The notes below the pieces were generated by a model that worked only from the letters and a program-made list of their open reading frames with translations, searched no databases and was not told the DNA's origin. Positions 1 to 64,000 of a stretch of 64,000 bases of DNA are shown piece after piece; position 1 is the stretch's first letter; each line of letters begins with the position of its first letter. Source of the DNA: an uncultured Eubacteriales bacterium. GTDB lineage: Bacteria > Bacillota > Clostridia > Oscillospirales > Oscillospiraceae. The stretch spans positions 1,198 through 65,197 of the forward strand of contig OMTF01000026.1 in assembly GCA_900313925.1 (NCBI GenBank). The letters are read 5' to 3'. The translations under genes and the position numbers were made by a program.

Positions 1-144
1 AATATCATTCCGACGCATCTCTGGATGCCCACTAATTGCTTATTCTGACAGGATGCACCGCCATGCTGTCAAAGGGAGGTTTTTACGCACCGCTTAAGCG
101 TTCCTGAACAAAGGCCTTCGTCAATGACTTAATATAATATAAAG

Positions 145-168
145 CGAGCTCCTCGTGCGAGGAGCTCG
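145..168 (-). terminator. probable intrinsic terminator downstream of pnp
   Basis: Perfect palindrome CGAGCTCCTCG-TG-CGAGGAGCTCG at 145-168. It lies 57 nt past the pnp stop and is followed on the minus strand by CTTTATATTATATT. Confidence 0.6.
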
Positions 169-224
169 TAATTTTACATTCCCATGCCGGACCAGCGGAA
201 AGCGGGAGTTACCACCCGTTCCGA

Positions 225-2381
225 TCAGGTGGCGGAAGATTCTTCCTTTTCCTTCTTTTCTCTGCGTTCCCGCAGCGCTGCTTTTCGGCTCAGATCGATC
301 CGGCCGCGGTCGTCGACATTAATAACTTTCACCCATGTATAGTCGCCGACATGGAGCACGTCCTCCACTTTTTCGGTCCGCTTGTCTTCCAGGTCCTTAA
401 TCTTAATCAGGCCGTCCTTGCCGGGAGCCAGTTCGACCCAGGCACCGAAGTCGGAGCGAATGTTGCTGACTTTTCCGTAATATAGCGCACCGATTTCCGG
501 CTCAAACACGATGTCCTCGATGATCTTGCGGGCACTGCGGCAGGCTTCAATATCCTTGGAGGCGATGTAGATGGTACCGTCGTCGTTAATGTCAATCTTG
601 CAGCCGGTGGTGGCTGTGATCTCCTGAATTACCTTTCCGCCGGAACCGATGACCTCGCGGATCTTGTCCGGGTTGATATTCATCTGAATCATCTTCGGAG
701 CGGTCGCCGCAAGCTCCCCGCGCGGCTCCGGAATGGTAGGAAGAATGACCTTGTCAAGGATTTCAAGGCGTGCAGCGCGGGTCATTTCAAAGGCACTTTT
801 TACGATTTCATGCTTTAAGCCGTCATTTTTCAGGTCCATCTGAATGGCGGTGATGCCGTCCTTCGTACCGGCGACCTTGAAGTCCATTTCTCCATGGAAG
901 TCTTCCACGCCCTGAATGTCGATGAAAGTCGAAAAATCGTCGCCGTCCTGAATCAAGCCGCAGCTGATGCCGGCGACGGGCGCCTTAATCGGCACGCCGG
1001 CGTCCATCAGTGCCATCGTTGTTCCGCAGATGGAGCCCTGTGAGGTGGATCCGTTCGAGGAAAGGACCTCCGAAACGACGCGGATGGCATAGGGGAAATC
1101 TTCCACGGAAGGAATCACGCAGTCCAGCGCTTTTTCCACCAAGGCGCCGTGACCCTGCTCCCGGCGGCCGGTGGAACGCGCCGCCCGCGCTTCGCCGGTG
1201 GAATACGGCGGCATGTTGTAATGGTGCATGAAGCGCTTTTCCGTTTCCTCCCAGATGGTATCCAATTTCTGGGCATCCGAAAGGGTCGAGAGGGTGGCGA
1301 TGGAAAGCACTTGCGTCTGGCCGCGGGTAAACAGGGCGGCCCCGTGCACTCTTGGAATGACGTGCACTTCGGCGCCCAGCGGACGGATTTCATTCATGGC
1401 GCGGCCATCCACGCGATGCCCCTCCAGAAGCCAGCGCTTTACAATCTTCTTCTGCATTTTATACAGGATTTCATCCATGTAATCCATCATATCCGGATGC
1501 CCTTCCAGATATTTTTCCTGTACTTTTTCTATCCATTCGTTAACACGGGCTTCCCGCACGTTCTTATCGTCGGTGTCCATGCAGTATTCCATGCCTTCCA
1601 TGTCATTTTCGCACAGGAGGTTGAACAAGTCCTCGTCGAAAGCGGCGTGCTCATATTCGAATTTGGGCTTTCCGACTTCCGCAACCATTTGATCGATCAG
1701 ATCCAGCACCGGCTGCAGATGCGCATGCGCCTGTACAATGCCTTCGTACATGACGTCGTCGGGAACCTGGTCCGCTTCCGACTCGATCATAACGATCTTT
1801 TTATGCGTGGCGGCAACGGTCGTGATCATTCGGTTTCCGCTGTGGCGCTCCTCCTGCGTCGGATTGAACAGATACTTCTCACCATCCCAGCCCAGCACAA
1901 TGCCCGCAATCGGTCCGTTGAACGGAACGTCGGAAATCGAGACAGCGGCGGAGGCGCCGATCATGGCGGTAATTTCCGGAGAGCAGTCGTAGTCGACGCT
2001 CAGCACTTCGCAGGCGATGACGACGTCATTGCGAAGATCGGAGGGAAACAGAGGCCGCATGGGCCGGTCTATCAGGCGGCTTGCCAGAACCGCATTCAGG
2101 CTAGGCTTTCCTTCCCGGCGCATAAACGAACCGGGAATCCGACCAACAGCATACAGTTTTTCATTGAAGTCAACGGAAAGCGGGAAGTAATCCACGCCGT
2201 CTTTTGGCCGGGGAGAGGCGGTGCAGGTTACGAGGACGGTCGTTTCTCCGTACCGAACCAGAACAGAGGCATTGCAGAGCTCCGCCATTTTTCCGACTTC
2301 CAGGGACAAAGGACGGCCTTCAAATTCCATTTCAAATTTTTTATACTTTGGAAATTCCTTGTGTGTGGTAATGATTTCCAT
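225..2381 (-). CDS. pnp: polyribonucleotide nucleotidyltransferase (PNPase)
   Basis: The 815-aa ORF carries two RNase PH-like halves plus KH and S1 regions (GKVIQEI..., YYGKVSNIRSDFGAWVEL). The true start is taken as MEIITTHKEF at 2381, preceded by GAAAGGAGATTTT; the upstream 97 codons are leader read-through. Confidence 0.95.
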   Translation of the reverse strand: MEIITTHKEFPKYKKFEMEFEGRPLSLEVGKMAELCNASVLVRYGETTVLVTCTASPRPKDGVDYFPLSVDFNEKLYAVGRIPGSFMRREGKPSLNAVLASRLIDRPMRPLFPSDLRNDVVIACEVLSVDYDCSPEITAMIGASAAVSISDVPFNGPIAGIVLGWDGEKYLFNPTQEERHSGNRMITTVAATHKKIVMIESEADQVPDDVMYEGIVQAHAHLQPVLDLIDQMVAEVGKPKFEYEHAAFDEDLFNLLCENDMEGMEYCMDTDDKNVREARVNEWIEKVQEKYLEGHPDMMDYMDEILYKMQKKIVKRWLLEGHRVDGRAMNEIRPLGAEVHVIPRVHGAALFTRGQTQVLSIATLSTLSDAQKLDTIWEETEKRFMHHYNMPPYSTGEARAARSTGRREQGHGALVEKALDCVIPSVEDFPYAIRVVSEVLSSNGSTSQGSICGTTMALMDAGVPIKAPVAGISCGLIQDGDDFSTFIDIQGVEDFHGEMDFKVAGTKDGITAIQMDLKNDGLKHEIVKSAFEMTRAARLEILDKVILPTIPEPRGELAATAPKMIQMNINPDKIREVIGSGGKVIQEITATTGCKIDINDDGTIYIASKDIEACRSARKIIEDIVFEPEIGALYYGKVSNIRSDFGAWVELAPGKDGLIKIKDLEDKRTEKVEDVLHVGDYTWVKVINVDDRGRIDLSRKAALRERREKKEKEESSAT

Positions 2382-2503
2382 AAAATCTCCTTTCGGGATC
2401 ATATGAGGTGGACACGGAGACCGGCTCTCTTTAGCCCTTGAAACCGCATCCGAAAAATCGGGTGCAGATTCAAACACTAAAGGAAGCGGCCTTTTTCGAA
2501 GGG

Positions 2504-2538
2504 CAGAAAAACGGAGACAATATGAAATTGTCTCCGTT
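2504..2538 (-). terminator. rpsO terminator / pnp leader hairpin
   Basis: On the minus strand, ACGGAGACAA-TTTCATA-TTGTCTCCGT is followed by TTTTTCTGCCC, about 40 nt after the rpsO stop. Confidence 0.7.
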
Positions 2539-2577
2539 CCTAAACGTTCTATACCCCTCAGATGCGGCGCATATGCG

Positions 2578-2844
2578 TCACTTGCGGATGCCGAGCTTTG
2601 CAATAATTGCTCTGTAACGCTCAATATCCGTTCTTGCCAGATAGTCCAGCAGCCGACGGCGCTTACCGACAAGCTTGTACATTCCCAAACGGCTGTGGTC
2701 GTCGTTCGGATGGTTCTTCAGATGTGCAGTCAGCTGGTTGATGCGTTCCGAAAGAATGGCAATCTGCACTTCCGGAGAACCGGTGTCGTTGTCACTGCGC
2801 TTGTTTTCCGCAATGACAGCACTTTTCTGTTCTTTTGTAATCAT
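2578..2844 (-). CDS. rpsO: 30S ribosomal protein S15
   Basis: 88 aa. Contains [49 protein letters not shown], typical of S15. An SD sequence (AAAGGAGATCC) precedes the ATG. Confidence 0.97.
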
Positions 2845-3084
2845 AGGATCTCCTTTCTTTTTGCGAAACCCAGCGTCTAAGCCGCAGGCGGAAAGGATCT
2901 CTGCACAGCAGACGGTATTCCTGCAGCATGGAGCGCGGGCACATATGTCAGCATGTTAACACCGGCGCAAGATTTTGTAAAGGTTTTTTTAGGAAAATAG
3001 GACAAAAAACAGGGCAAATTGAGTGCAAAAGAGAACTTCCGTGCAGAAGAAACGGGCGATCGCAAAAAGCGGCTGCCGCCATCG

Positions 3085-3113
3085 TTGGAAAGCGCCTGAC
3101 TTCGCGGTATAAT
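3085..3113 (+). promoter_or_regulatory. sigma-A type promoter for the MATE transporter gene
   Basis: TTGGAA-N17-TATAAT, 33 nt upstream of the start codon. Confidence 0.5.
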
Positions 3114-3145
3114 CAGGACAGGGAAAAGGGAAAGGAGCGCATGCC

Positions 3146-4513
3146 ATGGAAAACAGAACGGACATGACCGTCGGCGTAGGCTGGAAGCATGTGGTTCACT
3201 TTTCCCTGCCTCTGATGCTTGGGAATTTCCTGCAGCAGCTTTACAATACCGTCGACGGCATCATCGTCGGGCAGATGATCTCCGAAGAAGCCCTGGCAGC
3301 CGTGGGAAACTGCTCCATGCTGATTTTTCTCTTTCTTGCCATTGCGATGGGGCTTTCCAACGGCGCCACGGTAGCGCTCTCTCAGTATTTCGGGGCGCGG
3401 CAGGAAAAAAATATGCGGCTATGCGCGTCCAGCGCAATCCTGCTTCTTGTCGGACTGGGGCTTGTCTGCGCAGCGGCGGGAGCCGCCTTCGCAACACCGC
3501 TGCTGCAGGGGCTGATGGGGACGCCGGAAGGGCTCGTTCTGACGTTCAGCGAAAGCTATTTTCGGATTTATGCCATCGGGCTCCTGTTCCAGTTTGCGTA
3601 TAACATTCTGGCAGCGGTTCTTCGCGCCGTGGGCGACAGCCGCGCCACGATGTATTTTCTGCTGATTTCCTCGATCCTGAATATCGGGCTGGATCTGCTG
3701 TTTGTGGGAAGTTTTCACTGGGGCGTTGCGGGGGCCGCGGCGGCGACGGTCCTGTCCCAGGCAGCCAGCGTTGGCTTCAGCTGGCGATATATTATGCGGC
3801 ATTACGCCGTGTTCCGTTTCCGGCGGGGCGAATTCGTTTACGATCGCCGGATGGGCGCAATCTGCCTGAAGATGGGAGTTCCGACGATGTTGCAGCAGGG
3901 CGCGGTGGCGCTGGGCGGCGTGATCATGCAGCGCCTGGTCAATTCCTTCGGCGGGCAGCTTATGGCAGCCTATACGGTAGGGAACCGGGTGCAGAATTAT
4001 GCCTTTATTCCCATCTTCGGATTTAATTCCGGAATGGCGGTCTTCTCGGGGCAGAACATCGGGGCAGGGAAGACGGAGCGGGTTCAGGAGGCGATCCGCA
4101 GAGTGGAGCTTCTTTCCGTCGCTTTCGCGCTGGCTATCTCTGCCCTTTCCTATGCCTTTGCGGGCGAAATCTCTGCGGCGTTCGGCGTGCAGGGAGAAAG
4201 CAGAACCATGGCGGTGGAGATGATACGCTTCATGAGCCTGTATCTGTTCCTCTTTGCCATTTATCTGCCCCTGATGGGGCTGCTTCAGGGCGCGGGGGAT
4301 ACGTTTTATACGATGCTCTGTTCCATGCTGACCTTGGCGCTTCGCGTCGCAACGGCCTATTTTCTTGTCTTTTTCTGCCATATGGATTATCATGCCACAT
4401 GGGTTTGTATTCCGGTCGGATGGGCGCTCGGCGTCCTGATGGGCGTGGGGAGATACCTGTCCGGAACATGGAAGAAGAAAAGCATTGTCCGACGGGAGGA
4501 GGAGAACGGATGA
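3146..4513 (+). CDS. MATE family efflux transporter
   Basis: 455 aa with about 12 TM segments. The N-terminus (HFSLPLMLGNFLQQLYNTVDGIIVGQ) is typical of MATE/NorM proteins. SD AAAGGAG lies 8 nt upstream. Confidence 0.9.
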   Translation: MENRTDMTVGVGWKHVVHFSLPLMLGNFLQQLYNTVDGIIVGQMISEEALAAVGNCSMLIFLFLAIAMGLSNGATVALSQYFGARQEKNMRLCASSAILLLVGLGLVCAAAGAAFATPLLQGLMGTPEGLVLTFSESYFRIYAIGLLFQFAYNILAAVLRAVGDSRATMYFLLISSILNIGLDLLFVGSFHWGVAGAAAATVLSQAASVGFSWRYIMRHYAVFRFRRGEFVYDRRMGAICLKMGVPTMLQQGAVALGGVIMQRLVNSFGGQLMAAYTVGNRVQNYAFIPIFGFNSGMAVFSGQNIGAGKTERVQEAIRRVELLSVAFALAISALSYAFAGEISAAFGVQGESRTMAVEMIRFMSLYLFLFAIYLPLMGLLQGAGDTFYTMLCSMLTLALRVATAYFLVFFCHMDYHATWVCIPVGWALGVLMGVGRYLSGTWKKKSIVRREEENG

Positions 4514-5115
4514 CCAGCACAGATTTTTTCGCTTTGATATCGCGCATGAAATATATCTCCCGCTGGGGATTGATGCGCAACTCGGTACCGGAAAACATTC
4601 AGGAGCACAGCCACATGGTCGCAGTCGTCGCGCACGCGCTTGGCGTGATCCGAAGAGACATCTACGGAATTGCCTGCGATCCGGAGGCCTGCGCCGCCGT
4701 CGCCCTGTATCATGACGCGTCGGAAATCCTGACGGGCGATCTCCCGACACCGATAAAATACAACAACGAAGAGATTATGGACGCATATCATAAGGTGGAG
4801 GACCTGGCGTCCCGGAAACTGCTGTCCATGCTGCCGGAGGCGCTGCAGCCGACCTTTTCGGACATTATCTGCGGGGAAACGGCAAAAGCGGTCTATCCAC
4901 AGGTAAAAGCGGCAGATAAAATCTGCGCGTATATTAAATGCATTGAGGAGAGGAAGGCCGGCAATCGGGAATTTTTGTCTGCGGAAAAGCAGATCCGTAC
5001 GGTTTTGGAAGCGTCTCCGCTGCCGGAAGTAAAATATTTCATGGAGCAGTTCATCCCGAATTTCGAAAAGAACCTGGACGAACTCGGAACGCTGCGGGAG
5101 GCGGAAGATCTATGA
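4510..5115 (+). CDS. yfbR: HD-domain 5'-deoxynucleotidase, YfbR-like
   Basis: MTSTDFFALISRMKYISRWGLMRN..EHSHMVAVVAHAL..YHDASEILTGDLPTPIKY aligns closely with E. coli YfbR. The ATG overlaps the MATE stop (ATGA). Confidence 0.85.
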   Translation: MTSTDFFALISRMKYISRWGLMRNSVPENIQEHSHMVAVVAHALGVIRRDIYGIACDPEACAAVALYHDASEILTGDLPTPIKYNNEEIMDAYHKVEDLASRKLLSMLPEALQPTFSDIICGETAKAVYPQVKAADKICAYIKCIEERKAGNREFLSAEKQIRTVLEASPLPEVKYFMEQFIPNFEKNLDELGTLREAEDL

Positions 5116-5321
5116 AGCAGGAAAAGCTGGATCGCATCAGCGAGCTTACGCGGATTGCCCGTGAAAGGGAATTGACGGAAAGCGAAATTTCGGAGCGGAT
5201 GGTTCTCCGGCAGGAATACATTGCCGAATGGCGGCGGGGGACCCTAGAGGTTCTGGACAATCTGTACATTGTTACAGGGGACGGAAAAAAGCATAAGGTC
5301 CAGAAAAAGAAAAGAAGCTGA
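5112..5321 (+). CDS. DUF896/UPF0291 family small protein
   Basis: 69 aa. RISELTRIARERELTESEISERMVLRQEYIAEWR is typical of YnzC-like proteins. Start is coupled to the upstream stop by ATGA overlap. Confidence 0.8.
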   Translation: MKQEKLDRISELTRIARERELTESEISERMVLRQEYIAEWRRGTLEVLDNLYIVTGDGKKHKVQKKKRS

Positions 5322-5420
5322 AGCGGCGGAAAAGAGTGCAAATACCCGGGGAAGAAGTTCATTCTCCCCGGGAAAATTCTCGAAAAACCCTTTTTTAAGA
5401 TAACTTAAAGTGGAAAGAAT

Positions 5421-7154
5421 ATGATACGGGCAATAAAGCAAAGGGATGACAGAACTATGCAAAAAAACAGAAAAAGAAAAACAAGTGCTGGCGTTACCGC
5501 CATTCTGCTCATTGCCGCGATGCTCTGCATGAGTCTTGGCGCCTATGCGGAAGGCGAAGCGGGCGGGGGAACGCCTCCGGGGGGAGGTATGCCCGGAGGT
5601 GCGGACACCATGACGTACGACTACACCGGGACGCTGGAGGGCATCTGCAGTGCAGACGGGACCGAGGTAACATCCAGCGCGGAAACGATTGCCTCCACCC
5701 AGGCGGATGTGAATGCTGCCCTTGCATCAAACGGCGGAACGCTGACCATTACGAAGGGAACGCTTACGAAGTCGGGTGATGACGATAATGGGGACAACTG
5801 CAATTTCTACGGCATTAACTCCATTGTACTGAGCAGCGGCGACGAGTCCCTTGCGGCGATAGACAATTCGGATCTTTCCGCAGAGAGTTCGGGATCCAAT
5901 GCCCTGTTTGCAACGGACGGAGCGACCATATACGCCTATAAAGATACAATTCACACGACCGCAGACAACTCCCGCGGAGTGGACGCGACTTATGGAGGCA
6001 CCGTGATTGGAACGGCGCTTACGATTACGACGGAAGGGGATCACTGCGCGGCGCTCGCGACCGACCGCGGCGGCGGATACATTTCCGTTACGGACAGCTC
6101 ACTGAGCACCAAAGGGTCGGGGTCTCCGCTCCTTTACAGCACCGGAGACATTGAAGTCAGCAACCTGACCGGAACGGCCTCCGGGAGCCAGATCGCCGGG
6201 ATGGAAGGCCTGAATACGATCCTTATTTACGATTCGGAACTGTCGTCCTCCATTACGGACGCAACGGCAAGCGATCCGGTTGCAAACGGGATTATCCTCT
6301 ATCAGTCCACGTCCGGAGACGCGGAAGCCAAAACCGGGGACAGCGCGACGTTCCAAGCGGTAAATTCCAGTCTGTCCAGCTCCATTTCCTCCGGCGCGAT
6401 GTTTTATGTGACAAACACCACCGCCAATATTCTGCTGCAGAATACGGTTCTTTCCTTTGACAGCGAGGCGGCCGATCTGCTTTACATCGCAGGAAATGAC
6501 GCAAACAACTGGGGTACGGCCGGCTCCAACGGCGGAACCGTTTCCCTTACGGCAAGACAGGAACAGCTGGAAGGAAACATTACGGTGGACACCATCAGCT
6601 TTCTGAACCTATATCTTCTGGAGGGAACCACTTATACGGGGGCGATCCGGACCGAAGAAAACGCGAACGGCACATCCAGTGAAAGCGGCATCACGGTAAA
6701 TCTGGATGCAGATTCCGTCTGGGTCGTCACAGAAGATACGACGATTGCAAATCTCAATGCCGAAGCGGGGAGCAAAATCGTAGACGCAAACGGCGATCCC
6801 GTATCCATCGTCGCCGGCGGCAGCACGGTACAGCAGGGGACAGGGAGCGTAACCGTGACCGTAACCGGAAGCTATGGTACCGCCGTGACCACCGATGCGG
6901 GCAACGAACTTTACACAGACTATATTGACCGTACCGCGTTTGATGAAAGATACGGCACGGAAACTGCATTTTCGGCGGAAACGTTAGCAGCGGAAACGGA
7001 TACGGCTGCCGACAGCGGCAGCGGGACCGAAAGTGCGGCGACGGAGGAACAGGGCGGACAGAGCAGCTGGGTTCTCATCCTGGTTCTTGTCCTTATCGCA
7101 GCGGCGATCCTTGTCGGCATTCTCGTACATAGCCGCCACAGAAAAAAGGAATAG
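5421..7154 (+). CDS. secreted, C-terminally membrane-anchored protein with beta-helix-like T/S/G-rich repeats (function unknown)
   Basis: Has a signal peptide (MQKNRKRKTSAGVTAILLIAAMLCMSLGAYA; an alternative start is at 5457) and a G/P-rich linker. A long S/T/G/D/N-rich body follows. The C-terminus is a TM segment plus RHRKKE tail, with no sortase motif. Confidence 0.75.
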   Translation: MIRAIKQRDDRTMQKNRKRKTSAGVTAILLIAAMLCMSLGAYAEGEAGGGTPPGGGMPGGADTMTYDYTGTLEGICSADGTEVTSSAETIASTQADVNAALASNGGTLTITKGTLTKSGDDDNGDNCNFYGINSIVLSSGDESLAAIDNSDLSAESSGSNALFATDGATIYAYKDTIHTTADNSRGVDATYGGTVIGTALTITTEGDHCAALATDRGGGYISVTDSSLSTKGSGSPLLYSTGDIEVSNLTGTASGSQIAGMEGLNTILIYDSELSSSITDATASDPVANGIILYQSTSGDAEAKTGDSATFQAVNSSLSSSISSGAMFYVTNTTANILLQNTVLSFDSEAADLLYIAGNDANNWGTAGSNGGTVSLTARQEQLEGNITVDTISFLNLYLLEGTTYTGAIRTEENANGTSSESGITVNLDADSVWVVTEDTTIANLNAEAGSKIVDANGDPVSIVAGGSTVQQGTGSVTVTVTGSYGTAVTTDAGNELYTDYIDRTAFDERYGTETAFSAETLAAETDTAADSGSGTESAATEEQGGQSSWVLILVLVLIAAAILVGILVHSRHRKKE

Positions 7155-7172
7155 AGCGGACCGGTTTCGGCA

Positions 7173-7219
7173 CCGTCCCCTGCAGAGCATTTCGGAGCGC
7201 CTGCGGGGGACGGTTTTCC
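7173..7219 (+). terminator. intrinsic terminator
   Basis: CCGTCCCCTGCAG ... CTGCGGGGGACGG followed by TTTTCC, 19 nt after the stop. Confidence 0.7.
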
Positions 7220-7335
7220 GCACCTTTGCAGGCAGGAAATTGCTTTCCATACAATGTTGCCCTTGCAATGCGCAGGGACTTTTACTAGGGTGGAAACAGA
7301 GGAAAAATACTTATGGGAAAGCGGGTGCGCAGAAT

Positions 7336-7764
7336 ATGGGACAAGAAAACCGAAAGGAAGCGAATCGCGCCCTCTATGATCGCATTAAAGAAAGCTTTGA
7401 TCGGCAGACTTTCCTGCAGCTTATCGGGGCGAAACTAGAGAGCGTGGAACCGGGAAAGGTCGTGATCAGCTGCGAAAGGCGAAAAGATCTCTCACAGCAG
7501 CATGGATTCATTCATGCCGGAGTGGTTTCCAGCATCGCGGACGTTGCCTGTGGCTATGCGGCAATGAGCATGAAAAGCGAGGGGGATGTTCTGGCCGTAG
7601 AGTATAAGATTAATCTTATCCGGCCTGCGGCGACAGACAAAGTAACGGCAACCGCGACGGTCATCAAAGCGGGCAGGACGCTGACGATAGCCGAAGCGTC
7701 CGTTACCGGGACGGACGGCAAGCTCATTGCAAAAATGCAGTCTACGGTTATGTCCGGAAAGTAA
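7336..7764 (+). CDS. PaaI-family hotdog-fold thioesterase
   Basis: 142 aa. FLQLIGAKLESVEPGKVVISC...QQHGFIHAGVVSSIADVACGYAA is the PaaI/YigI pattern. The upstream part of the 243-aa ORF is not coding-like. Confidence 0.85.
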   Translation: MGQENRKEANRALYDRIKESFDRQTFLQLIGAKLESVEPGKVVISCERRKDLSQQHGFIHAGVVSSIADVACGYAAMSMKSEGDVLAVEYKINLIRPAATDKVTATATVIKAGRTLTIAEASVTGTDGKLIAKMQSTVMSGK

Positions 7765-7795
7765 GGGGAAAAAGAGCCGGCCGTGGCATGAAAAA

Positions 7796-7826
7796 ATGCT
7801 CCAGCGATGCAGCCGGAGCATTTTTT
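7796..7826 (+). terminator. intrinsic (bidirectional-looking) terminator after the thioesterase gene
   Basis: A6, then ATGCTCCAGC-GATGCA-GCCGGAGCAT, then T6. Confidence 0.65.
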
Positions 7827-7866
7827 CTTCAGTTTGAGGGATGTAAGAGATGTAGGAGAAAGAAAA

Positions 7867-7929
7867 GTGTTGTGTAAGGAATTCCTTATCACGACTATAA
7901 GATACTGGACATTTATGTCGCTGTCGTGA
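7867..7929 (+). CDS. candidate 20-codon small ORF, copy A (MLCKEFLITTIRYWTFMSLS)
   Basis: GGAG-N8-GTG. Same length and same stop position as copy B. Differences in codons 2, 6, 7 and 20 are synonymous. Confidence 0.3.
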   Translation: MLCKEFLITTIRYWTFMSLS

Positions 7930-8070
7930 ATCGAAAAAAAACAAATTGTAAACAACTTCCTCCTAAAAGGAGGGGAAATGGGAGAATTTCAAAAGGTCCG
8001 GCCGGAAAAGAAAAATTGCTCCGGCGGGCAGCCGGAGCGATTTCTGCTTTGGGATGTTGGAGAAAGAAAA

Positions 8071-8133
8071 GTGCTGTGTAAGAAGTTTCTATCGATGGGG
8101 AAAGAATACAGAAAAAATATGACGGGATCATGA
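8071..8133 (+). CDS. candidate 20-codon small ORF, copy B (MLCKKFLSMGKEYRKNMTGS); extends in frame to ATG 7978 as a 51-codon ORF
   Basis: GGAG-N8-GTG. The upstream in-frame ATG at 7978 sits 4 nt after AAGGAGGGG. Confidence 0.3.
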   Translation: MLCKKFLSMGKEYRKNMTGS

Positions 8134-8193
8134 ATCACGGAAAAACAAATTGTAAACGGTTTCGTAAAATCTGGACTTTTTCTGCCCCGTAAG

Positions 8194-8223
8194 TTGACAA
8201 AAGCGGAAAATAACAGGTAAGAT
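8194..8223 (+). promoter_or_regulatory. sigma-A type promoter for dfx
   Basis: TTGACA-N18-TAAGAT, about 50 nt upstream of the dfx start. Confidence 0.5.
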
Positions 8224-8275
8224 GAACCCGTACCGTATTGTAAATAGAAAAGGAACGGTAAAGGAGGTACCTGCG

Positions 8276-8650
8276 ATGCAGATCAAATTCTATCAGTGCA
8301 AGCACTGCGGAAACATCATTGCTTATGCAAAAAGCAGCGGGGTAAAGGTGTCCTGCTGCGGGGAACCGATGGAAGAAATGATTCCGAACACAACGGACGC
8401 GGCACAGGAAAAGCACATCCCGGTTTGGACACAGGAGGGAAACAAAGTTTCCGTAACGGTGGGAAGCACGTTGCACCCGATGACGCCGGAGCACTATATT
8501 CAGTGGATCTGTCTGCAGACTAAAGAGGGAAACCAGCGAAAGGAACTTGCCCCCAACACGGATCCCAAAGCCTGCTTTATGCTATGCGATGGGGATGAAG
8601 TGGAAGCCGTATACGCGTATTGCAACCTGCACGGCTTCTGGAAAGGCTGA
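8276..8650 (+). CDS. dfx: desulfoferrodoxin (2Fe superoxide reductase)
   Basis: 124 aa. N-terminal CxxC...CC desulforedoxin centre (CKHCGNII...SCCGEPM). C-terminal His/Cys ligands (EKHIPV, HPMTPEHYIQW, CNLHGFW). SD AAAGGAGG lies 8 nt upstream of ATG 8276. Confidence 0.9.
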   Translation: MQIKFYQCKHCGNIIAYAKSSGVKVSCCGEPMEEMIPNTTDAAQEKHIPVWTQEGNKVSVTVGSTLHPMTPEHYIQWICLQTKEGNQRKELAPNTDPKACFMLCDGDEVEAVYAYCNLHGFWKG

Positions 8651-8668
8651 CCGCAAGCGATGCAAGAC

Positions 8669-8697
8669 CTGCCTTCGAAAGAAGGCAGCTTTTTTTT
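8669..8697 (+). terminator. intrinsic terminator after dfx
   Basis: CTGCCTTC-GAAA-GAAGGCAG followed by CTTTTTTTT. Confidence 0.8.
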
Positions 8698-8839
8698 CCA
8701 AAAAAGGCCGATCAAAGTGTAGCAGGGAGCACAATTCCGAACCGGGCGCTCTACTATAATAAATCCAGAACGAAAAGCCGCGAAGTTCGCGGGAAAGAAA
8801 GGGACGCAAAGAAATCTGGATACACAAGGGGGAAACATC

Positions 8840-9478
8840 ATGGCATCAAAACTTTATGCAGATAACACGGTCCGGGACTTTACCAAAGCGGTGGCCGATC
8901 CCGAAGGAATGCCCCAGGGAATAAGCGTGCTTGCCGCCTCTGCAGCCGGCATGACGGCGATCGCCCTGCGAGCAGCGTTAATCAGTAAGAAGGAACGTCC
9001 GGAGGGAACAAAGGATGAGCAGCTGGAAGAATGCATAAAAGTCCTGGAACTGGCGCGCGGAAATATGCTGTATCTGATGGACGACGGCATCCGCGCCGAG
9101 CAGCCGTATAAAAAATACGCGGCTTCGGATTTGACCAATACGGAAAATGTGGAGCATTTTCAGGCATCTCTGCGCGTTGCAAACACAATTCCGACCGATC
9201 TGATGTACAAAATGCAGGATCTGTCCCGCTATCTGATTTACCTTGCCGAGGAAGGCAGTCAGGAAGCTCTTGACGATACAGCGATTGCGCTGCAGCTGTG
9301 CAAGTCGGTTCTGCACGGGGCGCGCGCGGTAATTCTGGCAAGGGCGCAGAAGATGACGGATGATATTTTTGCCATGACGATTCGCAGGGAAGCGGAGATT
9401 CTTTTCCAGGAAACCCTGCCGAAAATCGACGCGGCGCTGGATACCGTCGAGGAACGGTTGAAAAGAGAGGATCCATAA
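8840..9478 (+). CDS. fchA: cyclodeaminase/cyclohydrolase family protein (FchA/FTCD C-terminal-like, methenyl-THF cyclohydrolase type)
   Basis: 212 aa, all-helical. VRDFTKAVADPEGMPQGISVLAASAAGMTAIALRAALIS resembles the FTCD_C family N-terminus. Confidence 0.8.
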   Translation: MASKLYADNTVRDFTKAVADPEGMPQGISVLAASAAGMTAIALRAALISKKERPEGTKDEQLEECIKVLELARGNMLYLMDDGIRAEQPYKKYAASDLTNTENVEHFQASLRVANTIPTDLMYKMQDLSRYLIYLAEEGSQEALDDTAIALQLCKSVLHGARAVILARAQKMTDDIFAMTIRREAEILFQETLPKIDAALDTVEERLKREDP

Positions 9479-9481
9479 GCG

Positions 9482-10300
9482 ATGCAGATTCTCTCAGTGG
9501 CCCCGATACGGGAACGGCTTTGGCAGCAGATTTCCGAGAAGAGACAGGCTCTGCAGAACACGCCCCGCCTGGCAATTCTGCGCTGCGTAGAAGGGGCGGA
9601 AACCGCGGCGGCGGAAGAAAAGATTCGCCGGGCCTGCCGGAAAGCCGAAGCGGAGGTCTGGACCGCGGCGCTGCCGAATTATATGGATGAGAGGCTTCTT
9701 GTCAAAGCCGCGCACCAGGTGGGCGTGGACCCTTCCGTGCAGGGCATCTGCGTGTTCTGCCCGGAAGCCTACGATAAAGGCCGAATCGGAGCGGCGATCG
9801 GAACCGGCAAGGACGTGGGAGGCTTCGGCTTTTCGGACGGCGGAATTTATCCTCCGTGCGCCCTGGAGGCCGTGATGCGGGTAATCGCAGCCTACGGCCT
9901 CAGCGGCAAAGGAAAAACCGCGGCGATTCTGTATCGGGATAAACCGTTTGCCGAATCGCTCGGTGCGGCGCTGGTCCAAACGGGTGCGGAGGTGAAAGTA
10001 TGCCGATGGAAGCAGCCGGGATCAGAAAAATTCTGCCAGGATGCCGAGCTTCTCATTTCAGCCGTTGGAATTCCGGGGGCGGTAGGAAGGGAATATCTTT
10101 CCAACGGACAGACCGTTCTGGACGCAGGATGCGGCATGAACCAGGAAGGGAAGATATGCGGAGACTTTGCGCGGGGAGCAGCCGAGCGGGCGGAAACAGC
10201 CGTCCTTTCCCCGGAAGGTCTGGACGCGCTTTTCCCGGAACTGCTGGTTCTGCATCTGCTGGAAGCCGCCGAAAGGCAGGAAAAAGAGAGAAATTACTGA
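9482..10300 (+). CDS. FolD-family (methylene-THF dehydrogenase/cyclohydrolase-like) protein, divergent
   Basis: 272 aa with FolD-like layout (ILRCVEG...; KDVGGFG; LLISAVGIPGAV; VLDAGCGMN). The usual GRSxxVGxP and PGGVGP motifs are not conserved. Confidence 0.75.
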   Translation: MQILSVAPIRERLWQQISEKRQALQNTPRLAILRCVEGAETAAAEEKIRRACRKAEAEVWTAALPNYMDERLLVKAAHQVGVDPSVQGICVFCPEAYDKGRIGAAIGTGKDVGGFGFSDGGIYPPCALEAVMRVIAAYGLSGKGKTAAILYRDKPFAESLGAALVQTGAEVKVCRWKQPGSEKFCQDAELLISAVGIPGAVGREYLSNGQTVLDAGCGMNQEGKICGDFARGAAERAETAVLSPEGLDALFPELLVLHLLEAAERQEKERNY

Positions 10301-10309
10301 GAAAAAAGA

Positions 10310-10338
10310 TTGACAAACACAGGGCTTTTTGCTACAGT
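10310..10338 (+). promoter_or_regulatory. sigma-A promoter of the rplJ-rplL operon
   Basis: TTGACA-N17-TACAGT. Confidence 0.6.
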
Positions 10339-10344
10339 ATGGGA

Positions 10345-10450
10345 GCGCTCCAAAGACAGCAGGTCGGGCAACTGTAAATCCTGCCGAGGAAAGCAAACGA
10401 AATGCTTATTGCCTCTGTCGTCTTCGGATAGACAGAGGTTTTTCTTTTGA
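10345..10450 (+). promoter_or_regulatory. ribosomal protein L10 leader-type cis-regulatory RNA with attenuator hairpin
   Basis: An untranslated leader of about 130 nt lies between the promoter and the rplJ SD. It ends in GCCTCTGTC-(N11)-GACAGAGGT plus TTTTTCTTTT (10411-10448), the arrangement known for Firmicutes rplJ leaders. No covariance-model search was run. Confidence 0.55.
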
Positions 10451-10479
10451 GCGTGAATTTCATTGTGGAGGTGAAACAC

Positions 10480-11019
10480 ATGCCGAACGCCAAAGCTCTG
10501 GAAGAGAAGAAGGCGGTTGTCGATGCGCTGACGCAGCGCCTGCAGAACTCGGAATCGGGCGTCTTTGTTGATTACAAGGGCATTACCGTGGAGGAGGATA
10601 CGGCGCTTCGCGCAGAGATGCGCAAGGAGGAAGTGGAGTATTCCGTCATCAAGAATACGCTCCTTCGATTCGCACTGAAGAATGCCGGACTTGAAGATCT
10701 CGAGTCGATTCTCAGCGGCAGCACATCGCTTGCTACGGCAAAGGGTGATCCGATTGCACCCTTCCGGATTCTTGCGGATTATTCTCAGAAGCTGGGCGAT
10801 GACCGCTTCAACATCAAAGCGGCATTCATGGACGGGGCCGTACTGCCGAAAGAGGCAATTATGGAACTGTCGAAGCTTCCTTCCAAGGAAGGACTTCTCT
10901 CTGTGGTTCTTGGGACGATGCTGGCTCCGATTACAAGCCTGGCCGTAGTTCTGGACCAGATCGCGAAAAAACAGGGCGCCCCCGCCGCTGCGGCGGAAGC
11001 CGAACCGGCAGCGGAATAA
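10480..11019 (+). CDS. rplJ: 50S ribosomal protein L10
   Basis: [44 protein letters not shown] is typical of L10. SD GGAGGTG lies 7 nt upstream of ATG 10480. Confidence 0.95.
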
Positions 11020-11062
11020 AAAACGAGCGCTGCACGAAAAATTATTAATGGAGGAAAAAATT

Positions 11063-11440
11063 ATGGCTAGCGAAAAAGTTACAGCCGTTATAGAAGAAAT
11101 CAAAGGGCTGACCGTTCTTGAACTCAGCGAACTTGTCCATGAGCTGGAGGAAACCTTCGGCGTTTCTGCAGCCGCTGCAGCCGCACCGGCCTCCGCCGCT
11201 GCCGCCGCTCCGGCAGAAGAAGAGAAATCCGAGTTTGATGTTGTTATGACCTCCTTCGGAGCGAACAAGATCGCTGTTATTAAGGAAGTCCGTACCATCA
11301 CGGGTCTCGGTCTGAAGGAAGCGAAGGACCTCGTCGAGAGTGCTCCGAACGCGAAGATCAAGGAAGGCGCAAACAAGGACGAAGCCGAAGAGATCAAGGC
11401 AAAACTGGAAGGCGCCGGCGCAACCGTAGAGCTCAAGTAA
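11063..11440 (+). CDS. rplL: 50S ribosomal protein L7/L12
   Basis: [34 protein letters not shown], an Ala-rich hinge, then [31 protein letters not shown] lies upstream of ATG 11063. Confidence 0.95.
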
Positions 11441-11453
11441 AAAGAATTCAGAA

Positions 11454-11476
11454 GGAAAAGATCCGATATCTTTTCC
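11454..11476. terminator. possible terminator hairpin between convergent rplL and the MBL hydrolase gene
   Basis: GGAAAAGAT-CCGAT-ATCTTTTCC. There is no clean T-run on the plus strand and a T-rich tract on the minus strand. Confidence 0.35.
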
Positions 11477-11602
11477 GAAAAGCAAAGCGAACCCCACAAG
11501 CGGGATATCAAAGCAGGCCTCAGGATGGGCAGGAAACGGAAGGTTTGAAGCCCATGGAGAGGAAGCCGCTTTTCCGTGTGCGGGGTTCGTTTATTTCCTA
11601 AG

Positions 11603-12223
11603 TTAATTCATATGCATCGCCTGACGGCAGTAATAGTTAAAGTTGCGTTCCCGCTCCAGTGTGGAAGCGTCCATGTGACCGGGATAGACATCATATTCCC
11701 CGGGAAGCTCGCACAGGCGCTTTAAGCTCCGCAGCTCCTGCATCATGTCGCCGCCGGGAAGATCCGTCCGCCCGCAGCTTCCGCGGAATAGCGTATCCCC
11801 ACAGAAAATGGCGTCTTCGCACACCAGCGTGGTGCCGCCGGGCGTGTGTCCGGGCGTATACAGCACGGTAAAGTCAAGGCCGGCAAGATGAAGAATCTGC
11901 CCGTCTTTTTCGTAGTAGTGCACGCCGGCGGGGGCTTGAAATCCGGGCCCGGCCGTTCCGGCAGGGGCGGCCGCTGTATCCAGGCGGTTGAGATACACCG
12001 GAGCGCCCGTCTGCTCCATGACGGGGATGAGGGCTCCCGTATGATCCCAGTGCGCATGGGTTAGAAGTATCGCGCGGCAGGAGAGGCTGTTGTCCTCCAG
12101 ATAATCCATAATCGTATTGGATTCATCCCCGGGATCAATGACAACGCACTCCAGCGTTTTTTCATTCGTAACGATGTAGCAGTTGGTTTCCAACTGGCCG
12201 ACAGGTAAACACTTGACTAGCAT
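11603..12223 (-). CDS. MBL-fold metallo-hydrolase (glyoxalase II-like)
   Basis: 206 aa with the LLTHAHWDHTG (HxHxDH) motif and downstream GHTPGG. SD GGGAGGAC is present. Confidence 0.85.
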   Translation of the reverse strand: MLVKCLPVGQLETNCYIVTNEKTLECVVIDPGDESNTIMDYLEDNSLSCRAILLTHAHWDHTGALIPVMEQTGAPVYLNRLDTAAAPAGTAGPGFQAPAGVHYYEKDGQILHLAGLDFTVLYTPGHTPGGTTLVCEDAIFCGDTLFRGSCGRTDLPGGDMMQELRSLKRLCELPGEYDVYPGHMDASTLERERNFNYYCRQAMHMN

Positions 12224-12234
12224 ATTTGTCCTCC

Positions 12235-12681
12235 CTATAGTTCGGTACTGTCCAGCAGAATAGTTACGGGACCGTCATTCACGGAATGAACAAGCATATA
12301 TTCGCCGAAGACGCCGGTTTGAACCGAAAAACCTTTTTCCCGGCATAGACGGACGACTTTTTCATAAAGGGGAACGGCGGTTTCCGCCTTCGCGGCTTTA
12401 TTAAAGCTGGGACGCCGGGACTTTTTGCAGTCGGCAAACAGCGTAAACTGACTTACAATCAGAATCTCTCCGCCGATCGCGGCAAGATTCCGATTCATTT
12501 TTCCCTGTTCGTCGGCAAAGACCCGGAGACCGCAGATTCGGTCGGCAATCTTTTCCGCGTCCGCCGCGGTATCCTCTTCCCGAACGCCCAGTAAAACGAG
12601 AAATCCTTTCCCAATGGAAGAAAAAACGCGGCCGGCAACATCCACCGACGCAGACTGAACGCAGGTAACAACTGCACGCAT
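12235..12681 (-). CDS. dtd: D-aminoacyl-tRNA deacylase
   Basis: MRAVVTCVQSASVDV...GKGFLVLLGV...SQFTLFADCKKSRRPSF...NDGPVTILLDS is typical of Dtd. Start at 12681 is preceded by CAGGAGGAAATCCC; the longer ORF extension overlaps relA. Confidence 0.92.
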   Translation of the reverse strand: MRAVVTCVQSASVDVAGRVFSSIGKGFLVLLGVREEDTAADAEKIADRICGLRVFADEQGKMNRNLAAIGGEILIVSQFTLFADCKKSRRPSFNKAAKAETAVPLYEKVVRLCREKGFSVQTGVFGEYMLVHSVNDGPVTILLDSTEL

Positions 12682-12703
12682 GGGATTTCCTCCTGCTTTT
12701 CGA

Positions 12704-14986
12704 TTATTTCGTTCGGCGCTCCACAGAGGAAACACCATGAATTCCGGAGAGCTTTTTCTCAATTTTCTGCAGCTCTTCCAAGTCTTTGACTTCCAACGTG
12801 ATGGAGCAGAGTGATTTGCCATCGCTGGTATCCTGCGCATGCAGGGCATGCACCTTGGCATTGATTGCGTTCAGTGCGGTGGCGATTTCCATCAGCGTAC
12901 CGGCCTGGCTGGAAAACGTGACTAAAAGCGTGGTCGTGTAGGTATCGCTGATTTCCTCCGCCCAGCTGACGGGAATCCATCGTCCGGCATCTTCGGGGGC
13001 TTTTGAGCGGCGCAGGTAGTTCGGACAGTCCTTCCGGTGGATGGAAACGCCCTGACCGTGGGTAATGTAGCCGATGATGTCATCCCCGGGAATCGGGGTG
13101 CAACACCGGGAAAATTTGATAAGCACGTTGTCAAGGCCGGCAACAAGAACGCCGTGCACCGGCTTCCCCGTGGCTTTCTGGGACTGCTGCACGCGACGTT
13201 CCGCCGCTTCGTTGACCTTGTCCAGCGCGGTCTTCCGGTCGGAGGTTTTCTGAATCCGCACCAGCTCATCGTACATGCGGTTTACCGCACGGGTAGCGGT
13301 CATGCCGCCATATCCGATGGCGGCGTACATATCGTCGATATTCGAATAGGAAATCTTCTTCAGCAGCGCGGGCAGCACCGATTCATTGGTGAAATCCTCC
13401 ACATGCAGGCCACGGCTGCGGATTTCCCGCTCAAACATATCCTTGCCGGTCGCGACGTTTTCCTCCCGCCGTTCCTTTTTAAACCACTGCTTGATTTTCG
13501 CGCGGGCGGACCCGCTTTTCGCCATATGCAGCCAGTCGCGGCTCGGACCGGGCGAGTTTTTCGAGGTCCGGATTTCCACCACGTCACCATTCTGCAGGAC
13601 ATGGTCGAAGGTGACGATACGTCCGTTTACGGTAGCGCCGACCATGGAATTTCCAACACCGGAGTGTATACTGTAGGCAAAATCAATCGGTGTTGCCCCC
13701 GCCGGAAGATTGATTGCGTCTCCTTTTGGAGAGAAAACGAAAACCTCATCGGAAAACATGTCGATCTTCAGGTTATGGAAGAAGTCCGAGGCTTCCGAAT
13801 CCTGCTGGCTTTCCAGAAGGCGCCGAATCCAGGCGTAGCTTTCTTCGTCGCCGGTCTTGACGGAAACGTCCCCCATCTTGTATTTCCAATGTGCGGCAAC
13901 GCCGTATTCGGCGGTGCGGTGCATGTCCCAGGTGCGGATCTGCACTTCGAAGGGAATGCCTTCTGAGCCGATGACCGTGGTATGCACGGACTGGTACATA
14001 TTGGGCTTCGGGGTAGAGATGTAATCCTTGAAACGACCGGGAACCGGCTTATACATATCGTGAATAATGCCGAGCACGTTATAGCAGTCCGGAATCGTAT
14101 CCACGATGACCCGGAACGCGCACAGATCGAAAATGCCGTTAATCGGAAGATTCTGCGAGTACATCTTGCGGTAGATGCTGTAGATGTGCTTGATGCGGCA
14201 GAAAACAGAGCAGTGCACGTTCACTTCGGCAAGGCGCGCTTCGATTTCGCCCTGGATTTTATCCATAAATTTCTGGAGCGTCGGCATCCGAGCGTCCAGA
14301 ACATCCGTAATTTCCTTGTATCCAGTGGGATCCAGGTATTTCAGCGAGAGGTCCTCCAATTCCCATTTGGCCCGCTGCAGGCCGAGCCGGTGGGCGATGG
14401 GGGCATAGACCTCCATAGTCTCCAGGGATTTTGAACGCTGCTTTTCCTCGGTCTGGTATTCCATGGTCCGCATATTATGGGTGCGGTCCGCAATTTTAAT
14501 CAGGATAACCCGGATATCCTTAGACATCGCCAGAAGCATCTTCCGCATATTCTCCATCTGCAGATCTTCCATATTTGTATACTGCACGCGGGTAAGCTTG
14601 GTGACGCCTTCCACGAGATCGGCGACCGAGGGGCCGAACTGTTTCTGGATATCCTCGTAGCCAAGATCGGTATCTTCAATAATATCGTGCAGGAGCGTTG
14701 CGACGATAGAATCCTCGTCGAGCCCCATATCCACCGCGATCTCCGCGGCGGCGACGCAATGCGTGACATACGGCGAGCCTTCCTTGCGGAATTGACCTTC
14801 GTGAGCGGCTTTCGCCATCTCATACGCTGCACGGATGCGATTCATGTCCATTTTGACGCCGCCGGCTTCAATCTTTTTTTCCAAATCGGCATACATGACA
14901 TCCGGATCCAGCCCGCCCTTCGAGGCGGGAACCGACGCCGGTGCAGCGGCCGGCAGCTTTTCGTAGATCACAGTGTCGTCAGACAT
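12704..14986 (-). CDS. relA: bifunctional (p)ppGpp synthetase/hydrolase, RelA/SpoT family
   Basis: Contains an HD hydrolase domain (HDIIEDT), a synthetase domain (DLCAFRVIV..YISTPKPNMYQSVHTTV..EVQIRT), and TGS and ACT regions. Start MSDDTV at 14986 follows AAGGAGGTGG. Confidence 0.95.
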   Translation of the reverse strand: MSDDTVIYEKLPAAAPASVPASKGGLDPDVMYADLEKKIEAGGVKMDMNRIRAAYEMAKAAHEGQFRKEGSPYVTHCVAAAEIAVDMGLDEDSIVATLLHDIIEDTDLGYEDIQKQFGPSVADLVEGVTKLTRVQYTNMEDLQMENMRKMLLAMSKDIRVILIKIADRTHNMRTMEYQTEEKQRSKSLETMEVYAPIAHRLGLQRAKWELEDLSLKYLDPTGYKEITDVLDARMPTLQKFMDKIQGEIEARLAEVNVHCSVFCRIKHIYSIYRKMYSQNLPINGIFDLCAFRVIVDTIPDCYNVLGIIHDMYKPVPGRFKDYISTPKPNMYQSVHTTVIGSEGIPFEVQIRTWDMHRTAEYGVAAHWKYKMGDVSVKTGDEESYAWIRRLLESQQDSEASDFFHNLKIDMFSDEVFVFSPKGDAINLPAGATPIDFAYSIHSGVGNSMVGATVNGRIVTFDHVLQNGDVVEIRTSKNSPGPSRDWLHMAKSGSARAKIKQWFKKERREENVATGKDMFEREIRSRGLHVEDFTNESVLPALLKKISYSNIDDMYAAIGYGGMTATRAVNRMYDELVRIQKTSDRKTALDKVNEAAERRVQQSQKATGKPVHGVLVAGLDNVLIKFSRCCTPIPGDDIIGYITHGQGVSIHRKDCPNYLRRSKAPEDAGRWIPVSWAEEISDTYTTTLLVTFSSQAGTLMEIATALNAINAKVHALHAQDTSDGKSLCSITLEVKDLEELQKIEKKLSGIHGVSSVERRTK

Positions 14987-14999
14987 GAACCCACCTCCT

Positions 15000-17024
15000 T
15001 CAGATTGCCGCATGCTGCAGCTGCCGCAGCAGGGCGGAGTCGTTCAGCTCGATTTTTTTATGCGGATCGATGACGGCACCGCAGAGAGATCCGCCGGCAC
15101 TGGGGCGGAGAAGCCCCTGTTCCAGGAAAACTGCACAGCAGAGACAGAAGGTTTCCGGTGCCATGTCCGCTGGACAGAGATCAATAATTTCCCGGATGCT
15201 CTCCGCCGGGCATCCGTTTTCCGCCCGCAGAACCTTCCAGCATTCGATAAAATCTTCCCGGCCCCGTGGAACATAGCGTTTTGCGAAGGGCAGGCAGTCG
15301 TCCGACCCTTCCAGGATAGAAGAGCACAGCTCGCTCCCGTCATGCGGGCGCACGTCGAGAACCCGCAGCTGCACGGACGTATTTCCCCGGTATGTATTGA
15401 GCTGCGGCGTAAAGGCCAAATCGATGGAATCTCCCGCCTGCACATCCAATGCGGACGGAGGGCAGGAGAAAAAGGGACAGGAGAACGCCTGATTCCCGAA
15501 CCGTATCTGCAGACGGGAGTGCTTTCCGTCCTTCATGGGGTAGATGTTCTGCAGAAGGACGTCGGAAAGGCAGAATACCGGCGCAGGATTGCCGCATCCC
15601 TGCGGCTCTGCCTGCCCGAGGGAAGCGACCTGATCCGTACGGAGCAAAGCCGGATTTTCAATGATAAAATCGCAGTGCAGCGTAGATGGGGGCGCCGGAT
15701 GCTCCCGATAATAAGCCGCGAGAGCTGCGCGGAAGGAATCGATATTTTCCTCCCGGATGGTAAGTCCCGCCGCCGCCGCGTGTCCGCCAAAGCCTTCCAG
15801 GTAGGAGGAGCAGGCGGCTAAAGCATCGAAAATGTTAAATCCTTCCGGGCTTCTGCAGGAACCTTTTCCGACTCCGTCATGCAAATAGATCATGACCGTC
15901 GGAACGCCGTATTGATCCGAAAGCCGGGAGGCGACAATTCCTATCACGCCGGGATGCCAGTCCCCGCTAGCAAGGACGATGGGCGCGTCCTTCTCCTCTT
16001 CCGTCAGAATACGTTCCGCGTCCTCCAGGATTTCCGCTTCGATATCCTGCCGTCTGCGGTTCAGGGCACAGAGATTTTCCGCATAACCCTGCGCTTGCAG
16101 CGGATCGGTGCAGTTCAGAAGCTGCCAGGCGGCGGCTACATCGCCAAGGCGTCCAGCAGCATTAATGCGCGGAGCGATGCCGAATCCGACGCGGGAAGAC
16201 GTGGCCGGCCCGTCCGAAACGCCGCAGGCCTGCATCAGAGCAGAAAACCCGATCGTAGGCGAGGAGGAAAGCTTTTCCAGGCCTTCCTTCACCACGCACC
16301 GGTTTTCCGAGCTGAGCTCCATCACATCGGCAATGGTTCCGACCGCAATGTAATCAGCGTAAGTCCGGAGCGTCTGCAGAGTATCTCCGTCCATAGCGGA
16401 CAGCAGCTTCCAGGCGACGCCGATTCCCGCAAGGTCCGCGTTGGGATACGTGTCATCCGGCCGCATGGGATCGATAACGGCGGCCGCGTCCGGGAGAGCG
16501 CCGGACTGGCACTCATGATGATCGGTGATGATAACATCCATGCCAAGTTCCTGGGCGTGGGCGACCTCCTCTACGGCGGTAACGCCGCAGTCTACGGTAA
16601 TAATCAGAGAAACACCCTTTTCATGCAGCGTGTCCATCGCTTCACGGTTCAGGCCGTACCCTTCCTCCAGACGATTCGGAATATACGGAACGACGGAAAC
16701 GCCTTTTTTCTTAAGCCACTGGGAAACAATGCAGGTGGAAGTAATTCCGTCCACGTCGTAATCGCCGTAGACCGCGATCTTTTCTCCGTTCTTCAAGCCG
16801 AGCTGCAGTCTCTCACAGGCCTTGTCCATATCCTTCAGAAGAAAGGGGTCGTGTAGTGATTCGATGCCGCTGCCAAGAAACCGCCGGACCTCTTCCCGGG
16901 AGGAAAAGCCACGCTCGGCAAGCAGGAGCTTCAGAAGTTCCGGGAGATTTTCCGAGGAAAGTTCCGGGGAGACCGTCGGATATTTGTATTTTAAGTTCCA
17001 TTTCCTATACTTCATCTTCCGCAT
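15000..17024 (-). CDS. recJ: single-stranded-DNA-specific exonuclease RecJ
   Basis: DHH motifs (VYGDYDVDGITS, ITVDCG, IITDHH) plus DHHA1 (GGHAAAAG). The start could also be M4 at 17015. Confidence 0.93.
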   Translation of the reverse strand: MRKMKYRKWNLKYKYPTVSPELSSENLPELLKLLLAERGFSSREEVRRFLGSGIESLHDPFLLKDMDKACERLQLGLKNGEKIAVYGDYDVDGITSTCIVSQWLKKKGVSVVPYIPNRLEEGYGLNREAMDTLHEKGVSLIITVDCGVTAVEEVAHAQELGMDVIITDHHECQSGALPDAAAVIDPMRPDDTYPNADLAGIGVAWKLLSAMDGDTLQTLRTYADYIAVGTIADVMELSSENRCVVKEGLEKLSSSPTIGFSALMQACGVSDGPATSSRVGFGIAPRINAAGRLGDVAAAWQLLNCTDPLQAQGYAENLCALNRRRQDIEAEILEDAERILTEEEKDAPIVLASGDWHPGVIGIVASRLSDQYGVPTVMIYLHDGVGKGSCRSPEGFNIFDALAACSSYLEGFGGHAAAAGLTIREENIDSFRAALAAYYREHPAPPSTLHCDFIIENPALLRTDQVASLGQAEPQGCGNPAPVFCLSDVLLQNIYPMKDGKHSRLQIRFGNQAFSCPFFSCPPSALDVQAGDSIDLAFTPQLNTYRGNTSVQLRVLDVRPHDGSELCSSILEGSDDCLPFAKRYVPRGREDFIECWKVLRAENGCPAESIREIIDLCPADMAPETFCLCCAVFLEQGLLRPSAGGSLCGAVIDPHKKIELNDSALLRQLQHAAI

Positions 17025-17169
17025 TCTTTCTCATAAAGTTATTTTGTTATTATAGCAAGAAACAGATATGTCCGCAAGGGCGCGGAGCCACGATAAAAAA
17101 GACGCAAAACCCTTGAAATTAAGCGAAAAGAAGGCGAGGCAGCAAAGGCACCGAGACCGGCTGGAATTC

Positions 17170-17198
17170 TTGACACGGTAATGCAATGGTGATAAATT
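17170..17198 (+). promoter_or_regulatory. sigma-A promoter for tRNA-Leu
   Basis: TTGACA-N17-TAAATT, ending about 10 nt before the tRNA 5' end. Confidence 0.55.
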
Positions 17199-17208
17199 AT
17201 TTGCGCGT

Positions 17209-17297
17209 GCCGGTATGGCGGAATTGGCAGACGCAAGGGACTTAAAATCCCTCGGTGATAACACACCGTGCCGGTTCGACCCCGGCTACCGGCACCA
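17209..17297 (+). tRNA. tRNA-Leu (anticodon UAA), encoded CCA
   Basis: - acceptor stem GCCGGTA/TACCGGC
- anticodon stem AGGGA/TCCCT with loop CTTAAAA
- long variable arm CGGTGATAACACACCGT
- T-arm GCCGG-TTCGACC-CCGGC
- discriminator A followed by CCA. Confidence 0.93.
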
Positions 17298-17301
17298 GCA
17301 G

Positions 17302-17343
17302 AAACCCGCGGTTCCCTTGCGATATGGGAAACTGCGGGTTTTG
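17302..17343 (+). terminator. intrinsic terminator after tRNA-Leu
   Basis: AAACCCGCGGTTCCC ... GGGAAACTGCGGGTTTT: a stem of about 14 bp with one bulge, followed by a T-run. Confidence 0.6.
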
Positions 17344-17645
17344 AAAATATGCAGCACTCGCAGGGATATGAACCCTCTTTACTGGGCACTCTAACCAATA
17401 AAGAGGGGATTTTCATAGGCTCCCCGCGTACACGAAAGGGAACTGCGGCGATATGTACCTAGGTGGGAGCAGTGCCGCAACATCGGAGGATGTCCTCCAT
17501 AGAACCTGAGGCCGAAGAATCAAGCGATAGAACCTTTCAGAGCGTGTTGCAGCCAGGGCATAAAAAAATACCGCAAGAGAAAACAGGCAGTAGGGAGGCG
17601 AACAAGACGGAGAACTTTGCCCCGGAGATGCTTTTCAGGTTAAGC

Positions 17646-18170
17646 TCAAGTAATGCGGAGCAGATCCCGGACAAGAAAACCAAACATAAAGGCTGCTTCC
17701 GCGTGTTCCGTCAGCCTCCCTGATAGGAGACGCGCTTTGAAGGAAGCCCATGCAGCCGTGAAAGCCTCCTCAATATGCGTTCGCCCACGATAGACACAGC
17801 GCTTTTTTCGTCTCGCATATTTAATTTGCTTGAATTTGCTTGTCACGAATGCGTAGCAGTCGCCGTATTTTCCTTTTGCAGGCTCCTGCAACAACCGAAA
17901 AATGCAGCTGCAAAGAAAGACGTTTTTTATTGCAACAAACCTATTTTTCTTCTTCCCAACTCTTCTCCTTATCCAGAACCGGCGATGCGCCGCATGAAAA
18001 TTCGCAGGATTTCCTGTCAACGGAAAGATTTCGAACATAGGCGGCATGGCCGTTGCGATGACACGGGAGGAGTTCTTTGGATTTCAGATCAGGTCTTCTG
18101 CGCCGGCCGTGACAGCCGCCCGGCTCTGCGCGTTTTGACGCCGATACGGCAGATCCAGGAGAGCAAACGC
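17646..18170 (-). mobile_element. possible degraded DDE-transposase remnant (multi-frame, no intact ORF)
   Basis: The minus-strand translation contains ...YRGRTHIEEAFTAAWASFKARLLSGRLTEHAEAAFMFGFLVRDLLRI*. This resembles the Y..R..IE..F...K...R......F.....L C-terminal signature of IS4/IS5/IS1380-type transposases. Upstream fragments lie in other frames. The match is weak and motif-level only. Confidence 0.3.
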
Positions 18171-18194
18171 TAAGGGAAATTTTCCGCAAAAATA

Positions 18195-18223
18195 TTGATA
18201 ACGCACATATTTAATATTAAAAT
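18195..18223 (+). promoter_or_regulatory. candidate sigma-A promoter of the giant adhesin gene
   Basis: TTGATA-N17-TAAAAT inside a strongly AT-rich island (about 18180-18290) in otherwise GC-rich DNA. It lies about 100 nt upstream of ATG 18320. Confidence 0.45.
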
Positions 18224-18230
18224 AATATAA

Positions 18231-18263
18231 TTTGATAGAAAAAAGTTTGATAGATTTGATAGA
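18231..18263 (+). promoter_or_regulatory. three direct copies of TTTGATAGA (candidate operator) just downstream of the candidate -10
   Basis: Exact 9-mers at 18231-18239, 18246-18254 and 18255-18263. Confidence 0.55.
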
Positions 18264-18319
18264 AATGAAAAACATACATTTTGAAACAGGTTGGAATTTC
18301 GGAAGGAAGCAGTAAAGAC

Positions 18320-18430
18320 ATGAAACTCGAAACCAAGAGAAAGAAGAGTGTTGCAGCGGCTCTGGCCGCCATGGTAATAACAGCCGCGCTTTTTTCGTCG
18401 AATATTGGGAGAGCGGACGAGCTGCCCCCC
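18320..18430 (+). other. Sec signal-peptide-encoding segment of the giant adhesin, in a different frame from the body
   Basis: ATG 18320 follows GGAAGGAAG and encodes MKLETKRKKSVAAALAAMVITAALFSSNIGRADELPP. It ends in the C6 run at 18425-18430. As assembled, this frame runs on to a stop at 18667. Confidence 0.8.
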
Positions 18431-21400
18431 GGCACCCGTGACAGAAAAGACCGTCGTTTCAAATGGCGACGGCAGCTATCAGCTGACGCTCAGCGTCACA
18501 GGCGCGACCGCCTCTCAGGACCCGGTAGACGCAAACGTAGTGGTGATCATGGACCGGTCAAGCGGCATGAGCAACGATTCGGAGCCCGGTGCCAAGAAAA
18601 TAGACGTGGAGATAGCGGCGGTAAAGAAAATCTCCGAACTGATCGAAACGAACAACGTAAACGATGAGTCACACGTTCACGTCGCCGTCGTCGACTACGG
18701 AGCGACTGCCAATCTGTCCAATTTTGGGGAATTTGAGGAAGAGGGGAAATCCTGGACCGACAGCAAGTCTGACTTTGAAGATTACGTTAACAATGTCTCG
18801 GTAGATTCGGTAGATATTACTAATTCATATTCACAAGGGAGAAACTGGGAGGCGGCTCTGTCCGGGGCCCTGGTTGCCGCAAACGCTATGCAGCGCACCG
18901 ATGAGAAGGGCAATCCGGTACCGACGTACATAGTGTTCCTTTCGCAGGGAGATCCTACTCTTCGCCAGACGGCGGTATATCCCATGAGGAGTATTAGATA
19001 CTTCTCACAGAATCGCGACCCCTCCACGAGAAAACCGAGAGATAATTCTGCATGGACAAGGCCGAACCTCCCCCCTTACGGCAGCGGGTGGAACGATCCG
19101 AATTCTTACAATTACGCGCAAGCATCCTCTGTGGCGGAACAAATCGTCGGCGAGGGCTATCACCTTCTTACGGTCAATATTTTTAATGATTCCGCGAACC
19201 CGAAACTGGAAGTTCTGGCTAATGAGAAAAATGTGCCGTATTATAACGCTCCAACGTCCGCCTATCTTCAGACTGCGATCGAAAGCATCAAAGAGAAAAT
19301 AAAGACCCCTGTTTCCTATGCATATAAGAACGTAAAAATTACAGACACGCTTACGGATATGACCGCATCCGACATCGAAGACGGCGTTGCGGACGGGGAA
19401 GTATCCTATTCCATCAAGCGCGAGTCCGATGAACAGGCGCACGAGTGGTATGGCGCTCCTTCGCTTACGTTCGAGGACGGAAAAGCCGTATGGGATCTGG
19501 GGGACATGGAACTGGAAGAGGGCGCCGAGTATTCCGCCTCATTCCGCGTCTGGCCGAACCAGACGGCGTATGACATTCTGGCCGATCTGAAAAACAGGGT
19601 AAAGAATTACGATTCTGATCTGAGTGAAAGCGAGAAAAAACAGATCATTCAGCTTGAGGACGACTCCGGGTACGTTATCGGATACGGATTCAAGACCAAC
19701 GTCGATTCCGACTCACAGGTGGATTATACGCATGTGATCCGCGAAAATATCAGCGAACTGCCGGATGGCACGACTCCGGGAGCGACATATACCGAGACCC
19801 GAAATGGAATCGACTACACTGCAGTTTATACAAATAACGATGACGGAAGAACGTACACAAAGACGATGACCGCAGCCGGTCAGTCCCAGCTGCCTGTCCC
19901 GGACCTCATTCCGCTGGAGGCGAAGCAGATCCCTGTAGAGAAAATATGGTACGACGCGGCAGATAACAGTCTGCGCCCGGAGGAGGTCAAATTAGAGATA
20001 TTCCGCGATGACGCCACGGAAGGCGAAAAAAGCGTGGGGGAGAGGGTATTAAATAGTAGTAACGCCTGGTCTCTTCAGGTCTATATCGCGCCGGGACTCA
20101 TCGATAAAGACGGAAATGTCCTGAACGCAGGGCACGACTATTACGTTAAAGAAGAAAATCTGAACGACGCTTATGAGATGTTCTGTGATCCTAAGCATCC
20201 TATGGTCGTAAACGGAAATCTGCAGAGTTCTTCCACAGAGAATACTCCGGCTAAATTACAGGCGGAAAACAATCTGAAAGGGAGCCTTATCGTGACAAAG
20301 ACGGTCAGAAAAGCAGCTTCTGACCTCACGCCGGATCCGGAAACTGAATTCACGTTCCAATTCAGTCTTAAAGAGTCTTCGGCCGAGGACGCATCGGCAT
20401 GGTCCGGCACGGCAAAGATCGTGAATAAGGACGACTCGTACACAGAAGTGCCCGTGACCGACGGAACGGAGATAAGGATCCGCTCTTCACAGACCATCCG
20501 TATAGATAAGATGCCGAACGGGACGTACTATGAAGTCAAAGAGGTCCGCCTCCCAGACGGATATACGCTAGACGAACTGAAGGGATCCGAGGGGACGACT
20601 TCCGATCTCGCAAACCTGACGATCTCAGGCGAGGCCAAAACGCTCACGACGCAGAACCTTGTATTCAACAATATGTACACGGCTGCCCCTGTCGACATCA
20701 CGATCCCGGTGCATAAGCACGTTTCGGGCGAAGACGTTCCGGACATAACGGGAGCGTACACGTTTACTCTGACCGCAAGCGAGGGAGCCCCGCTTCCGCG
20801 CGTTCAGTCGAAGACCAATCCGGACGCGGACGGCGGGAAGATTCTTTTCGGAACCGATGACGATAAGATCACTTTCACGAAGAAAGGTGAGTATATCTAT
20901 ACGGTGACGGAGACGAACACCCCAGAAAAAACCATTCCGGGCATGACAAACGACCCGGCTTATCAACGCAACATCGGCGTTGTGATCGAAGACGACGGGA
21001 AAGGGCATCTGACCGCGAAGCTTACCATGACAAAATCCGATTCGGACGGATGTGAGAGTTTCACCAACACCTATCTCTCGCAGGATGCGAAGGTAAGCAT
21101 ACCGGTTTCGAAAGGTCTCGAGGTACCTGACGGGCTTACCGGGCCAGACATCACAGGAAAATACAAGTTCACGCTTACGGCGGTCAGCGCATCTCTCGAT
21201 GATGGAAGAGCCCTTGCGGCGGCAGATATGCCGATGCCGGCATCGGGTGGCGAATCGGTTCTGAACAGCGAGTCGCGCGGAGGAAATATGACGTTCGGTG
21301 AGATCGCTTTTGACGAACCGGGACAGTACACATATCAGATCACCGAGAGCAACAATACATCGGACGGCAGAGCGCTCCCCGGCGTTACGAACGACAGCGA

Positions 21401-24400
21401 ATCGACAAAGACGGTCGTCGTCACGGTCACCGCTTCCAACACCGTGATCGAAGGAAAAAACGTCAGGATACTCAGCGCTACCCTGCCTACCACGACTTTT
21501 ATCAACAAATACAGCGCGGCGCAGGTCTCTGCCTCCGTACCCGTAAAGAAGATGCTCGATTCCACAACCGGGTTCAAACCGGACATCGCAGGGAAATACA
21601 CATTCTATCTGGCGACGACGGATCCGGATATGCCTATGCCGGAGGGAACGCAGACGCTTTCCGACGGAACTCGCTATGTGACAGTTACAAACCCTGACAG
21701 CGACGGAGGGACCGCATCCTTCCCTGCCATCACGTTCACAAAAGAAGGAACGTATGACTACGCCGTGCGCGAGACGGGGAAAGTCGCCGGAGTGACGAAC
21801 GACGCCAATCCGGTAAGGAGAGTCTCGATTGTCGTTGTCGATGATACGAAAGGGAATCTGTATATCGACGATGCCAAGTCCATCGGGCTATCCGAACCTA
21901 CGACGTTCACGAACAAGTACTCCGTCAGCTCTGTCATGGGCTCGATCACACTGAAGAAGACGCTGGCCTGCGACGCCGGTCTTACCCCACCGGATATCAG
22001 TAACGCTTATACGTTCCGGATCACGGCTCTGACGGATGGCGCGCCTATGCTGGACGGCGCGGGGACCGGTACCGACGACGACGGGCACAGATACGTCACG
22101 GTAACAAACCCTGACAAAGACGGCGGAACGATCTCCGTGAATAACCTCGCATTCACCCGGGAGGGGACATACCGCTATAAGGTCGAGGAAACGGGCAGCA
22201 AAGCCGGGGTAGAGAACGACAGCACGCCTGTCCGATATATACAGTTCGTCGTCACGGACGAACATGACGGCACACTTTCCGTCAAGATAAAGACGACAGA
22301 CGCGGACGGCGGTAACGCCACCGACGTCCCGGATAACACAGTCGAATTCGTAAACACGTATTCGGTCAAGGGCGTCACCATAAACGCCTCGGTAAGGAAG
22401 ACACTCTCCGTGCCTTCGGGATTTACCGCGCCGGACGTCACCGGCAAGTTCACATTCACGCTGTCAGCGTCGGGAGACGTTCCGATGCCGGAAGGATCCC
22501 AGACCTCATCGCAGGGCGTGACGGCAAAGGCGGTCGTGAATCCGGACGCGGACGGCGGCACGGCTTCATTCGGGGACATCACTTTTACAAAGCCGGGGAC
22601 ATATAAATACGGCATTTCCGAAAACAGTGACAACTCCCTGAACGACATCATACAAAACGACGCGGCAAACCCTAAGATCGCGACAGCCACGGTGACCGAC
22701 AATTCCGACGGCACCCTGCGCGTGGTCGTCACGTCCACATATAAAGACGTGCTCGGAAACGACACCACGGTCACTTTATACGACAGCAAAACCTCGGAGA
22801 GCGCGGAGCCTGTTTCTTTCACGAACACGTATAAGCTGCCGGATCCGGTCACCTGCATCATCCCTGTGACGAAGGAGATCGACCGCCCTGCCGGTTCAAA
22901 CCCTGAGAGCATAAAGAACGACTTCACCTTCAGCATCGAAGCGGATTCCGCGGGAGCCCCGCTGCCGGCGGAAAACACGTCGATAACGAATCCGGACGAT
23001 GAGGGAGGCACAGCCGAATTCGGAGCCATCTCCTTCACATCTCCGGGCACTTACAGATATAAGATCACCGAATCGAATACGGATCCTGCAAACCCGCCAG
23101 AGGGCTTTACAGAAGATGAGAACAATCCTAAGTACGTGACCGTCGTCGTGACCGACAATAAAAACGGTTCCATGAATGCCAAACTCTACGGAGCAGACAC
23201 GGTCTGGAATTCCGATGGCACCGTGAAGGAGGAATACAGTTCCACGACTTTTATTAATAAGTACGACACCTCCGCCGTGCTGGTGAACATCCCTGTCACG
23301 AAGGCGATAGACAGCGCCGAAGGCACGTCCCACCAGGACGCCACAGGTCTGTTTTCGTTTACGCTGACAGCAGGTAGGAACGACGCGGGCGTTGAAACCC
23401 CTATGCCTTCGGGCGAAGGGAATGTTGCGTATAACCCGGATTCCGATGGCGGTACGGCATACTTCGGCAGCATCACGTACTCAAAAGTCGGGGTGTACCA
23501 CTATACAATAAAAGAAAACGACACGGACACGGAAACCGGCGGATTCACATACGACAAGAGCGAAAAAGAAGTAATCGTCACGGTATCGGATAACGGACAG
23601 GGTCAGCTCGTTGCGGAGATACAAGGTGCGGACTCCACGACGGATAAGACCGTTTCTTCCACAACTTTTACAAACTCGTACACTTCGAAAGGAACGTACG
23701 GATTCACTGCCGCGAAGAAACTGAATGCCCTGAACGGCACGACGGGACCGGACATCACGAATAAATTCCGCTTTACTCTCACGGCAGACGACGCATCGAA
23801 TCCTATGCCTTCCGGATCGATCACCGCGTCGGACGGAACGGTCTCTAAGACAGTCGAAGGACCTAACGAAGCAGGCTACGTGGTCTTCGGGAGCGCCGAA
23901 TTCACGAAAGAAGGCGAGTACTCCTATACGATCCGCGAGTCGGGAGGCAGCCTGCCGGGCGTGGAGAACGACACGGCGGAAAAGAAGATCACGCTGAGCG
24001 TCAAAGACGGCGGCATGGGCAAAATGAACATCACGGTAAAAGACGGCTCAGATAAACCGGCTTTCGAGAACACTTACGCCGCCGAAGGCACAGCCGAAAT
24101 TTCCGTGTCCAAAAAACTCAGCGGCGTTCCATCCGGCGCAGCCGTCGACATCAGCAGCAAATATCGCTTCACACTCACTGCGGACGAAGGCACTCCGCTG
24201 CCGGAGACGACCTCTTACACGAACCCGGACTCCGACGGAGGAACCGTCAAGTTCAGCGGCATCAAATACACCTCTCCGGGGCAGTACACTTACACGATAA
24301 CCGAATCCAACGAAGGCGACGCTGTGCCGGGAGAGACAAACGACGCGAATTCCTCGCGCACGGTTGTCGTGAAAGTGACCGATAACAAAGACGGAACCTT

Positions 24401-27400
24401 GATGACCCGTGTCACCGGAGATACCACATTTACGAACGTATATAAGGCAGATCCAGTAAACGTTTCCATCCCGGTGCGCAAAGGCATCGACAATCCTCAG
24501 AACGTGATCTTGCCAGATTTCACGGGCGACTTCACGTTCACGCTGACGGGAGAAGACAATGCACCGCTCCCGGAGGTTACGGTCCTTACCAACCCGATGG
24601 AGAGAGGCGGCGACCTCACGTTCGGCAGCATCGAATTCACGGAAGCCGGAACATACACGTATAAAATAAAAGAGACTTCGACCAAAGATGAGGCTACGAC
24701 AGCCGTCATCTTCGACAGCGAGCCCGAGAGGACCGTGACGGTCGTCGTTACCGATGACGGCAGCGGCAGACTCAGCGCGGCGGTATACGAGGGGAGCGCA
24801 GAGACAGGCTCTGAAATAACCGCTGAGTCCCCCTTGACGTTTAATAACACATTCTCGCCTGCCGTAATCCAGGTGAGAGCTTATAAGACTCTCCTCGGGC
24901 GCAACATGATGCCGGGAGAAAAATTCACGTTCAGGATCGAGCCCGGAGACGAGAGCACTCTCGAATCCCTTAGAGATGACCAGATAGCGCTTACAGACGG
25001 TACTACGCCGGCGAATTACCTGGAGACCACGGTATCGAACCTCACAGACGGTCACAAGACGGTATTCTCGTTCGGCAGCGCGATATTCCGCGAGCCGGGG
25101 GACTACTACTTCAAAGTCACTGAGGTCGTTCCTGCCGACGCGGACAAAAAACCGAACGTTACGTACGACAGTTCAGAACAGTATCTGAAGATAACCGTCA
25201 CGCAGAACGCAGACAAAACGTTGTCGGCCGCGGCTTCGACCGTGGCCAAAGGATCGGACGGCAGCTGGTCTGACGATACCGACGGAACGGGCTTTGTCAA
25301 TAAATATATCGTTTCGACCGTATCGGAAAAACCCTGGATTAGCAAAATCGCAAGATCAAGTCCGGACGACACGGGCGTTGCGGTGCCGTTCAACGCAGGA
25401 GATTTCACGTTCACCGCATACTATAAGAAAGGCGAACTGGAGAATACGCCTGTCAGTTCAGTGACGAACCCTGACGATTCCGCAGACGGCAGTGACCGGT
25501 TCGAATTCAACCACATCGAATTCTTCACCGCGGACGCTCCAGCGGGAGAGTTCACGCTCCAGGAACTCGTCGACAAGGGTACCGCAGAAAAGACCGTCAC
25601 GGCGGACGGTGTGACGACGTATAAGATCGACTATATCATCAAGGAAACGGAGGAGCCGGACCAGTACACAACGAACGACCAGGGATATTCATTCCAGATG
25701 GTAGTGACGGACGACGGCAAAGGAAACCTCACCGTTGCGCAAGATCCTGACTATGACTTTGAATTCGACAACTATCTGAAGTCGGCTGCAGTTAGAGTGA
25801 CGCTGGACGGACGCAAGACTCTGAGCGGACGCGAACTGAAACAGGGCGAAGTGACGTTCCGGCTGGAACCGGCTGATAATGCGAACCCTATGCCTTCGGA
25901 AGGCACGGAGACCGACGCGGACGGGAAAAAATACAAGACCTCGACGAACGTAGTCGGCGGCGAAGTACATTTCGGCAATATCGTGTTCACTCAGGATAAT
26001 ATGGTCGGCGTACCGGTGAATGGATACAGGGACTTTAAATATACCGTATCTGAGGCACCTACGACCGCGGGCAGCATGCCTAACGTAACGTTCCAGGATC
26101 CAGAGGAGTTCACGATCCGGGTATTTAAGAAAATTAAAGAGGGAAGTACTTCGGATTTCGTACTTGACTACGAGATTCTTGACAAAGACGGGAATAAAGT
26201 TAAAACCGCGTTCATCTTCGAGAACGTCTACACACCGGAGCCTGCAACGGCAACCATCAAAGCGTATAAGGCGCTGGAGACGACAAACAGCGCAGGCTTA
26301 ACGTGGAAGAGCTTCAGCGGAAAGTTCAGCTTCATTCTCGAAGCCGCGAACAACGACGCGGGCGTACAGACGCCGATGCCGGAAAACGGAGTGAAGACCG
26401 ACGAAGACGGCGATCGATACGTGGTCGTGACGCTGACGGATACTTCTGCGAACGGCGCGCCTCTGACCGAGCCAGCGTGCGTGGAGTTCGACAGCATTAA
26501 GTTCGAAAAACCGGGTATCTATAACTATTTGATCACAGAGACAGGAAACTCCGGCGGCGTCACCAACGACCGGGACACCGAACGCCGCATAGCAGTCCGG
26601 GTGACCGACGATCCTTCTACCGGCAGACTGTCTGCAAAAGTATATAACGAGAACGGCATTCCGAAAAGCGAGGATGTCAGCAGCCGCACGACGTTCACGA
26701 ACAAATACGCCACAGCCCCTGCGACGGCTGTGATAACGGTCACGAAGAAACTCTCTGTGCCTGAAGGCACGAACGGACCGTCCGACATCGCAGGCAAGTT
26801 CACATTCACTCTGCGTCCGGGCACAAACACTGCGGAAGGCAGCATTGAAACGCCGATGCCGGAAGGATCGCCTTCCGACAGCGAAGGTGTCTATGCGACG
26901 GTGACGAACCCGGACAAAGACGGCGGGACTGCGTCGTACGGCAGCATCAAGTTCGAAAAACCGGGTGTCTATACTTACACAATAAGCGAGAGCGGCACGG
27001 CAGACGGCATCCTGAACGATTCTGAAAAGACCGTGACCGTTACGGTCACAGACCTCGGAAACGGCAAATTGAAAGCCGATGTGACCGAACAGGCTACGTT
27101 CACGAACTCATACTCCGTCAAACCTGTTTCGGCAGAACTCACGGTGACGTGCGCTTTGAAGTCTTCGACCCCGAGGATCGAACTTCTGAATATCAAAGAC
27201 CAGTATACGTATACCATCGGGACTGCGACCAGAGGCCCTTCAGCTCCGATGCCTGAAAAGACCGTGATCAAGAACACGAGCGACAGCGCAGACGAGAACG
27301 GACGCGGTACGTATTCGTTCGGAAACGTGGAGTTCACCGCACCGGGGACGTATGTGTATCTGATTACACAGAGCGGGAACATTCCGGGAGTCGTGAATGA

Positions 27401-34017: not shown

Positions 34018-35208
34018 ATGAAAAAATTCTATCGAATTCTACTGATTCTGCTGCTGATTTTGCTCGCGGCGGCGACGGTACGCCGGTACGACCGGACCCA
34101 CAGCCCGGCGCAGGTGACCCCGACACCGGAAGTTTCGGCGGCGCAGGTTCGCGGAGAATCAGAAAGCTATTCCTCGTTTTATTATGACCAGCTGTCCGGG
34201 GAAGAGCAGACTGTTTATCAGGAACTGCAGGAGGCGGCCGAAGCCTGCCAGGCGAATGTGCCGGTTTCCGCCCTGTCTCTCGACTCTTTTTATAAGGCGG
34301 AAACCGCGCTCACCATGGATCATCCGGAATTTTACTGGATGACATCCTTCGTAACGCACGCGCGCGGCGGATGGGTAGAAAGCGTTACCTTCAGCGTTCC
34401 GGAAGATGCGGCTTCTACGATGGAAGCGCTGGAAAACGCGGCGGAGGAGATCCTGGGGGAGATCACGGAAGAAGGCGCCACCGATTATGAGAAGATCAAA
34501 TGCATATTTCTTTACATCATCCAGCATACAGACTATGGAACGGACGAAGGCCGGGAACAGGATATCCGGAGTGTGCTGCTGGATCAGCGATCCGTCTGCG
34601 CCGGGTATGCCAAGGCGTTTGAATTTCTCTGCCGACGGGCGGGTGTAGACTGCACCTACGTGCAGGGATACAGCCTCACGGGGGAGAACCATGCGTGGAA
34701 CCTGGTTGAGATAGGCGGCACGCCCTATTGGGTCGACGTGACCTGGGGCGATCCCATGTTCGAGGAAAGCGCTGCCGTATCGGTTCCGCAGGACTTTGTA
34801 AACTATGCATATCTCTGCGTGGAGGACGACGAGCTTTTCCGGACCCACCGGATTGAAACCGGAATCATCTTTGAAAATTACAGGATGGAAAACGCATTTT
34901 CTTATCCTGCATGCACGGATCCTTCGCTGAACTATTATCGTCTGCATGGCTGCTTTTTCGATACGTACGACCGGGAGGCAGTCAGCGGAAGCGTATGGTC
35001 GCAGATGGATGCGGATCCGGACGGCCCAATACAGATGCAGTTTGCAACCGCGGAAGCGTACCAGGAGGCTGCAGCGGATCTGTTTTCCGAAACCGATCCC
35101 TATTTCTTCCGCATTCTGAGGGAAGGAAGCCCCTTCCTATGGAGCGGGTCCTCGTACCGGTATTTTCTCCTGGAAGACTCCAATTCCCTTTGCGTTTTTC
35201 TGGACTGA
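34018..35208 (+). CDS. membrane-anchored transglutaminase-like (cysteine protease fold) protein
   Basis: N-terminal signal anchor. The core RSVCAGYAKAFEFLCRRAGV...ENHAWNLVEIGGTPYWVDVTWGD carries the Cys-His-Asp transglutaminase-core pattern. Confidence 0.85.
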   Translation: MKKFYRILLILLLILLAAATVRRYDRTHSPAQVTPTPEVSAAQVRGESESYSSFYYDQLSGEEQTVYQELQEAAEACQANVPVSALSLDSFYKAETALTMDHPEFYWMTSFVTHARGGWVESVTFSVPEDAASTMEALENAAEEILGEITEEGATDYEKIKCIFLYIIQHTDYGTDEGREQDIRSVLLDQRSVCAGYAKAFEFLCRRAGVDCTYVQGYSLTGENHAWNLVEIGGTPYWVDVTWGDPMFEESAAVSVPQDFVNYAYLCVEDDELFRTHRIETGIIFENYRMENAFSYPACTDPSLNYYRLHGCFFDTYDREAVSGSVWSQMDADPDGPIQMQFATAEAYQEAAADLFSETDPYFFRILREGSPFLWSGSSYRYFLLEDSNSLCVFLD

Positions 35209-35256
35209 AAGCGATGGGAAATGCACGAAAATACGCCTGTTTCCGCGCATATCCTG

Positions 35257-35285
35257 TTGAAAAGACCCGCCTGCCGTGCTAACAT
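35257..35285 (+). promoter_or_regulatory. sigma-A type promoter for typA
   Basis: TTGAAA-N17-TAACAT. Confidence 0.5.
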
Positions 35286-35344
35286 AGAAAACTGTGTTTT
35301 TAGGAAAAAGAATCGATACAGAGCGCTAAAGGAGTCTTCGATTT

Positions 35345-37165
35345 ATGGATAAAATTCGAAACGTTGCCATCATTGCCCATGTTGATCACGGAAAAACCAC
35401 CCTTGTGGACGAAATGCTGAAGCAGTCCGGGATCTATCGGGAGAACCAGGAAATCGTGGAGCGGGTAATGGACTCCGGCGATTTGGAGCGGGAGCGCGGC
35501 ATTACCATTATGGCAAAAAACACAGCGGTTACCTATAAGGGAACGAAAATCAACATCGTGGATACGCCGGGCCACGCGGATTTCGGAGGCGAAGTGGAGC
35601 GGATCCTGAAAATGGTCAATGGCGTCATTCTGCTCGTGGATGCGGCAGAAGGACCGATGCCGCAGACCCGTTTTGTCCTGAGCAAGGCGCTGGAACTTGG
35701 ACACCGCGTCATCGTAGTCGTCAACAAAATTGACCGGCCGGATCAGCGAGTGCACGAAGTCGTGGATGAAATTCTGGAACTGCTGATGGATTTGAATGCG
35801 ACCGATGAGCAGCTGGATTCCCCGATGCTGTTCTGCTCCGGGAGAAACGGAACCGCGAGCTATTCTCCGGAAGTACCGGGGAAAGACCTGCAGCCGCTTT
35901 TTGATACGATTCTGGATTACATTCCGGAACCGGATATGAATTTGGACGCGCCGTTCCAAATGCTGGTTTCCAATATTGATTACAATGAATTCGTTGGACG
36001 CATCGCCATCGGCCGCATTGAGCGGGGTATCATTCACCAGAATGACGAAATCGAGGTGTGCAACTATCATGATCCCGATGCCGAGCCGCGGAAGGCAAAG
36101 GCGACCGCACTATACGAGTTTGACGGCCTGAAGCGCGACCCGGTCGCAGAGGTCGGTGCAGGCAATATTATCGCGATGAGCGGGATCGGAGACGTCACCA
36201 TCGGCGATACGGTCTGCGCGCGCGGTGCGGCGGAGCCACTTCCGTTCGTCAAGATTTCGGAGCCGACGCTGGAGATGGTGTTCTCCGTAAACGACTCGCC
36301 TTTCGCCGGGAGAGAAGGAAAGTACGTTACGTCCCGTCAGCTGCGAGATCGGCTGTTCCGGGAAACGCTGCGCGATGTTTCCATCCGGATTTCGGAAGTG
36401 GAAAATTCAACGGACAGCTTCCGTGTCTGCGCCCGCGGGGAGATGAGCCTTTCCATTCTCATGGAGACGATGCGTAGGGAAGGCTATGAATTCCAGGTAT
36501 CGCCGCCTCGGGTTCTGTATAAGGAAATAGACGGCAGGCGCTGCGAGCCCATTGAGCGCGTCGTTGTGGATGTACCGCAGGAATATGTCGGCTCAGTGAT
36601 TGAAAAGCTGGGGGGCCGAAAGGGAGAAATGCAGGAAATGACGCCCCTCGGAAAAAGGACCCGGGTGGAGTTCCTGATCCCATCGCGCGGTCTTTTCGGT
36701 TACCGTAACGAGTTTCTGACCGATACCAAGGGAGAAGGAATTCTGACGTCCGTCTTTGACCGGTATGAGCCGTATAAGGGGGACATCAGCAGGAGGAGCA
36801 TGGGTTCCCTGATTTCCTATGAAACCGGGACCAGCATTACGTACGGCCTGTATGCCGCACAGCAGCGGGGCGAGCTGTTTATCGGGCCGGGCGTGGAAGT
36901 CTACGGCGGTATGATCGTAGGCGAAGCAAACCGCCCGGACGATATCACGGTGAACGTCTGCAAAAAAAAGCAGCTTACGAATACACGCGCGGCGGGAAGC
37001 GATGAAGCGCTGCGGCTTGTTCCTCCAAGACAGATGAGTCTGGAACAGTGTCTGGAGTTTATGGCGGATGATGAGCTTCTGGAAGTAACGCCCAAACATC
37101 TTCGGCTCCGCAAGAGCATTCTGGACCACGAAAAGCGAATGAAAGCGCTGATGCGGAATCGATGA
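35345..37165 (+). CDS. typA: translational GTPase TypA/BipA
   Basis: [33 protein letters not shown] and NKIDR G-motifs, with full-length BipA architecture. Confidence 0.96.
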
Positions 37166-38217
37166 GAAATACGATTGACCACATACGGCTGGAAGACGGG
37201 GATCGGAGTCTTGTGATTCTGGATCAGAGTCTTCTTCCCGGAAAAAAAGAATATGTCAAGCTGACCGGGGCACCGGAAATGTTCCGGGCGATCCAGACAC
37301 TGCAGGTGCGCGGCGCGCCAGCGATCGGCATCTTTACCGGATTTGCGCTCTACGTCCTCGCCCGGCGCAGCGATGCGGCGGACGCGGAGGCGCTGTGCCG
37401 GGAAGCAGAGCGGAATGCGGACTATCTTGTCTCCTCCCGCCCGACGGCTGTAAACCTGTCCTGGGCAGCCCGACGGATTGTCCGGGCGGCAAGATCCGCT
37501 GCTCCGGAAGGCCGCGAGGCAGTGCTTTCGAAGATGCAGGAGGAGAGCCAGGCCATTCTGGATGAGGATATTGCCATGTGTACGGCAATCTCCGAATACG
37601 GGCTTTCGCTTCTTTCGGACGGCTGCGGGGTTCTGACGCACTGCAATGCCGGTCCGATTGCAACCTCCCGCTATGGGACGGCGATCGGGCCGATGATCCT
37701 CGGCCGGGAAAGAGGCTATCAGTTTCACGTTTACGCCGACGAAACCCGTCCGCTTCTGCAGGGCGCCCGGCTGACCTGCTGGGAACTGTCCAATGCCGGC
37801 GTGGATGTCACTCTGATCTGCGATAATATGGCCTCCATGGTGATGAAGCAGGGGAAGGTGCAGTTTTGCTTTGTCGGTTGCGACCGCATTGCGGCAAATG
37901 GCGATACCGCAAATAAAATAGGCACGAGCGGAGTTGCGATTCTGGCAAACTACTATAAGATTCCGTTTTTTGTTCTGGGTCCGAGTTCCACGGTGGATCT
38001 TGCTACGCCGGACGGCAGCGCGATTCGCATAGAGCTGCGGGATGGAGAGGAAATCCGATCAAAATGGTATAAGGAACCTATGGCGCCGGAGTGCGTGCCC
38101 TGCTATAACCCGGCGTTTGATGTGACGGACCATCGTCTCATTTCCGGCATAATTACGGAAAAGGGAATCTGCCGGCCGCCGTATTCGGAAAGCCTGCGAA
38201 GGCTGTCTCGGGAATAG
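37162..38217 (+). CDS. mtnA: S-methyl-5-thioribose-1-phosphate isomerase
   Basis: LVILDQSLLPGKKEYVKL, IQTLQVRGAPAIG, SRPTAVNL, THCNAG and CFVGCDRIAANGDTANKIGT are typical of MtnA/eIF-2B-like proteins. ATGA overlap with typA. Confidence 0.92.
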   Translation: MRNTIDHIRLEDGDRSLVILDQSLLPGKKEYVKLTGAPEMFRAIQTLQVRGAPAIGIFTGFALYVLARRSDAADAEALCREAERNADYLVSSRPTAVNLSWAARRIVRAARSAAPEGREAVLSKMQEESQAILDEDIAMCTAISEYGLSLLSDGCGVLTHCNAGPIATSRYGTAIGPMILGRERGYQFHVYADETRPLLQGARLTCWELSNAGVDVTLICDNMASMVMKQGKVQFCFVGCDRIAANGDTANKIGTSGVAILANYYKIPFFVLGPSSTVDLATPDGSAIRIELRDGEEIRSKWYKEPMAPECVPCYNPAFDVTDHRLISGIITEKGICRPPYSESLRRLSRE

Positions 38218-38251
38218 AAAGGAAAAGCAGCAGGCACAGAGAGACAAAGAG

Positions 38252-38303
38252 TCCCCCTCCGGGAGAGAAAGGCAAAAGCCGAATCTGCCGGAGGGGGAAT
38301 TTC
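38252..38303. terminator. bidirectional terminator between convergent mtnA and cysK
   Basis: TCCCCCTCCGG ... CCGGAGGGGGA (11-bp stem), followed by ATTT. Confidence 0.55.
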
Positions 38304-38341
38304 GATCGAAAAGGAAATATATTCCGGAAAAGGAATACGGA

Positions 38342-39268
38342 TCATTCTGGATACAGCGGTGTGGAAAGATAGCGGTCACCGGAATCCGGAAACAGAACCA
38401 CAATCGGTTTGCCTTCAAACTGCGGTCGCTTGGCAAGCTCCACCGCGGCGCACAGTGCGGCGCCGGAGGAAATGCCGACAAGAAAGCCTTCTTTTTTTCC
38501 AATCAGCTGCCCGTACTGAAACGCGTCCTCATCCTTGACGGGGATCACTTCATCATAAACGGAGGTGTCCAGCGTGACGGGAACAAATCCGGCGCCGATC
38601 CCCTGAATTTTATGCGATCCGCTGACGCCCCTGGAAAGGACCGGAGACGAGGCGGGCTCCACAGCGACGATATGTACTGCGGAATTTTGGGACTTCAGAT
38701 ACCTGCCGACGCCCGTTATGGTTCCTCCGGTGCCGACACCGGCGACGAAAGCGTCCACCTGACCGTCCGTGTCGTTCCATATTTCTGGACCGGTAGTTCG
38801 GAAATGCGCTTCCGGATTTATCGGGTTCGTAAACTGGCCGGCGATGAAGGAATGCGGCGTCTGCCGCTGCAGTTCCTCCGCCTTGGCGATGGTGCCCGGC
38901 ATGCCGCCTTCGCACAAAACGAGTTCGGCACCGTAGGCTTTCATCAGCTTCCTGCGTTCCACGCTCATGGAGGCGGGCATGACGATGATGATCCGATAGC
39001 CTCTGGCGGCAGCCACGGAAGCCAGGCCGATGCCGGTATTGCCGGACGTGGGCTCAATGATGACAGAGTCCGGCTGCAGAAGCCCTTTTTCTTCCGCGTC
39101 CTCGATCATTGCCTTTCCGACACGGTCCTTCACGGACCCGGCGGGGTTTAGATATTCAAGCTTTGCCAGTATTTTGGACTTCAGACCGAAGACGGCTTCA
39201 AGATTTCCCAGCTCAAGAAGCGGAGTTCCCCCGATAAGCTGGTCTGCGGATTTGTAAATTTTTGCCAT
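38342..39268 (-). CDS. cysK: cysteine synthase A (O-acetylserine sulfhydrylase)
   Basis: LIGGTPLLEL..KLEYLNPAGSVKDR (PLP lysine motif), TSGNTGIGLA and GTGGTITG. Confidence 0.95.
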   Translation of the reverse strand: MAKIYKSADQLIGGTPLLELGNLEAVFGLKSKILAKLEYLNPAGSVKDRVGKAMIEDAEEKGLLQPDSVIIEPTSGNTGIGLASVAAARGYRIIIVMPASMSVERRKLMKAYGAELVLCEGGMPGTIAKAEELQRQTPHSFIAGQFTNPINPEAHFRTTGPEIWNDTDGQVDAFVAGVGTGGTITGVGRYLKSQNSAVHIVAVEPASSPVLSRGVSGSHKIQGIGAGFVPVTLDTSVYDEVIPVKDEDAFQYGQLIGKKEGFLVGISSGAALCAAVELAKRPQFEGKPIVVLFPDSGDRYLSTPLYPE

Positions 39269-39391
39269 AGTAACGCCTCTTTCTTCGTGAAGCGCGGGGA
39301 CCGGGACGACCCGGATACGGCGGAAAAAGCCAATCCCTGTACGCTTGTCTATCGATACGGACAGATACGCGAACCGCGCTGATTAATCTAC

Positions 39392-39419
39392 ATTATAGTG
39401 CCGGTGCAAACAATTGCAA
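39392..39419 (-). promoter_or_regulatory. sigma-A promoter for cysK
   Basis: Minus strand TTGCAA-N16-TATAAT, about 125 nt upstream of the cysK ATG. Confidence 0.55.
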
Positions 39420-39450
39420 GAGAACCCATCGGCCGAAGCCGGCAGGGAGG

Positions 39451-39480
39451 AAAAAACGCTGCGCCGGGCGGCGCAGCGTT
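39451..39480 (-). terminator. intrinsic terminator after the lipoprotein gene
   Basis: Minus strand AACGCTGCGCC-GCCC-GGCGCAGCGTT followed by TTTTT. Confidence 0.8.
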
Positions 39481-39500
39481 GAAACACACCTATTTTCAAT

Positions 39501-40286
39501 TCAGTTTACAACAATAACGCAGGTTGCCGGGATCATTTTGGCATCGGAGGGTACAATGGACATATAATAGGTTCCGGCGGTGGGAAAACTGAGGCTAAGG
39601 GAGCCGTCACTCTGCGTAAAAGCGTTGTCAATGCCTTCTATTTTTCCCTCTCCGTTCACCTGCGCGACTTGCAGCGTCGGAAGGGCAACCTCGGAAACGG
39701 CGTTGCTTTCATCTACGGAAAGCGCTTTCACATGGATCGGCAGAGTGTCCGACGTCGTTAAGTTGGCGTAGGTTGTGTCAAAGTAAGTAAAGACGGTTTC
39801 CGTCGGCAGGACGCTTCCCAGGATACAGGCAACCAGGCAGTCGCCCTTGCGGACCTCCTCTTCGAGATTTGTTACGGGAGAATCATTGAGAAAGCACTGG
39901 AAATTACCGCTGCTTTGATTCCAAAGACGCACAATTTTTCGATCCGCACCGGTGCCGGTTCCCTCATAGCCATCCGCGCAGTATTTTTCATGGGCGGCCG
40001 TCAGGACGTCGTCAATATCAAAGGTGCCGCTTTCATTTCGATCCTGCACGCTGACGGGGACTTGCACCATCACGGTGCCGTCGGTGCCCTTGGAAAAACC
40101 TTCCGAAGAGTAGATGGAAACTTTCACCGTTATGCTGGTGGCATTTTCGGCGGCTTCCGGCGTCGGGACAATATCCGAGGCAGTTGCGACTTCCGAAGAC
40201 CCGGCCTCCGGATTTCCCGGACCGCAGGAGCATAGCAGCAGACAAAGCAGCGCAGTCGCTGCAATTAGGCAGATAATTCTTTTCAT
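39501..40286 (-). CDS. putative lipoprotein, function unknown
   Basis: MKRIICLIAATALLCLLLCSCG is a signal peptide with a lipobox-like Cys. The rest is a 261-aa soluble domain. Confidence 0.7.
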   Translation of the reverse strand: MKRIICLIAATALLCLLLCSCGPGNPEAGSSEVATASDIVPTPEAAENATSITVKVSIYSSEGFSKGTDGTVMVQVPVSVQDRNESGTFDIDDVLTAAHEKYCADGYEGTGTGADRKIVRLWNQSSGNFQCFLNDSPVTNLEEEVRKGDCLVACILGSVLPTETVFTYFDTTYANLTTSDTLPIHVKALSVDESNAVSEVALPTLQVAQVNGEGKIEGIDNAFTQSDGSLSLSFPTAGTYYMSIVPSDAKMIPATCVIVVN

Positions 40287-40499
40287 TTTGCAATTCCGGA
40301 AACGCTTCGCACCCGGAATCCTCCTCTCTCCAGGGGCCGCCGTCGGGCAGGCGCGCTGGCATTAGAACGATTATAGCATGGAAAAAATTTTTACACAATC
40401 CGAACGGTGTTAGTGGACGCACGCGAAGAAAGCAGGTAAGATAAAAAGGATCAAAGAACTCCCGGAACGCAAAGGCCGAAGGAGGAAAGGGCGAGGGCT

Positions 40500-40718
40500 A
40501 TGGATGAAATGAAAATCAGTTCGAAATTTCTAACCGGAATCGTATCAAAAATTATTGACAAGCTCGTGCGCAAGAAACTGGGCGTTGATGTAGGCGTACA
40601 AATCAACAGCGTGCAGGCGACGATGCAGGAGGGGAATACGCATCTGCACCTCGATGTTGATGCGGACATGAAAAAAGAGGATCTGGAGAACCTGCTGAAA
40701 AAAGCGGGAATTCTCTGA
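40500..40718 (+). CDS. small hypothetical protein (72 aa)
   Basis: ORF with GAAGGAGGAAAG upstream, amphipathic-looking sequence and a weak hairpin downstream. No family was recognised. Confidence 0.5.
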   Translation: MDEMKISSKFLTGIVSKIIDKLVRKKLGVDVGVQINSVQATMQEGNTHLHLDVDADMKKEDLENLLKKAGIL

Positions 40719-40790
40719 AAACTGGAAAGAGAAGTAAGATCAACGAAGCCGGCTCTTTAGGGAACCGGCTTTACGATTATTGCGAATGTG

Positions 40791-41816
40791 TTACAGAAGA
40801 ATTCCTCCGCCCAAAACCGAGTCTCCATCATAGAATACAGCGGACTGACCGCGGGTGATAGCCCGCTGCGGCGCGTCAAAGACAAGACGGGCGCAGTCCG
40901 GCCCGGTCACCGTAATGCGGCACGGTTCTTCCCTGTGCCGGTAGCGTATTTTGGCCGAGGCTCGCAGCTCCTGCTGCGGAGCCGCGCCGGCAATCCAATG
41001 GACCTCCTTGATGAAAGCTTCCGTCTGAAACAGATCCTTTTTTCCCCCGAGAATGACCGTATTGTCTTCCGGACGGATATCCAGAACGTAAAGCGGTTCG
41101 GAAGAGGGAACACCAAGGCCACGACGCTGGCCGATAGTGTAATGAATAATGCCTCGATGCCGGCCGAGTGTGCGACCGCTGCGATCGATAAAGCGGCCGG
41201 GCGGACAGGGCTTGCCGGCACAGGCTTCCACAAGCGCCGCGTAGTCTCCATCCGGTATAAAGCAGATATCCTGGCTTTCAGGCTTGTGTGCTGTCGGAAG
41301 ATGCAGTGCGGAGGCAATTTCCCGGGTTTCCTTTTTCGAGAAGCCGCCGAGAGGAAACAGTATGTGTGCGAGCTGGTCCTGCGTAAGATTGTACAGGAAA
41401 TAGCTTTGATCCTTGGATTCATCCAGGGCCTTTTTTAACCGGAAAATCCCGTTTTCCTCTGTGATGCGGGCATAGTGGCCGGTCACCAGCCTGTCGCAGC
41501 CCATTTTTTTCCCTTCTTCTGCCAGCAGGCCGAATTTCATGGTTTTATTGCAGCGGATGCACGGATTCGGCGTTTCGCCCCGCAGGTACGCGGCGGCGAA
41601 CGGCGCCACTACGTTTTCGCGGAATTCGCGCGAGAGGGGAAAGGCGTAGAAGGGAATCCCCAGCGCTTTGCAGACCGCCTGGGCATCCTGTACGGTGCGG
41701 GAATCCTCCTGCAGCTGCATGGTGCAGCCAATGCAGGAAAATCCCTTCTTTACTGCCAAATATGCGGCGACGCTGGAATCCACGCCGCCGGACATGGCGA
41801 CTAACGCGGTTGGCAT
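40791..41816 (-). CDS. mnmA: tRNA 2-thiouridine(34) synthase
   Basis: VAMSGGVDSSVAA PP-loop, the ..NPCIRCN.. motif and the SKDQSYFL motif. Confidence 0.95.
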   Translation of the reverse strand: MPTALVAMSGGVDSSVAAYLAVKKGFSCIGCTMQLQEDSRTVQDAQAVCKALGIPFYAFPLSREFRENVVAPFAAAYLRGETPNPCIRCNKTMKFGLLAEEGKKMGCDRLVTGHYARITEENGIFRLKKALDESKDQSYFLYNLTQDQLAHILFPLGGFSKKETREIASALHLPTAHKPESQDICFIPDGDYAALVEACAGKPCPPGRFIDRSGRTLGRHRGIIHYTIGQRRGLGVPSSEPLYVLDIRPEDNTVILGGKKDLFQTEAFIKEVHWIAGAAPQQELRASAKIRYRHREEPCRITVTGPDCARLVFDAPQRAITRGQSAVFYDGDSVLGGGILL

Positions 41817-41849
41817 TTTGTTTCCTTTCCCGGCTCGCGGCGCAACGCT

Positions 41850-43436
41850 TCAGAGCTTTTCATCGTCGAAGAAGTCCTTGTAGTAATCCCGCTGCTCCTG
41901 ATTTCGGAATGTTTCCGGAGGATCTACAATGGTCGGCTTTCCGCGCTTCGGATCGAAGGAAGCGAAATCCTGTGAGGAAAGCGAAGTGCCGCGCTTTGCG
42001 GATGCAGCGGGAACGTCCCGGCGAGCCGCCTGCCGGCGGCGGGCTTCCTGCTTTTTCCGCAGATTTTTTCTCCTTGCCATATAGAGGCGGCGGTACAAAA
42101 GAAGCAGCAGGATAAGACCGAGGAGAACATAGAGGATAATCATCGGTGTACTGGAGAAAACAGCGGACAGAACCGAAGCCGCGTGGGACCAAAAAGAGTA
42201 GGGGACGTCCACGGAAGCGACGAGAGGAACTTCCGCGGCGACGGCGCCGTTTACCAGGACCTGGACCGTACCAAGTTCCTGCCCGGCGGAGATAGGTGCC
42301 GTCGGATTTTCTTCGGTCAGCGCGATGCTGTACTCCAGACTGTCCGGATCGACGTCCGAGGGCAGGAGAACGGCAACATCATGCTGCGGATGAACGGTTA
42401 CGGTATTCTGCCCGGACGGAGCGTCCCGAACCGGAACCTCATCGAGCAGTTCTTCCGTTTTGAATACGGAAACGTAGTTGAAGTTATCGAACGCCCAGTT
42501 GTAAAGGGCGATAGTGTCCGTAAAATTGTGGAAAGTTGTACTTCCATCCTCCTCCAAGGTGGAGGGGCAGCCCATTACAATGCAGAGAAAGTCCCGATCG
42601 TCGGATTTGGCGGCGGAGGCGAGACAGTACCCCGCCTGCTGCGTGTAGCCGGTTTTTATACCATACGCCTGTGGATACACATAGGCGGTCCCATACATGC
42701 TTTCACTGGTCAGAAGCCCGTTGGTATTGTAAATGGTATTGGCTTCCGACAGATTGCTTTTGGGAAGCGCATAGCTCTGCGATCCGCACAGTTCCACGAA
42801 CAGGCTGTGCTGCAGAGCCTCCCGCGCGATGAGGAACTGATCGTAAGCGCAGGAATAGTGATCCTCCTCGTGCAGGCCGTGATCGTTTGAAAAGTGGGTG
42901 TTGACGCACCCTAATTCCTGTGCACGGGCGTTCATGAGATCCACGAAGGCCTGCTGGGAGCCGGATACGGCTTCCGCGATCACATTGCAGGCGGGACAGG
43001 AGGAGGAAAGTCCGGCCATATAGAGATACTGCCGCAGCGGACGGGTCTCTCCGATGGACAGATCCACTTCCGTCTCCAATGGATCAATTCCGTCCAGACA
43101 GGTTTCCGAAGCGGTCACAGGTTCATCAATGTCAATATCTCCCCGTTCATAGGCTTCTACGGCGAGGAGGATCGTCATCATTTTCGTCAGACTGGCGGGA
43201 TAGGCTTTTTCCTTTTCCGCCTTGGAATACAGGACCGTTCCGGTCCCTTGATCTACCATATAGCAGGATGTGCAGGTCAGCTGCGGAAAACTGCTGGAAT
43301 TTCCACCGGTACCCGTCTGTGCCGGCTCCTCCTCCGAACCGGCGGCAGAGTCGGATCCCGTGCTTTCTCCTAGACAGGGAAGCGCAAGAAGCAGGATGCA
43401 GAGCAGATAAACAACGGCACGAAAAAATTTTTTCAA
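41850..43436 (-). CDS. D-alanyl-D-alanine carboxypeptidase (PBP5-like serine peptidase) with C-terminal TM and basic tail
   Basis: Signal peptide, SxxK motif (PASLTKMMT), SND-like HFSNDHG and KTGYT motifs, and a C-terminal TM. Confidence 0.9.
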   Translation of the reverse strand: MKKFFRAVVYLLCILLLALPCLGESTGSDSAAGSEEEPAQTGTGGNSSSFPQLTCTSCYMVDQGTGTVLYSKAEKEKAYPASLTKMMTILLAVEAYERGDIDIDEPVTASETCLDGIDPLETEVDLSIGETRPLRQYLYMAGLSSSCPACNVIAEAVSGSQQAFVDLMNARAQELGCVNTHFSNDHGLHEEDHYSCAYDQFLIAREALQHSLFVELCGSQSYALPKSNLSEANTIYNTNGLLTSESMYGTAYVYPQAYGIKTGYTQQAGYCLASAAKSDDRDFLCIVMGCPSTLEEDGSTTFHNFTDTIALYNWAFDNFNYVSVFKTEELLDEVPVRDAPSGQNTVTVHPQHDVAVLLPSDVDPDSLEYSIALTEENPTAPISAGQELGTVQVLVNGAVAAEVPLVASVDVPYSFWSHAASVLSAVFSSTPMIILYVLLGLILLLLLYRRLYMARRKNLRKKQEARRRQAARRDVPAASAKRGTSLSSQDFASFDPKRGKPTIVDPPETFRNQEQRDYYKDFFDDEKL

Positions 43437-43741
43437 AATGAGACTCCTCCAGTTGCTTGCCCGCTTGGATCAAAGAGGACCCGAAATGCGGCGGGCTTGC
43501 CGCGAACCGGAAAGCGGTCCGTGCGGCATGCGGCATAGATAAAACCATGATAAAACCTGCCCGGAAAATGTCAAGCGTGCCGTCGTGGAACAGCTGCAAT
43601 TCCGGCGCATATCCGCGGACGGAAAAAGGTGCAGCGCCCTCGGGTTCTCCCCAAACGATCCATTCTATGGTATCATTGGTAAAAAGACGGATTCGAAAGC
43701 ACTGGCTTCGGCAGGGTACGGAAAAGTACCGGAGAAAAACC

Positions 43742-44431
43742 ATGAAAATTTTAGTTGTAGATGATGAAAAAAGCCTTGTTAAGGGAATAAAATTCAACCT
43801 TGAAAACGAAGGATACCAGGTGGATGCGGAATATGATGGAGAAGCTGCAGTCCGTCTTGCGAAGGAAAACGAGTACGATCTGATTATTCTCGACCTGATG
43901 ATGCCAAAGAAGGACGGATTGCAGGCATGCCAGGAGATACGGATGTTTTCTACAGTGCCGATTATTATCCTCACTGCGAAGGACGAAGATTCCGATAAGC
44001 TGATGGGCTTTGAGTCCGGTGCGGATGACTATATCACGAAGCCCTTCAATATTCTCGAGCTGAAGGCCAGGGTTCGCGCCCTGCTGCGGCGCGCGACCAT
44101 CACTGCGGCGCCGCAGGAAAAGGAAGAGCCGGATCTTCTTCAGGCGGGAAACATCACACTCGCTCCGCGGCAGCGGGAAGCGCGCAACGCCGGGGAACCG
44201 GTGGATCTGACCATCAAGGAATATGATCTTATCGAATTTCTTATGCGGCATGCCGGCGCGGTATACACCAGGGATCAGCTGCTGAATCTTGTCTGGGGTT
44301 ACGATTACCAAGGGGATACCCGGACGGTGGACGTGCATATCCGGCGGCTTCGGGAAAAGCTGGAAGCGGATCCGGCAAACCCGTCCCATATCATTACCAA
44401 ATGGGGAATCGGCTACTATTTCAAGGAGTAA
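43742..44431 (+). CDS. OmpR-family response regulator
   Basis: Receiver domain MKILVVDDEKSLV...DLIILDLMMPKKDG, with winged-helix TRTVDVHIRRLREKL..WGIGYYF. The upstream 95 codons of the ORF are not coding-like. Confidence 0.93.
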   Translation: MKILVVDDEKSLVKGIKFNLENEGYQVDAEYDGEAAVRLAKENEYDLIILDLMMPKKDGLQACQEIRMFSTVPIIILTAKDEDSDKLMGFESGADDYITKPFNILELKARVRALLRRATITAAPQEKEEPDLLQAGNITLAPRQREARNAGEPVDLTIKEYDLIEFLMRHAGAVYTRDQLLNLVWGYDYQGDTRTVDVHIRRLREKLEADPANPSHIITKWGIGYYFKE

Positions 44432-44582
44432 GGATCTGCCCGAAGAAGAGAAAAAGACGCAAAGAAAAAGGATGTGCCGGAAGCTGCGGGCTCCGAATCG
44501 GGGCTGCGCGGCGGCAGATCCTTTCTTTGTCGCTGCGGGAATTCGAGGCGGTGAAGGGAAGAGGCGGAAGGGAGAGGGAGCA

Positions 44583-45542
44583 ATGCAGGAGAAGAAGCGT
44601 TTTTCGGAAAACTCAACTGTAGGGGAAGTGATCCGAGACCCGGTCTTTTCCCCGTTTGGCCGGCTGCTGTTTCCCGTGGACCTTTCGATCCCGGAACGCA
44701 TGACCCTGAAGCAGGTCAGCCGCTCCGACGTCCTCCTTTGGTATACGAATCTTCACGCGGAAAAGACCGTTGAAATTCTAAACGAACTGTACAAGCGAGC
44801 GTCTTCCGGCGAGACAATCTTCTATCCGATTTATTCGGAACAGGAGCAGTGCGAAAATCCGGACTGGCGCCAAACCGGGCTTTTCTATCTGCGCGGAAGC
44901 CCCGGAGAGCGTTTTGCCATTGTATCGGCAGGCGGCGGTTTTTATTATGTGGGCGCGATGCACGACAGTTTCCCTCACGCGCTGGAGCTCAGCCGCAGAG
45001 GCTGCAACGCCTTTGTCTTGATCTATCGGCCGAAAACGGCATGGCAGGACCTGGGAAGAGCCATCTGCTTCGTGGAAGATCATGCGGAGCAGCTGGAGAT
45101 TTCCCCTGCCGGCTATTCCCTTTGGGGCGGATCCGCCGGGGCGCGCATGGCTGCGGTGCTGGGAAACCGGCAGCATTTGGAGCAGCTGACCGGACGCTCC
45201 GCGATAAGCTGGAAAGAAGGCGGATCCCGGGCGGCATCAGAGTCCCGGACGGTTCTTCCGCAGGCGTCCGCCGTCATTATGCAGTATACGGGATTCGAAG
45301 ACTGTTCTCCGGACGATGCGCCGACCTACGCCTGCGTCGGGACCGAGGACAGGATTGCCTGGTGGCGAGGAATGGAAGCACGGCTTGCGCAGCTTGAAAG
45401 CATGGGAATCCCCACGGAGTTCCATGCTTACAAGGGGCTGCAGCACGGATTCGGAATCGGAACCGGAACCGTTGCAGAAGGATGGATCGATGATGCAGTC
45501 GCTTTTTGGGATGCCCGATCCGAGAGCTCCGCTATGCATTAG
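44583..45542 (+). CDS. alpha/beta hydrolase (esterase-like)
   Basis: 319 aa. LWGGSAGARMAA (GxSxG nucleophile elbow), a late Asp, and the HGFG His region. Start at ATG 44583 follows GGGAGAGGGAG. Confidence 0.8.
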   Translation: MQEKKRFSENSTVGEVIRDPVFSPFGRLLFPVDLSIPERMTLKQVSRSDVLLWYTNLHAEKTVEILNELYKRASSGETIFYPIYSEQEQCENPDWRQTGLFYLRGSPGERFAIVSAGGGFYYVGAMHDSFPHALELSRRGCNAFVLIYRPKTAWQDLGRAICFVEDHAEQLEISPAGYSLWGGSAGARMAAVLGNRQHLEQLTGRSAISWKEGGSRAASESRTVLPQASAVIMQYTGFEDCSPDDAPTYACVGTEDRIAWWRGMEARLAQLESMGIPTEFHAYKGLQHGFGIGTGTVAEGWIDDAVAFWDARSESSAMH

Positions 45543-45663
45543 CTGAAAGCCGCAATACGAAAAACATATTGTACAATCGGGAGCATTTCCGCTAATTTTG
45601 TATTGTAAAAAAAGACAGAGAAAACTCTGAAAAACAATCCAATGAGCGGAAAGGATGAGAATT

Positions 45664-46311
45664 ATGAAAAAAACAATAAGCCTGCTGCTGTGCCTGCTGG
45701 TATTGGCCGGCGTACTTTCTGGATGCGGTTCAGGAACGACCGCCGCTCCAAGCACCGCGTCACCCGCAGCGTCGACAGAGCCTTCCGCGGCAGGCAGCTC
45801 GGAGGAACCGGTGGCGGAAAGCGGGAACATCCTGGTTGTCTATTTCTCCGCGACGGGCAATACGAAAGCCGTGGCGGAAGCCATAGCGGAAACGCTCGGG
45901 GCAGATCTGTTCGAAATTACGCCTGCGGAACCATATACGGCGGATGACCTGAACTGGTCTAATGAGGACAGCCGCGTTGTCCGCGAACACGAGAACGAAG
46001 ACCTCCAAAATCAGGTGGAACTGGAAACGACAGAGGTTGCAAACTGGGAAAAGTATGAGACCGTCTTTTTCGGATATCCCATCTGGTGGGGCAACGCCGC
46101 GTGGCCGGTAAACCAGTTCGTGAGGAACAATGACTTTTCCGGAAAAACGATCATCCCCTTCTGCACATCCTCTTCGTCCGGCATCGGACAGAGCGCAGCA
46201 AACCTTGCGGAGATGGCGGGAACCGGAACCTGGGAAGAAGGACAGCGCTTTGCAAGCAGCGCGAGCAGCGACGAAGTCTCTGCATGGGCGAAGGAAGCCA
46301 TCGCCTCCTGA
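45664..46311 (+). CDS. flavodoxin-like protein with lipoprotein signal peptide
   Basis: MKKTISLLLCLLVLAGVLSGC (lipobox LSGC), an A/S/P/T-rich linker, then ILVVYFSATGNTKAVAE...VFFGYPIWWGNAAWPV...IPFCTSSSSG, a short-chain flavodoxin fold. Confidence 0.85.
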   Translation: MKKTISLLLCLLVLAGVLSGCGSGTTAAPSTASPAASTEPSAAGSSEEPVAESGNILVVYFSATGNTKAVAEAIAETLGADLFEITPAEPYTADDLNWSNEDSRVVREHENEDLQNQVELETTEVANWEKYETVFFGYPIWWGNAAWPVNQFVRNNDFSGKTIIPFCTSSSSGIGQSAANLAEMAGTGTWEEGQRFASSASSDEVSAWAKEAIAS

Positions 46312-46335
46312 AGAACAGAAAAAGCAACAGCAGAC

Positions 46336-46378
46336 AATCCCCCGCGGACGATGGAAAAATCGCTTCGCGGGGGATTTC
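46336..46378 (+). terminator. intrinsic terminator after the flavodoxin gene
   Basis: AATCCCCCGCG ... CGCGGGGGATT followed by TCC. Confidence 0.7.
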
Positions 46379-46561
46379 CTGCATTGAAGCAGGGAATCGA
46401 CCGCCGGGCCTGGCGGCGAAGCCATGCCTTCAAAGCGAGGCGGAAGCCGCTTCAGGTGGGCCTGCGGCGGGGAAAGTTGCACTTGAATTCCCGCGTGCAC
46501 TGAGAGTACACTAATCTGGTAGCAGAGCTATAGAACAAGCAGCAAGGAGCGGCCGGCAGCG

Positions 46562-48025
46562 GTGCAAGAGGACAGGAAAGAAAAACTGCATCTTTGGAAG
46601 GTACGGATCCTGAAGTTCGTCAGGGGCGTCCAGTTCAAGTTCGTCAGCGTAATGGCGGTCATCATGCTGATTTTCTTTATGCTGATCAACATCCTGCCGC
46701 TGACGACCTCAAGGGACCTGATTTTTTCGGAGAAAGAAACCTCCATGACGAATCAGGCTTCAACGATTTCCTCTTCACTGTCTACCCTCAGCACGCTGAG
46801 CCGGGATCGAGTCTCCGAGATTCTGAACCTGCTGGATGTCAGCGGCTATGACCGAATTCTGGTGACCGACAGCTACGGCATTTCCATCTACGATACGGCA
46901 CAGGAGGGCAATACAGTCGGAACGGAACCGGACATTGGAGAAATTGAAACCGCTCTGACCGGAAAAACTGTATTCTCGTCGACGTTTGCAGATTCCGCGT
47001 TTTCCAGCGCTGCCGCGGTTCCCATCGTGCACAGCGGCGCGACGCAGGGAGCCGTTTATCTTCACGAATATGATACGGATCATGCTTCGCTGCTGCTTCG
47101 GCTCCAAACCCAGATTCGGATGGCCTCTCTTTTCATCTGTATTGCGGCGGTTCTGATCGATGTCCTTCTGTCCAGCGTACTGACCCGAAATATCCGGAAC
47201 CTGACAACCTCCGTGCAGACAGTCGCGGAAGGGGACTACAGCCACCGCTTCAAGGTAACGGGACACGACGAGGTCGCAATTCTGGGACAGGAATTCAACG
47301 ATCTGACACAACGTCTGGAGGAAACGGAGCGGCAGCGGCGGCAGTTCGTTTCCGATGCGTCCCATGAACTGAAGACGCCCCTCGCGTCGATACGGCTTCT
47401 GTCTGACAGCATTGTGCAGGCGGACAATATGGATGAGGACACCATGCGGGATTTCGCGCAGGATATCGGAAATGAAGCGCAGCGTCTGCAGAAAATCACG
47501 GAAAAGCTGCTGGATCTGTCGAAGCTGGACGATAATATTATCGTCGAAGAGGAACCGGTGGATCTGAAGCAGGTTTCCCTGGATGCGTTGCGCATGCTCC
47601 GGCCCCTGGCCGACAAGCAGAAGGTCCTTTTGAAGACCAATCTGGATGACGGATGTGTTATTATGGCTACGGTGGACGATGTGTACCATATCGTCTTCAA
47701 CCTTGTGGAAAACGCAATAAAATACAACGTACCTGGAGGCAGTGTAACGCTTCGGGTACGGCAGAATGAAAAAAGTGTGGAGTTTATTTCCGAAGATACC
47801 GGAATCGGCATCCCGGAGGAGGATCGGATAAACATATTTGCCCGGTTCTATCGGGTGGACAAGGCGAGAAGCCGGGAGGCCGGCGGAAGCGGCTTGGGAC
47901 TGAGTATCGTCCATGACTGCGTCGAGCGGCATTGCGGAACCATTACCGTCGGGGCAAACAAGCCGCAGGGCAGCCGCTTCACCGTGACGTTCCCGCGTCC
48001 GACGGAAGAGCAGACGGGACTGTAG
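46562..48025 (+). CDS. sensor histidine kinase (TM-sensor-TM-HAMP-HisKA-HATPase)
   Basis: H-box FVSDASHELKTPLASI, N-box NLVENAIKYN, and G-boxes DTGIGI and GGSGLGLSIV. The GTG start at 46562 is tentative. Confidence 0.9.
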   Translation: MQEDRKEKLHLWKVRILKFVRGVQFKFVSVMAVIMLIFFMLINILPLTTSRDLIFSEKETSMTNQASTISSSLSTLSTLSRDRVSEILNLLDVSGYDRILVTDSYGISIYDTAQEGNTVGTEPDIGEIETALTGKTVFSSTFADSAFSSAAAVPIVHSGATQGAVYLHEYDTDHASLLLRLQTQIRMASLFICIAAVLIDVLLSSVLTRNIRNLTTSVQTVAEGDYSHRFKVTGHDEVAILGQEFNDLTQRLEETERQRRQFVSDASHELKTPLASIRLLSDSIVQADNMDEDTMRDFAQDIGNEAQRLQKITEKLLDLSKLDDNIIVEEEPVDLKQVSLDALRMLRPLADKQKVLLKTNLDDGCVIMATVDDVYHIVFNLVENAIKYNVPGGSVTLRVRQNEKSVEFISEDTGIGIPEEDRINIFARFYRVDKARSREAGGSGLGLSIVHDCVERHCGTITVGANKPQGSRFTVTFPRPTEEQTGL

Positions 48026-48118
48026 CGGCAGTGCAAAGCGCGATTCGCACACGGCTGCTGGGAAAAGGCAGAAAATCGAAAGGAGGCGCCGCCCGAACAG
48101 CGGGCGGCGGCAGAGAGC

Positions 48119-49189
48119 ATGAATAATATATCCAGAATACAGCAGAAGCTGGCGGAAAAGGGCTTGGACGCGGTTCTCATATATAACGAACAGAATCAGC
48201 GTTACGCGGCCGGATTTCCCTTTACGGACGGCGTGGTGTATGTTTCTACCCGAAAAGCGGTGCTGCTGACGGATTCCCGCTATGTGGAGGCAGCGCGCAA
48301 GGCGACGCAGGGAGCCGTCGAAGTGCAGATGTTTGATCTGGAACATCCGCAGACGCAGCTTCTGCGAACACTTCTGCAGGAGGACGGGGTCAAGACGGTG
48401 GGCGCCGAGGAGCAGACGCTGAGTTATGCGAGCTATGAGCGTCTGCAGAAGGAGCTTGGCATTTCCTTTTCTCCGGCGCAGAGCATTTTCTCCGCACTGC
48501 GCGCTTCCAAAACGGAGGAAGAGATTCAATGCATGATCGAGGCGCAGCGGATTGCGGAAAAAGCGCTGGACACAGTTCTTGGCATGATAAAGCCCGGGAT
48601 GAAGGAGCGGGATATCGCGGCAGAACTTAATTACCAGATGATGAAAAACGGAGCGGAAGGGATTTCCTTTGATACGATCGCCATTACCGGCAGAAAGACG
48701 AGTATGCCGCACGGCGTCCCGGGAGACGAGACGGTGCAGGCGGGAGATTTCGTAACTATGGATTTCGGCTGCTTGAAATACGGGTACTGCTCCGATATGA
48801 CCCGAACGGTTGCCGTGGGATCCGCAACGGACGAGATGAAGAAGATCTACAGCATAGTTCTGGAAGCGCAGCTGCAGGGGATCGCGCATGCGCGGGCGGG
48901 GATCACGGGAGCCGAGATTGACGGAGCGGCACGCAAAGTCATTGAGGAGGCCGGCTACGGAAAATATTTCGGTCACAGCTTTGGGCACAGTCTAGGCCTT
49001 AACATTCACGAGCCGCCGGTTGCCTCTCCCGCGAACCGGTTTCCCATGCCCGCCGGAGCGGTTGTAAGCGCGGAACCCGGCATCTATATTCCCGGCCGGT
49101 TCGGCGTACGGATCGAAGACGTTATGATCCTTCGCCCGGAAGGGAGCGAAGTCATTACGAAAGCTCCGAAACAGCTGCTGATTCTTTGA
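48119..49189 (+). CDS. M24-family Xaa-Pro aminopeptidase
   Basis: Creatinase-like N-domain plus the M24 metal-ligand pattern (DFGCLKYGYCSDMTR, HSFGHSLGLNIHE, EPGIY, RIED). Confidence 0.9.
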   Translation: MNNISRIQQKLAEKGLDAVLIYNEQNQRYAAGFPFTDGVVYVSTRKAVLLTDSRYVEAARKATQGAVEVQMFDLEHPQTQLLRTLLQEDGVKTVGAEEQTLSYASYERLQKELGISFSPAQSIFSALRASKTEEEIQCMIEAQRIAEKALDTVLGMIKPGMKERDIAAELNYQMMKNGAEGISFDTIAITGRKTSMPHGVPGDETVQAGDFVTMDFGCLKYGYCSDMTRTVAVGSATDEMKKIYSIVLEAQLQGIAHARAGITGAEIDGAARKVIEEAGYGKYFGHSFGHSLGLNIHEPPVASPANRFPMPAGAVVSAEPGIYIPGRFGVRIEDVMILRPEGSEVITKAPKQLLIL

Positions 49190-49202
49190 GGAGGGGACCG
49201 GC

Positions 49203-49547
49203 ATGGCAAATAAAAAAGAGGAACAGAAAAGGGTAAACAGAATTTTCGCGGTCAACATCAATATGTTTCTGTATATTGGGATCGCACTTCTCCTGCTGAC
49301 GATTGTCCTGAGCAAAACCGTTCCCTCTATTCCCGCACTCGTTACGACAATTCTGTATATCTTCGCCATCTGCAGTCTTGTGTTCTATATGTTTGAGATC
49401 CAGTACCGGCGCCGGACCGGGGACGTCCACGACGAAAAAGCACGGAAGAAAGCCATGGAATATGAGCCGAAGTCTGCCGTGTCCAAAGGGAAAAAGGACG
49501 CGGGAAAGGGAAAAGCGGCGTCAAGAGGCGCATCAAGGCGAAAATAG
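49203..49547 (+). CDS. small membrane protein (2 TM) with Lys-rich tail
   Basis: 114-aa ORF with SD GAGGAGGGGAC upstream and two clear hydrophobic helices. Confidence 0.6.
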   Translation: MANKKEEQKRVNRIFAVNINMFLYIGIALLLLTIVLSKTVPSIPALVTTILYIFAICSLVFYMFEIQYRRRTGDVHDEKARKKAMEYEPKSAVSKGKKDAGKGKAASRGASRRK

Positions 49548-49639
49548 CGTGACAAATATTGAAAAAGCAGGGCGCATAAGGTACAATATTTCAAGAAATT
49601 TGACAGGAACACTGATTCAAAGTACTGGGAGGAATCTTT

Positions 49640-50197
49640 ATGATAACAGCAGGGGATTTTAAGAATGGCGTCACGTTTGAGCTGGACGGTCAGGTTATGC
49701 AGGTAGTTGAATTCCAGCATGTAAAGCCCGGAAAGGGAGCCGCTTTTGTACGGACAAAGATGAAGAATGTCATCACCGGAGCGGTGACCGAAACGTCTTT
49801 CAACCCGACGGCGAAATTTGAAAGTGCAACGGTGGATCGGAGAACTATGGAATACAGCTACAGCGACGGAGACCTGTACTACTTCATGAATCCGGAAACG
49901 TATGAGCTTGAACCTGTAGAGAAATCCGTTCTTTCGGACAACTTCAAATTTGTCAAGGAAAATATGGAGTGCACCATTTATTCCTATAAAGGAAAAATCT
50001 TCAACGTTGAGCCTCCGATGTTTGTTGAACTGAAAGTAACTGCAACCGATCCGGGATTTGCCGGCAACACGGCAACGAACGCAACGAAGCCCGCAACCCT
50101 GGAAACCGGTGCAGAAATCAAGGTGCCGCTGTTTATTGACAATGGTGAAACGATTAAGATCGACACTCGCACAGGGGAATATCTGGGCAGAGCATGA
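49640..50197 (+). CDS. efp: elongation factor P
   Basis: [44 protein letters not shown] is near-canonical EF-P. SD GGGAGG is present. Confidence 0.97.
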
Positions 50198-50266
50198 CAG
50201 ATTCCCGCCGGTGAGACAGGAAAAAGCGAAAACGTCCGCATAAGGCGGACACTCAAGAATAAAGCA

Positions 50267-50303
50267 GCATCCCCGGATTGAGGAAAGTCAAATCCGGGGA
50301 TGC
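50267..50303. terminator. bidirectional terminator between convergent efp and hsp20
   Basis: GCATCCCCGGATT-(N11)-AATCCGGGGATGC, with T-rich flanks on both strands. Confidence 0.75.
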
Positions 50304-50340
50304 TGTTATTAAAAGGGGGGTAAAATGAGAGGAAACCAAA

Positions 50341-50748
50341 TCAATCAATCTGAATATGCTTCTTTTCCGGTACTTCCGGAGCTTTCTTCGGAAGGGTCAG
50401 CTCCAGAATGCCGTTATTGTAGCTTGCCTTGATTGCATCCACATCCACGTTGGAGACATCAAAGCTGCGGCTGTAGGAGCCGTAATAGCGCTCCCGCTTA
50501 ATGTAGTTTTTCTTGTCGTCCTTTTCTTCCTTGGACTCGGTGTGCGTTGCCGTTATGGTCAGGCAGTCCTCATCAATGTCCAAATGGATATCTTCCTTCT
50601 TGAATCCGGGAAGCTCTGCTTCGATCAGGTATTCCTTTCCGTTATCGGAAACATCGGTGCGGAAAGAGTTGTTATTGAAGTAGGACTCCATCGTACGAAA
50701 CGGATCATCAAAGAAATCACGACGGCTGAAAGGAACAATTTCAAACAT
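50341..50748 (-). CDS. Hsp20/alpha-crystallin family small heat-shock protein
   Basis: 135 aa. DVSDNGKEYLIEAELPGFKKEDIHLDI...YGSYSRSFDV...NGILELTLPK. SD TAGGAGG is present. Confidence 0.93.
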   Translation of the reverse strand: MFEIVPFSRRDFFDDPFRTMESYFNNNSFRTDVSDNGKEYLIEAELPGFKKEDIHLDIDEDCLTITATHTESKEEKDDKKNYIKRERYYGSYSRSFDVSNVDVDAIKASYNNGILELTLPKKAPEVPEKKHIQID

Positions 50749-50890
50749 AGCTAAGACCTCCTATATCAAAACGATTCAATTTAGAGTTTCGGGAAGAGCT
50801 CTCGTCCCTGGAGCTCCTTTCTTTTACTGTCTATACGATAGTCTCAGTTTTTGAATAAAGTGTGTACAAAATATGAATAGAATGTAAATA

Positions 50891-50917
50891 TTAGCACTCT
50901 CATCACGAGAGTGCTAA
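50891..50917 (-). promoter_or_regulatory. CIRCE element (HrcA operator) upstream of hsp20
   Basis: TTAGCACTC-TCATCACGA-GAGTGCTAA matches the consensus TTAGCACTC-N9-GAGTGCTAA perfectly. It lies about 145 nt upstream of the hsp20 ATG. Confidence 0.9.
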
Positions 50918-50932
50918 TATTTTTAAAAAGTT

Positions 50933-53467
50933 TTATTCGGTCGGAGGCGAGTTTTCGGCATCGGCGGGGCGGTCCGAAGAAAACTCTTCCGCGGAAGACG
51001 CCGGGGATGGACTTTCTGCGGCTTTCTGCGAAGCAAGGAACGCGGCGGCGTCATTGGCAGCCTCTTCCATGTCTGCATCCACTTCAATATGCAGCGGAGG
51101 CTTCTTGCAGAGGATATCGTACATAATCGGGATGATAAAAAGCGTCATGAGCGTTCCATAGAGGAGGCCTCCTGTCATGACAATCGCCATACCGCGGCCC
51201 AGCTGGCTGCCTAAACCGGAACCCAGCATAAGCTGCAGAAGTGCGAGGATCGTGGTCAGCGCGGTCATCAGAATCGGCCGCATGCGAGTCTGGCCGGCTG
51301 CGGTCAGGGCATCACGGCGGCTCATTCCGCCGACCCGGAGCTGGTTCGTGTAGTCTACGAACACAATTCCGTTGTTTACAATTGTTCCGAGAAGAATCAG
51401 AAAACCCATGAGGGCAAGCGCCGTGATCTGCTCGCCGGAGACCAGGAGCGCCAGTACGCCGCCGGTAAAGGCAAGCGGCAGGGTAAGCAGAATAATAAAG
51501 GGGCTCAGGAGGCTCTGAAATTGGGCAACCATCACCAAATAGATCAGAAGAACAGCAAGCGCAATCATCAGAAGCATCTGGTGCAGCATATCCTGGACCT
51601 GGCTGGATTCCCCGCTGATCTCAAAGGAGCATCCTTCCGGCAGGGCGTCCGCAATCGCGTTCAGCTGCGGTTCCAGCTCCCTGGTTAGAAGCTCGGTATT
51701 GTACCCGTCCTTTGCCGTTGCGGTGACATCCGTAAACTGCCGCAGATTGCTTCGAAGCAGCGTACTGGGAGACACGGTTTCTTCCAGCGTGGCAAATTCG
51801 GAGAGCTTGTGGGTTTCCGTATCGTTTCCGGAACCCGCCAAAGGCGTACTTTCGGATGCTGCGCCGGTCAGGGCGGATGCCGATACGGAAGAATCAGCGG
51901 AAGCCGATGCAGATGAAGCGCTCAGAAGCGAGGAAGAGGAAAATTCCATATCCATCAGATTTTCCCGGGTCACGATTCTTCCGGCGTTTGCCCGGATGAC
52001 CACATCCACATTCTCGCCGTCAAGGCGCAGGGTGGTTGACGTGACATCCGTCTGCAGTCTCTCTGCGATCTGCGCATAGATCTGCGCGACAGTAAGACCG
52101 TAACTCATGGCCTTGTCTTTATCGATAATCAGATGGAGCGTTTTCTGCTCGTCCTGCTCTCCGGCAGAAACGTCTTCAAACCCGGGGTTCTGCCGAACGA
52201 CTTCCGCAACCTGTGAAGCGGCTTGCCGGATCGTGTCCGTATCCGGTCCGTAGACGTGAATGGTCAGGCCGGAGGCTATCATGCTTCCGTAATCGCTCAT
52301 GACATTCGTAGACGCTTTGACCTCGCACGGGAGCGATGCCGCCGCGGCGTTGATGTCGCTGCAAATCTGCTTAATTTCCTTGCCCGACGCGTTTTCGGAA
52401 GCGGTAACATAGCAGATATAGGAACCATATTGATCGGTTTGTACGCTTACGGAGGAGGCAACGCTCAGCACACTGCCGGCATCCATCATGCCGGCGTTTT
52501 CTACGCCGGGAACGCTCTGGATCGCAGCAAGCGCTGCGTCCGCCTGCGCGTGGGATTCCTCCTTGGTAAGTCCGTCGCGGGTCTGTACTTCCACCTGAAT
52601 GCTGTTTCCGACCATTTCCGGAAGCACCGTTACACCGGTGCGGAAAACTTCGCCGATGCAGAAGGCCAGAAGAACGACGGCGACAAGAATCGTTGCGGTC
52701 CGATGATTCAGACACCAGTGCAGCCATACGGCGTAGCGCTTTTTTACCTTGCCGAACGGGCTTTCGGGGTTTTCCCGGAACGCGTAGCGCTGCAGCAGCG
52801 CACTGGCCGATGCGGGGACTACTGTAACGGCAATCAGAAGCGACGCGGTCAGGCAGTATGTGATGGTTATACCCATGGGGACAAGAAGCTGCCGAATCAG
52901 CCCGGTGGAGAAAACCATAGGCAGAAAAACGCAGATAATAGTCAGAGTGGAGGACACAATGGCTCCGACAACCTGCTTTGTCCCCTGAAGGGCTGCACGG
53001 GTGGGGGATAAGCCGGCAGTCCGGAGCCGGATGATGTTTTCCATGACGACAATGGAATTGTCAACCAGCATGCCGATGCCGAGGGCGAGACCGGATAGCG
53101 TAATCATATTGAGGGTCAGTCCGGAAAAGTACATGAGTACCAGGGTAAGCAGCACGGACAGAGGAATGCTCACGCCTACAATAAGCGTCGGGCGCCAGTT
53201 TTTCAGAAACAAGAACAGAACCAGAATCGCGAGAACTGCGCCGAACAGAATGCTTTTCAGAATGTCGTTGATGATCAGCGTAATGTAGGACCCCTGATCT
53301 ACGAGATTCACGGCATGCGAGGCGGGATTCTCTGCAGTAAGTTCATTCAGTGCTGCGTTGCAGGCTCGCGAAACCGCATTGGTTCCGGCTGCGGACGTTT
53401 TATATACACACAGGACGACGCCCTGCTGCCCGTTCAGCTTCGCATAAGAATCGCCGGAGTTGTCGAT
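50933..53467 (-). pseudogene. RND-superfamily (AcrB/SwrC-like) efflux permease, C-terminal segment downstream of the in-frame TAG
   Basis: The same frame as 53468-55006 stays open from the TAG onward: IDNSGDSYAKLNGQQGVVLCVYKTS...NLVDQGSYITLIINDI, then TM2-6, a second large loop and TM8-12. The ORF track starts it at GTG 53311. Confidence 0.85.
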
Positions 53468-55006
53468 CTAAGAGATATCCGCGACATCCGAGACCCGAAC
53501 CTTTCCAATCCCGTCCAGGGAACAGAGAAGAGCTTCCGAAATATCCTCGGAAGAGCCGTAGGTATCGCCGACCCGAAGCAGCCAGGAATTGTCATCGGCG
53601 TCGTCCACATAGCCAGCAGGCATGGAGAAGTTCTGCGCGTAGATAAGCTTTGCGAGCTGCGGTGCCGTTAAAAGATCATCCGCGTTGGCATTTTCCAGTG
53701 CGGCGGCCTTTGTCGTTTCATACTGTGCATAGGCGGATTTCAGCTGAGACTGCGCCTCGGCCAGCTGCCGTGCGGCCTCCGAGAAACCGACGGCAGCATC
53801 CAGCTGCGTCTGCGTCAGCGTTGAAAACGTGTTCTCAAGGGCATCGAGCATCTCCGGGGCGTTCTGCAGCGCCTGCGAGAGACGGGATAAGGCGGAGGAT
53901 GCGTCGGAAATCTGCTGCCCTACGCTTTCGCCGGAACCGGAATTGAAAATACTGTCCAGAAGCGTCTGCAGCTTCGTGCTGGCTTCCGTGAGCCGCGTGA
54001 TAGCGCCCATCAGCTGGGAAACGGACGGATCCGTAAGCTCGGTGCTGGAATCGCTGAGCGCACGAAGAATCTCCTCCAGCTGCCGAGCGAAGGTTGCAGG
54101 ATCCGAAATCGCATTACCGGCGATATCCGTGCCGGATTCCGCCGCGTCGGAAGCGGCATCCTGCGCCTGCGCAAGAAGCTCCAGCGCCTGTTGAAGCGTC
54201 TGAAGGGAGGAAAGAAGCGCATCGGTTTCCTGCTTCAGACTTTCGGCGGCGGAGAGCGCGGGACTGCGCAACTGCTTCATGACTTGCGAAGAAACCGTTT
54301 TGCCAAAACTGCTTTCCTGCGTTTCCAGGGCGGCCTGGGCGGCGTCCACCTGCGCCTGGGCGGCGTCCAGCTGCGCCTTTGCATCTGCGAGCTGCGATTC
54401 AGTCTGTGCCAGAATCCGTGCGTTCAGCACGTCAATCTTTTCCTGATTGAGTTCAATCTGCAGCGTCTTTTCCACAAGTCCGATGCTGGTTATGCTGGCA
54501 ACACCCTCCTGCCGCTCAAGCGTAGGAACAACAGTGTCGCGGACGTAGGAGCTCAGCGCGTTGATATCGTAGCCATCGTGGCTGACCGCGACATACATTG
54601 TCGCGACCATGTCCATGCTCATCTGTATCAGGTTCGGCGTCCGGCACCCGTCGGGCAGCGAGGCGGCAACCTCGTTGACGGCAGCGGAAACCTTTACCAG
54701 GGCGCTGTCCATATCGGTATCGCTGGTAAACTCCAGCTGCGTAATTCCGTAGTTTTCAGAGCTTGCGGAGAGAATATTCTTTACATTGGTTATGGTCCCC
54801 AGTGCATCCTCCATGGGTTTGCTCACATCCGCTTCGACCTGATCCGGATTTGCACCGGGGTATACGGTGACGACCAGAATATAGGGTACCGACACGGAGG
54901 GGAGCAGATCGGTAACAGTATTCAAAACGGATACGATGCCCAGCGCGATGATGGCGATCACCGCAACAAGGACGGTATAGGGTTTTCGGACGCTGTATTT
55001 TTCCAT
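53468..55006 (-). pseudogene. RND-superfamily efflux permease, N-terminal segment ending in an in-frame TAG
   Basis: MEKYSVRKPYTVLVAVIAIIALGIVSVLNTVTDLLPSVSVPYILVVTVYPGANPDQVEADVSKPMEDAL is a typical RND N-terminus. It contains a Q/A/L/S-rich coiled-coil insertion of about 250 aa. Confidence 0.85.
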
Positions 55007-55177
55007 TGCGCACTCCTGTCTGTCCCGGGAAAACTTTGCTCAAAGTCTATAATAAACCGCTTCTTTTGTCATGCCCGGCGCCCGCAGGGGAAAATTTTTT
55101 TGGGCAGATTCGCAGATCTGACTAATATCCGCGGGCACATAGAGTGGCTACCGCATTCTGGGAAAGAGGAGCCGCAC

Positions 55178-55215
55178 GGATAAAGAAGCTGCGTAGGGAA
55201 AAATCCCAGCGCAGC
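55178..55215 (-). terminator. possible terminator after purL
   Basis: Minus strand GCTGCGCTGGGA-TTTT-TCCCTACGCAGC (imperfect stem), followed by TTCTTTATC. Confidence 0.45.
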
Positions 55216-55230
55216 GTGACAGCCTTGCAA

Positions 55231-58200
55231 TTAAAGAAAATACCGAACCGCGGAAGTAAACATCGGCAGCGAATGGTTGCCGGGAACATTCTTGTACAGG
55301 AAGTTCCCGAAGCGCTCCGAGTGCGCCATTTTTCCGAAGACCCGTCCATCGGGGGACGTGATGCCCTCCACGGCATACACCGATCCATTGGGGTTGTACT
55401 GTATATCCATCGTGGGATTTCCGTCCAGATCGACGTACTGGGTTGCGATCTGACCCGATTTCGCCAGGGAAGAAACCAGATCCGCGGAGGCGTAGAACCG
55501 GCCTTCTCCGTGTGAAACGGGAAGACAATAGACTTCGCCGGGGCGGGTTTCCGAGAGCCATGGAGACAGTGTGGAGGAAATTCGAGTATGAACCAGCAAG
55601 GACTGATGGCGGCCGATGGTATTGAACGTCAAGGTCGGGCTCGAATCTTCCGGCGCACGAATTTCTCCATAGGGAACCAGACCAAGCTTTATCAGGGCCT
55701 GGAAACCATTGCAGATGCCGCCGATAAGACCATCCCGTTTTTGCAGAAGCTCCATAACGGCATCGGAAACGGCTGGATTGCGCAGAAACGCAGCGATAAA
55801 TTTCGCGGATCCATCCGGCTCATCGCCTTCGGAAAATCCGCCGGGAAGAAACAGGATTTGACTCTGATGGAGTTTCTGTATGAAAGCATCCATGGATTCA
55901 GCGATAGCCTGCGGTGTAAGATTTCGAACCACTAAAAGCTCCGGCTCGGCGCCGGCGTCCGCAAAGGCCTTCTGCGAATCATATTCGCAGTTGGTGCCGG
56001 GAAAGACCGTGATCAGAACTCGTGGCCTGGCAAAATGCTGTGCGGCCCTGCGCGGAGCGCAAGCATAGCGGAGGGAAGGAACCGGTTCCGGATCCCCGGC
56101 TGGTGTAGTTCTGCTTGGATAAACAGGTTCCAGCTTCGCTTCATATAGCGAAAGAAGTTCGGAAAGCCGAATGCGCTCGCCGCCGTAAAGAAATTCAGGG
56201 GATTCGATGGTCTCACCAAGCGGGATTCCCAGGCCTTCTTCCTCTTCCGTAAGCTCCAGAATCAGGGAGCCGTAGGTATAGTCAAAGAGTTCCGGCAGGC
56301 GGAGTTCCTCGGAAAAGCGGACCCCGATTTGGTTTCCGAGGGCCATGCGAAGAACCGCACCGGCAATCCCGCCGTAGCCGGGCGTATAAGCGGCATCGGC
56401 TTTTCCGGACTGCAGGGCGTCCGCGGCGATTTGGAAAATATTCCGGAGGCTCTGTCCGTCCGGAAGCCCGTCCTCCCGAAGTTCCGGCTTCAGCCAGACA
56501 AGTTTCTGTCCTACGCCTTTCAGTTCTCCCGAACCGATGGAGGCGGCGTTCGCTGTAGTAACGGCAAAGGAAACAAGCGTTGATGGAACTTCAAGCGACT
56601 CGAAGCTGCCGGACATGGAGTCCTTTCCGCCGATCGCGGCAGCCTGCAGCTGGACTTGCGCTTCGAATGATCCCAAAAGCGCGGCAACCGGCTTGCCCCA
56701 TTTTTCCGCGTCCGTACCCAGATGCGGAAAATATTCCTGAAAACTGAGATAGACCGGCTGCCCCCAGGCACCTGCTGCCGCGAGCTTGGCAAGGGATTCA
56801 ACAACGGCAAGGTAGGCACCGGAGTAGGGGTCCCGGTCAAGGATATCCGGATTGCAGCCCCAGGCCATTGCGGAGCAGTCGTCCGTTGTTCCCTGCTCAC
56901 AGGAGATTTTATGTACCATAGCCTGAATCGGGGTCTTTTGATACTTGCCTCCGAACGGCATAAGAACGGTGCCCGCGCCGATGGTGGAGTCAAATCGCTG
57001 GCTGAGAGCCTGCTTGGAGCACCCGTTCAGGCTGGAGGCGAGGCTTCGGAGGCCTGCGGCGAAGCTTTCCGGGGCAGCGGCATGCCAGGACTTTGGCTTC
57101 GGCGTTCGCGCCAGCATGTGCTTTTCCGCGCCGTTGGTCGCAAGAAAAGCACGGGACAGATGCACGATTTCCTGTCCGTTCCACTGCATCCGAAGGTACG
57201 GCGACTCAGTAACGCGGGCGATGACGGTCGCTTCCAGATTTTCCCGGTCTGCAAGAGCACGGAAGGCGTCTGCGTCTTCGGCGGATACGACAACGGCCAT
57301 GCGCTCCTGGGATTCGGAAATGGCAAGTTCCGTTCCGTCAAGGCCTTCGTACTTCTTCGGTACGCGGTTCAGATCAACCGTCAGGCCGTCAGCCAGCTCG
57401 CCGACGGCAACGGAAACGCCTCCGGCACCGAAGTCATTGCAGCGCTTAATCATTTTTGCGGCGTCCGGATTGCGGAAAAGCCGCTGCAGCTTTCTCTCTT
57501 CCAGCGCATTGCCCTTCTGCACTTCCGCGCCGCAGGTTTCAAGAGAGGAAACCGTATGGGCCTTGGATGCACCGGTGGCACCGCCGCAGCCATCGCGCCC
57601 CGTCCGCCCGCCGAGGAGAATAACGGCATCGCCCGGAGCGGGAGTTTCCCTGCGGACGTTGGCTGCGGGAGCGGCACCGATTACTGCGCCGATTTCCATG
57701 CGCTTGGCTGCGTAGCCCGGATGGTACAGTTCCTCCACAATACCGGTGGCAAGGCCAATCTGATTTCCATAGGAGGAGTATCCCGCAGCTGCAGTTGTAA
57801 CGATTTTCCGCTGCGGAAGTTTTCCTTTCAGCGTTTGATCAACGCTCTGGAGCGGATCGGCGGCACCGGTTAGGCGCATCGCAGCGTATACGTATCCGCG
57901 TCCGGAAAGAGGATCCCGAATCGCGCCGCCGATGCAGGTGGCGGCACCGCCGAACGGCTCAATTTCCGTCGGGTGGTTATGCGTCTCATTTTTGAAAAGA
58001 AGAAGCCATGGCTCCTTCGTTCCGTCCCGAGTAACCGAGATTCGGACCGTACAGGCGTTGATTTCTTCGGATTCGTCCACGCCGGTCAGCTGTCCGCGGG
58101 CTTTCAGGAGCTTGGCCGCGATAGTGCCCATATCCATAAGGGTAACCGGCTTGGTCCGCCCCAGCTCCTCCCGTGCCTGCAGATAGTCGCGGTAGGCTTC

Positions 58201-58929
58201 CTCGGTCCGGGTATCCTGAAATAAAACCTGGTCCAGCCGGGTATTGAAGGTGGTATGCCGGCAGTGATCGGACCAGTAGGTATCGATGACCCGGATTTCC
58301 GTTAGTGTCGGATCCCGCTGCTCCTCCGTCCGAAAGTAATCCCGGCACAGCAGAAGGTCATCGGTGTCCATGGCGAGCCCCAGCGAATTGCCAAGGCGGG
58401 AAAGCGAGCTCTCTTCCAGATTGCGGAAGCCGTCCAGAACCGCAACCGCTTCCGGTTCCGGATATTCCATCGCAAGTGTGGTTTTCTCCTCCAGCGCGGC
58501 AAGGCGGCTGTCGACCGGGTTGATGACGTATTTTTCGATAGCCTGCAGATCCGTACCGGAAAGAGGGCCGTAAAGAAGATAGACTTTCGCCGTGCGGACC
58601 GTCGGACGCTCCCCGCCGGAGAGAATCTGGATGCACTGCGCGGCGGCATCCGCCCGCTGATCGTACTGCCCAGGAAGGTACTCCACGGCGAAGATCGCAT
58701 TGCTGTCCTTCGGAAGGGCCGTTGAAATCCTATCGACCTGCGGCTCCGAAAAGACCGTATCGACCGCATGCTGAAAAAGATCCGCGTCAATATTTTCCGC
58801 GTCGTAACGGTTGAAAATGCGAACCTTCTGCAGAGCGGATATTTTCAGGAACGTCCGAAGATCCGCGCACAGCTGCTGGGCTTCCTGCGCGAAGGCCGGT
58901 TTTTTCTCGACATAAATTCTATATACCAT
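55231..58929 (-). CDS. purL: phosphoribosylformylglycinamidine synthase (single-chain large FGAM synthase)
   Basis: 1232 aa. N-terminal PurS-like region, two AIRS-like domains (NETHNHPTEIEPFGGAATCIGG), and a C-terminal glutaminase (GICNGFQAL..., HGEGRF). Confidence 0.96.
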   Translation of the reverse strand: MVYRIYVEKKPAFAQEAQQLCADLRTFLKISALQKVRIFNRYDAENIDADLFQHAVDTVFSEPQVDRISTALPKDSNAIFAVEYLPGQYDQRADAAAQCIQILSGGERPTVRTAKVYLLYGPLSGTDLQAIEKYVINPVDSRLAALEEKTTLAMEYPEPEAVAVLDGFRNLEESSLSRLGNSLGLAMDTDDLLLCRDYFRTEEQRDPTLTEIRVIDTYWSDHCRHTTFNTRLDQVLFQDTRTEEAYRDYLQAREELGRTKPVTLMDMGTIAAKLLKARGQLTGVDESEEINACTVRISVTRDGTKEPWLLLFKNETHNHPTEIEPFGGAATCIGGAIRDPLSGRGYVYAAMRLTGAADPLQSVDQTLKGKLPQRKIVTTAAAGYSSYGNQIGLATGIVEELYHPGYAAKRMEIGAVIGAAPAANVRRETPAPGDAVILLGGRTGRDGCGGATGASKAHTVSSLETCGAEVQKGNALEERKLQRLFRNPDAAKMIKRCNDFGAGGVSVAVGELADGLTVDLNRVPKKYEGLDGTELAISESQERMAVVVSAEDADAFRALADRENLEATVIARVTESPYLRMQWNGQEIVHLSRAFLATNGAEKHMLARTPKPKSWHAAAPESFAAGLRSLASSLNGCSKQALSQRFDSTIGAGTVLMPFGGKYQKTPIQAMVHKISCEQGTTDDCSAMAWGCNPDILDRDPYSGAYLAVVESLAKLAAAGAWGQPVYLSFQEYFPHLGTDAEKWGKPVAALLGSFEAQVQLQAAAIGGKDSMSGSFESLEVPSTLVSFAVTTANAASIGSGELKGVGQKLVWLKPELREDGLPDGQSLRNIFQIAADALQSGKADAAYTPGYGGIAGAVLRMALGNQIGVRFSEELRLPELFDYTYGSLILELTEEEEGLGIPLGETIESPEFLYGGERIRLSELLSLYEAKLEPVYPSRTTPAGDPEPVPSLRYACAPRRAAQHFARPRVLITVFPGTNCEYDSQKAFADAGAEPELLVVRNLTPQAIAESMDAFIQKLHQSQILFLPGGFSEGDEPDGSAKFIAAFLRNPAVSDAVMELLQKRDGLIGGICNGFQALIKLGLVPYGEIRAPEDSSPTLTFNTIGRHQSLLVHTRISSTLSPWLSETRPGEVYCLPVSHGEGRFYASADLVSSLAKSGQIATQYVDLDGNPTMDIQYNPNGSVYAVEGITSPDGRVFGKMAHSERFGNFLYKNVPGNHSLPMFTSAVRYFL

Positions 58930-58942
58930 ACCGAACCCCTTC

Positions 58943-60214
58943 TTACTTCTGCAGGGCTTTCAGGGCTCTTGCCCCAATGTCCTTCCTGCAGTAGGCATTG
59001 GAAAAGTGAATTTTTTCCGCCTGGGAATAGGCCTTCCGAATGGCTTCCGGAAGCGTGTCTGCGGTTTCCACGACACCAAGAACGCGGCCTCCGTTTGTGA
59101 CAAGAGACCCGTCTGCACCGGACGCAACGCCCGCATAGAGAACCGATGCGGAGAGCGAAGAATCAATTTGAATGGGAAATCCTTTTTCATAGGAAGCGGG
59201 ATATCCGCGGCTTGCCAGGATGACGCAGCAGGCGCTGCGGGAGGAGAAGCGGACTTCCGTATCTGCCAGCGTGCCGTCGCGGCAGGCCTGCAGAATGGTA
59301 AGAAGATCGCTTTCCAGAAGAGGAAGAACCACTTGCGCTTCCGGATCGCCGAAGCGGCAGTTGTACTCAATGACCCGCGGCCCCTCTGCGGTAAGCATGA
59401 GACCGAAATAGAGACAGCCCCGGAATTCCCGGCCTTCCTTCTTCATTGCCCGGATGGTGGGGAGAAAGATGGTCCGCATGCATTCATCGGCAATCTCCGG
59501 CGTGTAATACGGATTGGGCGCGATGGTTCCCATGCCGCCGGTGTTCAGACCTTGATCTCCATCCAGGGCGCGCTTGTGATCCATGGAGGAAACCATGGGG
59601 ACGACAGTTGTTCCGTCCGTAAAGGAAAGGACCGAAACCTCGGGGCCCTCCAGAAATTCCTCGATGACGACCCGCTTTCCGCTGTCACCGAATTTCCGGT
59701 TTTCCATAATCGTCCGCACGGCATCCCGGGCTTCTTCTCTTGTCCGGGCGATAAGAACGCCTTTCCCAAGAGCCAGCCCGTCGGCTTTAATAACGCAGGG
59801 CAGAGGGCAGGAAGCTACGTAGGCGTAAGCCTTTTCTCTGCTGTCAAAAGTCTCGAAGCTTGCGGTGGGAATTCCGTACGTTTGCATCAGATGCTTGGAA
59901 AAGACCTTGCTCCCTTCGATGATGGCTGCATTCCGGCGTGGACCGAAGCAGGGAATGCCGGCTTTTTCAAGCAGGTCCACGGCACCGAGTACCAGGGGAT
60001 CATCCGGCGTCACGACGGCAAAATCCACCTTTTTTTCCACCGCGAAGTCCGCAATTCGGCGCAGATCCTTTGCCCCGATGGGAACGCAGGTCGCATCCTG
60101 TGCGATCCCGGCGTTACCCGGCAGACAATAGATGGTTTTTACTTCGGGATTTTTCCGCAGCGCCTTGATCACGGCGTGCTCCCGTCCGCCGCCGCCGACC
60201 ACCAACAAGTCCAT
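58943..60214 (-). CDS. purD: phosphoribosylamine--glycine ligase
   Basis: MDLLVVGGGGREHAVIKAL..., ATP-grasp core, ...EYNCRFGDPE.... Confidence 0.96.
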   Translation of the reverse strand: MDLLVVGGGGREHAVIKALRKNPEVKTIYCLPGNAGIAQDATCVPIGAKDLRRIADFAVEKKVDFAVVTPDDPLVLGAVDLLEKAGIPCFGPRRNAAIIEGSKVFSKHLMQTYGIPTASFETFDSREKAYAYVASCPLPCVIKADGLALGKGVLIARTREEARDAVRTIMENRKFGDSGKRVVIEEFLEGPEVSVLSFTDGTTVVPMVSSMDHKRALDGDQGLNTGGMGTIAPNPYYTPEIADECMRTIFLPTIRAMKKEGREFRGCLYFGLMLTAEGPRVIEYNCRFGDPEAQVVLPLLESDLLTILQACRDGTLADTEVRFSSRSACCVILASRGYPASYEKGFPIQIDSSLSASVLYAGVASGADGSLVTNGGRVLGVVETADTLPEAIRKAYSQAEKIHFSNAYCRKDIGARALKALQK

Positions 60215-60236
60215 CGCGATACCCTTCCTTTCTGGC

Positions 60237-61415
60237 TCAGTGATGAAACAGCCGCATGCCGTTGAAGACCATTACGATACCATAGCGGTCACAGGTTTCA
60301 ATGACGTTGTCATCCCGGATGCTTCCGCCGGGCTGCACCACATAGGAGACTCCGGATTTGTGTGCCCGCTCGATGTTATCGCCAAACGGGAAAAACGCGT
60401 CCGATCCGACGGTAACGCCGGTTTGGTGGGAAAGATACGCTTTCTGCTCTTCCCGGGGAAGCGGATCCGGGCGGCGGGTAAAGAGCCGCTGCCAGACACC
60501 GTCCCGGAGAACGTCTTCGTACTCATCGGAAAGATAGACGTCAATAGCGTTATCCCGATCCGGGCGACGGATCGTTTCCACAAAGGGAAGCGCCAGCACC
60601 TGCGGATGACTGCGCAGGAACCATTTGTCCGCCTTGCTTCCTGCAAGGCGGGTGCAGTGAATGCGGCTCTGCTGCCCGGCGCCTATGCCGATCGCCTGAC
60701 CGGCTTTTACGTAGCATACGGAATTTGACTGTGTGTATTTAAGCGTAATAAGAGCGACGGCCATATCGGAGGCGGCTTCCGGAGGAAGTTCCTTGTTTCG
60801 GGTGACGATGTTTGTGAAGTCTTCCGGCTTCGGCAGATAATCGTTGCGGCCCTGCGCGAAGGTTATTCCGAAAATGTCCCGAAGCTCCAGGGGATCCGGT
60901 ACATACGACGGGTCGATTTCCACGACGTTGTAGCGGCCGCCCTTTTTCGTCTTCAGAATTTCCAGCGCTTCCTCTGTATAGCCTGGGGCAATGACGCCGT
61001 CCGACACTTCCTTCTGCAGGTAGCGGGCAACGCTGGCGTCGCAGATATCGCTGAGCGCCGCCCAGTCTCCGTAAGAGCTGAGGCGGTCGGTTCCGCGCGC
61101 CCGAATATAGGCGGCGGCGAGATCCGAATAGTCCTCTTCGGGATCCGTAAAGTAAATCCTCTGCTCCAGCTCGGTCAGAGGGCTTCCCAGCGCGGTTCCC
61201 GCCGGAGAAACGTGCTTGAAGGAGGCCGCAGCGGGCTTGCCGCAGACAGTACGGAGCTGGCGGACAAGCTGCCAGGAGTTCAGAGCATCCATAAAGTTGA
61301 TATAGCCCGGTTTTCCGTTAAGTACCTTTACGGGCAGCTCCCCTCCGCTGCGCAGGCTGATGCTGGCGGGTTTCTGGTTCGGGTTGCAGCCGTATTTCAG
61401 CTCCAGTTTTACCAT
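60237..61415 (-). CDS. purH: AICAR formyltransferase (stand-alone AICARFT domain, no MGS-like IMP cyclohydrolase domain)
   Basis: 392 aa. LKYGCNPNQKPA..., ...FKHVSPAG..., GIGAGQQSRIHC..., SDAFFPFGDNIERA..., VQPGGSIRD. Confidence 0.9.
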   Translation of the reverse strand: MVKLELKYGCNPNQKPASISLRSGGELPVKVLNGKPGYINFMDALNSWQLVRQLRTVCGKPAAASFKHVSPAGTALGSPLTELEQRIYFTDPEEDYSDLAAAYIRARGTDRLSSYGDWAALSDICDASVARYLQKEVSDGVIAPGYTEEALEILKTKKGGRYNVVEIDPSYVPDPLELRDIFGITFAQGRNDYLPKPEDFTNIVTRNKELPPEAASDMAVALITLKYTQSNSVCYVKAGQAIGIGAGQQSRIHCTRLAGSKADKWFLRSHPQVLALPFVETIRRPDRDNAIDVYLSDEYEDVLRDGVWQRLFTRRPDPLPREEQKAYLSHQTGVTVGSDAFFPFGDNIERAHKSGVSYVVQPGGSIRDDNVIETCDRYGIVMVFNGMRLFHH

Positions 61416-62131
61416 GACGCTTTCTCCTTTCCGTTCTTGTTCCGCAATTCGGTGCGGACTTCACCGGTAGAAAGCCGGAGGGAGCGCACGAAAAGGGAAA
61501 CTTTATTCTCCGCATTGAGATGTGCCCACAGCCTATCCGCCAGGGCTTCTGCGGTTGCATCCGCAAGGGAAACGGCGACCGGCTCTCCGGCAAAGGAAGG
61601 CAGAGGGTTCCCGTCTCCCGAATAGGTATGAATCAGGTGCCCTACGCCGGGCAGAGGCTTGGAATATTCGAAAAACTGCCGGCAGCAGCAGTCCGGATTT
61701 CCGTCCTGCGCCTTAAGGATGGAGAGCATGTAGCTGCCGTCTGGGCGAAGGAGACCGGAAATGCGGGGCGTATAGTTAGGCGCATCGGGCTCGAACTTCC
61801 GGGTCCGCAGCGCCTGCGCGAAGCTTTTCCCGGAGGCAAAAGCCTGCTGAATGGTATCCGTCTGATTGCCGTTCGTGACAATGAGCCCATACCGGCTTGA
61901 GCGCACCGGATGATAGATGATCAGACTGGGATCGGTCATCGCGGCGGCATCATAGGCCTGCGTGCGGATGCCGTCCTGTGTCTGAACAAAGATACGGTTG
62001 CGGCTGTTTGCACTTCGGCCCATGATAAAGTAGGCGCAGAGAGCGGTGGTTCCGTCCGGGGAAAGGCCCAGAAGAATTCCACGCCCGGGGTAGCTGTTGC
62101 TGTCAAGAAGCGCTGAAAGGTCCGCCATCAT
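61409..62131 (-). CDS. purO: PurO-type (archaeal-type) IMP cyclohydrolase
   Basis: NSYPGRGILLGLSPDGTTALCAYFIMGRSANSRNRIF...GNQTD...PNYTPRISG is the PurO-family pattern. The ATGATG start at 62131 follows CGGAGGAAATTAT. Confidence 0.85.
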   Translation of the reverse strand: MMADLSALLDSNSYPGRGILLGLSPDGTTALCAYFIMGRSANSRNRIFVQTQDGIRTQAYDAAAMTDPSLIIYHPVRSSRYGLIVTNGNQTDTIQQAFASGKSFAQALRTRKFEPDAPNYTPRISGLLRPDGSYMLSILKAQDGNPDCCCRQFFEYSKPLPGVGHLIHTYSGDGNPLPSFAGEPVAVSLADATAEALADRLWAHLNAENKVSLFVRSLRLSTGEVRTELRNKNGKEKASW

Positions 62132-62715
62132 ATAATTTCCTCCGTTTCCGCAATCTGCTGGGCGATCTGCTCGACCGCCTGGGGCAGAAGTTTCCATTCC
62201 GCCTGTTCCATAACACGCCGCTGCAGGGTTTCCGGAGTGTCATCAGGGAGCACGTCCACGGCCTTCTGCAGAAGAATCTTTCCTCTGTCGGGAACGTCAT
62301 TGACCAGATGCACCGTTGCGCCCGTTACTTTGACGCCCCGCCGCAGAGCGGCCTCATGCACTTTGAGACCATAATAGCCCCGTCCGCAGAACGAAGGAAT
62401 CAGAGAGGGATGGATGTTGATAATTCGATTGGGCCAGCGGCGTACGAACTCCGGAGAAAGAATTTTCAGAAAACCCGCCAAAACGACGAGTTGGATCCGG
62501 GCGGATTCAAGTTCCTTTCGGAAGTCTTCCTCCGTGCGGCAGACGGCGGCCGGAACCCCCGCCTTGCGCGCCCGTTCCAGTGCGAAGGCGTCCGGGTTGG
62601 AAGAGAGCACAAGGGCGATGCAGCCGCTGTGCAGAGCGCCGCTTTGCTCCGCGTCCAGCAGTGCCTGCAGATTGGTTCCGCCGCCTGAAACAAGCACGGC
62701 GATCCGGGTCAGCAT
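62128..62715 (-). CDS. purN: phosphoribosylglycinamide formyltransferase
   Basis: [21 protein letters not shown]..., ...[14 protein letters not shown]..., [18 protein letters not shown]. The ATG overlaps the purM stop. Confidence 0.93.
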
Positions 62716-63752
62716 AGGATCACTCCTTCCTGGCCGGACACCACGGTGCCCAGTGGAAATGCGGCAACTTCGCTGTCCTGCAGGGAACGAAGCGCAGCCC
62801 CTGCGTCCTCCGGGCTGACGGTAACACAGAACCCTACACCCATGTTGAACGTATTGAACATATCCCGGTCGGAAATTCGGCCGGTCTGCTGCAGAAGACG
62901 GAACAGCGCGGGGATTTCCAGCGTATCGGCGGCGACACGCAGACTGAGGCCGTGCGGAAGACTCCGCGGAATATTTTCGAAGAAGCCGCCGCCCGTGATG
63001 TGTGCGGCGGATTTGACCGGCACGCACTCCAGCAGCTTCAGAAACGGCTTTACGTAAATGCGGGTCGGCTCCAGAAGCGCGTCCCCGAGGCTGCGTCCGT
63101 CAAGCTCCGGCCGGGGAGAAAAAAGATCTGCGTTTTCCACATCAAAAACTTTGCGGACCAGGGAAAAGCCGTTGGAATGAAGCCCGGAGGAGGGAAGCGC
63201 GAGCACGACGTCACCCTCCCGAACCCGGGTTTTATCCAGAATCTTGGAACGATCCACCAAGCCGACGGCAAACCCGGCCAAGTCGTATTCGTCTTCCGGG
63301 TAAAAGCCCGGCATCTCGGCGGTTTCGCCCCCGATCAGAGCCGCCCCGGCCTGCACGCACCCTTCGGCAACGCCGGCGACCAGATCGGCGATGCGTTCCG
63401 GGACGTTTTTGCCGCAGGCGATGTAATCCAGGAAGAACAGGGGCTTGGCGCCGCAGCAGATGATATCGTTGACGCACATCGCGACGCAGTCAATGCCGAC
63501 GGTGGTGTGCCGGTTCAGCAGAGTAGCGATGCGCAGTTTGGTGCCAACACCGTCGGTGCCGCTCACCAGCACCGGATCGGGCATCCCTGTCAAATCCGGC
63601 TGAAACAGACCGCCGAAGCCGCCGACCTCATCCAGAACCCCCGGGGTTGTCGTACGGGCGATGTGCTTTTTCATCAGTTCCACCGCCCGATATCCGGCGG
63701 TAATGTCCACACCGGCAGCGGCATAGCTCTCACTGCGACTGTTCTTGTTCAA
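62709..63752 (-). CDS. purM: phosphoribosylformylglycinamidine cyclo-ligase (AIR synthetase)
   Basis: [19 protein letters not shown]..., [10 protein letters not shown]..., [10 protein letters not shown]..., [10 protein letters not shown]. Confidence 0.96.
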
Positions 63753-64000
63753 GGTGCTTTTTCTCCTTTCGTTCGCTCAGCCGGTTTTCAAAGCGGCTTT
63801 TTGCGGTTGACGAGGGGACCTCCGTGGGGTATCTGCCGCTGAAGCAGGCGTCGCAGAACTCCTCGGAACCACGGGCCTGGCCCAGCAGAATCGGGAGATC
63901 TTCCACTTTCAGATAGCCCAGGGAATCCGCTCCGATGAGCCGGCAGATTTCTTCCACCGAATAGTGGCAGGCGATAAGGTGCTCCCTTGAGTCGATATCC
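63730..64000 (-). CDS. purF: amidophosphoribosyltransferase, C-terminal part (partial; continues beyond the window end)
   Basis: ...[34 protein letters not shown]...[11 protein letters not shown] is a typical PurF C-terminus. The frame is open to the window edge. Confidence 0.85.

Follow-up and report, generated by a model that had tools for sequence, protein, structure and literature searches.

The adhesin gene in the window (the whole 64,000-nucleotide stretch of DNA analysed here) encodes its signal peptide in one reading frame and its body in another, and the two frames meet at a run of six cytosines. The extra C is a genuine C5-to-C6 insertion, inherited within one haplotype of the species (hapA), and we consider it likely that it is a plain mutation which leaves hapA with an allele that is null or strongly reduced, in an adhesin gene that is often lost.

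One base separates the signal peptide from the adhesin body

The frame that starts at ATG 18320 reads MKLETKRKKSVAAALAAMVITAALFSSNIGRA/DELPPGTRDRK... and is ended by a TGA shortly beyond the tract (Table 1). Its N-terminus was assigned by eye, from n-, h- and c-region features, as a Sec signal peptide with a basic n-region, a hydrophobic core of 15 residues and G-R-A at positions -3 to -1. The adhesin frame is shut by a TAA at 18378-18380 and is first open from TTG 18405, from where it begins LGERTSCPPAPVTEK and extends to 29705 (3766 aa), and no further stop or frameshift was found in the adhesin body of the window. The frames cross at CTG-CCCCCC-GGC, and the +1 shift needed to join them amounts to one base lost or two gained. 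The layout described in the earlier note was therefore borne out by translation: the Shine-Dalgarno (SD) sequence, ATG 18320 and the Sec-type signal peptide are all present, the adhesin frame of 3766 codons from TTG 18405 has neither an SD nor a signal peptide of its own, and the signal-peptide frame lies one base off it at C6 and stops at 18667.

Removal of one C results in an uninterrupted protein of 3794 aa. This continuous MKLE...ADELPPAPVTEK... protein, which the earlier note had predicted from a one-C deletion, is encoded exactly by public assemblies that carry C5. The protein (P0012) starts MKLETKRKK...GRADELPPAPVTEKTVVSNG, occurs on 7 contigs, and belongs to the same 90%-identity cluster of 73 members as the two products called from the window, of 3755 aa (from GTG 18438) and 3766 aa (from TTG 18405). 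Two loci from other samples (L003 and L004) match the window over at least 100 bp on either side of the tract and have C5 instead of C6. Since the exact 3794-aa C5 protein exists with otherwise identical flanks (P0012, L003, L004), a chance overlap of two frames is excluded. The identical signal peptide is joined in frame to the adhesin in P0012, P0010, P0014 and P0017, and the intact (C5) allele thus has the Sec signal peptide expected of a surface protein as part of its coding sequence. Products of the signal-peptide ORF of 115 aa and 128 aa were absent from the protein collection.

Upstream of the gene we found one promoter-like site, compared with 0.7 expected in shuffled sequence. Between this site and the SD lie three copies of TTTGATAGA, which are possibly a putative operator. 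A search of positions 17700-18800 against Rfam matched nothing.

Table 1. Features of the adhesin locus and of its alleles, in window coordinates.
Feature	Position	Strand	Basis or remark
Promoter-like TTGATA-17-TAAAAT, upstream of the adhesin gene	18195..18223	+	Consensus match only, 10/12
TTTGATAGA, three copies	18231..18263 (18231-18239, 18246-18254, 18255-18263)	+	Read from sequence
Shine-Dalgarno-like GGAAGGAAG	18301..18309	+	ATG 18320 10 nt downstream
Signal-peptide coding region, 32 codons, MKLETKRKKSVAAALAAMVITAALFSSNIGRA	18320..18415	+	Cleavage predicted before D33
C6 homopolymer, frameshift site	18425..18430	+	Intact allele C5 (CCC CCG = Pro-Pro)
Out-of-frame tail, 78 residues, strongly basic nonsense, TGA 18665-18667	18431..18667	+	Translation
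Mature adhesin body, codons 38-3794 of the intact protein	18432..29705	+	Domain profiles
A7 to A6 frameshift, codon 273	19137..19142	+	A7 in hapB; A6 in L096-L101
Codon 466 CAG to TAG (Q466*)	19716..19718	+	L094, L095
Codon 934 GAG to TAG (E934*)	21120..21122	+	13 loci (L005-L009, L094-L101) and mosaic L107
Codon 1145 TAT to TAG (Y1145*)	21753..21755	+	L094, its third nonsense mutation
3' deletion of ~5 kb, codon ~2369 to gene end and downstream DNA	25425..29705	+	L092, L093 (P0017)
Sorting-signal-like C-terminal tail: SGVNTGD, hydrophobic segment, REKHRK	29598..29702	+	Sequence reading

Predicted architecture and relatives of the adhesin

Profile searches (Pfam, NCBIfam) gave the order of domains as a weak vWA-like head, DUF7604, DUF7601, FctA/Spy0128 isopeptide stretches and Cna_B (E = 1.7e-21). 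The vWA_2 match, around the motif VVVIMDRSSGMS, had E = 0.0013 and is under the Pfam threshold. Pfam FctA matched 18 stretches (E = 2.8e-288), which puts at least 18 isopeptide domains in the stalk; TIGR03786 matched 16 stretches. The C-terminal motif is GVNTG, not LPXTG, and is accompanied by a hydrophobic segment and the tail REKHRK. From these features we predict that the protein is an isopeptide adhesin of the Gram-positive sortase type whose head binds a ligand. Its parts resemble those of pilus tip adhesins of the RrgA/GBS104 type, namely a signal peptide, a vWA-like head, FctA/Cna_B domains and a tail of motif, hydrophobic segment and basic residues. Unlike these, it is a giant of 3794 aa with at least 18 FctA domains, its vWA match is sub-threshold with DRSSG for DxSxS, and its sorting motif is VNTG in place of LPXTG. 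A PDB sequence search with the head domain gave no match, and none of the neighbouring genes examined showed a sortase.

The repaired N-terminal 662 aa were compared with 5.8 billion proteins, and only four relatives (P0001-P0004) were found, at 27-29% identity. All four carry a signal peptide in frame, shortly before the '...TLSVTG...' motif that they share with this adhesin and the vWA-like region after it, and their tails have LPSTG, VPDTA or APDTG at the place of GVNTG. No close orthologue from another species was found in the homologue search, and the GTDB species genomes contained nothing related to the adhesin head. The neighbours of the gene encode RecJ, RelA/SpoT and the ribosomal proteins L10 and L7/L12. 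The best GTDB matches of RecJ, at no more than 51% identity, came from rumen or gut Oscillospiraceae or Ruminococcaceae MAGs, which places the organism among the uncultured relatives of these bacteria, in a species absent from the GTDB collection. A 677-bp indel was seen 3' of the adhesin gene.

Tract length follows the haplotype

We read the tract in 25 loci, that is, the window and 24 contigs from other samples that cover it. The loci fall into two haplotypes, hapA and hapB, with 64 differing sites over 13 kb (~99.5% identity). C6 was found in all eight hapA loci (the window, L001/L010, L002, L011, L103, L104, L105 and L106; sources ERR2027900, ERR2282092, ERR983264, ERR3224608, ERR983265, ERR3224579 and SAMEA104567052), so that seven further short-read (Illumina-based) assemblies repeat the tract of the window. 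C5 was found in 17/17 hapB loci (L003-L009 and L092-L101), each from a run or assembly of its own. HapA divides into three sub-haplotypes at gene positions 5056 and 8345, and all of them have C6. A full-length intact adhesin is present at 2 of the 25 loci and, by exact protein, on 7 contigs.

One hapA record names PRJEB21624, a cow-rumen metagenome study. The C6 samples that can be traced belong to cattle-rumen projects, and the remainder were judged to be related only through their accession series. The C6 samples may represent one clonal strain, in which case the separate assemblies would not be separate origins. The contigs are consensus sequences, in which a minority of C5 within one sample would not show. 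Exact protein look-ups for the switched combinations, hapA with C5 and hapB-E934* with C6, using either start, returned none, with limited power, and a search of JGI metagenomes for the exact pattern around the tract, allowing C4-C8, gave 0 matches.

In-frame C5 is the majority state in the sampled contigs and, by parsimony, appears to be the ancestral one, because the distant homologues P0001-P0004 carry an in-frame signal peptide.

Other lesions in the adhesin gene

The C6 insertion is one of several lesions in this gene (Table 1). The commonest is E934*, which was counted by protein on at least 36 contigs and goes together with a synonymous substitution in codon 320. Q466*, Y1145* and the A7-to-A6 frameshift all sit on the E934* background; L095 is too short to show codon 1145, and the window reads GAACAA at the site of the A7-to-A6 change, with no A run. 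The deletion of ~5 kb is found in hapB copies that are intact otherwise. First hits on the gene have thus occurred independently at least three times (C6 insertion, E934*, ~5-kb deletion), and three further lesions are secondary. That C6 and A7-to-A6, the two frameshifts, both fall in homopolymers is what a mutation-driven spectrum would lead one to expect. The pattern is that of premature-stop alleles in that we found truncation relative to an intact conspecific allele, inheritance linked to haplotype and several independent lesions.

With the head domain set aside, 16 nonsynonymous and 22 synonymous changes distinguish hapA from hapB, from which we conclude that purifying selection acted on the body over most of its past and that the lesions are recent. 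HapA has no secondary lesion in the 3757 codons downstream of the tract, as would be expected after a recent event but also under continued selection on a gene that is still used. In one contig (L107), SNPs of hapA and of hapB are mixed, which indicates that recombination between the haplotypes occurs and that repair by this route is possible; the contig starts at codon 321 and does not cover the tract.

The head domain showed an excess of amino-acid changes between the haplotypes, with A-biased substitutions. A diversity-generating retroelement was considered as their source and dropped when the window yielded no template repeat.

Alternative explanations for the extra C

Alignment of related loci, which had been proposed in the earlier note, provided 25 conspecific loci and four distant homologues, and these separate the three explanations offered there, namely slipped-strand phase variation, +1 frameshifting and base-calling error.

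Reversible phase variation, with the C5/C6 tract as a contingency switch that turns the adhesin ON and OFF and hapA in the OFF state, is unlikely. Both tract lengths are present in the species, a 5' location is the most economical one for a switch, the second frameshift (A7 to A6) is likewise at a homopolymer, and recombination between hapA and hapB, as in the mosaic contig, makes repair possible. The contingency loci of Campylobacter, Neisseria and Haemophilus are similar in that a 5' coding homopolymer sets the frame of a surface protein. In C. jejuni, poly-G/C tracts vary between and within closely related isolates. Here, however, tract length is tied to haplotype in 25/25 loci, including the three hapA sub-haplotypes, so that no homoplasy is seen, and the look-ups of switched combinations, limited as their power is, came back empty. 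The suggestion of slipped-strand ON/OFF switching therefore holds in that both the C5 and the C6 allele exist, and fails in that the lengths are locked to haplotype and the tract is short.

The tract has just 5-6 bases and is fixed within a lineage, whereas the phase-variable poly-G/C tracts of C. jejuni analysed in PMC4965091 have at least 7 repeats. The intact gene contains 30 runs of at least 5 bases, including A7 twice, and the C5/C6 tract is not the longest of them; an in-frame C6 at 19070-19075 of the same gene is invariant in every locus. The other lesions, nonsense mutations and a deletion, are irreversible. What we see is a tract that can toggle the frame, shorter than the ~7 or more bases of a phase-variable locus. 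The change thus looks like a one-off mutation and not like a contingency switch, as judged from these alleles. Slow reversion of C6 is possible: a 5' A6 in inlA reverts to A7 at ~5.5e-7, ~1000x the point-mutation frequency and far under classical switching (PMC2831843).

We regard as distinctly unlikely a leaky C6 allele that acts as a 'dimmer', in which ribosomes stall on Pro-Pro-Gly and +1 slips supply a low, steady amount of wild-type adhesin. Pro-Pro-Gly is an EF-P-dependent stall, and the 0-frame of the C6 allele reads Pro-Pro-Gly on CCC-CCC-G. Rare C6-to-C5 reversion or recombination could, in such a scheme, restore full expression. It would explain why the 11.3-kb ORF is intact in three hapA sub-haplotypes while the E934* lineage has gathered further lesions.

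A +1 frameshift on CCC-CCC-G that joins the signal peptide to the body, whether programmed or as a meaningful leak, is very improbable. A slip on either CCC would give ...ELPPAPVTEK..., the same as in wild-type P0012, and the downstream ORF is intact over 11.3 kb. The context CC[C/U]-[C/U], present here as CCC-CCC-G, is +1-slippery, with shifting of up to ~1% at the second codon in E. coli and restraint by m1G37 and EF-P (PMC4519876), and the tract resembles prfB and tRNA-Pro slippage in its perfect CCC-C/CCC-G re-pairing site and its +1 direction (PMC4519876). Directly 3' of the tract, the RNA has a fold marginally more stable than that of shuffled sequences (z = -2.16), but this fold is common to the C5 allele and therefore did not evolve for shifting. 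The gene is in frame in 17/25 conspecific loci and in 4/4 distant homologues, indicating that the frameshift is derived and not conserved. The 0-frame codon after the tract is GGC and not a stop, the first 0-frame stop being 237 nt away, and the sole SD-like stretch, GGGAGAG at 18407-18413, lies 11 nt upstream, compared with ~3 nt in prfB-type +1 sites. The slippery codon of prfB is thus found here, and unlike prfB there is neither a stimulatory element (a 0-frame stop or a close SD-like stretch) nor a frameshift conserved among relatives. The proposal of programmed frameshifting consequently finds no support in the in-frame majority or in the surroundings of the tract. Reported rates of non-programmed shifting do not exceed ~1% at the position most prone to it (PMC4519876), and accidental low-level CCC-C slippage of ~1% in the C6 allele is possible.

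A base-calling or assembly error over a true C5 and an intact gene, at a homopolymer, which is a classic error site where one base suffices for repair, is scarcely credible and can be rejected, because C6 recurs in seven other assemblies over three sub-haplotypes, from different runs and different pipelines (ENA MEGAHIT-style, Logan contigs), because 17 assemblies of the sister haplotype, made alike, read C5, and because C6, unlike an error, segregates with 64 linked SNPs.

Discussion

The frame break goes back to an inherited one-base insertion in hapA. It most likely arose by replication slippage in CCC-CCG, the Pro-Pro of codons 36-37, just past the signal-peptide cleavage site. From ATG 18320 and its SD, the sole good start, ribosomes would translate the signal peptide followed by 78 residues of nonsense, and the 11.3-kb body would be left with no SD, ATG or export signal of its own. 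Since the body lacks its own start and export signal, we infer that the adhesin is lost or reduced in hapA, whose cells would display little or none of it on their surface. The loss may have been selected for, or tolerated, in the rumen. The several independent losses suggest that the gene is dispensable or counter-selected in many hosts, and cost, phage attack or host immunity are possible causes.

The closest parallel is offered by Listeria monocytogenes inlA (Orsi et al. 2010, PMC2831843). It is likewise a cell-wall-anchored Firmicute adhesin whose intact and broken alleles coexist; its natural lineages are one base apart in a short 5' homopolymer (A7 is in frame and A6 is not), and several other independent premature-stop alleles are described in the species. 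The A6/A7 tract of inlA lies at codons 3-8, whereas the C5/C6 tract encodes Pro-Pro past the cleavage site; and the frameshift of inlA arose independently at least twice (PMC2831843), where a single origin is seen here. Our case concerns an uncultured commensal of the rumen and a protein ten times the size.

For annotation, these results mean that the ORF of 3755 or 3766 aa called here and in related MAGs represents a frameshifted allele and should be flagged as disrupted, and that the true product is a secreted adhesin of 3794 aa and not an intact cytoplasmic giant protein. Intact copies of the adhesin are a minority of the contigs retrieved, and the 11.4-kb gene offers a clear natural example, in a gut symbiont, of how a surface structure that is costly or targeted is lost again and again. 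The pattern of loss is familiar from pathogens such as Listeria (inlA), and the mechanism is not new; what is new is an inlA-like case in an uncultured rumen bacterium, on a far larger protein.

Head-domain divergence between haplotypes

The window's haplotype (hapA, adhesin out of frame with its signal peptide) was compared with its ~99.5% identical sister haplotype (hapB, in frame). Codons 88-315 of the adhesin (vWA-like head) hold 18 differences, of which 16 are nonsynonymous and only 2 synonymous; in the remaining ~3480 codons there are 16 nonsynonymous and 22 synonymous changes. This excess of nonsynonymous changes suggests either diversifying selection on the ligand-binding head or imported sequence. 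In 12 of the 18 head changes the hapB side carries A, giving substitutions such as E to K, Q to K and Y to N, and a 13th change with A in hapB lies beyond this stretch, at codon 544. A template repeat for a diversity-generating retroelement, considered as a cause of these A-biased substitutions, was looked for within the window, and none was present.

Coordinates of features in and upstream of the adhesin gene
Feature	Window position	Remarks
83-aa ORF	17472-17723	upstream of adhesin
Three copies of TTTGATAGA	18231-18263	two adjoining each other
Divergent stretch of vWA-like head	18582-19265	hapA versus hapB
Second C6 run of adhesin gene	19070-19075	in frame, encodes ...LPPY...

The second C6 run did not vary in any locus examined, and can be taken as an internal control for low instability of C tracts.

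Head and tail of the adhesin

At its metal site (MIDAS; 18545-18565, VVVIMDRSSGMS), the vWA-like head has the residues D-R-S-S-G; four distant homologues have DxSxS at this position (DRSGS, DKSSS, DVSGS and DTSGS). The Pfam vWA_2 match of the head was below threshold, and no PDB relative was found by sequence. At the other end of the protein, the sorting-type signal (29598-29702) contains VNTG instead of LPXTG; after this motif come a hydrophobic stretch and REKHRK. No sortase was evident among the neighbouring genes examined.

Flanking regions

The TTTGATAGA copies are placed after a promoter-like site (18195-18223) and before the adhesin Shine-Dalgarno sequence, and a related TTGATAA is found at 18195. 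These repeats may serve as a binding site for a regulator. The 83-aa ORF had no Pfam match; it was called in most contigs spanning that stretch, and ~158 of the public collection's sample blocks contain it.

Directly 3' of the adhesin, hapB carries 677 bp (13044-13720 of the hapB contig L003) that are absent from the window (~30359). The gene calls differ accordingly, with 167 aa and a 797-aa Pur_ac_phosph/Metallophos protein in hapB, and 177 aa and 585 aa in hapA. In hapA, the adjacent phosphatase gene may be altered as well.

Recombination at the adhesin locus

In the public contig L107 (SRR27787418), the adhesin gene combines SNP blocks of hapA type with others of hapB type in a mosaic over the whole locus, and E934* (GAG to TAG, a nonsense mutation at codon 934) is present on this contig. 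From the arrangement of these blocks, we conclude that adhesin alleles are shuffled between strains by homologous recombination.

Follow-up and report, generated by a model that had tools for sequence, protein, structure and literature searches.

The locus at 18320–29705 on the + strand of the window (the whole stretch of 64,000 nucleotides that was analysed) raises two questions: what kind of surface protein does it encode, and is that protein made? The initial annotation had described a single protein of approximately 3,800 residues over this interval. A giant gene that ends at 29705 is indeed present on the + strand, but it lies in two reading frames that are separated by a frameshift in a run of six cytosines (C6). 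In our reading, which we consider likely, the locus encodes a fibrillar adhesin, anchored to the cell wall, of an uncultured Oscillospiraceae bacterium of the rumen or gut, and it has been inactivated in this genome and, within the species, inactivated recently and recurrently.

The length of the interval, 11386 nt, is no multiple of 3. The start codon and the signal peptide (MKLETKRKKSVAAALAAMVITAALFSSNIGRADEL) occupy 18320–18424 (+ strand), in a frame that differs from that of the rest of the gene. The body of the adhesin gene (18431–29705, + strand) belongs to a frame that stays open for 3766 codons from a mechanically assigned TTG start at 18405, and this frame runs to 29705 without any further lesion. 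The two frames meet at the C6 homopolymer (18425–18430, + strand), which has one base more than the in-frame C5 allele and is the inactivating lesion of this copy. The extra C sits after codon 35, and with one C less the product is a protein of 3794 amino acids. The signal-peptide sequence of the window is also found in the loci L001–L006, there in frame with the body; the C5 alleles thus possess the in-frame N-terminal signal peptide that the C6 copy of the window lacks. As written, the open reading frame of the signal peptide enters out-of-frame sequence and the body is left without an export signal. With the signal peptide put out of frame by the extra C, the window allele is predicted to yield no secreted protein. 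Judged from its sequence, the window gene is a loss-of-function allele, from which the secreted full-length protein would not be made as written.

The elements expected for expression can be discerned in front of the gene. A ribosome-binding-site-like GGAAGGAAG (18301–18309, + strand) is located 11 nt 5' of the ATG at 18320. A promoter-like TTGATA-17-TAAAAT lies further 5' of the gene (18195–18223, + strand); it is a consensus match alone, at one site against 0.7 expected. The AT-rich leader in between contains three direct copies of TTTGATAGA, read from the sequence at 18231–18239, 18246–18254 and 18255–18263 (+ strand), and this triplet (18231–18263) is a possible candidate for a regulator site.

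The same lesion was encountered outside this assembly. The loci L046 and L047 carry an identical C6 and are 99.98% identical to the window. C6 contigs from other samples are ENA ERZ931635 (run ERR2027900, project PRJEB21624) and Logan ERR983264, and the 99.98%-identical contig stems from the cow-rumen project PRJEB21624. The rumen origin is based on that project, and the placement in the Oscillospiraceae on TypA, which is 82–84% identical to that of named MAGs. The occurrence of the same C6 in contigs from other samples indicates a real allele and not an error of this assembly. The 24 contigs with the window-type recJ represent one similar place, and the example displayed for it has a 3755-aa product that starts at GTG 18438; the window-type upstream 83-aa ORF was found at two places, with the 3755-aa product in both. 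The gene could in principle be functional as it is, the frameshift being an assembly or sequencing error or being bypassed in expression; homopolymer miscounts are a common type of error, and the frame is otherwise intact. We regard this as very improbable in view of the identical C6 in contigs from two other samples, the gene caller's choice of GTG 18438 as the product start in window-type contigs, and the absence from the window adhesin gene of any alternative in-frame start with a signal peptide.

The gene is broken differently in a second lineage, 99.4% identical, which has the in-frame C5 and a 1-nt deletion at 19136 that divides the product into 295 and 3499 aa. The deletion (GGCGGAACAAATC to GGC-GAAAAAATC) is not a simple homopolymer slip, and some members of the lineage have in addition a stop codon at E934 (position 21120). 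By sequence, there are at least two independent knock-outs, namely the gain of one C at 18425 and the loss of one nucleotide at 19136, with E934* added later to the second. We surveyed the alleles on 23 contigs anchored on typA, each scored by the product of its last gene piece. Products of 2825 or 2817 aa were by far the most frequent (17 of the 23 contigs), followed by 3755 aa (3/23) and 3499 aa (2/23). The intact length of 3794 aa was met in a single contig of the 23 (L048, on the contig logan:SRR18765427_3194), as a called product length, the DNA read being the last 3.7 kb; over these 3' sequences the SNPs of the intact allele are those of the second lineage. Two independent knock-outs and a rare intact allele together point to an inactivation that is recent and recurrent and not to ancient decay. 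Comparison of the two lineages gave a dN/dS of 0.21 for the stalk (22 synonymous and 15 non-synonymous changes) and of 1.29 for the vWA region (3 synonymous and 13 non-synonymous). From these sequence comparisons we read the gene as having been functional until recently, with the constraint on its head relaxed or changed. The possibility of an ancient pseudogene was considered and rejected on the open frame of 11.3 kb, the stalk dN/dS and the existence of an intact allele in the species.

The location of the C run invites a different reading, by which 18425–18430 is a reversible phase switch, slipped-strand mispairing toggling the gene between C5 (ON) and C6 (OFF). The population would then retain the giant adhesin and express it in a fraction of the cells. 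The single-base homopolymer change falls exactly at the junction of the signal peptide and the mature protein, where reversible switches sit; the other 11.3 kb of the frame are fully open, the stalk is under purifying selection by the above ratio, and both the C5 and the C6 alleles are found in the species. The length of the tract, however, tracks lineage, with C5 in six of the six L001-type loci and the 3755-aa product in window-type contigs. Six bases are short for an efficient slippage tract. The second knock-out, no simple slip and since joined by a nonsense mutation, fits irreversible loss. Because the tract is short, its length follows lineage and the other knock-out has gained a stop codon, we do not favour a switch; we hold it unlikely, and the retention of the adhesin through expression in a fraction of the cells equally so. 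A pattern scan of metagenomes across the C tract returned no matches. Minority tract lengths are masked in metagenome consensus assemblies. We return, hence, to the recently and recurrently inactivated adhesin and to the protein that its intact form would be.

The residue numbers that follow refer to the repaired 3794-aa protein (one C removed), and the domain order derives from Pfam scans of the whole protein and of separate pieces. The vWA-like head domain spans aa 73–330 (18537–19310, + strand). It scored 22.3 bits with VWA_2, below the threshold of 27, and PF00092 gave no match in the window protein; the orthologs P0027 and P0080 pass a Pfam VWA threshold, at 45–46.5 bits. A profile of the head family matched solved vWA structures, among them 9no5 (E 1.3e-8), P. 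gingivalis Mfa5 (6tnj), PTMP1, S. sanguinis PilB (7b7p) and the vWA domains of collagen VI. The same profile matched the streptococcal "cell wall surface anchor family protein" 3tw0/3tvy. Searches with phmmer of the head and of three stalk units against PDB sequences gave nothing, whereas the profiles did match. An AF2 model of the 753-aa head, computed from an eight-sequence alignment, had a pLDDT of 46 and was too poor for use, so the vWA fold is assigned by sequence homology only. The MIDAS motifs of the window head read DRSSG, QGR and SQG, in place of DRSAS/DTSGS, GGS/GGT and SDG in its relatives; three of the five MIDAS positions are replaced and the metal site is incomplete. The vWA head of the initial annotation is thereby borne out in its homology to vWA structures, but the domain stays below the Pfam threshold and its MIDAS is degenerate. 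Given the loss of the MIDAS residues, ligand binding by the head in this species, if any, is probably metal-independent or weakened.

The vWA-like domain is followed by DUF7604 (Pfam; aa 335–471; 19323–19733, + strand), which had been missed in the annotated domain list, and by an insertion-rich linker that extends from it to aa 539. The CnaB-like domain described after the vWA was found as Cna_B domain 1 (aa 540–620; 19938–20180, + strand; Pfam 24.2 bits, threshold 22.3). The next module had been termed SpaA-like. Its best match is DUF7601 (aa 654–771; 20280–20633, + strand; Pfam 51.8 bits), the SpaA model reaching 20.9 bits, below threshold, and the FctA model also matches this stretch weakly. 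Lys660, Glu741 and Asn784 of the DUF7601 region are invariant across the head alignment. DUF7601 is a CnaB-like family with a predicted isopeptide bond (Table 1, PMC12617251).

The 20 consecutive units of about 143 aa claimed for the stalk were recovered in full at aa 786–3650 (20676–29270, + strand). Delimited by an iterated HMM seeded on one unit, they have a mean length of 143 aa and a mean column identity of ~26%. PF12892 FctA matched 18 stretches (E 1.3e-287), and NCBIfam TIGR03786 (streptococcal pilin isopeptide linkage domain) matched 16, in agreement with the FctA/Spy0128-type call for which an hmmscan-type check had been proposed. Scanned alone, U12 scored 20.2 bits and U18 22.1 bits against the FctA threshold of 22.1, which leaves U12 just under it; these two are divergent, insertion-bearing units. 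U16 (58 bits) and U17 (54 bits) were scanned in the same manner. In the alignment of the 20 units the motif F-x-N-x-Y has an invariant Phe and an invariant Asn, and the Lys (V-x-K-x-L) and the Glu (Y-x-Y-x-I-x-E) are each >90% conserved. The Lys/Glu/Asn signature, annotated for all 20 units, is complete in 18 of them. The exceptions are U16 and U17 (27120–27980, + strand), which according to the unit alignment keep the Asn but are devoid of the cross-link Lys and the catalytic Glu, replaced by Cys2944 and Gln3017 in U16 and by Gln3091 and Gln3168 in U17. That Lys and Glu are lost together in these units is as expected if both work together.

A profile of the units matched the N-domain of Spy0128 (3b2m) with an E value of 7.6e-13. 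The conserved columns fall on TVTKNL, YYYKVTEE and FKNSL, which we take to be the motifs of Lys36, Glu117 and Asn168 of Spy0128 in published work. An AF2 model of U06-U07, computed from an alignment of unit pairs, is all-beta, with a pLDDT of 91.9 and a pTM of 0.81. The model places the Lys of either unit on the first strand, the Asn on the last and the Glu on a central strand. The best PDB matches of the model by Foldseek were Spy0128 (3gle, E 2.5e-9), T-antigens and FctB. FctA is listed as CnaB-like, a type in which the isopeptide bond joins the adjacent first and last strands (PMC12617251), and the placement of the triad in the U06-U07 model is the arrangement given for CnaB-like isopeptide domains. 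Sequence, profile and model support the identification of the stalk units as FctA/Spy0128-type domains, and from the sequences and the model we infer that a Lys-Asn isopeptide bond would form in 18 of them. An ester-bond or thioester stalk was also considered and was set aside, as the Pfam scan gave no TQ or TED matches.

The repeats had been described as well diverged at the DNA level, and they are: TRF on the window DNA detected no tandem array in the stalk region, and the longest DNA stretch common to repeats is 84 nt at 70% identity. Periscope-type variation in length had been raised for this stalk. Strains at 99.4% identity do not differ by indels of repeat length, and 20 units are present also in a 62%-identical ortholog. 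With the repeats undetectable as DNA repeats and their number constant, the periscope idea is unsupported, and the assignment as a periscope protein was rejected.

The CnaB domain annotated after the repeats corresponds to Cna_B domain 2 (aa 3659–3743; 29295–29549, + strand; Pfam E 8.3e-20). The putative sorting signal, read from the sequence at 29601–29705 (+ strand), consists of GVNTGD, a hydrophobic stretch of 22 residues (TGTIAGWLLLMACSLLTALTAA) and REKHRK before the stop codon. This tripartite layout is that of the sorting signal in the initial annotation, but the motif is not LPXTG and none of the Pfam anchor models matches the window C-terminus. The C-termini of relatives have x-x-x-TGD motifs (IPKTGD, GVSTGD, DVQTGD), which lends support to GVNTGD as the sorting motif. 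In C. difficile, sortase acts on motifs of the NVQTG type (PMC4155245).

Attachment of a monomer to the wall must be weighed against the polymerisation of a true pilin, by a pilus-specific sortase, into a multi-subunit fibre. The pilin motif, searched as YPK or [FWY]PK[ND], is absent from all 3794 aa, as is any YPKN-type motif. Within the 64-kb window there is no ORF with the TLxTC motif of a sortase, and no S26 chaperone or further pilin gene. The long relatives in reference genomes, among the matches listed, mostly have no sortase within 10 kb. The homology of the head and stalk domains to pilus tip and backbone proteins is what would speak for a pilin; against the foregoing absences we find it hardly credible, and the assignment as a sortase-assembled pilus subunit was rejected for want of a pilin motif and of a sortase locus in the window. 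A monomeric wall-anchored adhesin is the form that we retain, although the lack of a sortase gene in the 64 kb and of an anchor-model match at the C-terminus weighs against it too.

The genes that surround the adhesin are, upstream on the minus strand, recJ, relA/spoT, dtd and a gene of the metallo-beta-lactamase fold, and, downstream, a MatE-like fragment, a purple-acid-phosphatase-like metallophosphoesterase, YibE/F, a transglutaminase-like gene and typA. In other strains the neighbouring phosphoesterase ends in GPNTGD, as a sortase-type substrate would, and the adhesin is accordingly not the sole surface-protein gene of the window. The gene for this neighbouring sortase-type substrate is also broken in the window strain.

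How widely is the fused architecture distributed? To collect relatives, HMMER was run exhaustively with the profile of the head as query, and it gave 660 cluster representatives at E <= 1e-30. A word-indexed homolog search found very few matches for the head or for the units and no long alleles, and it was not used for architecture counts; for the head it returned only proteins of ~750 aa with VWA, DUF7604, Cna_B and DUF7601/DUF5979. Among the best 150 of the 660 relatives, 71 are longer than 1500 aa; lengths above 2500 aa are reached by 27 and lengths above 3500 aa by 11. In the same best 150 of the 660, the HMM of the window units found at least five FctA-like units in 32 and at least ten in 13, with a maximum of 26. 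The head together with an FctA array occurs, among the matches listed, in Coriobacteriia, Lachnospiraceae, Christensenellales, Erysipelotrichaceae, Mogibacterium and Saccharibacteria, and the head without FctA-like units occurs, again among the matches listed, in Oscillospiraceae MAGs. Relatives in reference genomes, among the matches listed, have at most 33% identity, and the species of the window is not among them. By sequence, the architecture VWA-DUF7604-Cna_B-DUF7601-FctA(n)-anchor is widespread among the relatives. In the literature we found no experimentally studied member of the family that combines the VWA-DUF7604-Cna_B-DUF7601 head with an FctA array and an x-x-x-TGD signal.

The stand-alone ~750-aa proteins (VWA-DUF7604-Cna_B-DUF7601/DUF5979) bear on the label given to the head. 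They align collinearly with the whole window head, at 26–29% identity, beginning at the mature N-terminus (APxxxKT...TLSVTG) and reaching the final F/Y-x-N motif, and they stop in a sorting signal where the FctA array of the window protein starts. Unlike the window, they keep the canonical MIDAS (DTSGSM, GGTNW, SDG). One of this type, Olsenella P0008, is encoded in an FCT-like pilus operon with the order tip-like VWA protein, S26 signal-peptidase-like gene, DUF7601 pilin, sortase and FctA-domain protein. The collinearity with the ~750-aa proteins and the pilus operon of P0008 justify the label "tip-pilin-like" for the head, and the original description of a pilus-tip-like head fused to a single-chain stalk is a fair one.

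A direct comparison is afforded by P0027, a metagenomic ortholog of 3885 aa with 62% identity over its full length, the same domain order and 20 units that correspond one-to-one to those of the window. P0027 is complete, with a signal peptide at one end and, at the other, an anchor whose sorting motif reads AQTGD. Its MIDAS is kept (DRSASM, GGSNW and SDG) and its VWA passes the Pfam threshold. U16 of P0027 has both the Lys and the Glu, and its U17 has Gln at both positions, as in the window. Relative to P0027, the species of the window has, on these sequences, lost the MIDAS residues as well as the Lys and Glu of U16. U17, without the cross-link residues in both species, might serve as a deliberately extensible link of an otherwise locked rod.

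Spy0128/FctA, the major pilin of S. pyogenes (3b2m; PF12892, TIGR03786), is the nearest named relative of the stalk: it belongs to the same family models, its triad is in register with that of the units, and it is the best structural match of the stalk model. Spy0128 is a two-domain subunit of ~300 aa that sortase polymerises through a pilin lysine, whereas the window protein has 20 such domains in one chain, no pilin motif and two units without Lys and Glu. The layout as a whole is that of fibrillar adhesins, in which arrays of stalk domains occur in one chain and not in multiple subunits (Monzon et al. 2021, PMC8286594) and VWA ranks second in frequency among the adhesive domains (PMC8286594); tandem arrays of isopeptide domains count as typical stalks (PMC12617251). 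The window protein has the N-terminal adhesive domain, the tandem cross-linkable Ig-like stalk and the C-terminal sorting signal of that layout, and it differs in that its copy is frameshifted. A more distant likeness is to Cpe0147 of C. perfringens, whose stalk has Thr-Gln ester bonds (cited in PMC12617251). There, too, a single chain carries an adhesive head, and the Ig-like repeats of its stalk are cross-linked autocatalytically, but the bonds are ester bonds, the domain is TQ, and the structural match (4mkm) is weak (Foldseek E 5e-3). On its sequence, the window protein is a further member of the known class of fibrillar adhesins and not a new class. The novelty that had been implied for the fusion does not survive, as this class is already defined (PMC8286594) and the architecture is widespread in the relatives.

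The intact 3794-aa form would be exported by its Sec signal peptide. A sortase would then cut the C-terminal GVNTGD signal and join the protein to the peptidoglycan. Between the two ends, DUF7604, the two Cna_B domains, DUF7601 and the 20 FctA-type Ig-like domains would form a rod. In 18 of the 20 FctA units, Lys, Asn and Glu are predicted to be positioned for the spontaneous formation of a Lys-Asn isopeptide bond, as in Spy0128. These bonds would make the stalk, very roughly 100 nm in length, resistant to protease and to force. The stalk would keep the vWA-type head, homologous to pilus tip adhesins, away from the cell.

For annotation, the entry of the adhesin gene in this genome should state the frameshift, and the vWA head should be described as one from which most of the metal site is gone. 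The locus adds an uncharacterised but typical isopeptide-stalk fibrillar adhesin from a rumen Oscillospiraceae lineage without a cultured representative, and its diverged FctA units with intact triads are a possible source of orthogonal self-locking protein modules. The only unusual aspect is the recurrent inactivation, with intact, frameshifted, and frameshifted-plus-nonsense alleles in one species. The independent lesions across lineages, the homopolymer at the junction, the rare intact allele and the broken neighbouring sortase-type substrate have suggested to us that the adhesin might be knocked out recurrently, and possibly reversibly, in natural rumen/gut populations, with the C tract as its on/off switch. 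We rate this, in the form stated, a shade less probable even than the phase switch discussed above. If true, recurrent knock-out would imply strong counter-selection against display of the adhesin, for example by host antibody or by receptor-using phage. The polymorphism of the alleles offers, on a small scale, a natural experiment in what a surface protein of 3800 residues costs its carrier.

The gene beside the adhesin gene, on the minus strand at 30337–32517, encodes a secreted, purple-acid-phosphatase-like metallophosphoesterase. Comparison with other strains revealed a product of 797 amino acids in those strains, with a signal peptide at its start and a sorting signal (GPNTGD, a hydrophobic stretch and RRENGRK) at its C-terminus. 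The window copy departs from this pattern in two ways. It carries a stop at W62, and a 677-nt deletion with its junction near 30359 has led to the loss of the sorting signal. As lesions are found in each of the two genes, the adhesin and the metallophosphoesterase, adjacent putative sortase substrates, are both broken in the window strain. Immediately past the adhesin gene, at 29790–30377 on the minus strand, lies a 195-aa ORF with a partial match to MatE (29.8 bits), which looks like the remnant of an efflux transporter gene.

The upstream side of the adhesin gene is an AT-rich leader containing three direct copies of TTTGATAGA (18231–18263). The copies follow a promoter-like site (18195–18223) and precede the gene's ribosome-binding site, and the triplet may serve as a regulator's operator.

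Within the adhesin itself, comparison of the two lineages disclosed 13 clustered substitutions at 19107–19280, nine of them non-synonymous. The cluster falls at the vWA domain's C-terminal end and surrounds the site of the second lineage's deletion at 19136. It could represent a recombination tract, relaxed selection or diversifying selection. In the stalk, the cross-link Lys and Glu are absent from unit U17 (27555–27980), both in the window protein and in its 62%-identical ortholog P0027. Judged from these sequences, U17 looks like a non-locked unit that has been conserved within a stalk predicted to be locked elsewhere. The loss of Lys and Glu from U16 is confined to the window species, on comparison of the window protein with P0027.

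Among the related loci in reference genomes, L058 of Olsenella sp. (GCA_040884255.1, 8001–13796) is an FCT-like pilus operon in a non-streptococcal host. Its gene order is a VWA-DUF7604-Cna_B-DUF5979/DUF7601 tip-like protein, a small ORF, an S26 signal-peptidase-like gene, a DUF7601 pilin, a sortase and an FctA-domain protein. Homologs of the giant adhesin are broken into two or three consecutive ORFs in several reference genomes (L008, L013 and L028, from Olsenella sp. KH3B4, a Coriobacteriales MAG and bacterium OL-1, respectively). Frame disruptions, real or assembly-derived, seem to be frequent in the giant adhesin family.
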